From NCBI RefSeq assembly GCF_052425735.1, contig NC_135758.1:36394001-36458000 (forward strand): a stretch of 64,000 nt of DNA, in the 5' to 3' direction. Position 1 is the first letter of the stretch; each line of letters begins with the position of its first letter. The position numbers were made by a program, and so were the translations under genes. The DNA is from Oculina patagonica (Eukaryota). This document shows positions 1 to 64,000 of the stretch, piece by piece. A model generated the notes under the pieces. That model had not been told where the DNA came from. It made no database searches and saw only the letters and a list, made by a program, of their open reading frames with translations.

Positions 1-486
1 AATAAACACCAAATCAAGTGTCTCAAAGAATAGTAAATAACATTCATGAAAGATAATACCTTAGATTGTAATCTTTCAAAAAAAGTCTATGTAATGGCCA
101 TGTTTGCCCACATAGTGAGGTCAGAAAGAAGCCAATATTTATCTACACTTGTTGTTCTTCACATTATTCATTCTTTAATCACGCATAATAAACCAGAGTA
201 ATCTAGGACCTATAAAAGAACACTTTCCCAGCCAAGCTCAGTTGAAATTGTTTACAATTGTTCAACATTCAACTATCTTGGTGCTGGTTACAAGAAAAAA
301 ACGCAAGGACAGAATGCTAAATTAAAACAAATTTATTTAACGTTTTCTTATAAATAATTATGAAGAAATGTACAGTTCCTATTAAAAGAGTAATTTGCAA
401 ACAAGTGTCTTGGAGAAAGTTTAGTCACTGCTGGGCCCTCTTTTTCATTTGTAAAGGTTTACTGATTGTCACAGGTTATCTTTTAC

Positions 487-915
487 CCCCGAGGAGGGGG
501 CACTCCCATATATGAGCTTTTCAGGTATGTGCCTCTGTGAAAGGTATGGCTTTCAAGCAGTTTAGTCTGGGATAGGGTACAGGTTTAGTCTGGGAAAAAA
601 TTCCAGAATAAGAATAGAAACTGGGAAGAGAAAAAGGCTTTCCTAAACGTAAATAAAATCATTGCGGCAAAGTTGTGCCATTAAAAACACTATAAATACT
701 ATATAGTGATACAGTCAGTTAATTTGGGAGAGGGTAGGAATTTTCAGACAGAAATTTTTTATGAAAAAATTCTTTCTGGTAGGAATTTTCGGTGACTAGT
801 CTAGTATAGGGTGGCAAAATTGGCTTAACATGGTGTGGTATAGGGTGGTAAGGGTTTCATTGTTGTTCATTGCGGTACACTACACCCAAAAATTTACAGA
901 GTACCCCTCCCCCTG
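487..915. mobile_element. Non-autonomous element (hAT-like MITE family), copy 1
   Basis: Colinear similarity with 59878-60315 (GGGCACTCCCAT...GGTATGG(C/T)TTTCAAGCAGTT...GGTATAGGGT...CCCAAAAAT); C/G-rich ends. Boundaries approximate. Confidence 0.6.
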
Positions 916-1279
916 GCTTTTACTACTCACACCCCGTCTTCTACACTAACCCCCTCTTCCCCTCTTCTATCCTGCATAGCAGGCGCCGTTGTTTCGAGTG
1001 CGCGTATGGGAAACGCGAAAGGTGCGGGGTAGCCTGCTACGCAGGCTACCTCTCTTCATTATCCGATGATCTGCAAGGAGCAGCTATTTTGGGGTGGTAC
1101 TTTATTCTCTGACTCCCAGAGTCAAAGCGCCAATTTGAAGTGATTGTAGGTTTTTGGCTTCTAGAAATATAATCTCACTTTTTCGACGTTTTTTCTTTCT
1201 TTCTTTTTTCTGCTGTGTAGTATAAACAGGGATTTAGTTTTTATACAGCCAGTTTTTAACCCGCGATCGGCACAAGTGG

Positions 1280-1373
1280 TACCCTGGTTTCCAGAGGGTT
1301 TTTTTTTTGCGGCGACAAAGAGCGGCGAAGCCGCGATCGTCGCCGAAAAAAAAACCCTCTGGCACCCAGGGTA
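1280..1373. mobile_element. 94-bp palindromic MITE with 9-bp TSD
   Basis: TIR TACCCTGG..CCAGAGGGTTTTT / AAAAACCCTCTGG..CCAGGGTA; TSD CACAAGTGG at 1271-1279 and 1374-1382. Confidence 0.85.
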
Positions 1374-1794
1374 CACAAGTGGCTTCCTGCTACTAAACCT
1401 CGTGTTTATCGCACTTGCAGATAATATTGTTGTTTTTTTCTACATTAAATGTAGAAAAAAAAAACAATTACCGGTAAGCATAAGCATTTCATTTTCCTAG
1501 CAAATCGAATTTGCACGCTTCTCATTAGCCAGAACTGGCCGGCCAGACCAGGCCGTATATTCGAGAACAAAATTCCGTTATTCGTCTGATTTTCCTGTCA
1601 AATCAGTCAATGCAAAAGTTTTAAAGTCAATGCATAAATATTATAAACTGTTTTGACGGGCCTTTTTCACGAAGTTTTCACACAAATCCCGCCCCAGATG
1701 AGGAGAACTGGTTCCTAGCCTCCGTCTTCCGCTGATTTGGTGCGTTTCGCGGGCTCAGTGAGTGAATACAAATCCCACCATGCACCTTGGTAAG

Positions 1795-1803
1795 CTCTCT
1801 TTC
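1795..1803 (+). promoter_or_regulatory. TCT initiator / 5'TOP pyrimidine tract of RPS18
   Basis: CTCTCTTTC ending 10 nt before the ATG, typical of metazoan ribosomal protein transcription starts. Confidence 0.7.
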
Positions 1804-1813
1804 GGCTGCCATC

Positions 1814-5241
<3,428 letters not shown>

Positions 5242-5435
5242 AAGTGCAATGTTCTGTAAATTGTAATAAAGAACAGTATGATCAAGCGTTTAGTCTGTTT
5301 AGTGTTATGTTGTGGTTGTTGACTCGCTTTCCTGACTTGTCCAGCAGGGCTTGAAAAAAGTTTAAATTCCAGCTCGCCCTTTAAATAAGCAGCTCTTAAC
5401 TTTGGCTTGCCTGGGGCAGTTGCATGCTTGTCTTA

Positions 5436-5646
5436 GGGCACTTTTCATTAGTCAGAACTGGCCGGCCGGTTCTGTGGTTTTGAATACGAAATGGGTCTTT
5501 TCTACGAGATTTTTTCACATATCCACCGCAACAGTGTATAAAATTTGTGTATTGACTGATTTGACAGGACAAATCCGCCTTAAAACGGAATTCTATTCTT
5601 GAATATGCCGGTCTCACCAGCCAGTTCTGACTTATGGAAAGCGCTC
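5436..5646. mobile_element. Harbinger-type MITE nested in an older CAGGGCTTGAAAA-ended element (about 5345-5785)
   Basis: TIR GGGCACTTTTCATTAGTCAGAACTGG / CCAGTTCTGACTTATGGAAAGCGCTC; TTA TSD; partial related copy at about 1513-1620. Confidence 0.75.
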
Positions 5647-5894
5647 TTAGTTTCCTTTTGTTCTATTTTGTGGGGAGATTACAAAGCTGGGCCCTTGCCC
5701 ATCAGGAAAGTGAGCATGAAAGTAACTTGTCTCTTAGGAAAATCTACTTGTTCTGGATGAACAGACGAGACTTTTTTCAAGCTCTAATCAGGCATCATTG
5801 ATCTTATTTGCATGGTCAATTTAGTCATCCCCATCAAAGAGACTAGAAAAAGATTCTCTCTTGGACATCTGTCACAAGAAATTTGGGCAATTCA

Positions 5895-6375
5895 GGGCCT
5901 CTTTACACGACCCTGGGTTTGCACCACCCCGGATTGGCTTGACGCCAAGTATGGGAAATAAGTAATGTTAACATGAACCTGAGTTTCCTGGTTGTATCAG
6001 AGTTTGGTTTCTTCGATACTGACCTGGTTCAGCTTTTCACCAAAAACTGAAAATGGGTAACTAAAAAGAAACAAAATGCCACTTTTAAAACTTCCTGGTA
6101 TCACTGAAACGCGTTGACTTAAAATAAAAAATAAAAAAAGAGAAATAAACATCCTCCAGGGTTGGTTATTCGCAGACTATATACATGTACATGGAAATTG
6201 TCAACCCTTTAGACGGGTCAACCCAAGTCACGAAAAGGGTTACCTGGCAACAGGGGTTGACCTGGGTTGGAAGTTTTTTGTGTAAACGCTGACTGAAGAT
6301 TGACTGAATAAGGGTTACCGGTTGCAGTGATTCAACTTGGGTAGGCAACCAACCGAGGGTTGTGTAAAGAGGCCC
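5895..6375. mobile_element. Harbinger-type MITE between RPS18 and WDR46
   Basis: TIR GGGCCTCTTTACAC / GTGTAAAGAGGCCC; flanks TCA and TTA. Confidence 0.75.
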
Positions 6376-6507
6376 TTAGAAACAACTGACAGTCACAACA
6401 AGTTTTGCAAATAATATTCATTTATTAGGAACTGGGCACAGGAAAATTAAATAAAAAATTGAAAGCTGTCCTTGTGATGCAGTTTTATCCTTCTGTGTTG
6501 ATTTAGG

Positions 6508-8361
6508 TTACTTTGCCTTGGACTGGAATCTATCCAATGCAGATGAATTTTCTAGAGGCCTTCTTTCATTCATTTTACTAGTTCTTGATTCTTTTCTCTT
6601 GTCTTTTATTGCTTGTCTAATTTTTTCCTGGAGAAAATAAAAAGAAGAGATATTTGACATAAGGTAATCAATTACTGGGCCCAGTTGTTCAAAAGGTGGA
6701 TAACGTTACCCACCAGATAAAGATTTATCCAGTGGAAAGCGTCATCCACTTTGAACAACTGGGGCCTCGTGCTTCAAAAGTACTGCACTTGTAATATTGA
6801 TCAAGTCCTATTCTTTGTGAACTCTATTTCCAGCCTTTTTAATTACATCTCGATGTACTCTAGTCAAAGTGATTGTAATTCTTGCAAATTAAGAGCTATG
6901 AAGCAGTAAGAAAGATGAAGCATTTCTGCTGCTGCTTTTCAGCATGACTAATAATCTTAGGGTACCTAAATTGAAAAACTAATGAGACCTGGAACATGGT
7001 AAGGCATTTGTAAGATTCTCTAAATGATATTTGAGGGAAAAATTTAAATGGTTTCCAAATTGTTCTTACCAACTGTTTACCAATTTACTATGATATGCAT
7101 GTAACACTGATATAGGTTTTTTTCTACCTTGCTTTTGCCTTTGTCTTGGAATGAGTCCAGATACAAAGACATTTCATGTCAAAATGTGTTTGATTTGCAT
7201 AAAGTGAGTTTGCAAATTACACTCATTTTTGTACCAAAACCTGTTCTAAAATACCCAAAAGTGAAAACAGTTTTGTGTGAGTCCTTCACTCACCTTTTTG
7301 TCTTGTTCTTCATGTCCTTTCTTTCTAAGGTGTTGTTTCTTTGAAGAGCTACGACCTTTCTTTTTATATTTTGGTTCAAATTTCTCTTTGGAATTTGACT
7401 GCTGGGGATGGAAGGAGAAACAAAAATGTAACGCTCCAATTTGACTTCCCATATTAGAAATATTTTTCATGCAGGCATGCATACATGAAGTTACCATAAT
7501 ATAGCCATTCACCATTATAATTAGAGCCATTTGTGATTGTTTAACGTTGCTTCAACTCGTTACAAGAGAATTCTGTTGTCTCATAAAATTCATTAGACTT
7601 ATACCGATATTTCGATGCAACAAATGTAAGAGAAACAGCCAGCGATGTGAGAGTGAGCACAAAACACGAAGGGGTGGAGACATTAGTGTTCAGTTCTCCC
7701 GTTCAACACCAACCAGCAAGCTATGATCGAAGAAAAGTACGAAAAAATAGAGGGCTGTGAACAGTCTTAAAATTCATCAGCTCCCATCAACAATAAGTCC
7801 CCCAAACCCTTTAAATATCAGTTGGGATTGTATAGTAACGTAATAGCATACCTGTGAAAAAAAATTGACAACAAACAGAATTGCAACTATTTGTAATAAG
7901 CACTCCAAGAGTTTATTTCAGAAAACCTTGCATATAACGACAAACTCTGCCAATTTTTACAAATGGAATTATTGCCTGAGTCTTGTGCTTCTGGCTAACT
8001 GATATGCCAAACTTACCTCCTCATCATCATCATCATCATTCTGACCCTGTTTTCTAGCACCTTTCTTTGATGGATGACTGACACGTACAATATCCATTGG
8101 GTTTAATGTTATTAGCTCAGGTTGGACCTGCAAAAATGAGGTTAGAACGCTAGCTGAAACACTGATAATAAACTTTGTAGGAAAGGTTTAGTTGTAATGC
8201 CTGCCAACAATCAATCAATCAATCAATCAATCAATAATATTTATTTAATTAAAGTTGTCAGTACACTGTCCAACAGAAATGCTTTCGAGAGTGATAAATG
8301 ATCGTCGCAGTGAATTTCCAATTTAAGCAATTGGAATAAAGAAGCCTGAAAAAAATTCAGA

Positions 8362-8393
<32 letters not shown>

Positions 8394-11300
8394 GATACCG
8401 GTGCGATGCTCTACCAACTGAGCTATTGAAGCCACACATTGGGAGCGAGGTCAATTGTGAGTTCATATTTTCCTATGAGAGGAGTGAAATGATGTAATGT
8501 ATATGAAATGATTCATTACATCAGAAATGCTTTCATTTCCTAAGTTATGCACCACAAAAATAACTTAGTCGGAAACATTTGGGTTAATCTTTTAAACTTA
8601 ATTTATAGTTTTTAACACTTTAAAGCCTTGTAAATACCAGTAGTTATTTTACTATACAGTACCTTTTCTAACAAGGACTTTACTTCAAACTCTTGTCTTT
8701 GTTTCTTTGTCTGGTAAGGATTAGCTTCCAGTGCATCAAAGTTAGGTTCCCCAGCACCTGTAAAGAAAAAATATATTTTTACTTAACTGTTATTACTTTG
8801 GCCTTTATGCCCACTGGCCAGGCCAATCGATTTTATATCCACCCACCCCCAACAGGCACTTTGATCTTTTCTTCTTAAGCTGGCCGCACACTAGAGCATC
8901 TAGCTGAGCTAACCGCCTTGCGTGCCTGTTTGCTCAGCAGATTTCTCTCGTGTGCGGACATTTTTCATGAGAATTTTACCTCGCCAGGCCTTGAGGAAAA
9001 TATCTATTGTGTTTAATATTTTTTGTCTCGAGAGAAAAAATCCTCAACATGTGTGGGCGACATGAGCTACTTGCTCAGCCAGAACTGACCAATAAACACA
9101 TGTAGAATGCTCACGTGACTCAACATGGCAGCTTCCAAATCAAACTTGCTAAGCACTTTCCTCACTGTCTGCGGTGAAATGTGCAGTGAGTAAATGGCTG
9201 AGCAAACAGGCTCACGAGGTGAATAACTCAGCTAGTTGCTCTAGTGTGCGGTTGGCTTTAGGGAAGGAAATTTTGACTTACCTCATCTATGGTGGAATAT
9301 AATATGAGGAATATAATATGAAATGGTCCACCCCATATTGTAATTCTGTTGCTAGGTAGAGCACCTACGATTTATGCCCTGTTTATTCCTTCGTTTCGCC
9401 CCACTAACTGCCCCTGGGTCTCCGAGGATGCTCAATAACGTATAGCAAGATTAATGAAAACTCTAATTAGTAGCAACCTTACCAGGTATAAGTAAACTAC
9501 CAAATCCTTGAGAGTGTCCTACGCCCAATACATCTTCAAATGGACAGAACTGCATTCCATGTACAGTGCATGACGGAAACAGATGAGACATGTAGGGAGA
9601 CTTCTGTTTTTGAGTGAAAGCATCTCGCCATATCTAATTGCAATAAAGACATTTTAAATGTAAATTTATACTTATAAAATTAATTAAGAGAGACTTCAGT
9701 TTTTGTATAGTATTTATTGTTGGTGTTTTCCGGGTATCATACCTGTATGTTTGGTCCATGGCCCACAGCGAGCAGTCCTCGCTGGCTGATGGCAAGACAG
9801 CTTGCTGGTGTAGGAGTGTAATAAGCTTGGAGTTGTTTGTATGTTCTGACGTCCCAGATCTTCATTTGTCCATCTAGGCCTGATGTTGCCATGTAGCTGA
9901 GATTTGATTTAAAAGGGAAAGCAATTACAAGAAATCAAATAACAAGTGAAATGACCATGGGATCTATTAAATACTATTAACAATTTGTCCACAGCTACAT
10001 CTTCTCCTTCATGTACTGTATTTCAGTTTTCTTGGCAATGCCAAGAAGTGCTAAGGGGTGAAAATGTGTATAGTTTATGACTGCACATTAACAACTACCG
10101 GCATTTAAGGAGGTTCACAACAGTTTCCAGCTCTCATACTACAAACAGTGCTACAAACATTTATGAGGACCTGCCAGGGGGATCCTGTGTCGCTTGTCTA
10201 AATTATAAAAATACCCTGTGTCGCTGTTTTATTGCACTTCTGTCACTGTTGGTAGTTGAATTAAGACCCAAAGTTGGCTTGTCCTTATCGGAATTTAAGT
10301 TTTTTTGGGGCAAAAGTGTTTGAAAAATAGAAGAAAAAATTAATCTTTAAATGAGCAACCGGAGTGCGTGATTGTTTTCTATCAGTGAATAGAAAACAGT
10401 TTCTGAGAGGACTCAATCAGATTCGACGGCATTTTCAAGATAGAACCACTGGTTGAGTTTCTACTAAAATTGAATAATGATCAGCATGGTAAGATACAAC
10501 TTTATTCAAAGATTAAAAAAAAATTCACCGGAGCAGTTGTAGAGCCACCTTAAATATTTTGAAAATTTAATTTATCTTCCACTATCCACAGTTAAATAAA
10601 ACTTACTATCCTTTGTTGTCAATGGCAATTGCTTGTACAGGTCCCTTGTGGCATAACATCTTGACAAGTGGGTCTTTCATCTTGGGAGCCCATAGCGTAA
10701 CTGTGCCTTAAAAACCACAACATTATACTATTATTAACGTTCAAGTCCATGACACTCCTAACATTTTATTAGATCTTGAAAAACTTTGACTACCTCTCAT
10801 AAGTGATATTTCGATTCAGAAGAGGGTAGCAAACAGTTTATGTGTGACACAGGTGGAAGAGGGGCAAAAATTAGACCATATTGTATAAAAACAGCTCAGA
10901 CAAACGACACGTGATTCCTGAATTCTGCTGTTTCAAGGTACGTGACCACGTGAATTTGGCTAAAATTTCTGTGTGAAACAGGATCATGACACCGGCCCCC
11001 TATTGCTACCCTCTCAAAACAGTCTCTTATTTTAGTAATTGAACCTTCAGGCTGTAAGAGAAAATCTGTGGGGCTACCTAGGAGAGGTGTCTGCTCATGA
11101 GAGATTAAAAAAATGTAGTGTCGAGCTGTGTGGCTGGGACCTTAAACAAAGAGACTGTTTAATAAAAAGAGATGTCTACCTGCATGAGATGTCCATAGTG
11201 GAGATTGGACTGTATTATGCAGACACTACAAAAAATGTGGACACCTCAATTTTTTTCTTTTTTCTTTTTTGTTTTTGTTTTGTCCCATGCTTGTGTCATT

Positions 11301-14300
11301 GTTGAACGATTCATCTTCATTATTTCTCACCAAGCTTAAAATTTACCATCTGTATTATTTAATGGGTAAGGTTGTATTTTTATAATTATTAGACAAGTGT
11401 CTTTACCATTATAGTGTCCCAGGTGAATGACAGCATTATAAGGATTCTGAGTCATACAATCACATTTCCCAAGCTTTGTAAATAATTCAGCAACTGGTTT
11501 GCCTGTTGATGTGTCTTGATATTTGAGAATTCCATAATCCCCCTGTGAAGAAAATAAAAATACACATTTGGAAATAAAATTATTTTTAATTAAGGGTTTG
11601 AAGGTAACAGAAAACGTTATTTAAAAACTCAAGAACCCAAAACGTAGCAATAGTAATGTTTCTGATCACTATGTAATCATAAAATATCACAACTTGGTAA
11701 CAGAGAGAAATGTAGACTAAAATCCTTTATGTAGTGCTTAAAATGATCCCAGAACCCAGATTAACTTAGCCTGTTTATATAAACAAGAGTTGTACCTGGA
11801 AGGAGAGCTACCCTCTCCCCTGAGTCATCTTTTCCTGGATGTTTATGTGAGAAAAGTTGTCCCTGCCACCCAGGTCAAGAATTGGCCCTCCTGGATTCAT
11901 GCAAGCCATGCTCTGCATGTCCAGACTTAGATGAGTCCAAAATAAGCAAGTGTTTACTGACATAGGGAAACATTGGTTCACTCTGCAGGGTAACCCTACC
12001 TTCAAAGAGAGGACCTTCCACCCAGGTTCAATCCCCCCCCCCCCCCCCCCCCACCAAAAAAACAACAACAACAACTTTTTGCAGGAGCCCATCAACTGGA
12101 GCCTTCGTCTCCCATACTAACCCTTGGAGTCAACCCTTCCCCGTATTAATTTATTTTTAGAACTAATCTCCCGGGGTCTCTCGCGGGAGAATTCGCACCT
12201 CTGTCAATCATTTGTTGCATTCCGCTGTGGCTACGCAAGCTGTGATATCTAAAACAATGGCGAAATAAGAACGGAAGACTGCAGAATGATGTTCCTTTTC
12301 GTCGTCTGAATTCGGTATTTCTTCAAAGGATGACATCAAGTAATGCTATGACTAAAAAAAACTGCGGAATTTTGTACGGGTCTGTCAAAAAAGTAAGAGC
12401 AATTATTCGAATCGAAAAGCGCCGAGACCGATCTCGCAACTGCGAAATTACGAATATATTTTGAAAAGATGATGGGTAGCCGTAACAGATCGGTCAATAT
12501 TATTTGTCGTGTAATTCTTCTGATAAGAAGGCAGCTTGATAAAAGCTTGATCGATTCTATTTCTAATCGTTGTTGCGAACAATAAATTTTACTGGGTTGT
12601 AAACATTCACACCAAACGAACGTAACAATGGTATAAATTTATAAACAAGGTACGCACTTTGGCCTGTACCAACACATTGCAAATCAAATTCTACAAGGCA
12701 TTCAAAACTCTGAGTGACAATAATTCAGACAAGCGCTAGCTTGTGAACGCTTAGGGTTGACAGGTTTGGTCCTTCGTGGCGAAGGCACTAGACAAACATT
12801 AGAATCTAAACAGCCGTTCCGGCTAAACGACCCGTTCGGCTTTAGAATTCTCCAGATAGTACAGGCATAGAGTTCTCTTTGGAAACATACAAAGCGAAAT
12901 AAATGTACGGGGATTGAAATAAGCGGATCACACGGTCTCTAACCGAAGAAAGATGTAACATTCAGGCCGTTGGCCTGTACGCGTACAATTTTAAAATTGT
13001 AAGATGCGCAATATCTCACCTCTGCAACAGCGACTCGACGATCTCTGCCATAATTCCAGTTGCTGGACTTTAGAAGAAACAAACACATATCATTTTCCTG
13101 AGGTTTTATTCGAAGCATGATGATCTTATATTGGCTGGATCTTGGAGCATACGGATAGTCAAAATTTGCATCAAAGTCATCACGTTTATAGTGAAACTTT
13201 GTCGCCGTATCAAAGAACACGCGTTCGCTACAGCTCGGCCATATTAAATTATTTCTGCTTTCGTTCGGGAATAGATCTTACAAATCCAGCGTCAAATCTC
13301 ACAGTACTGTCTACGTCTAACACTGCATGTAATAAGTCCGTGCAAACCAGAAATCGGAAAGATTCAAACAAGCAACTGAAGCAAAAACACATTTCCGATC
13401 AACGCCATGACTAAACTGACTTCATTTTCAAGGACAAAAAAGTGGTTTATTAATTAACTTTTAACCGTTATTCATTCACGAGTAAACCAGGCTCTCTCGG
13501 CTGTAAAATCAGGAAAGTAGATAAAATTATAAAGGAAAACAGACAGGGAATGTGCGTACGACATTGACCGCCATTTTTTTTTTTTACATCGTCGCCCTAG
13601 CTGCGCTGCATGTGGTCTGACCGCAGGAGCAATGTTTTCGCGGGAAATGTGTTTCTAAAAATAAAAATATACGGGAAAGGGTTGACTCAAGGGTACAGTA
13701 CGTATGGAGGCTCCAGTTGATGGGCTCCTGCTTTTTGGCAATTTTTGACATAAATGGTTCACAGAGCTCTATTTATAAAGAAAGGTATAAAATGATCTCT
13801 CACACAGAGTGGCTCGGTATGAAGGGTAGGGTCAACTTTTCTCCACATAATTAGGCCCTTGATCTTTTTATGTACACAAATAGACATCTCTCAAAATCAG
13901 ATAGAATACTGTGATAGCACCCATAACTTAACAATAGCCACTTACCACAGAAGCTAGAAGGAAATGGTAAGGTAAAAACTCTAATCTGTTGACTTGTCTG
14001 TGATTTTTAAGGCAGTGCAGTTCAATTCCAGTGTTGTCGTAAATGTAGACACACTTCTTTTGGGCAACAGCAAACATGGTCTCAATATGTAACCATCTGC
14101 AAGGAAAAAGTAATATTAGAAATGATGACAATATTATTTATTGACCTCCAAATTTTAACTAGTTAATATGTGTACTCCTATACTGAAGCTAGTGCAATAT
14201 CTTGGAAGTATACACTGTTACAAGTAGCTATTATTACAACAGTTATAATTTTTTTGTTGTATTATAATTTTATATTAAATTATAATTATTATAATCTTAC

Positions 14301-17133
14301 CTGACATCTCTGACTGTCTCCTGTACATGAACTTCACATCCAAGTTTCTTGTTTTGCCAGTCCATTGTGGCCAGATGACCCTTTTTACCACCAATAAGAA
14401 GAAATCTGTCCAAAGATAAAATTTAATGTGTTTTATTAGCTAAAGCATCAATATTCATCCGGTAATATTAAATGTTTTCAATTGTTGGTCATATGGGCAA
14501 TGGTCATGAGAATGGTTATTTGCCGACCACTGATTGGCTGTATCCTACTGGGTAGTAAGTTAGGTTTGCATTTAGGCCAAAGTGACCCTAATTCAAAGCT
14601 AATCCCAGTTTCTGTACATTGTTGCCACCCTAAAAGACTTCAACATCAGCACGGAGTCCTGGGAGTCTCTCGCCTCCGACAGACCCTCCTGGCACCAACT
14701 CATCACCAAAGAAGCCCACACAGCTAAGGAACGCAGGTCCTGTCAAACCGAGGAGAAGGAAGCAGTATGCAAGGAAAGAGCCGCCAGCACCAACAGCACA
14801 GCCCCTACCCACTTCTGCCCTACAGGTGTACATGTGGGAGAAGCTTCCTTGCCCAGATTGGTCTCATCAGCCACCTCCGGGCACACGGTAGCAAATTATC
14901 AACAAACTAGATGTCTTTGGTCATCTTCGATTACGAAGGACGAACAACAACACATTGTAGCAGGAAGCGGCTGGGGGCATTATATGGCTGCTCCGCCTGG
15001 ATGGGATGCTAGTCCATGGCAGGTCATCCCTCACCAACCATATCAGGTTTTCTTTTAACAGGTTGCCTACCAGTACCCATAAAACTCATGGGTGGAGAGA
15101 GGCACAGTGTCAACTTCAACTTTGTTTTTTTACGAGGGTTGCACATAGCAGTCTTTCGACTGACAAACCTGTGGCCCTCGGATTCCCGATCGAATTGGAA
15201 TTTAGAAGTGTTGGTTTTTGTGGAGGGAGGAAAACCGGAGAACCCGGAGAAAAACCCTCGGAGCAAGGACGAGAACCAACAACAAACTCAACCCACATAT
15301 GACGCCGGGTCCGGTGATCGAACCCGGGGCCACATTGGTGGGAAGCGAGCGCTCTCACCACTGCGCTATCCCTGCTCCCCACAACACAATGATCCTATCC
15401 AATGCTTGAAACTAGACAACTCAATCCAAAGTCCAGTTCACTAAACACCACCAAATCAAACCACCCACATTCCCGATGTCATGTTAGTACTGTCTGTGTT
15501 AAGGGTATGCTGCTGGATATGGTCAGTAAACTCTAAAAGTATTATTTTGTACCTGAGAATTTAAGGAGCCTTCACAGGATTAATACCTAAGTGTTCTTCT
15601 AACAGTTCAACCTTATGTGTAGACACACATGAAGAGGATTAAGAAAGGATTCTTCTAAGAAAAAAAAAAAGAATTTGGCTTACCTTCCATTGCGTGTGTA
15701 ATTTATACGGTAAGGTCCAAAGGTATCAAGATTTAGCTCAAAATACTGAAAGTAAGAAAATTAAAATTAACTTTTTTATCTGAAAGTTATATATTTAAGT
15801 GCTGGTTATAAAGATAATTTTTTTAAAAATAATATTAATTTTTCAACAATGTTAAATTTAATGAGCACATAATGACTGCATATTTTACATATCCTGTAGG
15901 CGAACAGGTTTAAGCAAAGCATAAACCTTTACACTACCAATAAAAATCTATTAAATTATTTTAGTACAAATCCTTAGTTAATACCTGCCTGTCACTTTTT
16001 TCCTCGGGTACCCCCCACCCCCCATCCCAATGCCCGGGGTATAAGATGTGAAACACCAACCTTTTTAGCACTTGTAATATCAACAACATCTGCAATATTC
16101 CTTTGCTTGAATTTAAACGTTTTCTCTAGACCTTCAGCTTCTAAATATCTGCCAAATATAAAAAAAATATTACCAAAAAGTAATGTTTGCCAAAGACACA
16201 CAGTCATATACCGGTATGTGTACAATGTGGAATACGCAAATGTGTTAGTCCCATACTCAAGATATGAATTCAGTATCATTAAATTCTTATGATATACCCC
16301 CCACCCCTCCTCTTAAAAACAAGCCCACAAATAACAGATACAGAAAAACCCTTTGGTAAAAAGTCCCATTAATAAAATCCAGGATCTCATGTTTTATGTA
16401 AGGTCCAAGAAATGCAACATGTTGTATACAGTTTTTCTCTTCCTTCGTGTTGTTTGGTATGATCATCGATGATGTTATGTTATGACTGTAGAGTGTATTT
16501 TGTGTTTATAGAGTCCCATTATGCATACTGTGGTGATTATCTTAGAAAATTATGAAACTTTAGGTGTTTATACTGAAACAACATTGAGGAGTTCGCAAAT
16601 TTCCCTTTCCTTGCTTTTCTATTCAACGCAAACTACACGCAAAAACAAGTTTAATTTCACCCTTTCCTAACTTTATTCCACAGCATAACTGCCACTGTAG
16701 CAGAGTTAAAGCAAGCACATGTATAGTAAATAATTCTTTACCCCGGTTCCTCTGTTAGAAGTAGCTCTGACTTAGCAGCCTGTACCGCCGCTTGCTGATA
16801 TTGTGACTCGTATGATCTGAGCTTCCCTCGCAGCTTCTTGTCTTTTAAATTCTGATGATCAAAAAAAATTTAAATTCTAGTCTTGTATGATGCCCTAACA
16901 CGGTAAAACATGAGAAAAACAATCACATTTTTCCAACCTTACTTTGAACCTATTTTGTCTTCCTCGATGATATTTCTGTAGTACAACTTTGTCCACAGTT
17001 TCTTCATCCTTGGTTTTCCTCATTGACTTTTCTTCCTATATGAAAGTTAACAATTAAGTTTCCTTGGAAGAAAAAAAAGAGATTTTGGAACAACTTCCCC
17101 ACGTGTGTGTTTTACCTTCGCTTCTGCCGCCAT
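6508..17133 (-). CDS. WDR46: WD repeat protein 46 (UTP7/BING4), 15 exons, about 533 aa
   Basis: Exons: 17116-17133, 16943-17035, 16742-16851, 16061-16148, 15684-15745, 14301-14405, 13946-14096, 11407-11542, 10607-10706, 9743-9896, 9483-9633, 8663-8757, 8017-8127, 7294-7401, 6508-6627; phases consistent. Motifs [93 protein letters not shown], terminal SALDRF. PolyA signal (TTTATT on +) at 6421-6426. Confidence 0.95.
8287..8521 (-). mobile_element. Retroposon with an internal tRNA-like module (8360-8433) and a 13-bp TSD
   Basis: A box TAGCTCAGTTGGTAGAGC and B box GGTTCGAATCC on the - strand, followed by a T-run; TSD CAGAAATGCTTTC at 8274-8286 and 8522-8534. Confidence 0.85.
8878..9257. mobile_element. 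Harbinger-type MITE
   Basis: TIR AGCTGGCCGCACACTAGAGCA / TGCTCTAGTGTGCGGTTGGCT; TTA TSD. Confidence 0.8.
12082..13730. mobile_element. 1.65-kb non-autonomous DNA transposon with 7-bp TSD
   Basis: TIR CAGGAGCCCATCAACTGGAGCC, extended imperfectly to about 70 bp; TSD CTTTTTG at 12075-12081 and 13731-13737. Confidence 0.88.
14624..14951 (+). mobile_element. 5'-truncated RTE-clade LINE 3' end
   Basis: Reads [21 protein letters not shown]...[23 protein letters not shown] (frameshifted C2H2 tail), a short 3'UTR and an (ACA)n tail; ACATTGT on both flanks. It interrupts an older SINE (about 14575-15450). Confidence 0.8.
15111..15379 (-). mobile_element. tRNA-derived SINE with V-domain-like core, copy 1
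   Basis: Head with A/B boxes (GCGCAGTGGTGAGAGC...GGTTCGAT) and core GGTTTTTCTCCGGGTTCTCCGGTTTTCCTCCC; closely similar to 47934-48205. Confidence 0.85.
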
Positions 17134-18413
17134 CTTGATTTTATGAAATAAACCGCTGACCGCGCCGACACCATGGTTTCTACCCAACCTCGTCCCCAGG
17201 GCCTTCTCGGTAAATGGCAGTCTTTACGAGATGACCCTGGCCAAGGCTGATATAACGGCATCGCAGAGTGGTCTATTCTAACCTCAATCCTGATTGGTTC
17301 ATGTAATCCAAAACAAATATGGCGGAGGGGTCGATTTTTCTTGGAATTTAAGCCATTTACAGCTGGAAAGGTAAGTCTTTCCAATATATTTATAATTCTC
17401 AAGATTCAAATAATTCGGTAGAAGTAGAAGCGTTAAATTCACTTCATTGCGAACTTTTCGCTTTGCTGTTTTGACTGTTTTATAACTTAATATTCCTGCC
17501 GAAAGTAGAACCTAGTACTGTCGGAAAGTAACATTCAAGATGAAAGAGTCATTTCGACACCGGGCTGCAGCTATGTACGAGATGCAAATCTAAAACGTAA
17601 AGGAATTTCTGCCCGTCGTAGACATAGTTGGACCTAAAGTGCTCGTGTTCTTTTTCGGAGGAAATTCGATTTCAATTTGTCGCGTTCGAACACATATCAT
17701 CACCCATTCACTGTCTGCATTCTTCCGAATATGATATTGGTGCTTTCTAAGGGTCTGTTCTCATTATGAATTTATTTATACCACTCCTTTTTTGTAGGTC
17801 CTTATACAAGTGGTGGACGTGTTTTAAATCATGCTCAAGTAGTGCTGGAGAAAATTGGTGACCAAAGGAGATAAATTAAGCGTGTTAATAAGAGATCTAT
17901 TAAAATATTAATTAATTAATGTGAAGGATAAAAAAACTTTGGTCAATTTAATTTCTTTAAAAAATTAAAGTTGTATCGTGTACTGTTCTCAGAATATGTT
18001 GTCTCAGACTTGCTTGCTTTCCCTTTTACAGTTACCTCATGATCAGTAAAGGCTGATTGCAAACATGACAGACAGAGTATATTGAAATTTAAAAACAATT
18101 TGTAACAAAATATTTCTGATGAAACTTGAGGTATTTGAAAATGTGATCAAACTGAACACTTAAATGAGACTAAAAAAGAGAACAATCAGGAAAATAAAAC
18201 TACAAAATATGTTCTTTGTGAGGTCATTTACCTATCTCACTGTCATAGTTTTGATTTGTCTTAAGGTTCCCTAAATGGATATTTTATAAGGAAAACCTTA
18301 TCAGTGTACTGTTTTAACGTGGCTCATTGCACATCAAAACCTGAAAGCATTGTACTGTGGAAATGTTTGGGAAGTCATGTGTCACTTGGATGATGAAGCC
18401 CAGCCCTGTTTGC

Positions 18414-18769
18414 CCCAGCAGGGGTACTTAGGGTTTCAAGTGACGGGGATGATAGAAGGATTTTTTTGGGTTTGACAGTTTCGGTTCCGGGATTTTTTTG
18501 GGTAGGAAAATTTGTAAGTATTTTTTTAAATAAAAATAAGGGAATTTTTGGGTATTAAATACGAACTAAAGATGTGTGGTAGTGCTTTGGCTGCATAATT
18601 CTGCAAATAAAGTACAAACTAAAGTACTTTTCTGTTGATTTTTGGGGGTTAATTTTTGGTCCAGGGATTTTTTTGGGCTTCTGTGGGAAGCCCTAGGGAT
18701 TTTTTTGGGTCTTGATTTTTGCGCTCATTCGATCATCCCCGTCACTTGAAATCCTGAGTACCCCCTGGG
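18414..18769. mobile_element. hAT-type MITE with 8-bp TSD, nested in the 3.9-kb element
   Basis: TIR CCCAG..GGGGTACT.AGG.TTTCAAGTGACGGGGATGAT; TSD CTGTTTGC. Confidence 0.85.
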
Positions 18770-20643
18770 CTGTTTGCAGCCTTTAAAGCCTATGCTAGAT
18801 AAGATGCAAAACATTTCTTCCTTTCACAAGATTTGCTATTTTCCAAAAACTTTGCTGTGGCAGTGCATTGCTTTAACAGTTCATGTTTTTTTTAATTTCA
18901 AGTATTATTTTCTAATCTTTTTCATGCCAGCAATAGCTACTTAAGGCCAAAATGGCTCTGATTTCTTTACCCTATCCCAGACAAAATTGGTTAAAACCCC
19001 TCCTCCACATACAGCAATACGCGCCTATGTAGAGCTTCAAATTAGATATTATGTACCACCTTCACTCTCTTGTGATAAAACAGGCAGCATTTTTTTGAAA
19101 CTAACAGAACATGATCATCATAAAATAAATATTTACAAGGCTGAAAAGTGATTAAAGTCCACAGATGTCATCTACGCAAAAATCCATTTCACTCTCTTGA
19201 GTGATTAATTATTTGCACAGCACAATCTTTTTACAAGTATGGGATCACTGGAGGCCAAATGATCCAACAATGGCATTCAGAACTAACAAGTCTATTCTTA
19301 TGTTTTAGAGCTCTTTTCATGGGGATAAACAGTGTCTGTGTGGACAGTCTCACAAATTTTAAAGATGACTGTTTTGAGTCAAAACAATTTTTTTGCTCCT
19401 GTTTAAAGAGTGTAGCTGGGGGTTGAGGCATGGGGCGCCCTTGACATCCCTCTGTGAGACAATTTAAGAAGCGAGCGTAAATTGTTTTTAGGTATTTTAA
19501 AACAGGAATTTTCTACACAATGCCATTTTGGAATTTATGACATCAATGTATTGCCCATTTGTTTCACGCAAAGAATGCATGCTTCCTAACAATACAGTGG
19601 AAACACACTGATGTCAAAAAGTCCAAAATGGCAACATGTGGGAAATGTAAAAGTGATCACCTTTTAGCATTTTGTATTCTGATAAAATGTTAAATCATCC
19701 TTCTCCTGTAAAATTTGTGATTTAGACATCATTTCAAGCAACACAACATTAACTAGCCTGCCATATGTGGTCACAGGTGTAATCCCAAGTTCTACACCCT
19801 GTTTAAGTCTATTATGTGCATAACTATGTGCATAACATCTTTGAAATGAAAGTGTCAATTTTTTAAACTGCTGTGGTAAAAAAGTTAAAACTAATTCCAG
19901 AAGATTACAGTTATGTGGGTTCACCTGTTTTGATGTACAAAATAGCCACTCTAGTGGATGTAAATATCTCAAAATTTCAGTTAGAACTTCACCTCATGTA
20001 AAAGTTTGTAAAACAAAGTGAAATTGGCCTCAACTAAGGTAAGCTTCAAACATGTATAAATTTGAGTTTAAGCTTTCAGGGGGAGCGATTGCAGAATACC
20101 CGGTCACTTCATTTACATGTGTCCGAATGCTTTAAAGAATGAGGCATAACACAACAGGCACTTTGTTATTCAATGAGATGCAAAAGAGTGGCCGGGTATA
20201 TGGCCATAATATGGATATGGATATTTCATAATTTCAGTTACAACTTCACCTTATGTAAAAGTTTGTAGAACAGAGTGAACTTGGTCATATAAAAGCGAAA
20301 ATGTATGAGTTTAGTTAAAGCTTTTAGGGTCAAGGTTATGTGTATCACTGTAATAAGTTAGAATGAATTATAAAGCAGAAAAATTTGCCACCGAAATCGA
20401 TTGATATGTTGATCATACATTTGTAGGGTATTAAGCACACATTTTGCCTCTTTACCTATAAGCAGCTAAGTTTTAGTTTCTCTTGCACTCAATCAAAATA
20501 CAGAAAGTAAATATATTAAGACTTAAATAACAGTACATAGACTACATAAGCTTACAGACTGTGTAACATTTAATTTTTTTACTTTCCGTACCTTCCCGAT
20601 TCTCATACCTCACGGTCTACATTCGAACACCTGGCGAAAATAA

Positions 20644-20809
20644 CAGGGTTTTCAAAACAAGCGGGCAGCCGCCGGAGTTCCACCAGCTACTTGATTTTTG
20701 TCACCAGTTTAATGGTCGTAGCAATCAGCTTGTAAGAAACAAGCTTGGCTTGTCACAGTCGCCTACTCTTCCAGTTGCTGACGCCTACTTCAACATTTTG
20801 AAATCCCTG
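20644..20809. mobile_element. hAT-like MITE with 6-bp TSD
   Basis: TIR CAGGGTTTTCAAAA / TTTTGAAATCCCTG; TSD AAATAA; related inverted copy at about 50350-50498. Confidence 0.75.
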
Positions 20810-22764
20810 AAATAATATCTATGCTTTACGAAGTAATCACTGCCTTCTGCATGAAGTTTACGCCCTCAAACGCCGTCGAAGAGTCAATTCGAATTCAAAC
20901 TGGACCGCCATTTTGTTTTGGCTTCTCTGAAAAGTCACGTGACAAAAATCTCCAAGATTTTTGGAGATTTTGTACCACGTGACCCAGCCTTTGCCAGGGT
21001 CTTCTCTCGACGAGCCGCCATTTTAAAAAACTCGTCGCCGAGAAGGCCCTGGGGACGAGGTTGGTTTCTACCTACAAGGAATGTCGGGAAGGAAAACTAG
21101 GCATGTAAGACGTACATGCAAGCCTTCGATTCCGCCCGGTCCCAGAATAGTATTTGCCCGAGCCTAAGGGGACGCGTACGCGTACATTGACATCATCAAT
21201 TGACTCCTTTGAAAGCTAATTGTCGCAAAGGGCGACAACAAGACGGCTCTTCAGGTTAGATCAAGCACTGAAGAACGCATGGAGAATTCAAACCTGTATG
21301 TTCAACACCGCAGAGGCAGGTACGGTTGTCGGGCGGCGCTGGTCGCAGCAGGTTCAGCATGGCTAGTGAGTCACAAGCACACTGTAAGCATCGCCAGACA
21401 CTACCAGAGGTTAATATGATTACATTAGAAGCAATTATTCTCAAGTCACTTTCTCTTGTATTTATTTTCACGTGTGGGCTACAGACGTGGGTAAAAAGAA
21501 ATTACCCCGAGTATATTTTCCTACAAACAAAATTGAATGGTAGGTGAACATTCACCAGCCTCGTGCCCAGGGCTTTTCCCTCGGTAATTTGGAGGGGGCA
21601 CCACATCACGTGGTACGTGTTGGCTAAAAAATATTGGATGTCATGATCTGGAGAGAAAACTAATGGGTTGTTTGTTTGGAGAACGTTATTCACAGCGTCC
21701 ATATGTTCCAGTAAAGGGAATAATCTAAAACAGGAAATTCTTTGCTTGATTTGTTTATAAGTAATAATTTCGGCTGTATTTATTGTGGCCAAATATGAAG
21801 GCGTAAAAAAGCAATAAAAATTTATGAAAGCCGTGGGAATGACATAAATCAAAATAATCACTTTGAAGAATGCGTTGGAGATCCTTTTGTCACTCAGTCG
21901 TGCAAATTTACATTTTTAGTTTGCACTTTCAGTTCAATATATTTTATTCAAGGTAACAAAATCCGTCCTAATTGGCGTCAAATCGGCATGCTCCATCTGA
22001 TTCTTTAAAAATTTAGCTTTAAGATGTAGATTTTTCGTAAACGCTACAATAAAAGGTCTTCCGCGATAACAAAATTATCTTATTTAAATTTTCGAATAGT
22101 TATAGTCAATTTTCAGTGAGTGAGTTTGATGTATTTGTCCATTTCGTAATTTTCGAAAAGCCACTAAAAATTTTAATAAACTGCGCACAATGGAAATTGC
22201 AATTTAGGAACTTGAACCTTGAAATTAAGCGAGAGAAAATTGCGAGTTACAAATGACGGTTTATTGGCGAAGTTTATAAGCGAGTTAATTTTGAACGCGT
22301 TTCTTCAGATTTGATTTGTTTCTCATACGTAGCGGAAACAAACACAGTGAGTTTATTTGCATAGATTTTGTTTCAACTGTACAATAGTAGGCCAGGATAG
22401 AAGCGATTTGATTATGCTGTAATTATAAAGGACACCTGGTGAAGTATACAGTGAATGCACCTGGTTCAAGCACCGCCGAGGAAATCTTTTCATTGGTTTG
22501 CAATAAACTAAATTATTAGTCGCTAAAATGAAATTGGCCAAAGTTATCGATTGAATCTGCGGGGATAAATTATGAATTCGTTCACAGTATTGCAGTAGAG
22601 TGATTTGCCACCATCTGCCTGTGGTCTGAGTTTTAGCGGAGCTAAAGTGCTTTGGTTTGTCGGTCCTCGAGCAAAGTTCGTCCCGACGTGTGTTTTTATT
22701 TTCGACCGAATACAATCTACCCTGATTTCAACGCTCGTTTTGTTTTTCGCAAAGAAAATTTACG

Positions 22765-23829
22765 ATGTCGTTGGCAGGCTTCAAGAAACAGATTAACAAA
22801 GCGAATCAGTTCGTGAGTGAAAAGATGGGATCGGCCGAAGGAACCAAGATGGAAGACGAGTTTGTCGATCTGGAGCGAAAAACAGACGTGATGACAAACC
22901 TAGTGACTCAGCTCCTGAGCAAAACGAAGGAGTATCTTCAACCAAACCCCGCCGTCCGTGCGAAGATCTACATGCACATGGCGCAACAAGGAGCGAAGTA
23001 TCCTCAACCCGAAGGAGTTCTTGGTGACATCATGCTAAAGGCAGGGCACGATTTAGATCCACAGCTTTCCGACTACGCGTCCGCTCTACTCGACGTCGGC
23101 AGCGCTTTAATCGAAGTCGGCGACACTCGAGATTCTTTAGACGCACAAGTGCATGAGAGCTTTCTGATGCCGCTGCATGAATTAGACGAAAAGCAACTGA
23201 AAGAAATCGCCCAGCACCGAAAGAAACTGCAGGGACGCAGGCTTGACTACGATTGTAAGAAACGCAAGGGGAATAAGATCGCCGTGGAAGAAGTCAAAAT
23301 GGCCCAGTACAAATTTGAAGAATCGAAGGCGATTTGTCAACAGGAGATGGTGCAACTTATGGGAAACGAAGTAGAGCGAATTCACCAGCTTAGCCAACTG
23401 GTTTGCGCCATGTTGGAGCACCACAAGAAATCAGCCGACACCCTTGAGCGGTTGCTACTGCAGCTCAATAAGAGAGTACAAGCTTCAAGTCGCAACAGCA
23501 GCACCGCCGCACAGCCCAAACCTGCAGCTACCGAAGAAAACCAAGGGGACCAGGGAAAGTCGGAAACTTCCGCCAAAGGCACGAATCCTTTGGCAGAAGA
23601 CTTGGATTCCGCTGCGAAGCCAAAGGAGGATACGGCGGCGGGCAGTAAGCCGTGCTGTCGCGCAAAAAGCGATTACAAGGCAGAGAAAGATGGCGAGCTT
23701 TCGTTCTCTGAAGGCCAGGTGATTGTTCTGACGGAGAAGGTCGACGAGAACTGGTTTGAAGGAATTTTGGATGGGAAGTTCGGACGAGTTCCTGCTAAAA
23801 ATGTGGAGATTTTAGTCGATTTACCGTGA
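22765..23829 (+). CDS. Endophilin-A-like protein (N-BAR + SH3), intronless CDS, 354 aa
   Basis: N-terminal helix MSLAGFKKQINKANQFVSEK, EYLQPNPA, KKLQGRRLDYDCKK, and a C-terminal SH3 (ELSFSEG...DENWFEG...GRVP). SH3GL1-3 family. Confidence 0.92.
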   Translation: MSLAGFKKQINKANQFVSEKMGSAEGTKMEDEFVDLERKTDVMTNLVTQLLSKTKEYLQPNPAVRAKIYMHMAQQGAKYPQPEGVLGDIMLKAGHDLDPQLSDYASALLDVGSALIEVGDTRDSLDAQVHESFLMPLHELDEKQLKEIAQHRKKLQGRRLDYDCKKRKGNKIAVEEVKMAQYKFEESKAICQQEMVQLMGNEVERIHQLSQLVCAMLEHHKKSADTLERLLLQLNKRVQASSRNSSTAAQPKPAATEENQGDQGKSETSAKGTNPLAEDLDSAAKPKEDTAAGSKPCCRAKSDYKAEKDGELSFSEGQVIVLTEKVDENWFEGILDGKFGRVPAKNVEILVDLP

Positions 23830-25669
23830 ATTTTTTTTCCTGGAGGCAGAAACAAATTAACGCACTATTTAAATTGAAACTAGGGGTTCGCTCAGACCCT
23901 GTTATTTATATTAATTGAAATTCTGTTATCGTGTGGGTTTCAGATAAAGACGAGAACGGATGTTTTGTTTGAAATAATTTCATTTGTGCTAGTTTTATTG
24001 CCAGAATTGTTTCTGTTTGTGTTCTCAAACAACAGAAAAAGAATGGTTTATGCGAATTATTAAAATGTGGTGATATGTCGGTTTCGGGTAGTCAATATTT
24101 TTTTCTACATTAGTGATAAGATTTTCCACTTAAAAAAAAATACTGTTTAGATCTTTTTGGGTAAGAACTGCACTGTAGGAAACCATCGAATCATTATCAT
24201 AATGGACTTGCTTTTCAAAATGCATTTTCGCCCAAATCACAGAAAGACATTGTTTTCGGTTTTGTAAATTAGAGTGTATCTAAGTGCTTTGGCCAATAGA
24301 AAATAAATGTAGTTGTGACATTTAGAATTAGATTATTCAGACTTGAAAAACAAAGAGAAAGATAATGAAAAAATATATTGTTTTCACTTGCAAAGTTGTT
24401 TGATTTATTTCTGTGTGAAATGTGAAAGCTAGGGAAAGGACCTCGGCGCAAAACATTCAGTTGTTGATGCAGATGGACTTTAAATAAAACAATAATTAAG
24501 TTATTTTCAATGTTACTTTTTTCTCAAGTAATACATGATACCGTAAGCCGATGTGATTAAAAAAACGTTGGTTTTTCACGAAGCTATCACCACATGAACG
24601 TCAGACTCACAACAGGACAGCTTGACGGCAGAATAAAATAATATGTATGGAACATTCTCGCTCGAAGAGACTGGCTAATGAAAAATAAAATTTAACATCC
24701 ATTTAAGCTTGTATGCCAGACGAAATGTAACCTGCGATCAGGCGTTCTATGGCGCCTGTTTTAATATTGAATGTCTTTGACACTTTAAGCCGCATCTCGG
24801 CGCTTTTTTAGCGTTATTTCGCCTTTAAATCAATTTCAAATACCGGTAACTCTTAAAAAATTGAAAAACGGTGTATTGTACTGTTAACACTTTTCTTACC
24901 ATGCTTCGCGTTCTTGGATATGACCGGTTATTATTTACAGGGATTACTGGTTTGGACAAAAATAACTCTTGTTTCTTAAATTCCATAAGATCAATATCTA
25001 AATTTTTTAGTCTCCCCCCATCCCTCCCCTGGTATGACTTCGACCCAGCAGTAGCCCAATTTTTTTTCCGGTCTCAAAATCAAAATACACTTTCAGTAAA
25101 ATTTGACTGTTTTCTAGTTAAATGTGTTTTTATATATTAATTCTTGGCTGGAACTATCTTGATCCGAAGTGTCTTCTTCAGATAGTCAAACACCGATGCA
25201 AGAACGACATCCCCGCTACTTTTGCAGTCTTAGGATCACTATTCTCTTCACTCGATTTCTCATTGCTTGATTTGTCAGAGTCGCTGTCACATTCATTTTC
25301 AGCCATGTCCCGTTTCAGAATCGAATATGCGCAACAATTCTAGAAAGGGAGTCCTCTCCAGTCGTCTCTCATTAGAATTGCAAGATGCGAAGGATGGTGG
25401 GAAGGAGTAAGACTCTTCCTTCTCTGCTTCGTTCCCATCATTCTCGGGCAATGTGTCAAATATCTACTATGGCCTATTCAGGCTAGTGATTAGTTTATCT
25501 TGGTTAGTTGTTTCGTGTAGAAATAAAAACAACGTGGTCATTAGCTTGCGCACAAGAAAGAATCAAGAGTAAGTTATTTTCAGTCGCCCAGGAAACCTCT
25601 TTGTTCTGGGGCTGTGTTTGCGAAATGAATGCACGGCACAGGGGAAGGGGAAGCAGGGTAAATCTTTTA

Positions 25670-26295
25670 ATTGCTGGTTTTCACTGTCACTCAAGTAACG
25701 ATACTGTCACGCGCTGCAAAAAATAAATCCAAAGCTATTGAGTATAAAAAAAAAATCAAGAATATTTCAGGTTGTAGAAAATTACTAGATAGTCTACGTG
25801 TTTAAGTTTCAGGTCTGTACGTTATTCCGTACTCGAGTTATCCGTTAAAATGTTCCACACAAATTTAGAGAGCACAGTATGGAAATTCCATGCTGGAGTC
25901 CGTGTCAAGGGGCACCAAGATGGCCGCCGGAAATCAATGAAAACATCTAGCATTCACTTCTGCTATAAAAAGCGGTCAGTTCACCATCGTGAATACGTAA
26001 ACATTCACATAAACACTTTTTGTAAAACCTCAATTGTTTAGATCGTTAAAAATCACAGGATGATGCATTCTTTTAAAGCATACATGGCAGCCTTCAGGCG
26101 GCCATTCTGATGTCGAGGAGCGCAAAACTCCGAAACTCAAAATGTTATATTTTAAAGACGGCGGATGCTATCGAGCTGAAAACCTTCAATAAGATATATA
26201 TTAAGGACGTCAAATAGCCAGTAAAGGATAAAAAGGCAGGGCTCTCGCGATTCTGGATTTTAGAATTTTGATGACGTCACGTGAAAACCAAGAAT
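25670..26295. mobile_element. Degenerate MITE
   Basis: Imperfect TIR ATTGCTGGTTTTCAC / GTGAAAACCAAGAAT. Confidence 0.5.
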
Positions 26296-26798
26296 TCCTT
26301 CTCCCTACTCTGAGCCAATTTCACCCTTCTCCCTATACACTGTTTGAGCCAATTTTTCCTCTTCCCTACATCATGTGAGCCAATTTTTCCCTCCTCTACA
26401 CTTTTGCGCCTCGATGTCTCCCTCTTCCCTCCTTTTTTGTACTATTTTCCCTCCTCCCTATTCTGTTTCTTCCCCTCTTGAAGAAGTTTAGGGTAGGACG
26501 TGACCGAACAAAGCTTGAAATTCTATTCCCAAGACGACAACAATCTGTCATTAGTCTGACCTTTGAATTATGCATTCGCGTGTCACACAAATTTGTGTTT
26601 TGTCAAAGTACAACAAAACTAGGAAGTAAAATTCAACTGTAAGCTTCGTAAATTGAACGATTTAAAACCTGTAACCTTAACCCATGAGTATTTTGTGTGT
26701 ACAGAGAAACGACACGATTTTGACAAGATCCAAAGAGTTGGATTATTTTTTTGGGGGAAGTGTACTCTGTTGATAATTGCTCTTTTATTTCATGTGGT

Positions 26799-26814
26799 GG
26801 CTCCTAAAGGAGCC
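26799..26814 (-). promoter_or_regulatory. Histone 3' stem-loop (H1)
   Basis: Sense AAAC GGCTCC TTTA GGAGCC ACCAC, 24 nt after the stop codon. Confidence 0.93.
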
Positions 26815-26838
26815 GTTTTTGTTTAGTGAAGAATGGTC

Positions 26839-27414
26839 TCACTTCTTGGCTGCGGGCTTCTTAACGGTCTTTTTCGCCGCGGGTTTCTTGGCCGCTTTCT
26901 TGGCGGGCTTTTTAGCTGCGGGCTTCTTCGGTGCTGGCTTTTTAGCTGCCGGCTTCTTCGCGGCTGGCTTTTTAGCTGCGGGCTTCTTTGCTGCTGGTTT
27001 TTTTGCCGCGGGTTTCTTTGCAGCCTTCTTTGCCGCTGGTTTCTTCGCTGCCTTCTTGGCGGCGGGCTTCTTTGGTTTGGCAGCAGGCTTCTTTGCGGCG
27101 GGCTTCTTCTTCGGTTTCTTCTCCTTCTTCTCCTCCTTGGGAACCTTGAAGGAACCTGAAGCACCAACTCCCTTGGTGTGCACAAGTTTACCGTTGGCGG
27201 CGGCTCTCTTCAAAGCCATCTTTAAGTGCGAGCCGACCTCTCCAACCTTGTAGTTGGCTTTGATGTATTTCTCGATGGCTTGGCGGGAAGAACCGTTTCG
27301 CTCCTTCAATGCTACAATTGCAACTTTGACCATCTCTAAATAAGGTGGGTGAGCGGCTGGCTTTTTAGGCGCTGCCGGCTTCTTTTTAGCTGGAGACTTT
27401 GCTGCTTCTGACAT
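26839..27414 (-). CDS. H1: Histone H1, replication-dependent, 191 aa
   Basis: Globular domain HPPYLEMV...[10 protein letters not shown]...[10 protein letters not shown], a KKPAA-repeat tail, and a 3' stem-loop. Confidence 0.97.
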
Positions 27415-28930
27415 GTTGCAGTTTTAGAACGTCAAATCTTTCGTTGCTATCACTTCGGAACTGTAGACTCAAATGCTCCTTCGATTGTACTGTGCGAGTA
27501 AAGTGCGTCGGACGCGGACCACTGAGGAAACAGGCCTTCAAAATGGCGCCCTCAAATTTTGTGCTAGTTTGCCCGCCGATTTGCGCAAATAAAATGCGTT
27601 AATAATGAGATTGACTGGAACTAAGTTTTATAATTTGTAGTTGTGATATTTTTTAAGTTGAAAACGGAAACAGTTTTGGAATAAAGATCGTGAAAGGACG
27701 AAATTTTAAGCTTTTGAGCTCATTAACCTGTACAATTCTAAAGAACATTTCGAGTTAAAAGCTGAATAACTTTAGTTCAGATCGCTATCCTTCAAGTAAT
27801 CGAAAATTCCGAGAAAGAACAACTCCTAAACCTTACGTTCCTTAAATAAAGTTAGACCTTCTGTTAATCTTCGAAGGCTGAACGTCCTTGAAGTTTAAAC
27901 AACAAGGACAAACTCCTTCAGAACGCCATTTGTAAATCACTGTTTGATATTCCGACCAACTATGCGAGCTTTACGGTAAAGAAGTATTTCAAGTAATATT
28001 TTTTGGAGAAATGCTGAGATTGACAATTTTATAACACATTTTAAATGTATAGTAAAAGTTAAAATTTTGTCAGAGCTTAACAATGACACACGATACAGAT
28101 TGAAAACATAACATGACAGTTCCATATAGGGTCGAATAGCGGTTCCGCTTCGCGCAAACTTAATTCTAAATATATTTTTCAAAAGTGTTTCTTCACACTT
28201 AGTACTCGTAAGGTGTGTGGTCTAGAAAACGGAGAACTGAGCAGAAGTACGCGCAAACAGATCAGTAAAATGATCATACTGATATGTTCATGGTTTTTGT
28301 AAACACTGTAAACACACAATTTGCATAAGCGCAGCCAACATCACCGGATTATTGCAATAGTTTCCAACGCCAATATGATCTAGCAATGGTTCTAGATAAA
28401 GTCAGTTAGATCATTGATATAGATTTTAGTAAAATTAGAAACAGAAAATGCGAAAAGTACATTCTGGACATGACAATAACTGTAACTGCGACCACGTGCG
28501 GGTCGCGCGCCACATTTAATACAACAAAATAGAGTATCAATTTTCATAACAACAGAACGTTTCTAGAAGTTTTTACACTGATTCTTCTGAAGAAGCATTG
28601 ACAGAGGCTGACACTATGAAAGAACACATAAACTGAGCCTATGAAGCAGTTAAAAAATCTCTCTTAAAGTACCGAAGGCGCGAGTTGGCGAGCAAAGTGA
28701 GCCGCTGCGCTCGCGCCAGAACTAGCGCCTTCGGCACTCAAAGAGAGACTCGCGTTGCCCCCGAATAGAGACCCTGCTCGCAGGCCTTCTCTTGCCGCTC
28801 TTTCGAGTTAGCCTGCGTTGCAGACGAACAAAACCCCGGTATAGTCCGGACTATAACGCAGGTTATCTCGAGTTCGTGTTGATTGTAAACCCCGTTTCGT
28901 TTCAAAACAACACAAAAGGAGGTACATTTA

Positions 28931-29307
28931 GGCCCCGTCCACACTGACCCGGGTAAATTTGAAAACGCATCTTTTTTTCTCCGGTTAGGCCAACCGTCCA
29001 CACTGAAACGGCGTTTTCGGTCACCGAAAACGGAGCTTTTGCCGAAAGCTTTTCAAAAACGCTCACCAATGAGCGTTTGGACTTGGAGTGTGAAATAGTG
29101 TATTTTTATATTTTATTGTAAATAATTTTAAAGGGCCACTGGTTTGTTAGTATTTTTTATGTTATTTTAGTGCTACCCTCGTTAAATAAAGACTTTACTT
29201 TTACTTATTAATGAAGCGTATGGTTTTCAAATTTACCCGGGTTAATGTGGACGGAAAACATTTTACGCGGCGTTTTCAAATTTTCCCGGGTCAGTGTGGA
29301 CGGGGCC
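28931..29307. mobile_element. Harbinger-type MITE between H1 and H3, carrying a LINE-like 3' tail fragment (about 29070-29210)
   Basis: TIR GGCCCCGTCCACACTGACCCGGG.AAATTTGAAAACGC; TTA TSD; internal AATAAA plus (TTTAC)n tail. Confidence 0.85.
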
Positions 29308-29910
29308 TTAGATATAGAGTTTTACATGTAGCGTATTTGAACGGATCGCGGATCGACAAATAATGGCTAATGATTAATCAAAGATCTATTTCGTTTAAGT
29401 TGTAGCGACCGCGACTAAAATCTTGCAGGATGTGAAAGTCACTTTTAAAAGAGATCGTCTATCGTTCTAAAAGAAGCAAGTAATATGTTTTTGAAGGTTA
29501 GAAACTACAGAAGAGAGAAAAAAGTTAATTTTGAATTGAATTGAAAAGCTGTTAACCACGCTACGGGTTCACCGTTACCGCGCGCCAATTTCGATGGGCT
29601 CCCGCACTCCAAAACCTTTTAGCAATATGTTGTCATAAATATTTTAAACTGTTATAATGAATCACTAAAAGAACTTGAGGAGAATTTTTCCCTCACGACC
29701 AAGAGTTAGTTGTTAGCTTGTTAATGTTAATGTTTAGTTATTAAGTGTATTCTGTTGTAGTCCTGTGGAACTGAAATCTTCAAGTTGAAGATAAAGTCAA
29801 TAAAGCCAACTTATGGTATTCATAAAACCCCTTTCAAGAATCATTGATCGTACAAATCTAGTTGAATATATTGTAATAGTTCGATTGGTCATTGCTTTTT
29901 TTGATGTGGT

Positions 29911-29926
29911 GGCTCCTAAAGGAGCC
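29911..29926 (-). promoter_or_regulatory. Histone 3' stem-loop (H3)
   Basis: Sense AAAC GGCTCC TTTA GGAGCC ACCAC. Confidence 0.93.
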
Positions 29927-29954
29927 GTTTGTTTTGTGAGGGATGTTATCCACT

Positions 29955-30395
<441 letters not shown>

Positions 30396-30783
30396 TCAAA
30401 ATCATATTACAAATGGATTTATACCTGGCGGGCTTGTTCCTGATTGGCTTAAAACGAAGAGATGTGATTGGCTTAGAAGCAAAACCAGTAAATAATTTCA
30501 CGGTTCTATGATTGTATTTCGATCCGAACAAGCTTTGAATAATTTTTAGGTATTTTGAGATTGCTCTGCTATGGAAAATCACTTCAAAAGTAAGAACGGT
30601 GAACAAAATGTTTCGATAAGACTGAGTTTATCTAAATGTTTCTCAAAGGTAAAGACTTGGTTCCTTTACAGTAGATTCCCATGTTACTTGAACATATTTT
30701 ATGGTAATTAATATTAACTTGACCCTTCGCTTTGTTGTATGCAGTCAACCAATAGGAACGTATATTCATATAGTGTTTTCTGA

Positions 30784-31170
<387 letters not shown>

Positions 31171-31197
31171 ACGCGCAGTCTACCAACACAAACAAAC

Positions 31198-31213
31198 GGC
31201 TCCTTTAGGAGCC
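31198..31213 (+). promoter_or_regulatory. Histone 3' stem-loop (H4)
   Basis: AAAC GGCTCC TTTA GGAGCC ACCAA. Confidence 0.93.
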
Positions 31214-31773
31214 ACCAAATCTCTCAAGGGTCATGACCAATAAAGTGTTTCTTATGAACTCTGATAGTAACATCTACATTTCTATTTCAGCTAGTGTATT
31301 GCGCACTGATAGTCAAATAATTAGGCTTCTTCAACAGATCGCGCGCGAGGTCACGCTCTTTGCGCAATCGGAAATTAAAAGCCTCAAGGCTTGCTTTCTG
31401 ATTCCCCTAAATGTGGGAAGTTTTTTTTATATATGCACAGAACAGGCTAGGTGCAATCGGGTCCAATCGAGGAAAAATAAAGTTTTGGTTTAAAACAAAA
31501 GCACTCTTTCGAAATCCCGCTGTAAAAGCCCTGTTTTCTCATCTTTTACGAGGGAAGTGAAATTTTAGCAAAAAATTTGCACACAGTGTTGGCGCATTTT
31601 TATAACGGAATCCCTTTGATTCAGTTCAAATTTTGCACGCGCGATTGAAAGCTTCTAGCTGTAGCAGCATTTTTTGGCGGGGTTTTTGTAACGTAGCTAA
31701 CACTGCAGTTTATTGCAAGGGTATGGAAAATGTTTAATAAAAATTGTTGGTCATGACTTTCATAATATTTGGT

Positions 31774-31789
31774 GGCTCCTAAAGGAGCC
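31774..31789 (-). promoter_or_regulatory. Histone 3' stem-loop (H2A)
   Basis: Sense AAAC GGCTCC TTTA GGAGCC ACCAA. Confidence 0.93.
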
Positions 31790-31814
31790 GTTTGTTTTTG
31801 TGGGTCAAAGCTCT

Positions 31815-32195
31815 TTAAGCTTTAGCTTTCTTCTCGGTCTTCTTGGGAAGAAGTACAGCTTGGATGTTGGGAAGAACACCTCCCTGTGCGATGGTGACGC
31901 CAGCGAGCAGTTTGTTCAACTCCTCGTCATTACGGACAGCCAGCTGAAGGTGACGGGGGATGATTCTTGTCTTCTTGTTGTCACGAGCAGCGTTGCCCGC
32001 CAACTCGAGGATTTCAGCACTCAAATACTCGAGCACGGCAGCCAAGTACACTGGAGCACCGGCGCCAACACGCTCGCCATAGTTGCCTTTGCGGAGAAGA
32101 CGGTGGATACGACCAACTGGGAACTGAAGCCCTGCTCGGGATGAGCGGGTCTTGGACTTGGTGCCCTTTGCTTTTCCTTTACCGCGACCAGACAT
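31815..32195 (-). CDS. H2A: Histone H2A, canonical (no SQ motif)
   Basis: [12 protein letters not shown]...LLPKKT; 3' stem-loop. Confidence 0.99.
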
Positions 32196-32308
32196 TGTTG
32201 AAAGTAAGACTCACGAAGATAAGTTTCTAAAAGAATGAATCAAGATGTATGCGCCCCGAATTTTATTTGCCGTTATTCAAGTAGAGAGGATCGAAATACA
32301 CCAATCAG

Positions 32309-33034
32309 GGGTGCTTACCATTTAGCCAAAAAATCCGGAAATTTCGGTTTGAAGTCAAATGGTAAGGTAATTTTCCGGAAATTCCATTCGGAAATTGTGG
32401 ACTACCTCTAGAGGTACTCCACTTTTTCCGTTCGGAACGGAACATCGGAAATTTCCTTACCATTTGAACGAATTTTCCGTTTCCAGGCCCTTTTTAGCAC
32501 CTCCGCGCGGTTTTAGTCGTGTTTACAATATGGCGTCTTAATACCAATTTAGAACGTGTCTGTTCACCTCGACCATAGAAATGCCAGCACTTTGTTAACG
32601 GGAGAAATAAGCTGCCTGCCTCTGGTATTCCACGTTGGAATTGTTCATGTGTCTATATTTTTTCTCGGGACAGGATCTAGCTCAAACGTGCCAAGTGTCA
32701 CTCGACTGCGAAATTCACTCGGTGCGTAGGTGGGAACAGTTACCTCAAAATAACCTTGTATTCTGTTTAAATCGCGTTTCATGGAACAGCTGACGGCAGT
32801 AAACAGCATCAGCCCATCTTCTTCGTCAGAAAGTTTGTTTTCTACCTCGAAGTATTCAGCTATATCGACAGAAAACAACACTGAATTTCGCGCCAGATCG
32901 AGTGAGCGGGAAGGAACGCCTGGTAGAATAATGGTAAGCGAAATCTCATCCGGTTGGTCGCTATATTCGGAAAATCGCTTACCATTATGCAACGGTCACA
33001 CCAACCGGATTTATTTTACAAATGGTAAGCACCC
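32309..33034 (-). mobile_element. Internally deleted Harbinger transposon in the H2A-H2B promoter
   Basis: TIR GGGTGCTTACCATTT; 3-bp CAG TSD; ORF 32645-32992 ends with GYFEVTVPTYAPSEFRS, resembling Harbinger transposase N-termini. Confidence 0.82.
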
Positions 33035-33237
33035 CAGAACTTTCCATTTGACAACATAAGACAAAAGACCTCAGGTGGTATAAACAAAGCACATGCAAAA
33101 TATATGACCTCGAAGGTCAGTTCTGTTAGAATGACCAATCAGTAATCGAGGATTTCGATCCGTATGGTAATTGATCTTTTCTAAATTTTACCATAAATAC
33201 AGGATGCATCGTCTGGCGTTCATTCTAATCCATAGAC

Positions 33238-33609
33238 ATGGCACCCAAAGTTGCAGGAAAGAAAGGCGAGAAGAAAGCCGGAAAGGCAAAGCCCGCGGCT
33301 GATGGAAAGAAGAAGAGAAGGGGAAAGAGAAAGGAAAGCTATGCTATCTACATCTACAAGGTGTTGAAGCAAGTTCACCCTGACACTGGTATCTCCAGCA
33401 AAGCCATGGGCATCATGAACTCGTTCGTCAACGACATCTTCGAGCGCATCGCTACCGAAGCTTCCCGTCTTGCCCACTACAACAAGAAATCAACCATCAG
33501 CTCCCGCGAGATCCAGACCGCCATCAGGCTGCTTCTGCCCGGTGAACTGGCCAAACACGCCGTCAGTGAAGGAACCAAGGCTGTGACCAAGTACACCAGC
33601 AGCAAGTAA
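33238..33609 (+). CDS. H2B: Histone H2B
   Basis: [20 protein letters not shown]...TKYTSSK; 3' stem-loop. Confidence 0.99.
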
Positions 33610-33641
33610 ACTCACTTTGTGGGTTTCCCGCCAAAACAAAC

Positions 33642-33657
33642 GGCTCCTTTAGGAGCC
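33642..33657 (+). promoter_or_regulatory. Histone 3' stem-loop (H2B)
   Basis: AAAC GGCTCC TTTA GGAGCC ACCAA. Confidence 0.93.
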
Positions 33658-33941
33658 ACCAAATGTTATAAAAGTCTATGACCAACAGTATGTTCTTTTG
33701 CGCCAGATTTCAGTGCGCGATAACTTTTTTTGGCTGTTATAAAGCTCAAGAGAGGGAATGTTCTGATTTTAATATAAATCTACAGTCGAAGCTCTCGTAA
33801 CCAGGCCAGAGCCGGTTTTATTATTCTCGATATTATTCGCTCTCATAACACGCTGAAACAATAAAGGTTGGTCGTGTTCTATCTCACTCTCAGGGTAACA
33901 CTCTTTCTCGGTTCCAAAACAACTTCTATGCTGCATTACAG

Positions 33942-35401
33942 CTTCGAACAGGACAACTCGGATTAATATTAATCCGATTAATATTAATCCTAATGATTAT
34001 TATAATCCAGTAATAGATTATTATAATCCAGTAATAGATTATTATAATCCGGTAATAGATTATTATAATCTATTACTGAGGTTTGAGCCGTGCCTTAATC
34101 CATTAGGATTAATATTAATCTTACGTAAGATTAATATTAATCGGATTAATATTAATCTTAATAATAAATCTCAACAACTCAATCCTAGTCCAAAGCTTTT
34201 GAACTGAACCATATACTGGCATATACAAAACGCAAAATAGTCAACAGACTTGCGCGTGAAAGATTTCAAATCTATATTTGAATCATGTGGTGCCAACGCA
34301 ACACAACAACAAGGGAGGTAACAAATCCTAAACATCGAGCTAAAAAGACAGAGCGCTCGATCAAAATAATGCAAGAAGCATTGCCTTTACAACACAGAGT
34401 GTCTCTCTGAAACCAACTTTCAGCTTTTTCATAGTAAAGCTGAAACAGTCGCTGGCAACGCCGGACCAAGATAATCGGTGATAAGACGATACATCTTGCA
34501 ACAGTATTGATTAAAATGCCGGGCCCGGCGTCAATAAAATGCAAGTACTGTATATATGATAATGCAAATGCGGCCTTACACTACTGAAGACCTGAAAAAA
34601 ATTTTCAGGTCTTCAGTAGTGTAAGGCCGCATTTGCATTATCATATATATATTTCATTGCTACTGCTGGACACACATTCATTTATTGCAAGTACTGTAGT
34701 TTACATTTTCACGGAACATTCACATCTGGCGAACATTTTGAGAGCCTAAAGCATATCTTGCAAATAGAATTGAGCCAAAACAAACTGACTAGCACAACGT
34801 GGCATAGTACAGATTTAGAGGTGTCATTCAACTCTACAAACGGAAGCAACGCAGCGGACCTCTAGACTTTGGCCACAATCTTACGGCTCTATTCAAAACA
34901 TAATGCCTCCAAATAATAACAGTAACCTTTAGAAAGAAGTCAGAAGCAAATAAGGTCGAAAGACCGAACTTAACACAAAGGTACAAATGTCACAAACGTA
35001 GGAGTCGTGTAGGCCCGTCACCTTTATTTACAATTGACGGATGTGATTAGTGACTTATGTTCTGTCAGTCCTGTGTTGTAAGTCTGCAGTGTGTTTGTCA
35101 TATACATATCTGTCAGATAGTCAAATAGACATACAGTATCTGTTATCCGAACATTCAAGGAATTTTATCGGGATTATAATAGAGATTAATATTAATCCGG
35201 ATTATAATATTAATAATAATCTAATCCTTCGAATTTTTTGCCGTGCCTTAATCTATTACTGGATTATAATAATATATTACTGGATTATAATAATCTATTA
35301 CTGGATTATAATAATCTATTACTGGATTATAATAATCCTATTATAATCTATTATTATTATAATTCGCGGATTAATATTAATCCGAGTTGTCCTGTTCGAA
35401 G
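33942..35401. mobile_element. Foldback-like element with long TIRs and subterminal 21-bp tandem repeats
   Basis: TIR CTTCGAACAGGACAACTCGGATTAATATTAATCCG; inverted arrays of ATCTATTACTGGATTATAATA at 33995-34080 and 35250-35350; TSD not resolved. Confidence 0.8.
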
Positions 35402-35870
35402 AAGGAGTAAGGTTGAAGCCGAGGTTTACCAAGAGATACTAAGACCAGTAGAAAATTTTGTGGAAATAAATTTCTCTTAAAAAACCCTTCATGCGGGTCA
35501 TTTCACTCTAATAAAAATTAACAAACTGAAAAAAACAGAATGTCTATATAAATGTCGTTTATTATTGCAAATAGACAAACATCTTTTACACGTAGACAAT
35601 TTACGGCCACAAAAATGTCCGAAATCCGACGATACGTTTGAAAATCTCCTTAATGCACAGTTTTGAAGCCGAAATGGAGCACCCTCTTGTTGTACTTTAT
35701 AGTACAACAAGAGGGTGTAAATTTGAACAAGAAATTATTCTGCAGTCATTTTCCAACAAGTTGTAACGAGAAGGTGAGACGTTGTAGTACCAGACTTGTG
35801 ACCGGTTGTGACTGTTATTCTGTCACTGTGTTATTTTTTCACACCCTTGACGTCTTTTGCAAAGAAGTCT

Positions 35871-38800
35871 TCATCTGTTGAAAAATCATGAGAGCAAAGT
35901 TTAAGTTGCGAGCTGTTTCAAGATGACCAAGCGGTCAAACACAGATGTAAAGACAACAAATACAAAAAAACTGAGTGCTGAAGAACATGTATAGACAAGT
36001 GAAGGAGTATCGAAAACAAGCTATTGAAAAAAAATATAAAGTCTACTAAAGAAGAATCCTTATTTAATGTGCTGAAGCTTTAATAGGCCTTCAATGCAAG
36101 GAATGAGAAAGAAAGATCGAAGAGGAAATGTCATAGTGAACAGATAGCGATTACAACAATGAAAATATGATTTTTAAATTGTGCTTAGTTTTATGCTTAG
36201 TGGAACAAATAGCAAACTCATTTCCACATATTTTTCTTCCACTGGTGAGCTGACCAGTAGAAATGAAGGCAGTGAAACAAAAGTTTGAACAACTACTATT
36301 AAAAGTCTGTGTGCAGTTTTAATTTAGCTGTGCTTAGTTCCTAGTCCCCGGGTGGGGGATAGGGCGGGAAAGTTTAACCTGGTGAAAATCATTTGAAATT
36401 TTGTCCTACCATCCTCACTGACCAGTGAGCCCGGCTAAACACGCCGGGAATTGGTTGTCTTGGGTACATTCAAACCTGAGATAGTCAGTTACACAACTAA
36501 TAAGAAGTCATTCTGATTGTACCTCACAGCCTTCTTAGCTGTACAATTAGCAAACTCTTATATGAAGGTATATCCTTAGCCTGCAAAACCAGTCTTTTTT
36601 CGGGCCGTCGCTTGTCTCCGCCGACAGCCGGAAATGTGTCTGGGTTCGCAGGCTAGGTATATCCCTGGAACCTGAGAGATCTGTGTGTGAGTGCTGACTG
36701 GGATCAATGCAAAGAGTTATTTCCCAAGGCTTGATCACTTGATCTGGAGTCTAACAAGCTTATGAGGCCCTGCCAGGGGGGTTCCCGTGTCGCTTGTCTA
36801 AATTTAAAAATGTGCCGTGTCGCTGTTTTATCGCTCTTCATGTCGCTGTCGGTAATTAAATTGAAGGAAAATTGCTTGTCCTTGTTGGAATTTAAGTTTT
36901 TCCATAACGGTTGTCGTTTGTCGCGATTTTATTAGTATGCTGTCGCTACTTTTTGAGCCATGTCGCTTGTCGGAATTTACCCTGGCAGGGCCTCGCTTAT
37001 GACTGTGCCACCCTACAACCCGCACTTTTTTTACATTACCATTCATATTAACCCAACCAACCAGAAAAATTTTTTAAGGACTTTAAGAAAGTCTAATATT
37101 AACTCAGAATATTGTCTAACCAGTTGCACCACCGTAAGAATACAAGGACACTATCCCTTCTACATGATAGCCTTAACTGTTTTGTTTGTTGGTAAACAAT
37201 TGTAACTTTGTTGAATCATTATCTTCACTGTTTAAGTTGCAGAAGAATGAGGAGAACATTCAAACCAGCACCCCTCCCTTCCAGGATTTTATCTTTATAA
37301 GCCTCACCCCTTCCCCACAAGTCATTTTTATTCACAACAATAGGTCAATTTCAATATAACTTGACACCAATTGGCTTAGGAAAATAAAACAAAAGAAGTG
37401 ATTTATTCATCCCTCAATCTCTATGTGATTTCTTTTGTTTTATTCCCCTGAGCCTCAGAGCCAAAGTAAAATTTAAATAACAAAATTTGCTAATTCCATT
37501 TGTCTGGAACTGATCCAAACATACAGACAAATTTGTTGGTTGTTCACTAAGGAATACCTGCACTGCATGAGAGGCTACCATATTGATTGAGATCATGCAG
37601 TAACAATGAATGAGTGAATAAAAAGCAATTATTATTTGTTTACCTGATTCTTCCAGTTTGCTTAAGATGGGTTTCAACAGCTCCTCTAGTTCTTGTTTCT
37701 GTTTATAAATGTCTTCAACTGTGGCGTTTTCTTTGTGTGACTCTAGCCAATCATTCTTTTCATCACAGAAACGATTTCCACTAAGCTGTCAGCAAAACAT
37801 GAAAATGCAACCACATATCAAGTCAGCATAACGTCGCTCTGTGGTCTTCAGTGAGTCTATTTTCAAGCTATTGTTAGTAATACTACAGTATTTCAAAAAC
37901 TGCATCAAATGTTTATGTTGTAGTTTGAAATGAATCTCAGTGAAAATGATTTCAATTTGTTTCAATAATTTGCATTTTTCTTTTGACAAGGTTTAGGAGT
38001 ATGGAAATAAATCTGGAACAAAGGTAAATACAAATCAATCATCAAACTAGTTTGAAAGTATTTTAACCTGGAATTCATTTTAAACTACAACATAGGCACA
38101 TTGAGTGCATGTGTTATAACTTTGTCATAATGAAAAGAAGTTCATAAACGTAATGGACAAACCTTATCTTCTCTTGTGAATCGACCCAAGTGCTTCTCTG
38201 GATCAGATATTGTATCCTTCATTGCAGCTATAACTGATAGAAGGGCCTGTTGTGCCTCTAAAAATATGCATTGATAAGTAGTTTAGGTTGAGGTCTTTGC
38301 CACTCTTGTGAGCTTAGGACTCCCTCTGACTAACCTGCAATCAGGTGTTCTTTTATTGAAATGAGGAAGAAGGAAAAAAGAACGCCTGATACATGTACCT
38401 TATTCTCACTTAATTTCGCGAGTATTAAATTTCGCGATTTTCCCGATTTTGAAAAAATCGCTAAATTTAATACTCGCGAAATATAGGAAACGCGAAGTTT
38501 AAAATCGCGAAATTTAGTATCGTACTGATAATATAAAAAAAATAATTAAACTCGATGTGTTTTTATGTAGTTATTCCAACATGTCTGAGCTTCATGTTTA
38601 AGAGTTTTTTAGTTTAATTTTGCCCATTAGTTATCTCCCACTCTATCAGTGGCACTGTTCGAACTGTTCTCTGCCGTCAAGTTCTTCAAAATTTTGCTCT
38701 TGCAGTCGCAGATGAACCTATTAGGTATAAAGACTGTTGAATACCTTATGTTTTGTTATGTGTATATTGTTTTGTTTGCTGTTTTTACGATAACTTTCAT

Positions 38801-40458
38801 ATTAATTATGTCGTTACAGTTTCGAGGTCAAAGCTTCATATTGAAGAATAGATAAAAATCGCGAAATTTAATACACTCCAATTGTACCTTCCTCTCAAAA
38901 TCGCGAAATTAAGAACTCGCGAAATATGGCTCTTGATTTTTCGCGAAATTAAGTACTCGCGAAATTAAGTGAGAATAAGGTATATAACCGGCTGCCAACG
39001 GCCCCCTAATTTAAGTAAACGACCTGAATTGCTCACTTGATTAATCTAGCACTGACATGCACTGACCAAAAGAGCTAAAAATATTTCTATAAGTTTGGAG
39101 TACCTGCTCGGTCTAAATAGTCCACACAGGTGTCCTTTTTGTAGCGAGCTGCAGCTTCTCGTGCTCTCTCACCATGTGCATTTTGTATCTGTAGATCTGC
39201 CCCATTTGTGACCAACACTCTTAGACAGTCAGGATGACCCCAGGATGCAGCTCTGTGCAAAGCTGTATAACCTGTAATAATCAGCCCTAGCATCAATATA
39301 CACGTTCTCCTTACTAGCCTTACTTACTTCTTAAAGTGTCAGGTAAGAGAATTTGAACATATATCAAGATGACTTCCTTGGTGCTTTAGACAACAACAAC
39401 ATCAAGGTTTATTTGACATGCATTTAGTGTCAGTAGTTCTTGTCACCTGAATGAAACTGAAGGCTGGTTTTCATATTACTTTGGAAAAACCACTAACAGT
39501 CTAGAATTTTGTTGTTTAAGTATTTTGATGTTCAATCCAGAATTTTGGCGTTTGAACATCTGGGGCCATCAGGAAACTATATATACCATACTGGACTGTA
39601 TTGGATTTTCCAAACTTTAAAAACCTGGCCTTAGTATTGAAAGCAAACCTTCCAAGATACCCCAGTCCCAGGGTCGCCCACTACCTCTCGGAACGAGTTT
39701 CTTCAATGGTTCTTAAAACAATGGATAACTTAGTTCTTAATGCCCCCAGGTGGGGGATAGGGCCCGAGCCTGTAGATAACAGATCAAAACAATAGGTCCC
39801 CTAGCCCTAGAAAACAATAGAGGTAGTGTTACAATGGGCAAATAAAAATAGAGGTTCCAGAGAGGTAGTGCCTTACTGCAGTCCCACCATGGAACACTTG
39901 GCTATGATCAACCACTAACATTTAAGTTGTGGTACTCTCACTGCAAACAAGCATGACAAGGCAGTTGACTTTCTCTGATTGGTTCCTATATTTGTGTGTT
40001 TTAGCAAATCTCCAGGTTCAGTCTTGATACCTCGGTTTGTTTAGAAAAATCTCTAGATTTCCAGTTGTACTGATTGGCAGGTAAATGCTGGTAAATGGGA
40101 AAGTGTAAAACAGGGGAGCTATGATCCCAACCTTCTTATTGAAACAACAAAAGGTTGGAGCTATTATAGAACAGAGAATAAAAACCCCTTTCTTCTTCGC
40201 CATGGTATATTCGTGATATAGGCTAAAAATACCTTTCTTAGTCTGACTGTTGATTTCTGCTCCGCGTTCTAGAAGCTCTCGAACAATCTCTTTGCGTCCC
40301 AACATGGCTGCTATATCCAGGGCTGACTTGCCATCTTTGTCTCGTTTGTTCAATGCCTGAGCTGGATCAGTGGAATATATACTCTCTGGGTCCTCGAAAA
40401 GCTCTTTAAGTCTTTCAATATCCCCCTTCATTGCAATTTCAATCAATTCTTTGACCAT
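35871..40458 (-). CDS. ANKRD45: Ankyrin repeat protein, ANKRD45-like, about 216 aa
   Basis: Exons 40233-40458, 39104-39271, 38163-38257, 37644-37785, plus tentative 36523-36538 and 35871-35874. Ankyrin repeats (GKSALDIAAMLG, GYTALHRAASWG) followed by ERAREAAARY..CVDYLDRA..DPEKHLGRFTREDK..KNDWLESH..QKQELEELLKPILSKL, matching my recollection of ANKRD45. The last two exons are less certain. Confidence 0.82.
36764..36994. mobile_element. MITE with 6-bp TSD
   Basis: TIR GAGGCCCTGCCAGGG / CCCTGGCAGGGCCTC; GCTTAT on both flanks; partial copy starting at about 10165. Confidence 0.75.
38398..38980. mobile_element. Tc1/mariner-type MITE
   Basis: TIR CCTTATTCTCACTTAATTTCGCGAGTA; TA TSD; TCGCGAAA subrepeats. 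Confidence 0.85.
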
Positions 40459-40988
40459 TTTTTCCAGAAAAATTCTTTAATTTTGTATCCCTCTCTTTCT
40501 CTGTTTACAGTTCGAAGTCCTCGGAAACATACCGTTGACCACAAAGTACAACTGGCGTTTACAAATCCTGACTCGTCCCCAGTACTTCATTTCAGACACG
40601 GACCACCCCGGGACTGCCCCTGTCTGAAATGACTAAACGGCTCTCACACATGGCACACATCAAAGCCTCGGGTAACTATGCTTACACGAAAAAATATATA
40701 AAAAAGTTAATCTTTCTACATATGGAGCGAACAAGTCCTTACTAGTACTGGACTTGAGACAGGGAGACAGGGATTTCGATTTGTCTAAGGTCGATAAACA
40801 TCCTGTCAGTATCTAAACCTCAGCAATTTGTCTGAAGAACATTGTATAATTTCAAGCTTTGTCACTGTCTTCAATTTTTGCTACTGCATTTAAAAATCAA
40901 TATCACAATGACCTTGAAAAGTTCTAGCCCGTTTACTGGATGTCTGTATTTTTCCCACGCTAAACACCACCACGAAGCCTGCCCACTG

Positions 40989-41132
40989 TAGCCTGCAGAA
41001 CAGGCGGTTAATTTTTTTTGCGGGGTTATTGCGAGCTCGCGCGAAGCGCGACCCCACGAGCGCGGAGCGTGAGGGAAAAAACTCGCACTTCGCGCTTCGA
41101 CCCGCAAAATAAACCGCCTGTTCTGCAGGCTA
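40989..41132. mobile_element. Palindromic MITE with 8-bp TSD
   Basis: TIR TAGCCTGCAGAACAGGCGGTT; TSD GCCCACTG. Confidence 0.85.
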
Positions 41133-41693
41133 GCCCACTGGCAAAAAAGATCAAGCTGCACTTTTGACATGGACATCAATAAAAATAAAAAGTAAACTGT
41201 GGGTGGGCCTCAGTGGCACCTTTAATGTTTTTATTGCATAAATTTATGGTCACTTTGAACAGCTTCAACAAGAGTTTTTTAAATTGTTTTACCGTTTTGT
41301 CGATAAGAGAAAAAGAACATACAGTGGAATTTTGATTTCAAGGGAAATAAATTTGTTTCGAGAAATAGGGGAATTTAAAAATCAGGGTAAAATTCCAGTG
41401 TTCGACTTTGTGAAGCAAAACCAAGGGAAACGACTTGTAGAAATCAGAAGTCCATTAAAAACAAAAGGAAAACAAATACGAGATACAGAACTACAAAAAA
41501 GTTCCAGTCTGAGTATTGTATGAAAAGATCATGGTTTATTATAACTAGCTCTTGTTCGTTCTATTATAAAACTAGCACATGGGTAATGTTAAATCCATCA
41601 ACTGTGAACAAATAAAACAAGTGAATTGTTTCATTGGATTTCTTCTAAATTTTTAACAGCTTTATTTTGCAGTTTTTCTTTGTCTAACGGTAA

Positions 41694-41889
41694 AGCCTGG
41701 TTTCACAAGCGACACAAGCGCAAGGATAACAGCTCTTACTTTACCGTGAAAATGGCTTTGGCGCAAGCAAAAGCACAAGCGCACTGCATTTTGTAGCTTT
41801 TACTAGTGCTGGCGTCAAGCACAAGCAAAAGGGTTTTGTCCTTTTTGCGTGCTTGCGCTTGTGCTTGCGTGGCTAGTGAAAACCAGGCT
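41694..41889. mobile_element. Harbinger-type MITE
   Basis: TIR AGCCTGGTTTCAC / GTGAAAACCAGGCT; TAA TSD. Confidence 0.75.
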
Positions 41890-42363
41890 TAACCCAATAC
41901 CCTATTCCACGCCTATGCTAATAGCTATACTATGTGGTATAAACCGGTCATCAGGTGTCTTCCGATAGCCTTAATATGAACTCATGTCAGAAGTATTAAA
42001 AAGGCGGACTTGTCTTTGCCTCTGTAAGACTGCTTCACCGCCATTTTTTGAGTCACCGATTGTGTAAATTTTGAAAAGTTCTGAACGCATTTCCGGGAAA
42101 ATTCAACTTTTAAGTAAGATTTTTATAAAAATGCAAGCAGTTAGCAAAGAAACTGGACGGTAGAACAAGAAACACCAAAACTGGGAAGATATAAAACGTT
42201 CCTCTGTTTTTATTGAGCAGCTGAGTTTTTGAGTCGGACACAGACTATGCGAAATTTTGTTTTTCGGTGTCTTGGGACGATTATGTTCTTGTTTCAAATC
42301 AGTCACATCCGTTACAAGATCTTGCTTTGAAGCGAATGGTCCTCTCAGCTCAAGCGTTTAATT

Positions 42364-45300
42364 TCAAAGCCTCGCTGTTTCTGTGTTATTTATGAGTCTT
42401 TCAATATCTTCCACCTCCTTTGGGCATTCATCAGTAAGAACTTCGGGTCCACTCTCTGTGATCAAAACATCATCCTCGATTCGTATGCCTATCCCTCGAT
42501 ACCTGTAAACGAACACAGAATTACACCTTCACTGGCCAAGGTTTTTGTTATATATATAACAACATTTGCTTTTCCTAAAGCAAAACAAAAAGCACACCTT
42601 AGCCGCTATACAATTCACATTTTGACTGCAGCTAGGCTATTGACACTCAGACTGGGAGAAACAAACAGGCACCTCAAGGCCAAAGTGACCCACAATCCGT
42701 GCCATGATTCCTTGGGACACTCATTTCAACAATTATAACGTGACATTCCGTTGCGAATTCTCAGAAATGGAGAACCCCCCTTCCCCAAAACCAATGTTTC
42801 AAAATAGACGGAAACGGAGGGCATTGTTTTTTTTTTTCAAGGTACACAACATTGAATGGGCCAGGGGGGGGGGGGGGGGGGTATTTGTTGATTTTTTTCC
42901 TGTTTTAAGTGTAAAAAACGGCGTGTCCTAAGAATTGCGGCGTGGAATGTAGTTTAATTAAATCGCCAATGCTGCAACTTCTTGGCTAATTGGAAGCCGG
43001 CCACCAAAAGAGAATGGTTCTGGCGGTCAAAACGCATCCGTTTGAAAGAATAGAATTAAAATGTTACACGGGACAACTTGCAACAACGATTTTTCGCGCA
43101 AAACCGCGTCAACTTTTCGTGATATGTTAAACGAGTCAACTTTTCGCGCAACATCGTACGAAATGAACTTGGCAACATGCATGTTATACGAGACGATTTT
43201 TAGCGCAACGCCAACTCGCAACATTTCGCGCGCGCATCCAGGCCATGTTGAACAGAACTCTGGGAAGGTGTTGCGCGAAAAATCGACGGCGACCCTGTTA
43301 CACGAGTCAACTTTCTAAATATTCGTCATCTTGCGTTGCGAGTTTTTGACTTGGGTTCAAAAACTCGCAACGTGTTGCCGAGTCAAAAGTTGCGCGAAAA
43401 ATCGTCCCCGGTACCATGTTACACGGTGAACGATTTTTCGCGCAACATTGTTGCGCGAAAAATCGTTGTTGCAAGTTGTCCCGTGTAACACCACCTTTAA
43501 GGAGATGGATGGGCCCTTCGCAGCTTATGGTCACATGGTTCAAAATCCTCCATGTTGGAGGGAATGTCCGCTCTGGTACATTCAAAACAAAGGAAAGTCA
43601 AGTCATGACTGGTTGAAGTCGCTTTGTTTTCGATGTCCCAGCGCGTAGCCTGTCCTCAAGCAAGGTGTTGTTTTGTACCATGTGACCATTAGCTGCAGAG
43701 GTCCCATTGCAAACCTTTCCGGTACGTTTTTGTTGTCCTCAGAGATGTAGATACCAGGCTCCACCGTGATCACCATACCCGGATGTAGCCCCAGACCTCT
43801 GCTCACCAAGTGCGTGTCATGCGTGTCCATACCGAGATAGTGACCCACGTGATGAGGACAGAATTCACCAGCAGCCTGAAAGCCACAAAGGTAAAGACAA
43901 CTGTCAGTGACGAACTACTGAAGCAAGCAGAGTAATCAACATAGAGACAGCATCCGCAAAGCCACAGAAGCGTTTTTAATTTCTAAAGGGAAAACACTTG
44001 AACCCTATAGCATGAATAGACGGGATGAAACTTGATATATTATGTTTGTCACATGTATGCTATTTCTATCTTCTACCGTTATTTGTTTTGTTTTCTTATT
44101 ATCAGCCTATCACGTACCAGTTTTTCATCTTAGTTTATTTAAATTTTGTTACCGTTTGTTTCCATACTCACTTAGCATTGTATGCCCCTGATGAAGGTTG
44201 GTTTTGTTCAACCGAAATATTGGGCCAAAATAAGTTTAAAACATCAGTCCCTAGCTGTTTGATCAGCCCTGCATTTAAAGTTTGTAGAGTAATCAACAGC
44301 TAGTTTTCCCTTTACGGTATTACTATAATTCAAGCGTAATGAAATTGAGGAAAATCAACTATTACGTCCATCTTGTCCAATGTTGACCATCATGTCCTGG
44401 CTAGGTGGAGGCTAGATTGGTATGGGGTGGGGTGGGGTGGGGTGGGGTGGGATGGGGTGGCGTGCGTGGAGGGATTGACTGCTACGTGTCAACTATATAC
44501 AATTTAGATGGGTGGGGTCGGTGTATACACCAGATTGAAGAAACGTTGACCCTGTGAAATGCATGAGATGAGACCGAGTTCATATTAGAGAGTTTCTTTG
44601 AATCACGCGACTTCTCAAATGCCGCTGATAGCTGTGCTTTTCAAGCAAAATAGCAGTTAAACTTGAACTTGGTTTAAAAGCTCCTTTAATTTTTGCCGAA
44701 ATCAATTTATGCCATTCAAGTGCCGGTTCAAGTGTATTTTATCTAAGATTCGGAACAAAATAAATATTTGCAAGCCTAGGCCGGAATCTGTTTATGCATG
44801 TGGATCAGGATGACGTCATGAAGTAAAGGGGAATTTTTGCTCACTGCGACAGTTGACGCAAACTTCCTGACTCGTGCAAACCTCGGACGATGCTAAACGG
44901 AGAAATAGAATGGGAAATAGAATGAAAAGAAAGAAATAGAATGGAAAATGGAATGAAAATAAAGAAATAGAATGGGAAATAGAATGAAAAGAAAGAAATA
45001 GAATGGGCTCGAGTCTACTCGTTTATTTAGCGTGAAATGTTTTTTTATTTTTTTATTCAAGATTCGGAACAAAATAAATATTTGCAAGTGTGAACAAAAT
45101 TTATCCAGGCATGTGGAGTATAGCTAGAGATAACGTTATGAGGGATCTCACGCACAGCGTGACTCACGCAAACCTCAGACTTGTGTGTAACTCAAGTGGC
45201 GTGACTGTTTGAACTGAATAGCTCCTTGTTAAGTTTGATGACTGTTTACATCATTAAACAATATTTTGAGTCACAGGATATGACACAATGCTTCCTATAG

Positions 45301-48300
45301 CATCAAGAAATTGGTAGTAACAACCTAAGCCTTGACATGCACAATAGGCCAATAGGACGATCTTTGCTGACGTCGTTGTTTACATTTTGCCTCATTTGCA
45401 TACGACTTTGCAAAGAGAAGGCATCCTGCTATATACATATTAACTTCAGAAGTTTAAAGAGCTTGTGAAACTTAACAATCGGCAAAATTTTCAGCTCTTA
45501 ACTTTACGTGTAATATTGAAGGAGATATAGATATTAGCTTTGAAACGCTGCAAAATTTCTGGGTGGCAAAAGCGCAAGTCAAGTCTCAAATTGACTTCAG
45601 TTGATTGACGCTTTCACCGTTTCTTTCCTTTCCCCTGCTATAATAAATTGTTTGTGAACAAAACTAAACTTTTTCTGTTCTGCTGTTTACATAACACCGA
45701 ACAATTATGTACTTGATTAATAAATTTGTGATTTGCTGAATGATACAAAAGATCTCCAAAAAAGTCACAATGTAATTTATATTCTGCGGTTTTCACGAGT
45801 AATATAAGCTGCGTTGCAACGTAAAAATGGGCGCTGATGGAGATAACGAAATCTGATTCAGTCGACAAAGCGCGCGAAATCGTGAAAAAAGGCACGCGAT
45901 GAAAAATCGCGAAAAAAGGCATGCGATGAAAAATCGTGAAAAGGGGCACGCGATATAGATCGTGAAAAAAGGCACGCGACAACGTTTCAGCTATAACTCG
46001 TGATCAATCTTAATGAACTTCCGACGTTCGAAGTTACCGTAACCACATTACGAAAGGAAGAAAGCCGTCGATAGAGTTAACTATGGCAGCATTTTCTTTC
46101 GCAACTTTCTTCAAACACACGGCACTGGTTGCCCTGATTGCTTTCTTGTTTGTTGCTGTAAGCGATGGGTGTACTTTCAAGAGTGACTGCGAAGAGAACC
46201 AAGTCTGCTGCAACTACGGATGCGTTGATGGATCAAACTGTATCGGTCACGGCTGTGTGACTGATTCTGGTTGTTATATCGGGGAAAGTTGCTGTTATGG
46301 TAAATGTGTTGACGGATCAAGATGCTGTTCGTCGGATTCCGATTGTTCTAGCTGGGAGACTTGTTGTAGCCATTCATGCGTTGTCGCTTCAAGTTGTTTC
46401 GGTCGTTACTGTTCGTCGGATTCAGATTGTTCTGGCTCTGAAAGTTGTTGTAGCAGCGTATGTATAGATGAGCTCGATTGCTCGGGGTATTCTTGTTCCA
46501 AAGACTCTGATTGTGGAAACAAGGCCAAACACTGCTGTGACGGACAATGCTCGAATAAAGGTTGTCACGATACTGCCGCCACCATTGGTATCATTATTGG
46601 TGTAATATGCTTGATTTCCATGTGTATAGTCGCCATTGGCCGTTGCCTGAGATCAGGACAGAGAGGAACAGCAACTACTGTCCCCACCACTGGTGCAATA
46701 CAGAGCAACCCACCCCACCAGGGACAGGTTCCACCGTCCGATAGCTACCAACAAGGCTACCCACACCATCCCCCACAGCAGCAACACACGACCAACCTTC
46801 CACCACACAACCCTGAGGTAACGACAGCGAGTGAACAGCCTCCCCCTTACACTGCAGCACCACAGGGAGTATCAGGGGGAGTTTATGCACCTAAACCTTC
46901 TTATGGTGCTATACCATTAGCAAGACCTGTCTAACAACGACACTGGTAAAGTGAAGGGATTCTACCCGTGCAGGAGCCTGACCCTTGCCAGGAACTTTTA
47001 CAGAAAACAAACTGTGAGAAAGGAAGTGGTGTAAAAGCCACATTGATGTTTTTAATGTTCACCAGCCAGCCTTTAAAATAACCGGTTTTGAACACAAGTG
47101 GATTTCATAGACTTTAGAGCGATTAATAGTTTTACGGAGAGGAGTCACTTTTCATTAATACAGTGAAATATTGTCACTCGAAAAAGTTTTTGATTACAGT
47201 ACTTTTTTAGCATTTTCCCGTTACTTGGCTAAGCGGAAATTAAAGCAAGTTAGTCTTACTCTAGGAAGCAAAGAAGTCAAATGCCATCGTACCGTTTCAG
47301 TATGGCTCTTTACCTATAACGTTTTGTAAACAGAAACCAAATAAAACTTATCCCTATTTGGCAATGACTAAAAACCCTTAAACCTCGATTGCTTCTATGT
47401 AAACCCGTTAGAGCAGTTTTCAATGAGTGTCGTAAAACCAAAAGTTATCACTCTGGCCAATCCTATAGGACAGACAATCAAATTAACCAATCAAGTCTCA
47501 AGGTAAATACACGTATACGTCGGAAAGCGCGGGAAAACGTGTGCGAGCGCGTCAAGATTGGTTTTACTTAATTCTGGTTGGATGAAAAAGTGGCGCGAGT
47601 TTTTTAATCCAATCACTAGGCAAAGTAATGCAAAATCAAAGCAAATGCGAATTACTTTCGACAATCAAGTGAAAACCGCCTAAAAACGTTGAAATTGGAA
47701 GCCTTTCTAGGTTATCAAGTCCAATAGGCCTCTCTAAAGACCTCATTAAAAAGCCACATACGTTCAGTCATCCTATAATGTATCCGCAGGTTACTAATGT
47801 TGTGTGTAAATACCTTTTTGAGTTGACTTTCGGTCAAGTTCTTCGGGACAAAATTGATGTCTGTTAAAATAAAGAGGAAAAAGATAATTCTAAAATGAAG
47901 TAAATTAGGTCAATGTGGTTGTTTAGTTAAGCAGGGAGCAGGGATGGCGCAGTGGTGAGAGCGCTCGCCTCCCACCAATGTGGCCCGGGTTCGATTCCGG
48001 CCCGGTTGCCATACGAGGGTTGTTGTTGGTTCTCGTCCTTGCTCCGAGGGTTTTTCTCCGGGTTCTCAGGTTTTCCTCCCTCCACAAAAACCAACACTCC
48101 AAATTCCAATTCGATCTTGGATGCACGGTACAGGTCTTAGCAAGCTCCTGAGCTTTTCTATGTTGTAACGTGGGTAAATAAATTTCATTTACAAATTACA
48201 TTTACTGGGCTTTAGAGCAGTTTTCAATTGAGTGTCGTAAAACCAAAACCAAAGTAATTACTCTGGCCAATCACAAAGGACACAGACAAACCAGTGAACC

Positions 48301-51300
48301 AATCATCAAAACTCCAAGCAAATACATGTAGCCGTCACGAAGCGCGGGAAAACGTGCGCAAGCGAGTCACGATTGGTTTTGGTTTTAGTTCTGATTGGCT
48401 GAGAACGTGGCGCGAGATTTTTAAGCCAATCACTGAGCGTAGTAATGCAAAACCAAAGCAAACGCAATTTACCTTATTATAGGAAATTAACGCTTGTGTA
48501 ATTAAGGTATTTGAAATTAACGCGACTTAAATTAACGCGAATTGAAGGAAAAGTTACTTCCCAATAAAGGAAATAACGCGAAAGAGGGGGGAACATTTCA
48601 AAATGAAGGATTAACGCGACGTACACAAAGGAACAAGTTTATTTCAATACTTGCAGGCTGTTATCTTAAACGAAAACAATGTTCTTCTCATTTGAGCGTT
48701 CTTTGCAGTATCAATGATAGTGGCAGATAAAATATGCTTTTTCCTTGGAGTCAAGAACGCTGGACTGTAATGAGAAATTGGGACCAAAATAATGGAAATT
48801 AACGTCATAGAAATTAACGCTCCACCTAATTAACGGTGCGAAAATTAACGTTAACAAAAATTAACGCGACTTAAATTAACGCGAATGTTTAAAATTCGCG
48901 TAAAATTTCATGACAAGTTAATTTCCTATAATAAGGTACTTTCGACACTCAAGTGAAAACCGCTCTATATCTTGTTCAATAAAACTCCTGTATCAGTAAG
49001 ACAAACAAATCAGGGAAGATAAGACCTTGTTTATCCAATCAAAATGAAAATCAAACCAGAGATAAATTGGTCATGCGCTTAGCACTGGCTTACAAAAAGG
49101 TGTAGTGATGGGCTGCATGTATGTTCACTTTCATTGTTTTTTGTTTTTCTTCATTCTCTGTCGAGCCTTGTCAGCATTACACTGCTGTTACACTCCAAAT
49201 CATGCCTTCAACTGTACCCTCAATACGAAGAAACATTTGTCAAGCAAGTTTCTTGAGTCAGCTTCTCAAGTTTCGTACCTACCAAACACCATCAGTTATG
49301 CACAAGTGACCAAATGCAAATAAACTAAACGCTCAAAACAAAATAGTTTACTCACTAATAAGTTCCTCTCCAAGGAGTAGTAGCATGGCATGATGAAGAT
49401 AGTCTAGTGACACCTCCTTTTGACAAAGCTGGCAACAAAGAAAGTCAAACATGAATGAATCAATGAACTTTAAATTAACGTGTCTAAAAGTATTCAGCAG
49501 ATGGAGAACTCTCTGCTTAAAGGGGACACACCTAACTAAGAGCAAAAAAACTTTGACGCTAATGTACATAGTTATAACAATACATCTATTTACAGCATCA
49601 TAAAATTTAATAATTACATAGGTGGAAGTCCTTATATCAGTCTTTTAGAAAGCTTGATTGACCAGGCCTTCTTATTTGCATTTTAAACTAAGCCTTTAGA
49701 TTGCTCGCAAGTCTCTGCACTAAGCAACATTTTTCTATTTAGACAAGCCTTACTAGCCTTAAGTGAAAGTGTTTAAAGAAAGAGAAGGAGCTCACTTTTA
49801 AGCATTTTTTGTGTACTCTTAGCACCAGTTCGTAGAGTTCCCTCTGTGGGTCACTAAATTTACCACTGACTGGCCACGTCCTGGTGATATCGCTGGCGTA
49901 GCCGTGGTACTCACATCCAGCATCCATAAGGACCAGCTCCCCATCTCTGAAGAAAACAGCAAGGACATTGGGTAGCAAAATGAACACCTGTCCTGAATAG
50001 AACTATTTTTACATGACTGTAATTTGGCCCTTTAAGGAGGCAGCGTGGTCGAGTGGTTAGAGTGCTGGACTCGAAAACCGAAGGTCGCGGGTTAGAGTCC
50101 CGTTCTGACCACTAGCTGGTGTTTTCTTTAACAACAATTACCTTAGAAGTTGTGTGTTGTTTATGTAGTGAAGGGTGTTAGCCATGGGTCCACTAGCCAC
50201 TACAGGAGGGTAAGCAAGTCTCTCAGCCCCACCCATTCGACACTCATATTCCAAGATAGTATGAAGATGAGACTCCTCCAGCCCTGGACGAGTGCTTTTC
50301 ATAACCTTTGAATCATAAATAGGTTTCATGGTTAGATAAAACAAAATGTTTTGAAGTAGGAGTCAGCAGTAGGCGGCTGTGACAAGCCAAGCTTGTTTGT
50401 TGTGAATTGTTTCTTTGACCAGAGTAACCGGCAACATAATATTATCATCAAGTAGCTGGTGGAACTCTGGTAGTCGCCGGCTTGCTTTGAAAACCCTGAG
50501 CACAATAATTATTATGAACACATTGAGATCAACATTTCAAGGTGGTAGAAGAATGCATTTACAGATCAAGTAATAAGAAAGATAATAGTCCGATTCAAAC
50601 TGGTATTTACACACTTGTGCAAAATTTTAAACAGTACATTAATTCGGATCAAGCTTGATGCTGCAGTCATGACCAAGTCCTGACTGATGACGACGCCACA
50701 GCAGTGAGCGAGACACTTTTAATTACTCTTACAGTGTTCCTAACCACCCAGGCCTTTTTTTTTCTGCCTGGATTGAGTTAGAAGCGAAACAAGTAACAAA
50801 AGTAAGTGGCACTGCAAAAGGTGAAGGCACAAGTGGACTGGTTGAAAATTTAAAACTTAAGCTATCATCAAAACTCAAGCAGAGTCCAATGTGTCTGCTC
50901 TTATACATGTAGGCCATATAAAACAATGACAGAAATAAATCTCACCTTAGTAATAGCTCTGGATGCCAGTGAAGCTGATTCTCTAAGTAATTTAATTTCT
51001 GCATCAGATTTAATAAGTCTAAGCATGTGAATGTTGTGGCCAAGAACCAGCAAATCTGAAAAGAAATGCAGAGCATAATCTATTGTTTTAATATTGTGCT
51101 CTTATGTAGAGCTGCTATTGACCCAAATTTTTTGTGGATTCACTGTAGTCTTCAGATAGTAAGGGGCTATCAAATGATAGAAAAAGATAAAGCAAGAAAA
51201 CCTGGCCATACCTTCTTTACCAAAAGAACAGATTGGAAAGTAATTGGAAAAAGAGTAAGAGGTGCACTTACTTTTGTAACTAAACTTCTCTGTGTGGAAC

Positions 51301-54300
51301 AGAACCTTGGAGATTTCATCATGGATGGTTGGGTGGGTAGGACGAAGGGAATCATACCACACACAGAAGTCTTTGCCAGCATACCTGGTTTAATTGCACA
51401 AAAGACTTGATTAAATACTTCTAACCTATTGAAAACTGTTAGCATCCAACTGACCCCTTAGGGCATGGGCGTGGCCTGGTAGCAATAGTAAAAGTGGCTC
51501 ACAGGTAAGAGCATAAACTTGTGTCTTACTTTCTTATTTTACATTTTGGCTTCACAGGATTTTGAATCAAGTTGAGTGCAGGATGCTTGGGTCCACAACA
51601 TGCTTTGACCGAAAGAATTTTAAGTTTGTTCTTGGCAACCAAAACGTAATTAATTTTTTGCTGCACCTCATACAATATTCATTGTAAAAGGTGGGTGCAG
51701 CTATCCATTTTACATGGAACTTCAAGTCCAATACATACATCAAAATTAATGTATCCTTGGAGAAGACTGAATTGCAGCTCACTCACATCTTCGAAATGAG
51801 CCACAGCAGCATTGAACGAAATATGTTTTTAAGTTAAAAAGTCATAATAAAGCAACATTTAGCCCTGAAAAAGTTTTCTAGAGGTGGGCTTATATCCAGG
51901 GGGGCTTATAACCAGATGTATTTTTCTGTTTCCAGGTAGATGGGCCTATAACCAGGGGGGGGGGGGGGGGGCTTATAAGCAGAGGGGCTTATAACCAGAA
52001 TTTTACAGTATATTTTAATAGGAGAAATGACAATTAAGGCTTAGATGAAGCAACATACCTGTCAATAAGTACTGATGCTAGATTTCGAATTGAATATGAC
52101 TAGAAAAAAAAAAGAAGATTTAAAGAAAAAGTTTGGTCAAACTATTTCCACTGTGACTTAAACAAATACAATTTACACTGAAACTTGCTATGGTGGTTAA
52201 TTTACCTTTATCATATTTATAAGTTCATAATAATCAACTATGTGTTTCACTCGCCCACAGACATAGCACAACAGTTTATTTAATGACATCAGTAACATGC
52301 TAATCTAATGGCAAAAGTAAAGTTTAAAAATGTTTATAACAAAGTGGAATCACTAATTACAGGTATAACTTACCTCATCAAATCCAAAGTGAAGAATGGC
52401 ATCTTTAGTTCCAGGTCGTTTACCTTCCCACAGCACCCTTTGAACAAGAGAAATCATACTTATTTTCAGAATGGAAAGAACTGGAAGACCAATGAGGCTC
52501 AGTACTAGTGCATAACCATGCAACATTGAACATGACCTGAAGCCCGTGGCATTGAATTTATGGTAAAAGCAAAATTTCTGTTCAGGGAAACTGTCGGTAA
52601 CCCTGTCAGCTGACAGTTGACAAACAGTCAGTGAACGGGAGCTGTTACTCACAATTACTGAATTTATGAAAGAAACCACTGTATTGCACATTTAAATTAG
52701 AATAAATTATTGTAATCCATAGATCTGAACATACATTATTGATTTCAATATTTATTTATTTTGTTACAATTATGTGAAAACACTTACTTTTTAGGATCAT
52801 GTGGTTGGATAAAGAGAGTACTTTTGTGAGCTGGCAAGGGCAGACCTTCTACAGATTCTGCACAGCAAAAATAAGAATTACACTTAACATTAAATCAGCA
52901 CTTGCTTCTCAAAGAAGCATGATTACAATTTTCTAGAATTCTTGAATCAACTCATTCATTTGTTATAGACCTCTGACATGCAGGAGGTATTCATAAAGTA
53001 TTCATGGATATATACATCCACAGGAAAAATATACAGTTTCTTTTCTTGGTAGACTATGATATGTGTTTCCTATAGCCATATGGCCCTGTAAGCTGTTAAG
53101 AGAGCTGTGGTAAAGTTATAACCGAACAACGAAAATGAGAGAAGATGTGTTGAGATAAATTTAACACAAAATATGCTTTACTACTTAATACATAAATAGA
53201 ATTTGATGGCACTTACGCAAAACTAAAACAGCATCTGGTTGTTGAAAACCAGTAAGGTACAGAAAATCTGTGTTTTGTCTGAATGGATATCTGTAGTGAA
53301 AAGCAGAGCAAACTGGCTTGTGAATGTTCAGGCTCATTCTGAAGATAGGAGTAAAAGGATGGCTGGCGGGTAAAGCAGTCCAAGAAAGAATTATCCCTGG
53401 AGAAAGCCTGTTCGCAGTCTAGCTCAACTTAATATTTATTACAATACTAGAAATTATTTGAATATACAGCTAAACAGCTTCGAGCACAAATTAACAAAAA
53501 GTTGAATGGATACTTACGGCACATCTTTTGTCATGTATTTTGTAGGATTGCTTGGAATGATCACCAAATGTTTGTCGTGAGTTTCACCAAAATGTGTCTT
53601 GGCCAGTAGACTGCAGGTTAAAAAAAAATTAAGAAAATAATTCAATTCCAAAACGAGAGCATTCTAAATTGAAAGTTCTCTCAATTCCAAAACATCTTAT
53701 AGTTTTTAAAGAATTTTAAGAATGTAACTAAGACCTTAGAAGCATTTGTCTTCTGTCTCTATATTCCTTCTTAGTAATTCCAGGAGTGACTGCAAAGAAA
53801 TAAACATCAAGTTTTAAAATATTAAAAAAAAAAAAAAAGATATTGTAATGGGAGTTAGGAGCTTGTTAAGGCTCTCCTCTTCAGCAAAGATGTAGCTAAG
53901 AAAACACTAAGACGGCTCAGCTGGCTTTTCTGGCCTTAGCAGCTCTAAAAGTTTGCCTAAGTCTCTGCTTTCATGTTAAATTTCAGCCAGATTTAAGTTC
54001 TATTTCAGCCGGTCCTTAGCAACGTCCCTGCTTCAGGATTAAATACCCTAGAGAATAAGGGTAAAGGAAATGCTCTGAATCCTAAGCAAAGATTGAAGTG
54101 CCTCATAGGTATTTGAGAGTAACGAAGCAGTCAAAAGTTGCTAACAAATGACAAAAAACATTTATGTGCAAAGTAACATTAAAATAGAAAAAATACACTA
54201 AGTCTATAATTAATTTTAATACGCAATAACCATAATTACCAATTAAATTAACAATGAAATTTCAAGGAACGAATTGACAAGATAATTAAAATCACTTTGC

Positions 54301-57300
54301 AGTTAAACAAGTCTGCACTATGATTGGACAGACCGCTTGATCCGGAGTCCGGTGCACTAACCATTAGGCCAGAGCACCTCCCTCTCAATAATATTACAGT
54401 AGGACACTGGTAACCTGAACTCGGATAACTTGAACAACCCCGCTAACTTGAACTAACTTCTATTTCCCTTGGAACCACTTTTTAGTCATTTACTCTGTTA
54501 ACTCGAAAACCCCGCTAACTCAAACTGTTTTTTGTTTCCCTTCAGAGTTTGAGTTACTGGGGTTCAACTTTATACCTCAGTTTTCTTGAACTTCTTGATT
54601 TCTCAAGCCAATATCTATTTTCCTTGAAGGCTTGAGAAATCAGTATTCTATTTCAACTATAAGTTGATCAAGTGTATACTCCACACAACTAAATCAAAGT
54701 AATTCAGAAAATTTATACCAAAACTACTATCAGGTGTTCCTCTCCTTGGTCGTCTTGGAGTCGGATACAAGTCAGGAGCTGAAGGTCGTAACAGTTCCAT
54801 CATCATAACACCTTCATTCTCTGTTGTGTAACCAGCTTGTTCTAAAATGACTGGTTCTTCCAAATGAATCATTTCACTAGTAATTGTGTTCCTCTTGAAC
54901 AGTGGCATCTTATTAAGTCCAGGAAAGTATGAAATTGCCAGAAATATTACAACCAAAGCACATGTTAAAATTGCCAAAGATGAAATCCTTCGAAGAGTAA
55001 AATTCCACATGATGGCAATTGCTGACTTGAAACTAGCTACAACTGAGTACTGTGGAACATCTTCCCTTATCCATTAACATTTTGTTCAGAAAAAAAGGAA
55101 AAGTCCACAAAAAATTGTTCCCTCTTTGCAATGTGTTTTTTTTTAAACTTGAGATCATGAAAAACCAAGAATTCAATTCATCTTTCCTTAAGTAATTTGT
55201 TCCATGTGCTTTTCTTGGGACAAAAAAGAAAAACAATTCCCATGATTCCTTGTTCCATTGTTCCTTCCTGACCAATAACAACACAAGGCACCTGTACCAC
55301 CAGCAGTGTCAGCAAGTAACAGTTTTGTGGATCTCTACAAAAGTAATTAATTCCTTAACTCTCTAAAATATTTTGCAGTTATTCAAGTAGGTAGAACATG
55401 GAAATAAAATACTGGACCACTCAATGAATTAATATCTGAACTATCTTCTTAAAAGATAATTTGATAAAAATATGAAAATTATTGCAAGATTGAAGAAGAA
55501 AATTTTGTTTAAGCTGATCATCATTTCTAACTTTTGCATTTCATCACTGTATCAACATTGATATTAAAATGAAATACAATCATGTTATTCTTTTTATTAT
55601 CACATCTTTTAATGGTAGTATGTTAATGAATCTATTTATATAAAATCTATAAATTGCAACTGATTGACATTCAAACCCTGCTTTACTTGCTACAAATACC
55701 TGTAACCACAAGATGTTAACACAAACAAAAAAAAAACTGTTTCAATCTATTTCTAGCAAAACTGACACGCATTATTCTTAAGAGCAAATTTCTCTGTATT
55801 TATCTCATTTATAATTTAAAATTCCTCATGAAAATAAGTATCAGATTATCTTTTCAAAGTGAAAAAAGTATATTCAAATAATAATTTAATATATTTTTTT
55901 GAAAAAAATTACCCAACATTTTTGGTAAAATAAATTACCACCTGCTCATTTTAACAAGTTAACAGGAAAGATTTAAATATTTAATTTACACTGAGTAATT
56001 CACAAGCCATTTGACTCTCAATATATGGAATTTTATTACAAATTTATAGTAATAATTACTGCTATAAAGAATTAATAAATTTTACAAGTGACCAACATTT
56101 AGTCTTTATGCACATCAAGTGCTAATAATATTATTCTTTCCATCAATTTTTGGCTTGAAAAAAATCTATTTTTAAGCAAATCATTGACAACTGTACATTC
56201 TTTCTACTATTTCTCCCAACATGACATAATAAATCTATGTGTTCTGTGTTTTTTTTTTTTAATATCTTACTAATTTTTCATGTACTAAATGGTTGATACA
56301 AGTTAGAACCCTTCTGGACAGAAAGAATCCAATCCAAATTCTGCTGCAGAGTTTTTTTTTTCATGGAAGGGATTTCTTCTTTAGATCATAACAGTGCTCG
56401 ACACTAACGCTAGTACACTAGCCAAGGACTAGTAAAACTTCATGCTTGGCTAGTGAAAGTACGCTTCTACTAGCCCCTAGACTAGTTGGCTTCGTGGACA
56501 AATAAATTAACTACAACTCTATAACTTGGGAAGTATTTCTCCTAGAAACCATCATCAGGATCTAGTTTCCATAGCTTGAGCAATTTAAAACCAGAGGGCT
56601 TTCGATCCATCTCGTATCGTATGGGTTTTACGATTGACTCGCAAATGCAAACCTGACGCCATCTTGGAAAAGGCTCTCCGTCCTCGCTTCCATGTCACTC
56701 ACAAGGGACCTGGGTGAGAGCCAACAAAGGTCCACCATCTTGGATGTTTTCGCGCGAGCAGTCACTGTGTCACCGCAAGCATGAAGGAGATTTCAAGCTT
56801 TTTGCAACGACCTCCAAGGGCCGATAATCCTGATCCAGATTGTTCACCAAAGGACCACACACATCATGAAGAGAAAAAGAAGTGCGATCAGCGGTCAAGA
56901 AATTTTCAACCGAGTTGGAAGAAAGCATATCCGTTGCTGCGATTCAATGGAGGACTCTGAGAGTTTAGCTGAGGGATAAGCTGATGAAGCTGATTCAAAC
57001 TCGGTTTTCTAATTTTATTTGTTTTTGGGAGGGGGGTGGCTAGTGACTTGTCCTTTTGGGCTAGTGATTATTTGAACTTACTAGCCCATGGCCTAGTATC
57101 AAAAAAAGTTAGTGTCAAGCACTGCATAAATTAACAAGTATACATGAAAAACTCATGTTCAGAGTAAAATGGTACATGTACAATAGAGTTGCTGCAAAAC
57201 AGTCATATATTTTCAAACTAACTTGCACGGTCTTTAAACTAAAGGTTTGAAGCAAGTGTTAAAGCTGATTTCCAGTCCGTACTGCGCAGACTCGGGGTTT

Positions 57301-59902
57301 GTTTTCGTTTTTGTTTTGAATTCGTTGAAACGTTACACTTCGGTGACAGCATACATGAAGTTTTTTAGTCCGCCATTACAGTTCGTTTCGTTCAAGGATT
57401 TCCGATGAGCTGAAAGGTCGGTTTGAAATAGCGTCAAGGTTCTTCTACTCGTTATTATTTGTTCTGCAAGGATATCTGGCGTTAATAATGAAGAAAAAGG
57501 TAAGTTTGTCGCGGAAATTTAAGTTTTGCTTGTAAACATTCCTTCGTGGTGGGCTCAAATAAACATTGCAGCCGAGATTGCGCAGTACGGACTGAAATTC
57601 ATCTTTAAAACAGAGACTGAGGTATTTTAAATTTGTCATATTTTGTAATCCCACTTTTCTGCATGAAAATACAAATTGATTTCCTCTCCAGAAATTGTCT
57701 TGAATTACCACAACAAGATTTTTGTTCAGTATAACAAGTGAGTTGGTACCAGGGGCATGCCTCCCCAAATAATGTAATTTTCTCCAAATGATTCCCATTT
57801 GGTGAGGAGCTTTTATTAGTTGTGACCTTCAGGAATGGAGCAAAGACTTCAAAGCTATTATATAAAAAAATCTCGATGATTTGGTAAGTGCAGAATGCAA
57901 TATGGAACAATTGAAAGTATGTTGTTTTATATATGTTCGTGTTTATTTGCTTTATTTTACTTTCGGAAAAACTGTTCACAGGCTACTTGTATTCTTTCCC
58001 AGGTGTTCCTTACGCTAATCTTTGCAAACGTAACACGACACTTTTGTTCGTTTGTAACAAAATACTTTTGTCTTCCTTGAAAATGCGATAACATGAAACT
58101 TTTGTTTTTTGTTTGTTTTACGGCGGCATCGATGACATTTGTTTAATTTAATTAAGTTACGGTTTAGACTGCACGAAAGACGATTCTCAAAAACTAAAGA
58201 AACAAATCTAATCAAAAAACATATTTTTCGACAGGTTTTTTAAAACGTAGTACAGCTAGGATATTTGTTTCCTGGTTATCAGGTGTTCACGCCGAAAATC
58301 CCGGTGCAAGTTTTTGCATACCTAATTACGAAAGCGCCGTGAAAGTCTCAAAATCTAATTTAATTAATTTGCGGTTTTTACTTGGCGCCAAGAAGTCTGC
58401 AGGAAGCCTACCGCAAACACGCAATACAAGCGATGTTCATGATAGTTCCAGAAAACAACGTAGACTAATCTGCGCATGCGTTTGGTGTAAATTACGTTGA
58501 GTAGTACCACAAGGAGAGCAAAGGGTTTTCTGAAACAAATATATACGTTTGAGATCTTCATATGAAAGTAACGTAGATGTGCTCCAGGTTTTACCTAGGG
58601 GTACGGTCAGGTGCTCCCCACCCCCACCCCCTCCACAAGGAATAATTAATTAATTGATATTAATTAATTAATTGGCGATTAAAAGTTTACACCGCGTTAG
58701 CGGTCTAGGGGTTTAGCAACCGCCAACCCACCAAACCATCACAATAGTGCATTCTGCACTAAAAATCAATATCTTCAAACATGACGACACCTACTTTCGT
58801 CTTCCTCCATGAGGTGAGGGTGTGATTCTGGTGTTGGTTGTCCGATAGTCTTTGACTTGTCGCCAACAAACCTGAGGCCTCTTTCACTGAGGGATTTTAA
58901 ATTTTCTACAAAAAATAATGAGATTGGAATATAGTATGGACCTTTCTTTGAGTTAGTCATGCAGGTGTGATAATTCGCCAAAGCATAAATAATAGCAGGA
59001 AGTAACCTCATTCCCAGGATCTCACAGACTTCTTCCTTTTTTCCTGGAAACAAGGGATGAGAAGAGGAGGCCCCCATTCTCTTCCCTCTCCTAACCTCAT
59101 TATTATAACTTATTCCAAACCTCTTCCTTGCTCTCTGACATTTAATACCACAGCCCATCTAATAGCCACTGTTATCAATGTCAGCCCACTCCCTCCCCCT
59201 TGGTCTGAAGGAACTCAAAGTCATTTCTGAACTTAGGAGTTGCGCTGTTGGCATCTTTTGATCAGAAGGAGTTTGAAAAAAGTGACTTTTTTCTTAAGGG
59301 AGTAAAGAGACATTGGGTAGGAACTGAGTGGCTTCTTGTGGAGGAGGAAGGAATTTTTGTTGACTATAGGATGGTGTGGAAATAAAATGGAATAGCCCCT
59401 ATTGTTTTTGTTTGCCTTGGCAACCTCTGAGAATTTGTTTCATAATGGTGATGCATCTGTTGTAGCTGAAAATGTTTTTGAGGTCAAAATGATTTACAAG
59501 GTAAACTTTGTTTGATTCATATTTTAAGGATAATTTTTGGTAATAAATCTGGAACAAAGGATCATTGAAATCAAACTTAAGTTTGAAATCATTTTGACCT
59601 GAAAGTCATTTTCATCCACAACAACTCCCGTTATAGCGGACACGCTCGGGGTGCCGTTTGGTGTCCGTAATAGCGAGAGTCCGTAATAGCGGGAGTCATT
59701 TCCAGTCAAACCTCTTTCCCTGGGGATCTGGATTTTGTCCGTAATAGCGAGTGTCCGTAATAGCGGGGTGTCCGCAAGGCGAGAGTTGACTCCACTAACA
59801 GATCTTGATGAAGTGTGGAAAGTGGATGGAGGACAATAGCCAAAGTTGGGGGATATTGAATTCCCATTCGGGCCGCCAGGTGGGGGCACTCCCATTTATG
59901 AT

Positions 59903-59944
<42 letters not shown>

Positions 59945-61733
59945 AGTTAAGTCTGAGATAGGGTATAGAAATCAGAAAGTTTTGGTCTAGAAAAGGGTAG
60001 CATTTGCCGGGAAACTGATCGGTGGTATGACAAATTAAGTCCAGAGTAGGAATAGAAACTCAGAAGAGAAAGAGGCTTTCCTAAACGTAAATTAAATCAT
60101 TGCAGCATCGTTGTTGACAGATGGTTTTCCATTAATACACTGATAATGATACAGTTCTAAATGATACAAGTCTGGGATAGGGTAGGGAATTTCGGTGTCT
60201 AGTCTAATATTGGGTTGCAAAATACGCTGAACATGGTCTGGTATAGGGTATAAGGGTTTCAAATTCCCAGCGGCTCACCCCCACCCAAAAATATACAGGG
60301 TGCCCCCCCCCCCCCGTTCGGGTCCCCACCTATTTCACCTTTTTACCCTGGGATCTCTCCTTGTCTGCCACTGCCATTATGGACCATTATGCACAGTGGC
60401 ATTCATTAGGCTCAATGGGCGATTCCAGAAAATATCCGTACCATACCACGGACGGCTTTTTGGAAATCCGAGGGCAAGGGGGGGTTCATTGAACTGGAAT
60501 TCCGAAGGCATGGGGGGATACTTACGATTGGAAATTCCAAAGGCATGGGGAGTTCCAGGTCTTGGATTTCCAGAGGAGAAAACAAGAGTGTGATCCTTGA
60601 AAATGCTTATTTTTGTGGACTACCAAGTCGCAAATAAAGCCCGAACTGACGACCGCGTAGCGGAAGCAGGATACAAGACAAGTATCGATCGATCAGGCAT
60701 GTGTTTGCGTTCATTTACAAAAGAAAATCGCTAAAATGTGGGTTCTACATCAATCTTCAGATGCCTTAACATTGATGAACTGCTTCATTCGCTCTTTGTT
60801 TTCTTGTCAAAGCGGATCCACAAATATTAAGTCCATTAATTCAGTGGGAAACTCTTTTGCTACGCTTCGAGACGCCATTTTAAAGCATGTGGGTTGGGAG
60901 CAACTGCTGACCGTGAAGGCTCAAATCCAAGATGGCGGATACGTCAGTGCACTCGATCGTATTATCTTCCGCGTTTACACACGTGCATCACACGATATTC
61001 TTATTTTAATGTTCTGCACCAGTTTAGGGCAATGTAAAATTAATGTAGGTTGTATCTGTTGAACAAGGGTAAGGAGAAAAGTCTTATTTTTTTTACATTT
61101 TCATCCCAGAATTTCTTGAGTCATAATGACTGTCGCTATGTACAGATCGAGTCATTTGAAATAATTTGATGTAAAATACGCCACATTGGGCGTATTTGCG
61201 AACCCTGACGGGAATTCTAAAGAGCTTGACTAAAAAATGAAAAATCTGAACGGGAGGGGGGGTTAATGATTATGGAATTCCGAGGGCATGGGGGGATAAC
61301 GCATTTTGGAATTTCCGAAGGCAAGGGGGGCTAAAATATGGAAGCCGTCCGTGGTATGGTACGGATATTTTCTGGAATCGCCCAATTACAAAAAGAGATC
61401 TCAAGGTATATGAAGAACTTGTACGATGAGATAAAGTAAGTTTTTACCTTCATTGGAACACGGTTGTACTCCAGCAATGCCGCTCAGGGTGCTTTCTGTT
61501 CGCATCCGAGATGTTGACCAACATGCGGCGAGAGGTGGCCGACTTTTCCATCTCGTAAACTTTGTTCCATGGATGTACCTAATACGAACTATTAGAATAT
61601 TAGCTTAAAATCAACACAAAACAATTCTCCCTGTCATACTTCTTTCAAACTCACCAAATGTCCGTGAATTCGTCTTCAAAACAAGAGTTAGTTTTGGTAT
61701 TCGCGCAGCAAAGTGTTTCACCTCAGCCGCCAT
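42364..61733 (-). CDS. XPNPEP3: Xaa-Pro aminopeptidase 3 (Icp55-like, M24B), 16 exons, about 514 aa
   Basis: Exons: 61655-61733, 58795-58905, 53735-53789, 53518-53610, 53217-53290, 52788-52857, 52374-52437, 52059-52099, 51272-51384, 50946-51055, 50142-50305, 49796-49946, 49356-49428, 47814-47860, 43715-43875, 42364-42502; all in phase. Motifs [82 protein letters not shown]. The basic N-terminus resembles a mitochondrial presequence. Confidence 0.93.
43062..43497. mobile_element. MITE with long TIRs; a second MITE lies next to it at about 43509-43708
   Basis: Inverted TGTTACACGGGACAACTTGCAACAACGATTTTTCGCGCAA; the second element has ATGGG.CC....GCAGCT.ATGGTCACATGGT inverted ends. Confidence 0.75.
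43942..44285 (+). mobile_element. 5'-truncated Penelope-like element (GIY-YIG C-terminus plus 3' region)
   Basis: Frame reads [30 protein letters not shown]; contains a hammerhead motif; 13-bp TSD AGAGTAATCAACA at 43929-43941 and 44286-44298. Confidence 0.85.
44184..44225 (+). ncRNA. Minimal type I hammerhead ribozyme
   Basis: GCCC-CTGATGA-A-GGTTG(gttttgtt)CAACC-GAAA-TA-TT-GGGC: helix I GCCC/GGGC, intact core, helix II, and palindromic AATATT in place of helix III. Confidence 0.8.
44895..45006. repeat. Purine-rich minisatellite, variants of AAATAGAATGG
   Basis: Direct tandem units visible. Confidence 0.75.
45871..45980. repeat. About four 27-28-bp tandem repeats upstream of the nested gene
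   Basis: ATCGTGAAAAAAGGCACGCGATGAAAA units. Confidence 0.8.
46083..46934 (+). CDS. Nested intronless type I membrane protein: signal peptide, Cys-rich repeats, TM helix, Pro-rich PPPY tail (Shisa/CYYR1/WBP1-like architecture)
   Basis: 283-aa ORF with a hydrophobic signal ([15 protein letters not shown]), five C-x-x-D/K-S-D/G-C...CC...C repeats, [22 protein letters not shown], and EQPPPYT. It lies antisense within XPNPEP3 intron 43876-47813. Confidence 0.85.
   Translation: MAAFSFATFFKHTALVALIAFLFVAVSDGCTFKSDCEENQVCCNYGCVDGSNCIGHGCVTDSGCYIGESCCYGKCVDGSRCCSSDSDCSSWETCCSHSCVVASSCFGRYCSSDSDCSGSESCCSSVCIDELDCSGYSCSKDSDCGNKAKHCCDGQCSNKGCHDTAATIGIIIGVICLISMCIVAIGRCLRSGQRGTATTVPTTGAIQSNPPHQGQVPPSDSYQQGYPHHPPQQQHTTNLPPHNPEVTTASEQPPPYTAAPQGVSGGVYAPKPSYGAIPLARPV
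47934..48205 (+). mobile_element. tRNA-derived SINE, copy 2
   Basis: GGCGCAGTGGTGAGAGC / GGTTCGATTCC boxes, V-like core and an (ATTTAC)-like tail. Confidence 0.85.
48213..48967. mobile_element. MITE interrupted by a Tc1/mariner-type MITE (48472-48936)
   Basis: Outer TIR TAGAGC.GTTTTCA.TTGAGTGTCG, with an uninterrupted copy at 47409-47682; inner TIR CCTTATTATAGGAAATTAAC with TA TSD. Confidence 0.85.
50036..50120 (+). mobile_element. tRNA-like SINE head fragment
   Basis: GTGGTCGAGTGGTTAGAGTGCTGGACT...GGTTAGAGTCC; degenerate B box, no proper acceptor stem. Confidence 0.6.
54719..55010 (-). CDS. Candidate alternative first coding exon of XPNPEP3 encoding a type II signal anchor and stem
   Basis: [35 protein letters not shown]-stem...TPDSSF ends at a G|GTATAA donor in phase 1, matching the phase-1 acceptor of exon 53735-53789. 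Confidence 0.5.
56392..57124. mobile_element. hAT-like MITE with 5-bp TSD
   Basis: TIR CAGTGCTCGACACTAAC / GTTAGTGTCAAGCACTG; TSD CATAA; subterminal CTAG repeats. Confidence 0.8.
57272..57594. mobile_element. MITE
   Basis: TIR CAGTCCGTACTGCGCA..CTCGG; TSD unclear. Confidence 0.65.
59878..60315. mobile_element. Non-autonomous element, copy 2 of the 487-915 family
   Basis: Colinear similarity with 487-915. Confidence 0.6.
60417..61383. mobile_element. 967-bp MITE with 42-bp TIR
   Basis: TIR GGGCGATTCCAGAAAATATCCGTACCATACCACGGACGGCTT; AAT on both flanks. Confidence 0.88.
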
Positions 61734-62084
61734 TATTTTGATGTTTTTTCCAGGTCCCGCTCCTTCCGTACGATCGTGGCTTCCGGATATGGGCCGAAAG
61801 TTGACGGCCAATATCCGAAGTGCTCCCGACCTCTAACGAAAGCACAGGGAGAGGAGATAGCACAGGGAGCCGGAGAGGAGCTCAGTAACTAATCAATCAA
61901 TATCAAAGGCTCTTCGAGCAACCTCATGGTAATTCGATGAATGAAGTGCCGACCTCCGCATTTTTTCTAAATAAGTGTCCAATAAAGTAAAACAATCTCA
62001 CTTTGCTTTATTTTTCCACGTGAGTTGCGTCATTGATGGCTCGTGCTCGCAGGGGTCGTAGCGCTATTCAGTTTTCACAACCAA

Positions 62085-63860
62085 AATATTTACCGGTTAG
62101 TGTATTACCTTTGATCCTTTTAAGCATTAAGTAAATTTGTTTTGTGAATATGTTTACTTTTCTGTCAGCACGTATAGCGTTATTTTTGAGCAGCGGAAAA
62201 AATTTGAGAGAAAAGATACGCCCGAACACTTCGTGTATCTGCTCGACTCCAAAAGATGAATCAAAGTCTCTTCGAGATACCGACTTTTTTGCATGAAGTA
62301 TGAGTCGAAGGTTTATCCTGTGCATTGTTCTTCGAACTTATTATTACAGTTGCTTTGTAGTTTAGTTTAACAATTTCCTATCTTCGCGGAGGAAATGCAG
62401 CCATATAATTTTATCAAAAATGGCTCGTCTGCGCCGGGTATTTATACACATATTTCTCAACATTACACAAATAAACAGTGCAAATTTCACCGAGATCTGA
62501 CAATTCTATACTTTAAAATTGCAAGGACCTTTCGAGGCAGTCGATTACGGCAGCGAAATTAGCAAATGAAACAACAAAATATGCGTTCGACGCTTTGTTT
62601 TTGCGACGAAAAAGCACGAACAAAAATACAGATATTTCCGACTACTGTCGGAGAAAACATTGCGCATATAATTGCGGCGTAAACAAATCGATACACTCAA
62701 GCTGCGTTTTGTCTAGGCTCTGCGAGGGTCGGATATCAAGACAGCTTCTTCGCGCGTGGGCTTAAGAAGGATTTAACAAAAGCCATATATACAATGAATG
62801 CTTTCGAATTATATTTGAAGATGAAATACGAAAGAATTTTGCTGTCTTTGACTGAAATTCCACTCGAACTGCGTCGATAAGATCGCATGTTGTAAAGCCG
62901 ATTCATGCAACATTGCTGTCAACGAGAGGTCACGCCCCTAACGACCTAGGCTGATGACGAAATAGAATGGCGCTTGTAGCGACCAAATTTGGCCTAATTT
63001 TTAACCGCTCCTAAGCTAAAAGAAGCCCCCATCTCTTGCATTTGTTTTAACTTCAAAAATATCTTTGAAAAGAGCGAGTTTTTTTGGTATGGTTTATTTT
63101 TGACGTTTGTAATTTTTTAAACGATGTAAGTGCTAGTGATTATTTATTCGTGTTTTAGCGTTAGTTACGCAATCCATTGTTTGTGCGACGCTTTTTATAG
63201 ATCGCCTTTCAGACACACGTGCGTTGAGATAAGAAAGCTGACATGTCACTTTTAAAATTGTTATATAACGTTTGTAAATGTGACAAGTCACGTTTTTTCC
63301 ACGAGATCGCAAGTGATCACCCACAGCTGAAAGTAATCCCTTGAGAAATTAAAACAGTCCCTTGAGAAATTAAAAAAAATCCCTTGAGAGTTTACAAGAA
63401 TGTGAAATTTTCCCTAACATAACTGTTATTCTCCTACTTTCGCTTGTAAGCAAGCAGAAAAGTCGAAAAAACGGATGACGTGACACGAGGTGACGTGACG
63501 CGAAACAAAAACGTGCCGTGGATGTTGTGTTGACTAAAACACGTCACAAGGCGAGCGTAATAATTTTTTATAACAGTTTAAGCGTAACTATATGTAGTTC
63601 ATAGCGCGAATTCCGTATTTTATCACAAAAATATTTAAGTGTAACCTTTGATCCTTTTTAGCATTAAGTAAATTTGTTTTGTTAATATGTTTACTTTTCT
63701 GCCAGCACGTATAGCGTTATTTTTAGCAGCGAATAAAATTTGAGGGAGAGATGCGCGTTTCTGCACGACTCAAAAAGATCAAGAACGGATGACGTGACAC
63801 GAAGATGATGTGACGCGAAACAAAAACGTGCATGAATGTTGTGTTCACTAAAACGCGTCT
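62085..63860. repeat. Local direct duplications upstream of XPNPEP3
   Basis: 62085-62260 resembles 63625-63780; 63470-63545 resembles 63785-63860. Confidence 0.7.
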
Positions 63861-64000
63861 TTGAATGTTTTCTTACGTGAATGGGTCATTGATAGCCTAT
63901 GCTCTGAGGCTTCGTTGAGCGAATTCTATTCTCTTTTATCACCAGAGGATAAGTGTAAATGATCCTCTTTCTATTTGTTTTGTGAAATTCTATTTAGTTC

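Follow-up and report, generated by a model that had tools for sequence, protein, structure and literature searches.

A conserved alternative first exon in a coral XPNPEP3 gene predicts a membrane-anchored or secretory form of a mitochondrial-type aminopeptidase P

An XPNPEP3/Icp55-type gene occupies the minus strand of the 64,000-nt window of Oculina patagonica DNA analyzed here, and its 5005-nt intron 2 hosts an ATG-started open reading frame (ORF; window positions 55010..54719) that is the coding part of an alternative first exon. That this exon is real, expressed and evolutionarily conserved was confirmed. Its in-frame splice to exon 3 swaps out the presequence exons and retains the whole PepP-like enzyme, a structural reading that is fully supported because of the RNA contigs, the synteny, the conserved donor and phase, and the purifying selection described below. 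The best explanation, to which we assign a probability of roughly 0.58, is that a promoter within the intron produces an isoform that would be an anchored or prepro-type secretory form released by a convertase. Part of a "mitochondrial" aminopeptidase P would then probably go to the secretory pathway.

All features are given in window positions and lie on the minus strand. Canonical exon 1 (61654..61732) encodes a basic, presequence-like N-terminus and was delineated from the sequence and a tblastx match to the related locus L010; its donor, G|GTGAGT, agrees in phase with exon 2, and it is from this phase match, not from reads, that we infer its splicing to 58905. Exon 2 (58795..58905), which is absent from the alternative transcript, is connected to exon 3 by a 53789/58795 joint in run X3 and shows 79–94% amino acid identity to its counterparts in four related loci (L003, L006, L010 and L011). 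The shared exon 3 (53735..53789) is bounded by the joints 53789/54719, 53789/58795 and 53610/53735, has an amino acid identity of 88% (L003, L006, L008 and L011) and contains the start of the PepP-homologous core, (V/I)TPG. Shared exon 4 (53518..53610), likewise placed by contig joints, is conserved in the related loci, and it is followed by shared exon 5 (53217..53290; joint 53290/53518), which encodes the AMP_N core. A Pfam search gave PF05195 on exon 5 at E=4.4e-12, the best AMP_N match genome-wide. About 10 other shared exons (42364..53216), recognized by tblastx to L006 and by Pfam and with boundaries partly resolved, extend to the stop codon at 42364; they carry Peptidase_M24 (PF00557 on three exons, E=1e-16 to 7e-8) and the metal ligands, which from knowledge of the family we take to be the D, D, H, E and E of the catalytic motifs, IRIEDD included. 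The expectation of an earlier, sequence-only reading that the alternative protein would keep all catalytic motifs is borne out by these downstream exons with their AMP_N, Peptidase_M24 and IRIEDD. Its figure of about 548 aa for the product holds as an approximate size, the exon chain giving ~545–560 aa for the alternative isoform; it does not hold as an exact length, since exons 7 and 8 of the chain do not match in phase, probably because of a missed micro-exon.

The coding part of the alternative first exon (54719..55010) comprises 292 nt, i.e., 97 codons and one base, and ends in phase 1; unspliced, the frame from the ATG at 55010 runs to 54657 and specifies 117 aa. The sequence-only reading had described this ATG-started ORF of 292 nt on the gene strand of intron 2, with its G|GTATAA, and had predicted a phase-1 splice from 54719 to 53789. 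Both were recovered. Contigs stop or join exactly at 54719, the last exon base of the donor (54713..54719; GT at 54718-54717), and the 54719/53789 joint with GT..AG ends is present in cDNA-like contigs of two runs from two studies, X3 and X12. At the acceptor, ttgcag|TCACTCCT at 53789, the terminal G of the alternative exon and the following TC form a Val codon across the junction. The RNA support consists of assembled contigs with 20–30-nt anchors rather than raw reads, from runs presumed to be RNA. In X3, the contig depth was 19.5 at the alternative joint (30-nt side) and 59.8 at the canonical 58795/53789 joint, a ratio of about one third that is a rough figure, and the depth of the non-repeat intron in the same run was zero. 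Run X4, which bears a different organism label, showed solely an unspliced path through the donor. The intron of the alternative transcript (53790..54718; 929 nt), whose ends read CT..AC on the plus strand, corresponds to the 3' portion of canonical intron 2. Transcribed repeats lie within it; a tRNA scan of a tRNA-like repeat in the intron returned no tRNA.

Contigs cover the leader upstream of the ATG (55011..55611) with no joint in it, reaching at least 55175 in X3, 55355 in X4, 55452 in X2 and 55611 in X12. An acceptor that had been suggested near 55290 is not used, as evidenced by contigs that run unbroken across the site (X2, 54719-55452; X4, 54594-55355; X12, 55159-55611). These read-throughs, and a reading frame 5' of the ATG that is closed after 21 codons, led us to reject a cassette exon, and since the proposed acceptor is unused the element is best regarded as a first exon with its own start. 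Among the contigs reaching 165–600 nt upstream, which cannot show RNA 5' ends, we found neither a joint upstream of the alternative exon nor one from exon 2 to the alternative exon. An internal intron-2 promoter would start transcripts between ~55175 and 55611, and TATAAATA (55633..55640), read from the sequence ~29 nt 5' of 55611, the outermost contig end, may be a TATA box, a weak candidate in AT-rich DNA. The 300 nt of the leader next to the ATG are 75% identical to L008, and the identity farther upstream is 49%. The leader has 16 upstream ATGs, of which its minimal 165 nt contain four, and a long leader with 4–16 upstream ATGs argues for weak or regulated translation.

Homologous ORFs were identified in 37 protein clusters, with nine matches in a representative library; the related loci are known by ENA/Logan accessions, and one is a Tara Pacific metagenome scaffold. 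The order exon 2, alternative exon, exon 3, exon 4 is kept in five of five foreign loci (L003, L006, L008, L010 and L011) and the TTT G|GTA donor in nine of nine, and an ATG with a purine at -3, the acceptor ag|T[CT]AC and phase 1 are retained throughout. Similarity among the homologues is lost right after F-G, which is the donor position. The coding part aligns gapless to L006 and L008 with 75–83% nucleotide identity, and the intron, at 42–50%, is unalignable. The dN/dS values of 0.25–0.6 at dS of 0.5–1.9, together with zero stops and indels that come in threes, none of them frame-breaking, show by comparison of the aligned sequences that the alternative exon is under purifying selection. Conservation of the ORF and donor in related genomes had been named beforehand as a check on the proposal, as had dN/dS, and the outcome was positive on each count; the phase is conserved as well. 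ORF length by itself is not significant, as an ATG ORF of at least 97 aa arose by chance in 16% of shuffles of the 5-kb intron; a chance ORF is excluded by the splice joint, the synteny and the dN/dS. The exon is single copy, with one locus in the 529-Mb genome. This, the lack of a Pfam match and the position of all homologues between XPNPEP3 exons 2 and 3 dispose of a transposon, a retrocopy or the orphan N-terminus of an unrelated gene, the last of which had been raised as a possible refutation. An origin by duplication of exon 2 was also rejected; the sole likeness, a PTP that both exons carry about equally far from the junction, is not evidence of such an event.

The encoded peptide begins with a short tail in which the conserved residues R7 and R8 precede a hydrophobic segment at codons 9–29 (54924..54986; Kyte-Doolittle 19-mer mean of 2.59). 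LR[RK] is conserved in the tail, and the hydrophobic helix of ~21 aa has Kyte-Doolittle means of 2.2–2.9 in 21 homologues. The AF2 model places a helix at residues 2–28 (pLDDT 80–92), followed by a disordered stem that constitutes an acidic Pro/Glu/Thr spacer of ~55 aa. At codons 86–91 (54738..54755), seven residues ahead of the splice junction, is RRPRRG, an R-x-[KR]-R-G motif that fits the furin/proprotein-convertase consensus. The columns R86, R87, R90 and G91 were scored as invariant in the homologue alignment; R-x-[KR]-R-G is found in all full-length homologues, in the variants RRARRG, RRSRRG, RRSKRG and TRPRRG, with P3, P5 and P2' variable (T, V or A after the G), and the motif region has low pLDDT and is non-helical in the AF2 model. 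This pattern is more in line with a convertase site than with phosphorylation; the latter reading is weakened because certain lineages have V or A in place of the T, whereas R-x-[KR]-R-G stays constant throughout.

In the mechanism that we favor, the first exon ending at 54719 is joined to shared exon 3 at 53789, as the contigs show, and the 64-aa canonical N-terminus (the basic presequence of exons 1 and 2) is exchanged for 97 aa. The encoded isoform is laid out as a short dibasic tail, a helix of ~21 aa, a stem of ~55 aa and PTP-R-x-[KR]-R-G, followed by AMP_N and Peptidase_M24. SRP/Sec61 would take the hydrophobic segment as an N-in signal anchor, or as a long cleaved signal peptide, and the catalytic domain would end up facing the ER/Golgi lumen. 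A furin-type convertase would then cut after R-x-[KR]-R and free a soluble aminopeptidase P, with the N-terminus GTPDSSFVTPG..., into secretory compartments or to the outside, such that X-Pro aminopeptidases for mitochondria and for the secretory pathway would come from one gene. We lean, with a little better than even confidence, toward a lumenal destination, with a convertase shedding the type II or prepro form, and the product may be a Golgi or cell-surface enzyme that trims X-Pro N-termini of neuropeptide or toxin precursors. The secretory reading gains support from the conserved dibasic pair before the helix and the invariant R-x-[KR]-R-G at the stem/enzyme boundary. Against it stands the ambiguous charge balance at the helix flanks among the 21 homologues. 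The N-flank carries +2 in 18 of the 21 (range +1 to +3) and the C-flank -1 to +5; N exceeds C in 9/21, the two are equal in 7/21, and C exceeds N in 5/21. With a C-flank charge so variable, and greater than that of the N-flank in those five, the positive-inside rule does not settle the orientation. Moreover, the secretory lumen may not allow a matrix-type enzyme to fold or to acquire its metal. Three XPNPEP1/2-type loci (Peptidase_M24_C), present on other contigs of the same genome, could also be the source of a secretory aminopeptidase P.

The same charge data bear on an explanation in which the isoform is tethered to a membrane with its catalytic domain in the cytosol, either by a reverse signal anchor (N-out, as in microsomal P450) or by a mitochondrial outer-membrane anchor of the Tom20/Tom70/OM45 type; the enzyme would work at the surface of an organelle, with the basic motif in another role such as docking or regulation. 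Basic residues do flank the helix on both sides, and the five homologues with the more positive C-flank are in keeping with such a topology. An N-terminal segment that is long and very hydrophobic can, when its N-tail is short, send the N-terminus across the membrane, and human XPNPEP3 has a cytosolic splice form. However, nearly every homologue retains the two basic residues ahead of the helix, in contrast to an unconserved C-flank charge; the hydrophobicity of 2.2–2.9 exceeds that of typical outer-membrane signal anchors; and R-x-[KR]-R-G, fixed amid changing neighbors, resembles a lumenal convertase site. We regard a cytosol-facing enzyme as a distinctly less probable, if serious, contender. 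It is improbable that the isoform stays within mitochondria, the helix anchoring it in the inner membrane or exposing it to the intermembrane space and R-x-R-R-G acting as a mitochondrial peptidase site. The known biology of XPNPEP3/Icp55 is mitochondrial and MPP sites typically have arginines at -2/-3, yet just eight residues precede the helix, without an amphipathic presequence; SRP capture would be expected for so hydrophobic an N-terminal segment; and the exon replaces the presequence exons instead of adding to them.

Quite improbable, too, is a transcript that is spliced with its ORF translated little or not at all, the intron promoter being regulatory or noisy and the ORF a by-product. 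The richness of the leader in upstream ATGs, an ORF length within chance (the 16% of shuffles) and the weak donor GTATAA would agree with this. Such a by-product is hard to reconcile with an open frame, ATG context, phase and donor that have been retained in lineages so diverged that dS reaches saturation, or with dN/dS of 0.25–0.6, the lack of frame-breaking indels and the sharp drop of conservation at the exon end; the alternative joint, moreover, reaches in X3 a depth of roughly one third of the canonical one.

The coral gene belongs to the same M24B family as XPNPEP3 (APP3) and yeast Icp55, with AMP_N and Peptidase_M24, five metal-ligand motifs and a basic canonical N-terminus, and has in common with them the conserved GQPTPxSHPHL segment ahead of (V/I)TPG. 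The known forms of XPNPEP3/Icp55 reside in the mitochondrial matrix, the human cytosolic splice form simply being without the presequence, whereas in the coral isoform its place is taken by a predicted hydrophobic anchor, followed by a stem and a putative dibasic cleavage site. In function the counterpart would be XPNPEP2, whose X-Pro aminopeptidase activity is exposed to the lumen or the cell exterior. That enzyme is a separate paralogue; its Creatinase_N/Peptidase_M24_C architecture, its signal peptide, which is removed by cleavage, and its GPI anchor at the C-terminus contrast with the AMP_N and N-terminal anchor of the coral gene. A short basic tail, a helix of ~20 aa, a Pro/Thr/Glu-rich stem and a globular catalytic domain are also the layout of type II Golgi enzymes that are shed from the stem, and the nearest entries in an Atlas feature search were N-terminal fragments of the type II Golgi GalNAc-T1/T13 (score 0.85), a lead only. 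There is no sequence homology to GalNAc-transferases, their catalytic domain is unrelated, and Golgi residence or shedding of the coral protein is putative. The element order of the alternative exon is that of cnidarian prepro-proteins (toxins, minicollagens and neuropeptide precursors), namely signal sequence, acidic propart, dibasic site and mature protein; the coral propart is longer, however, and its hydrophobic segment is long enough to remain as an anchor. The mechanism would be the one seen in alternative first exons that switch targeting, with two promoters, two first exons, a common body and two destinations. Those switches are usually between mitochondrial and cytosolic or nuclear forms, unlike the proposed exchange of a matrix presequence for an ER-type anchor in the coral case. 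To our knowledge, such a switch to an ER-type signal anchor is undescribed for a presequence-trimming peptidase; our literature search turned up no membrane or secreted isoform of XPNPEP3 and no aminopeptidase P in coral secretomes.

A broader proposal, which we put forward tentatively and consider doubtful as it stands, is that stony-coral-type anthozoans evolved and have long kept a second promoter and first exon that would make a prepro- or type II secretory XPNPEP3, released by a convertase to act in the lumen or outside the cell on X-Pro substrates such as neuropeptide and toxin precursors or mucus and skeletal-matrix proteins. Because the exon is short, the junction exact and the element conserved in many relatives, the hypothesis is directly testable. 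If it is true, the XPNPEP3 catalytic module, so far treated as a trimmer of imported proteins, would also serve the coral secretory pathway; the change of organelle address by an exon swap would be an unusually clear one, and X-Pro N-termini, a frequent feature of cnidarian peptide precursors, would have a further enzyme to process them.

The gene under study is, judged on its domain content, a member of the XPNPEP3/Icp55-type aminopeptidases P, its downstream exons matching Pfam AMP_N (E=4e-12) and Peptidase_M24 (E=1e-16 to 7e-8) and encoding IRIEDD plus a 26-aa motif stretch; it is not XPNPEP2, and three Peptidase_M24_C loci were found elsewhere in the genome. All of its exons described here lie on the minus strand. 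The canonical N-terminus is encoded by two exons, exon 1 (61732..61654, 26 aa, donor G/GTGAGT) and exon 2 (58905..58795, donor A/GTAGGT), while exon 3, with the acceptor ttgcag/TCACTCCTGG, starts at 53789 and encodes (V) plus 18 aa. These positions bear out the sequence-only reading, which had placed a second N-terminal ORF inside the 5005-nt intron 2. The ORF runs from an ATG at 55010 to 54657 (a 117-aa frame), and after 292 nt it meets a donor, TTT G/GTATAA, whose final exon base is 54719, 929 nt from exon 3. By itself this ORF proves nothing, since 16% of shuffles of intron 2 yielded an ATG ORF of at least 97 aa. Its 97-aa peptide has a single matching place in the 529-Mb assembly and matched no Pfam family, which rules out a repeat or foreign fragment.

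RNA evidence came from run searches, in which cDNA-like runs contained all sampled words of the alternative exon and only about one quarter of those of the surrounding 1.4-kb stretch. Contigs of four such runs (X2, X3, X4 and X12) were aligned to 53100-59000, and the presence of spliced joints (53290/53518, 53610/53735 and 53789/58795) identified the material as cDNA, the "RNA" label of the software itself being only a guess. The predicted junction of 54719 with 53789 was present in X3 and X12, each of a different study. It removes 929 nt, whose ends read CT..AC on the plus strand and hence GT..AG on that of the gene. The X3 contig had a depth of 19.5 and a 30-nt anchor, the length expected from a k=31 graph at a shared exon and likewise that of the canonical joint 53789/58795 in X3 (depth 59.8); the X12 contig had a depth of 7.4 and a 20-nt anchor. 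Depth in X3 was zero over the non-repeat parts of the intron, and the alternative-exon signal is therefore not pre-mRNA background. A 732-nt contig of X2 ends exactly at 54719, and a contig of X4, which carries another organism label, passes the donor to 54594 as an unspliced path.

Four parts of intron 2 (57237-57630, 57828-58812, 53888-54084 and 54282-54675) had contig depths that ranged, in each of the four runs, from hundreds to above 20,000, and are therefore transcribed repeats with copies elsewhere in the genome; 54350-54420 has a tRNA-derived look, and ARAGORN called no tRNA there. Another X2 contig (53790-53950, minus strand) has its start within the intron, 161 nt before exon 3, and is then spliced into exon 4; this is a case of intron retention or of a third start ahead of exon 3. 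At intron 3, X12 also showed a variant joint, 53612/53741, with non-canonical GC..GA ends and a four-letter insertion, TAAG. This contig also departs from the window at several positions close by, and variation between alleles or populations is the probable source, not a new splice form.

The sequence-only reading had also suggested an acceptor near 55290. No contig of the four runs contained a joint into the alternative exon from upstream; they continue unbroken to 55175 (X3), 55355 (X4), 55452 (X2) and 55611 (X12), the last three reading through the site, and the acceptor is therefore unused. In this, the alternative exon resembles a first exon that probably has a start of its own. The motif TATAAATA at 55640-55633 (minus strand) precedes the farthest contig end by approximately 29 nt, which is suggestive and no more. 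Counts of uATGs in the leader are four over 165 nt and 16 over 600 nt, and their reading frames all end ahead of the main ATG.

A HMMER search over 1.84 billion representatives gave nine matches at E<=0.001, eight of them short ORF calls with 42-91% identity, and a profile search of 90% clusters gave 37. The ninth HMMER match, P0009 (734 aa, E=5e-5), covers only residues 57-83, in seven stretches. In every short ORF-call homologue, similarity ends right after F-G, at the position of the donor G/GTA. Gene order was examined in the five foreign loci of sufficient length (L003, L006, L008, L010 and L011), and in all five, exon 2, the alternative exon, exon 3 and exon 4 follow in order on a single strand, with an intron of 288-1258 nt between the alternative exon and exon 3 in the four containing both ends (L003, L006, L008 and L011). 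All nine foreign loci have an ATG preceded at -3 by a purine (GCCACC ATG in L008), a TTT G/GTA donor, an ag/T[CT]AC acceptor, phase 1, and Val as the junction codon. Pairwise Nei-Gojobori dN/dS was 0.25-0.62 at dS 0.5-1.9, with zero stops and indels in threes only. Nucleotide identity of the CDS to L008 and L006 was 83% and 75%, without gaps, versus 42% and 50% in the first 300 nt past the donor; upstream of the ATG it was 75% and 55% over 300 nt and 49% in both over 301-600 nt. The run contigs agree with this pattern: in X4 the 292-nt CDS shows 1-3 differences, and the 125 nt beyond the donor at least 10 substitutions plus 3 indels, and the differences listed for X2 all fall within the leader. 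In L010 (3502-3791) a frameshift splits the alternative exon over two frames; the contig has 1x long-read coverage, which makes an error of sequencing likelier than a pseudo-exon. Amino acid identity is 40-79% for the alternative exon versus 79-94% for exons 2-4; faster evolution of this kind is to be expected in an anchor with its stem.

Synteny around XPNPEP3 is kept among relatives: in two of them, an ADAM10-like (Reprolysin) gene is located upstream in head-to-head orientation (L003 768-6291 and L011 3820-4980, both minus strand), and an ankyrin-repeat gene lies downstream in the window (40018-40458, minus) and in L006 (10828-11757, plus). Shortly downstream of canonical exon 1, 61455-61580 (minus) showed tblastx conservation with L010 in both orientations (38% across 45 aa), out of step with the exon 1-to-exon 2 frame; an unrecognized exon or a conserved regulatory element may be present here. 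On the opposite strand within an XPNPEP3 intron, an intact 283-aa ORF (46083-46934, plus) with a signal-like N-terminus, many Cys-rich repeats, a hydrophobic segment, a Pro/Gln-rich tail and a weak WAP match (PF00095, E=1.8e-4) looks like a nested single-exon gene. Two AMP_N matches 11 kb apart (G000 C4:332279-332413 and C4:343167-343304) both contain an in-frame stop; they could represent two prolidase-like genes in tandem or artifacts at exon edges.

The encoded peptide has four parts: (i) a tail of 7-9 aa ending LR[RK]; (ii) a hydrophobic stretch, the best 19-mer of which has a Kyte-Doolittle mean of 2.59 here and 2.2-2.9 in 21 homologues; (iii) a variable, acidic Pro/Glu/Thr spacer; and (iv) P-[DE]-x-x-PTP-R-R-x-[KR]-R-G-x-x-D-x-x-F. 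Invariant columns are R7, L12, F23, F29, L73, P76, P79, P83-T-P-R-R87, R90, G91, D94 and F97. AlphaFold2, given a six-row alignment, predicted a helix at residues 2-28 (pLDDT 80-92), with residues 37-72 below 50. From the variants RRPRR, RRARR, RRSRR, RRSKR and TRPRR, the constant part is R-x-[KR]-R then G, a match, at the level of sequence, to the furin/proprotein-convertase consensus; the residue after the G is T, V or A, which counts against a conserved phospho-acceptor. The splice junction coincides with the onset of bacterial PepP-like sequence, and the entire enzyme is therefore kept, catalytic part included, as had been proposed, in a form of approximately 545-560 aa by exon chain (the exon 7/8 boundary being approximate).

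RNA joints and conservation together confirm the alternative exon and support the structural half of the earlier interpretation: a probable intronic start and a first exon, spliced in frame, supply a conserved CDS in which an anchor-stem module replaces the presequence. The other half, a secretory destination, we consider the favored reading, at a probability of roughly 0.6. The very hydrophobic, extreme N-terminal segment would direct co-translational delivery to the ER, and the nearest entries in an ESM Atlas feature search were N-terminal fragments of type II Golgi GalNAc-transferases (0.85, by the tool's own grade a lead only); an anchor within the mitochondrion is improbable. If the conserved dibasic pair stays cytosolic, the enzyme would be lumenal (type II). 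The C-flank charge ranges from -1 to +5 and exceeds that of the N-flank in 5 of the 21 homologues, which would fit a tether with the enzyme facing the cytosol, a rather doubtful arrangement that is nonetheless the likeliest of the alternatives. A leader so rich in uORFs would fit a poorly translated transcript, which we rate as very unlikely, marginally below the mitochondrial anchor. The secretory reading falls short of certain because the C-flank charge varies, the leader is uORF-rich, and we have inferred the localization only.

Alternative first exons that switch targeting signals are a known mechanism. To our knowledge, no XPNPEP3-type enzyme has been described in which an ER-type anchor and a convertase site take the place of the matrix presequence, and a full-text literature search returned no such switch; this form may already exist among the automated isoform predictions of public coral annotations. 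Were it secretory, a small-x-small site after the helix, found in most lineages and not in L003, would permit signal-peptidase cleavage in the former, and cleavage by a convertase behind R-x-[KR]-R would release a soluble enzyme starting GTPDSSFVTPG. Cnidarian prepro-proteins usually consist of a signal, an acidic propart, a dibasic site and the mature protein. The alternative form would share this layout, and the hypothesis is cheap to test.
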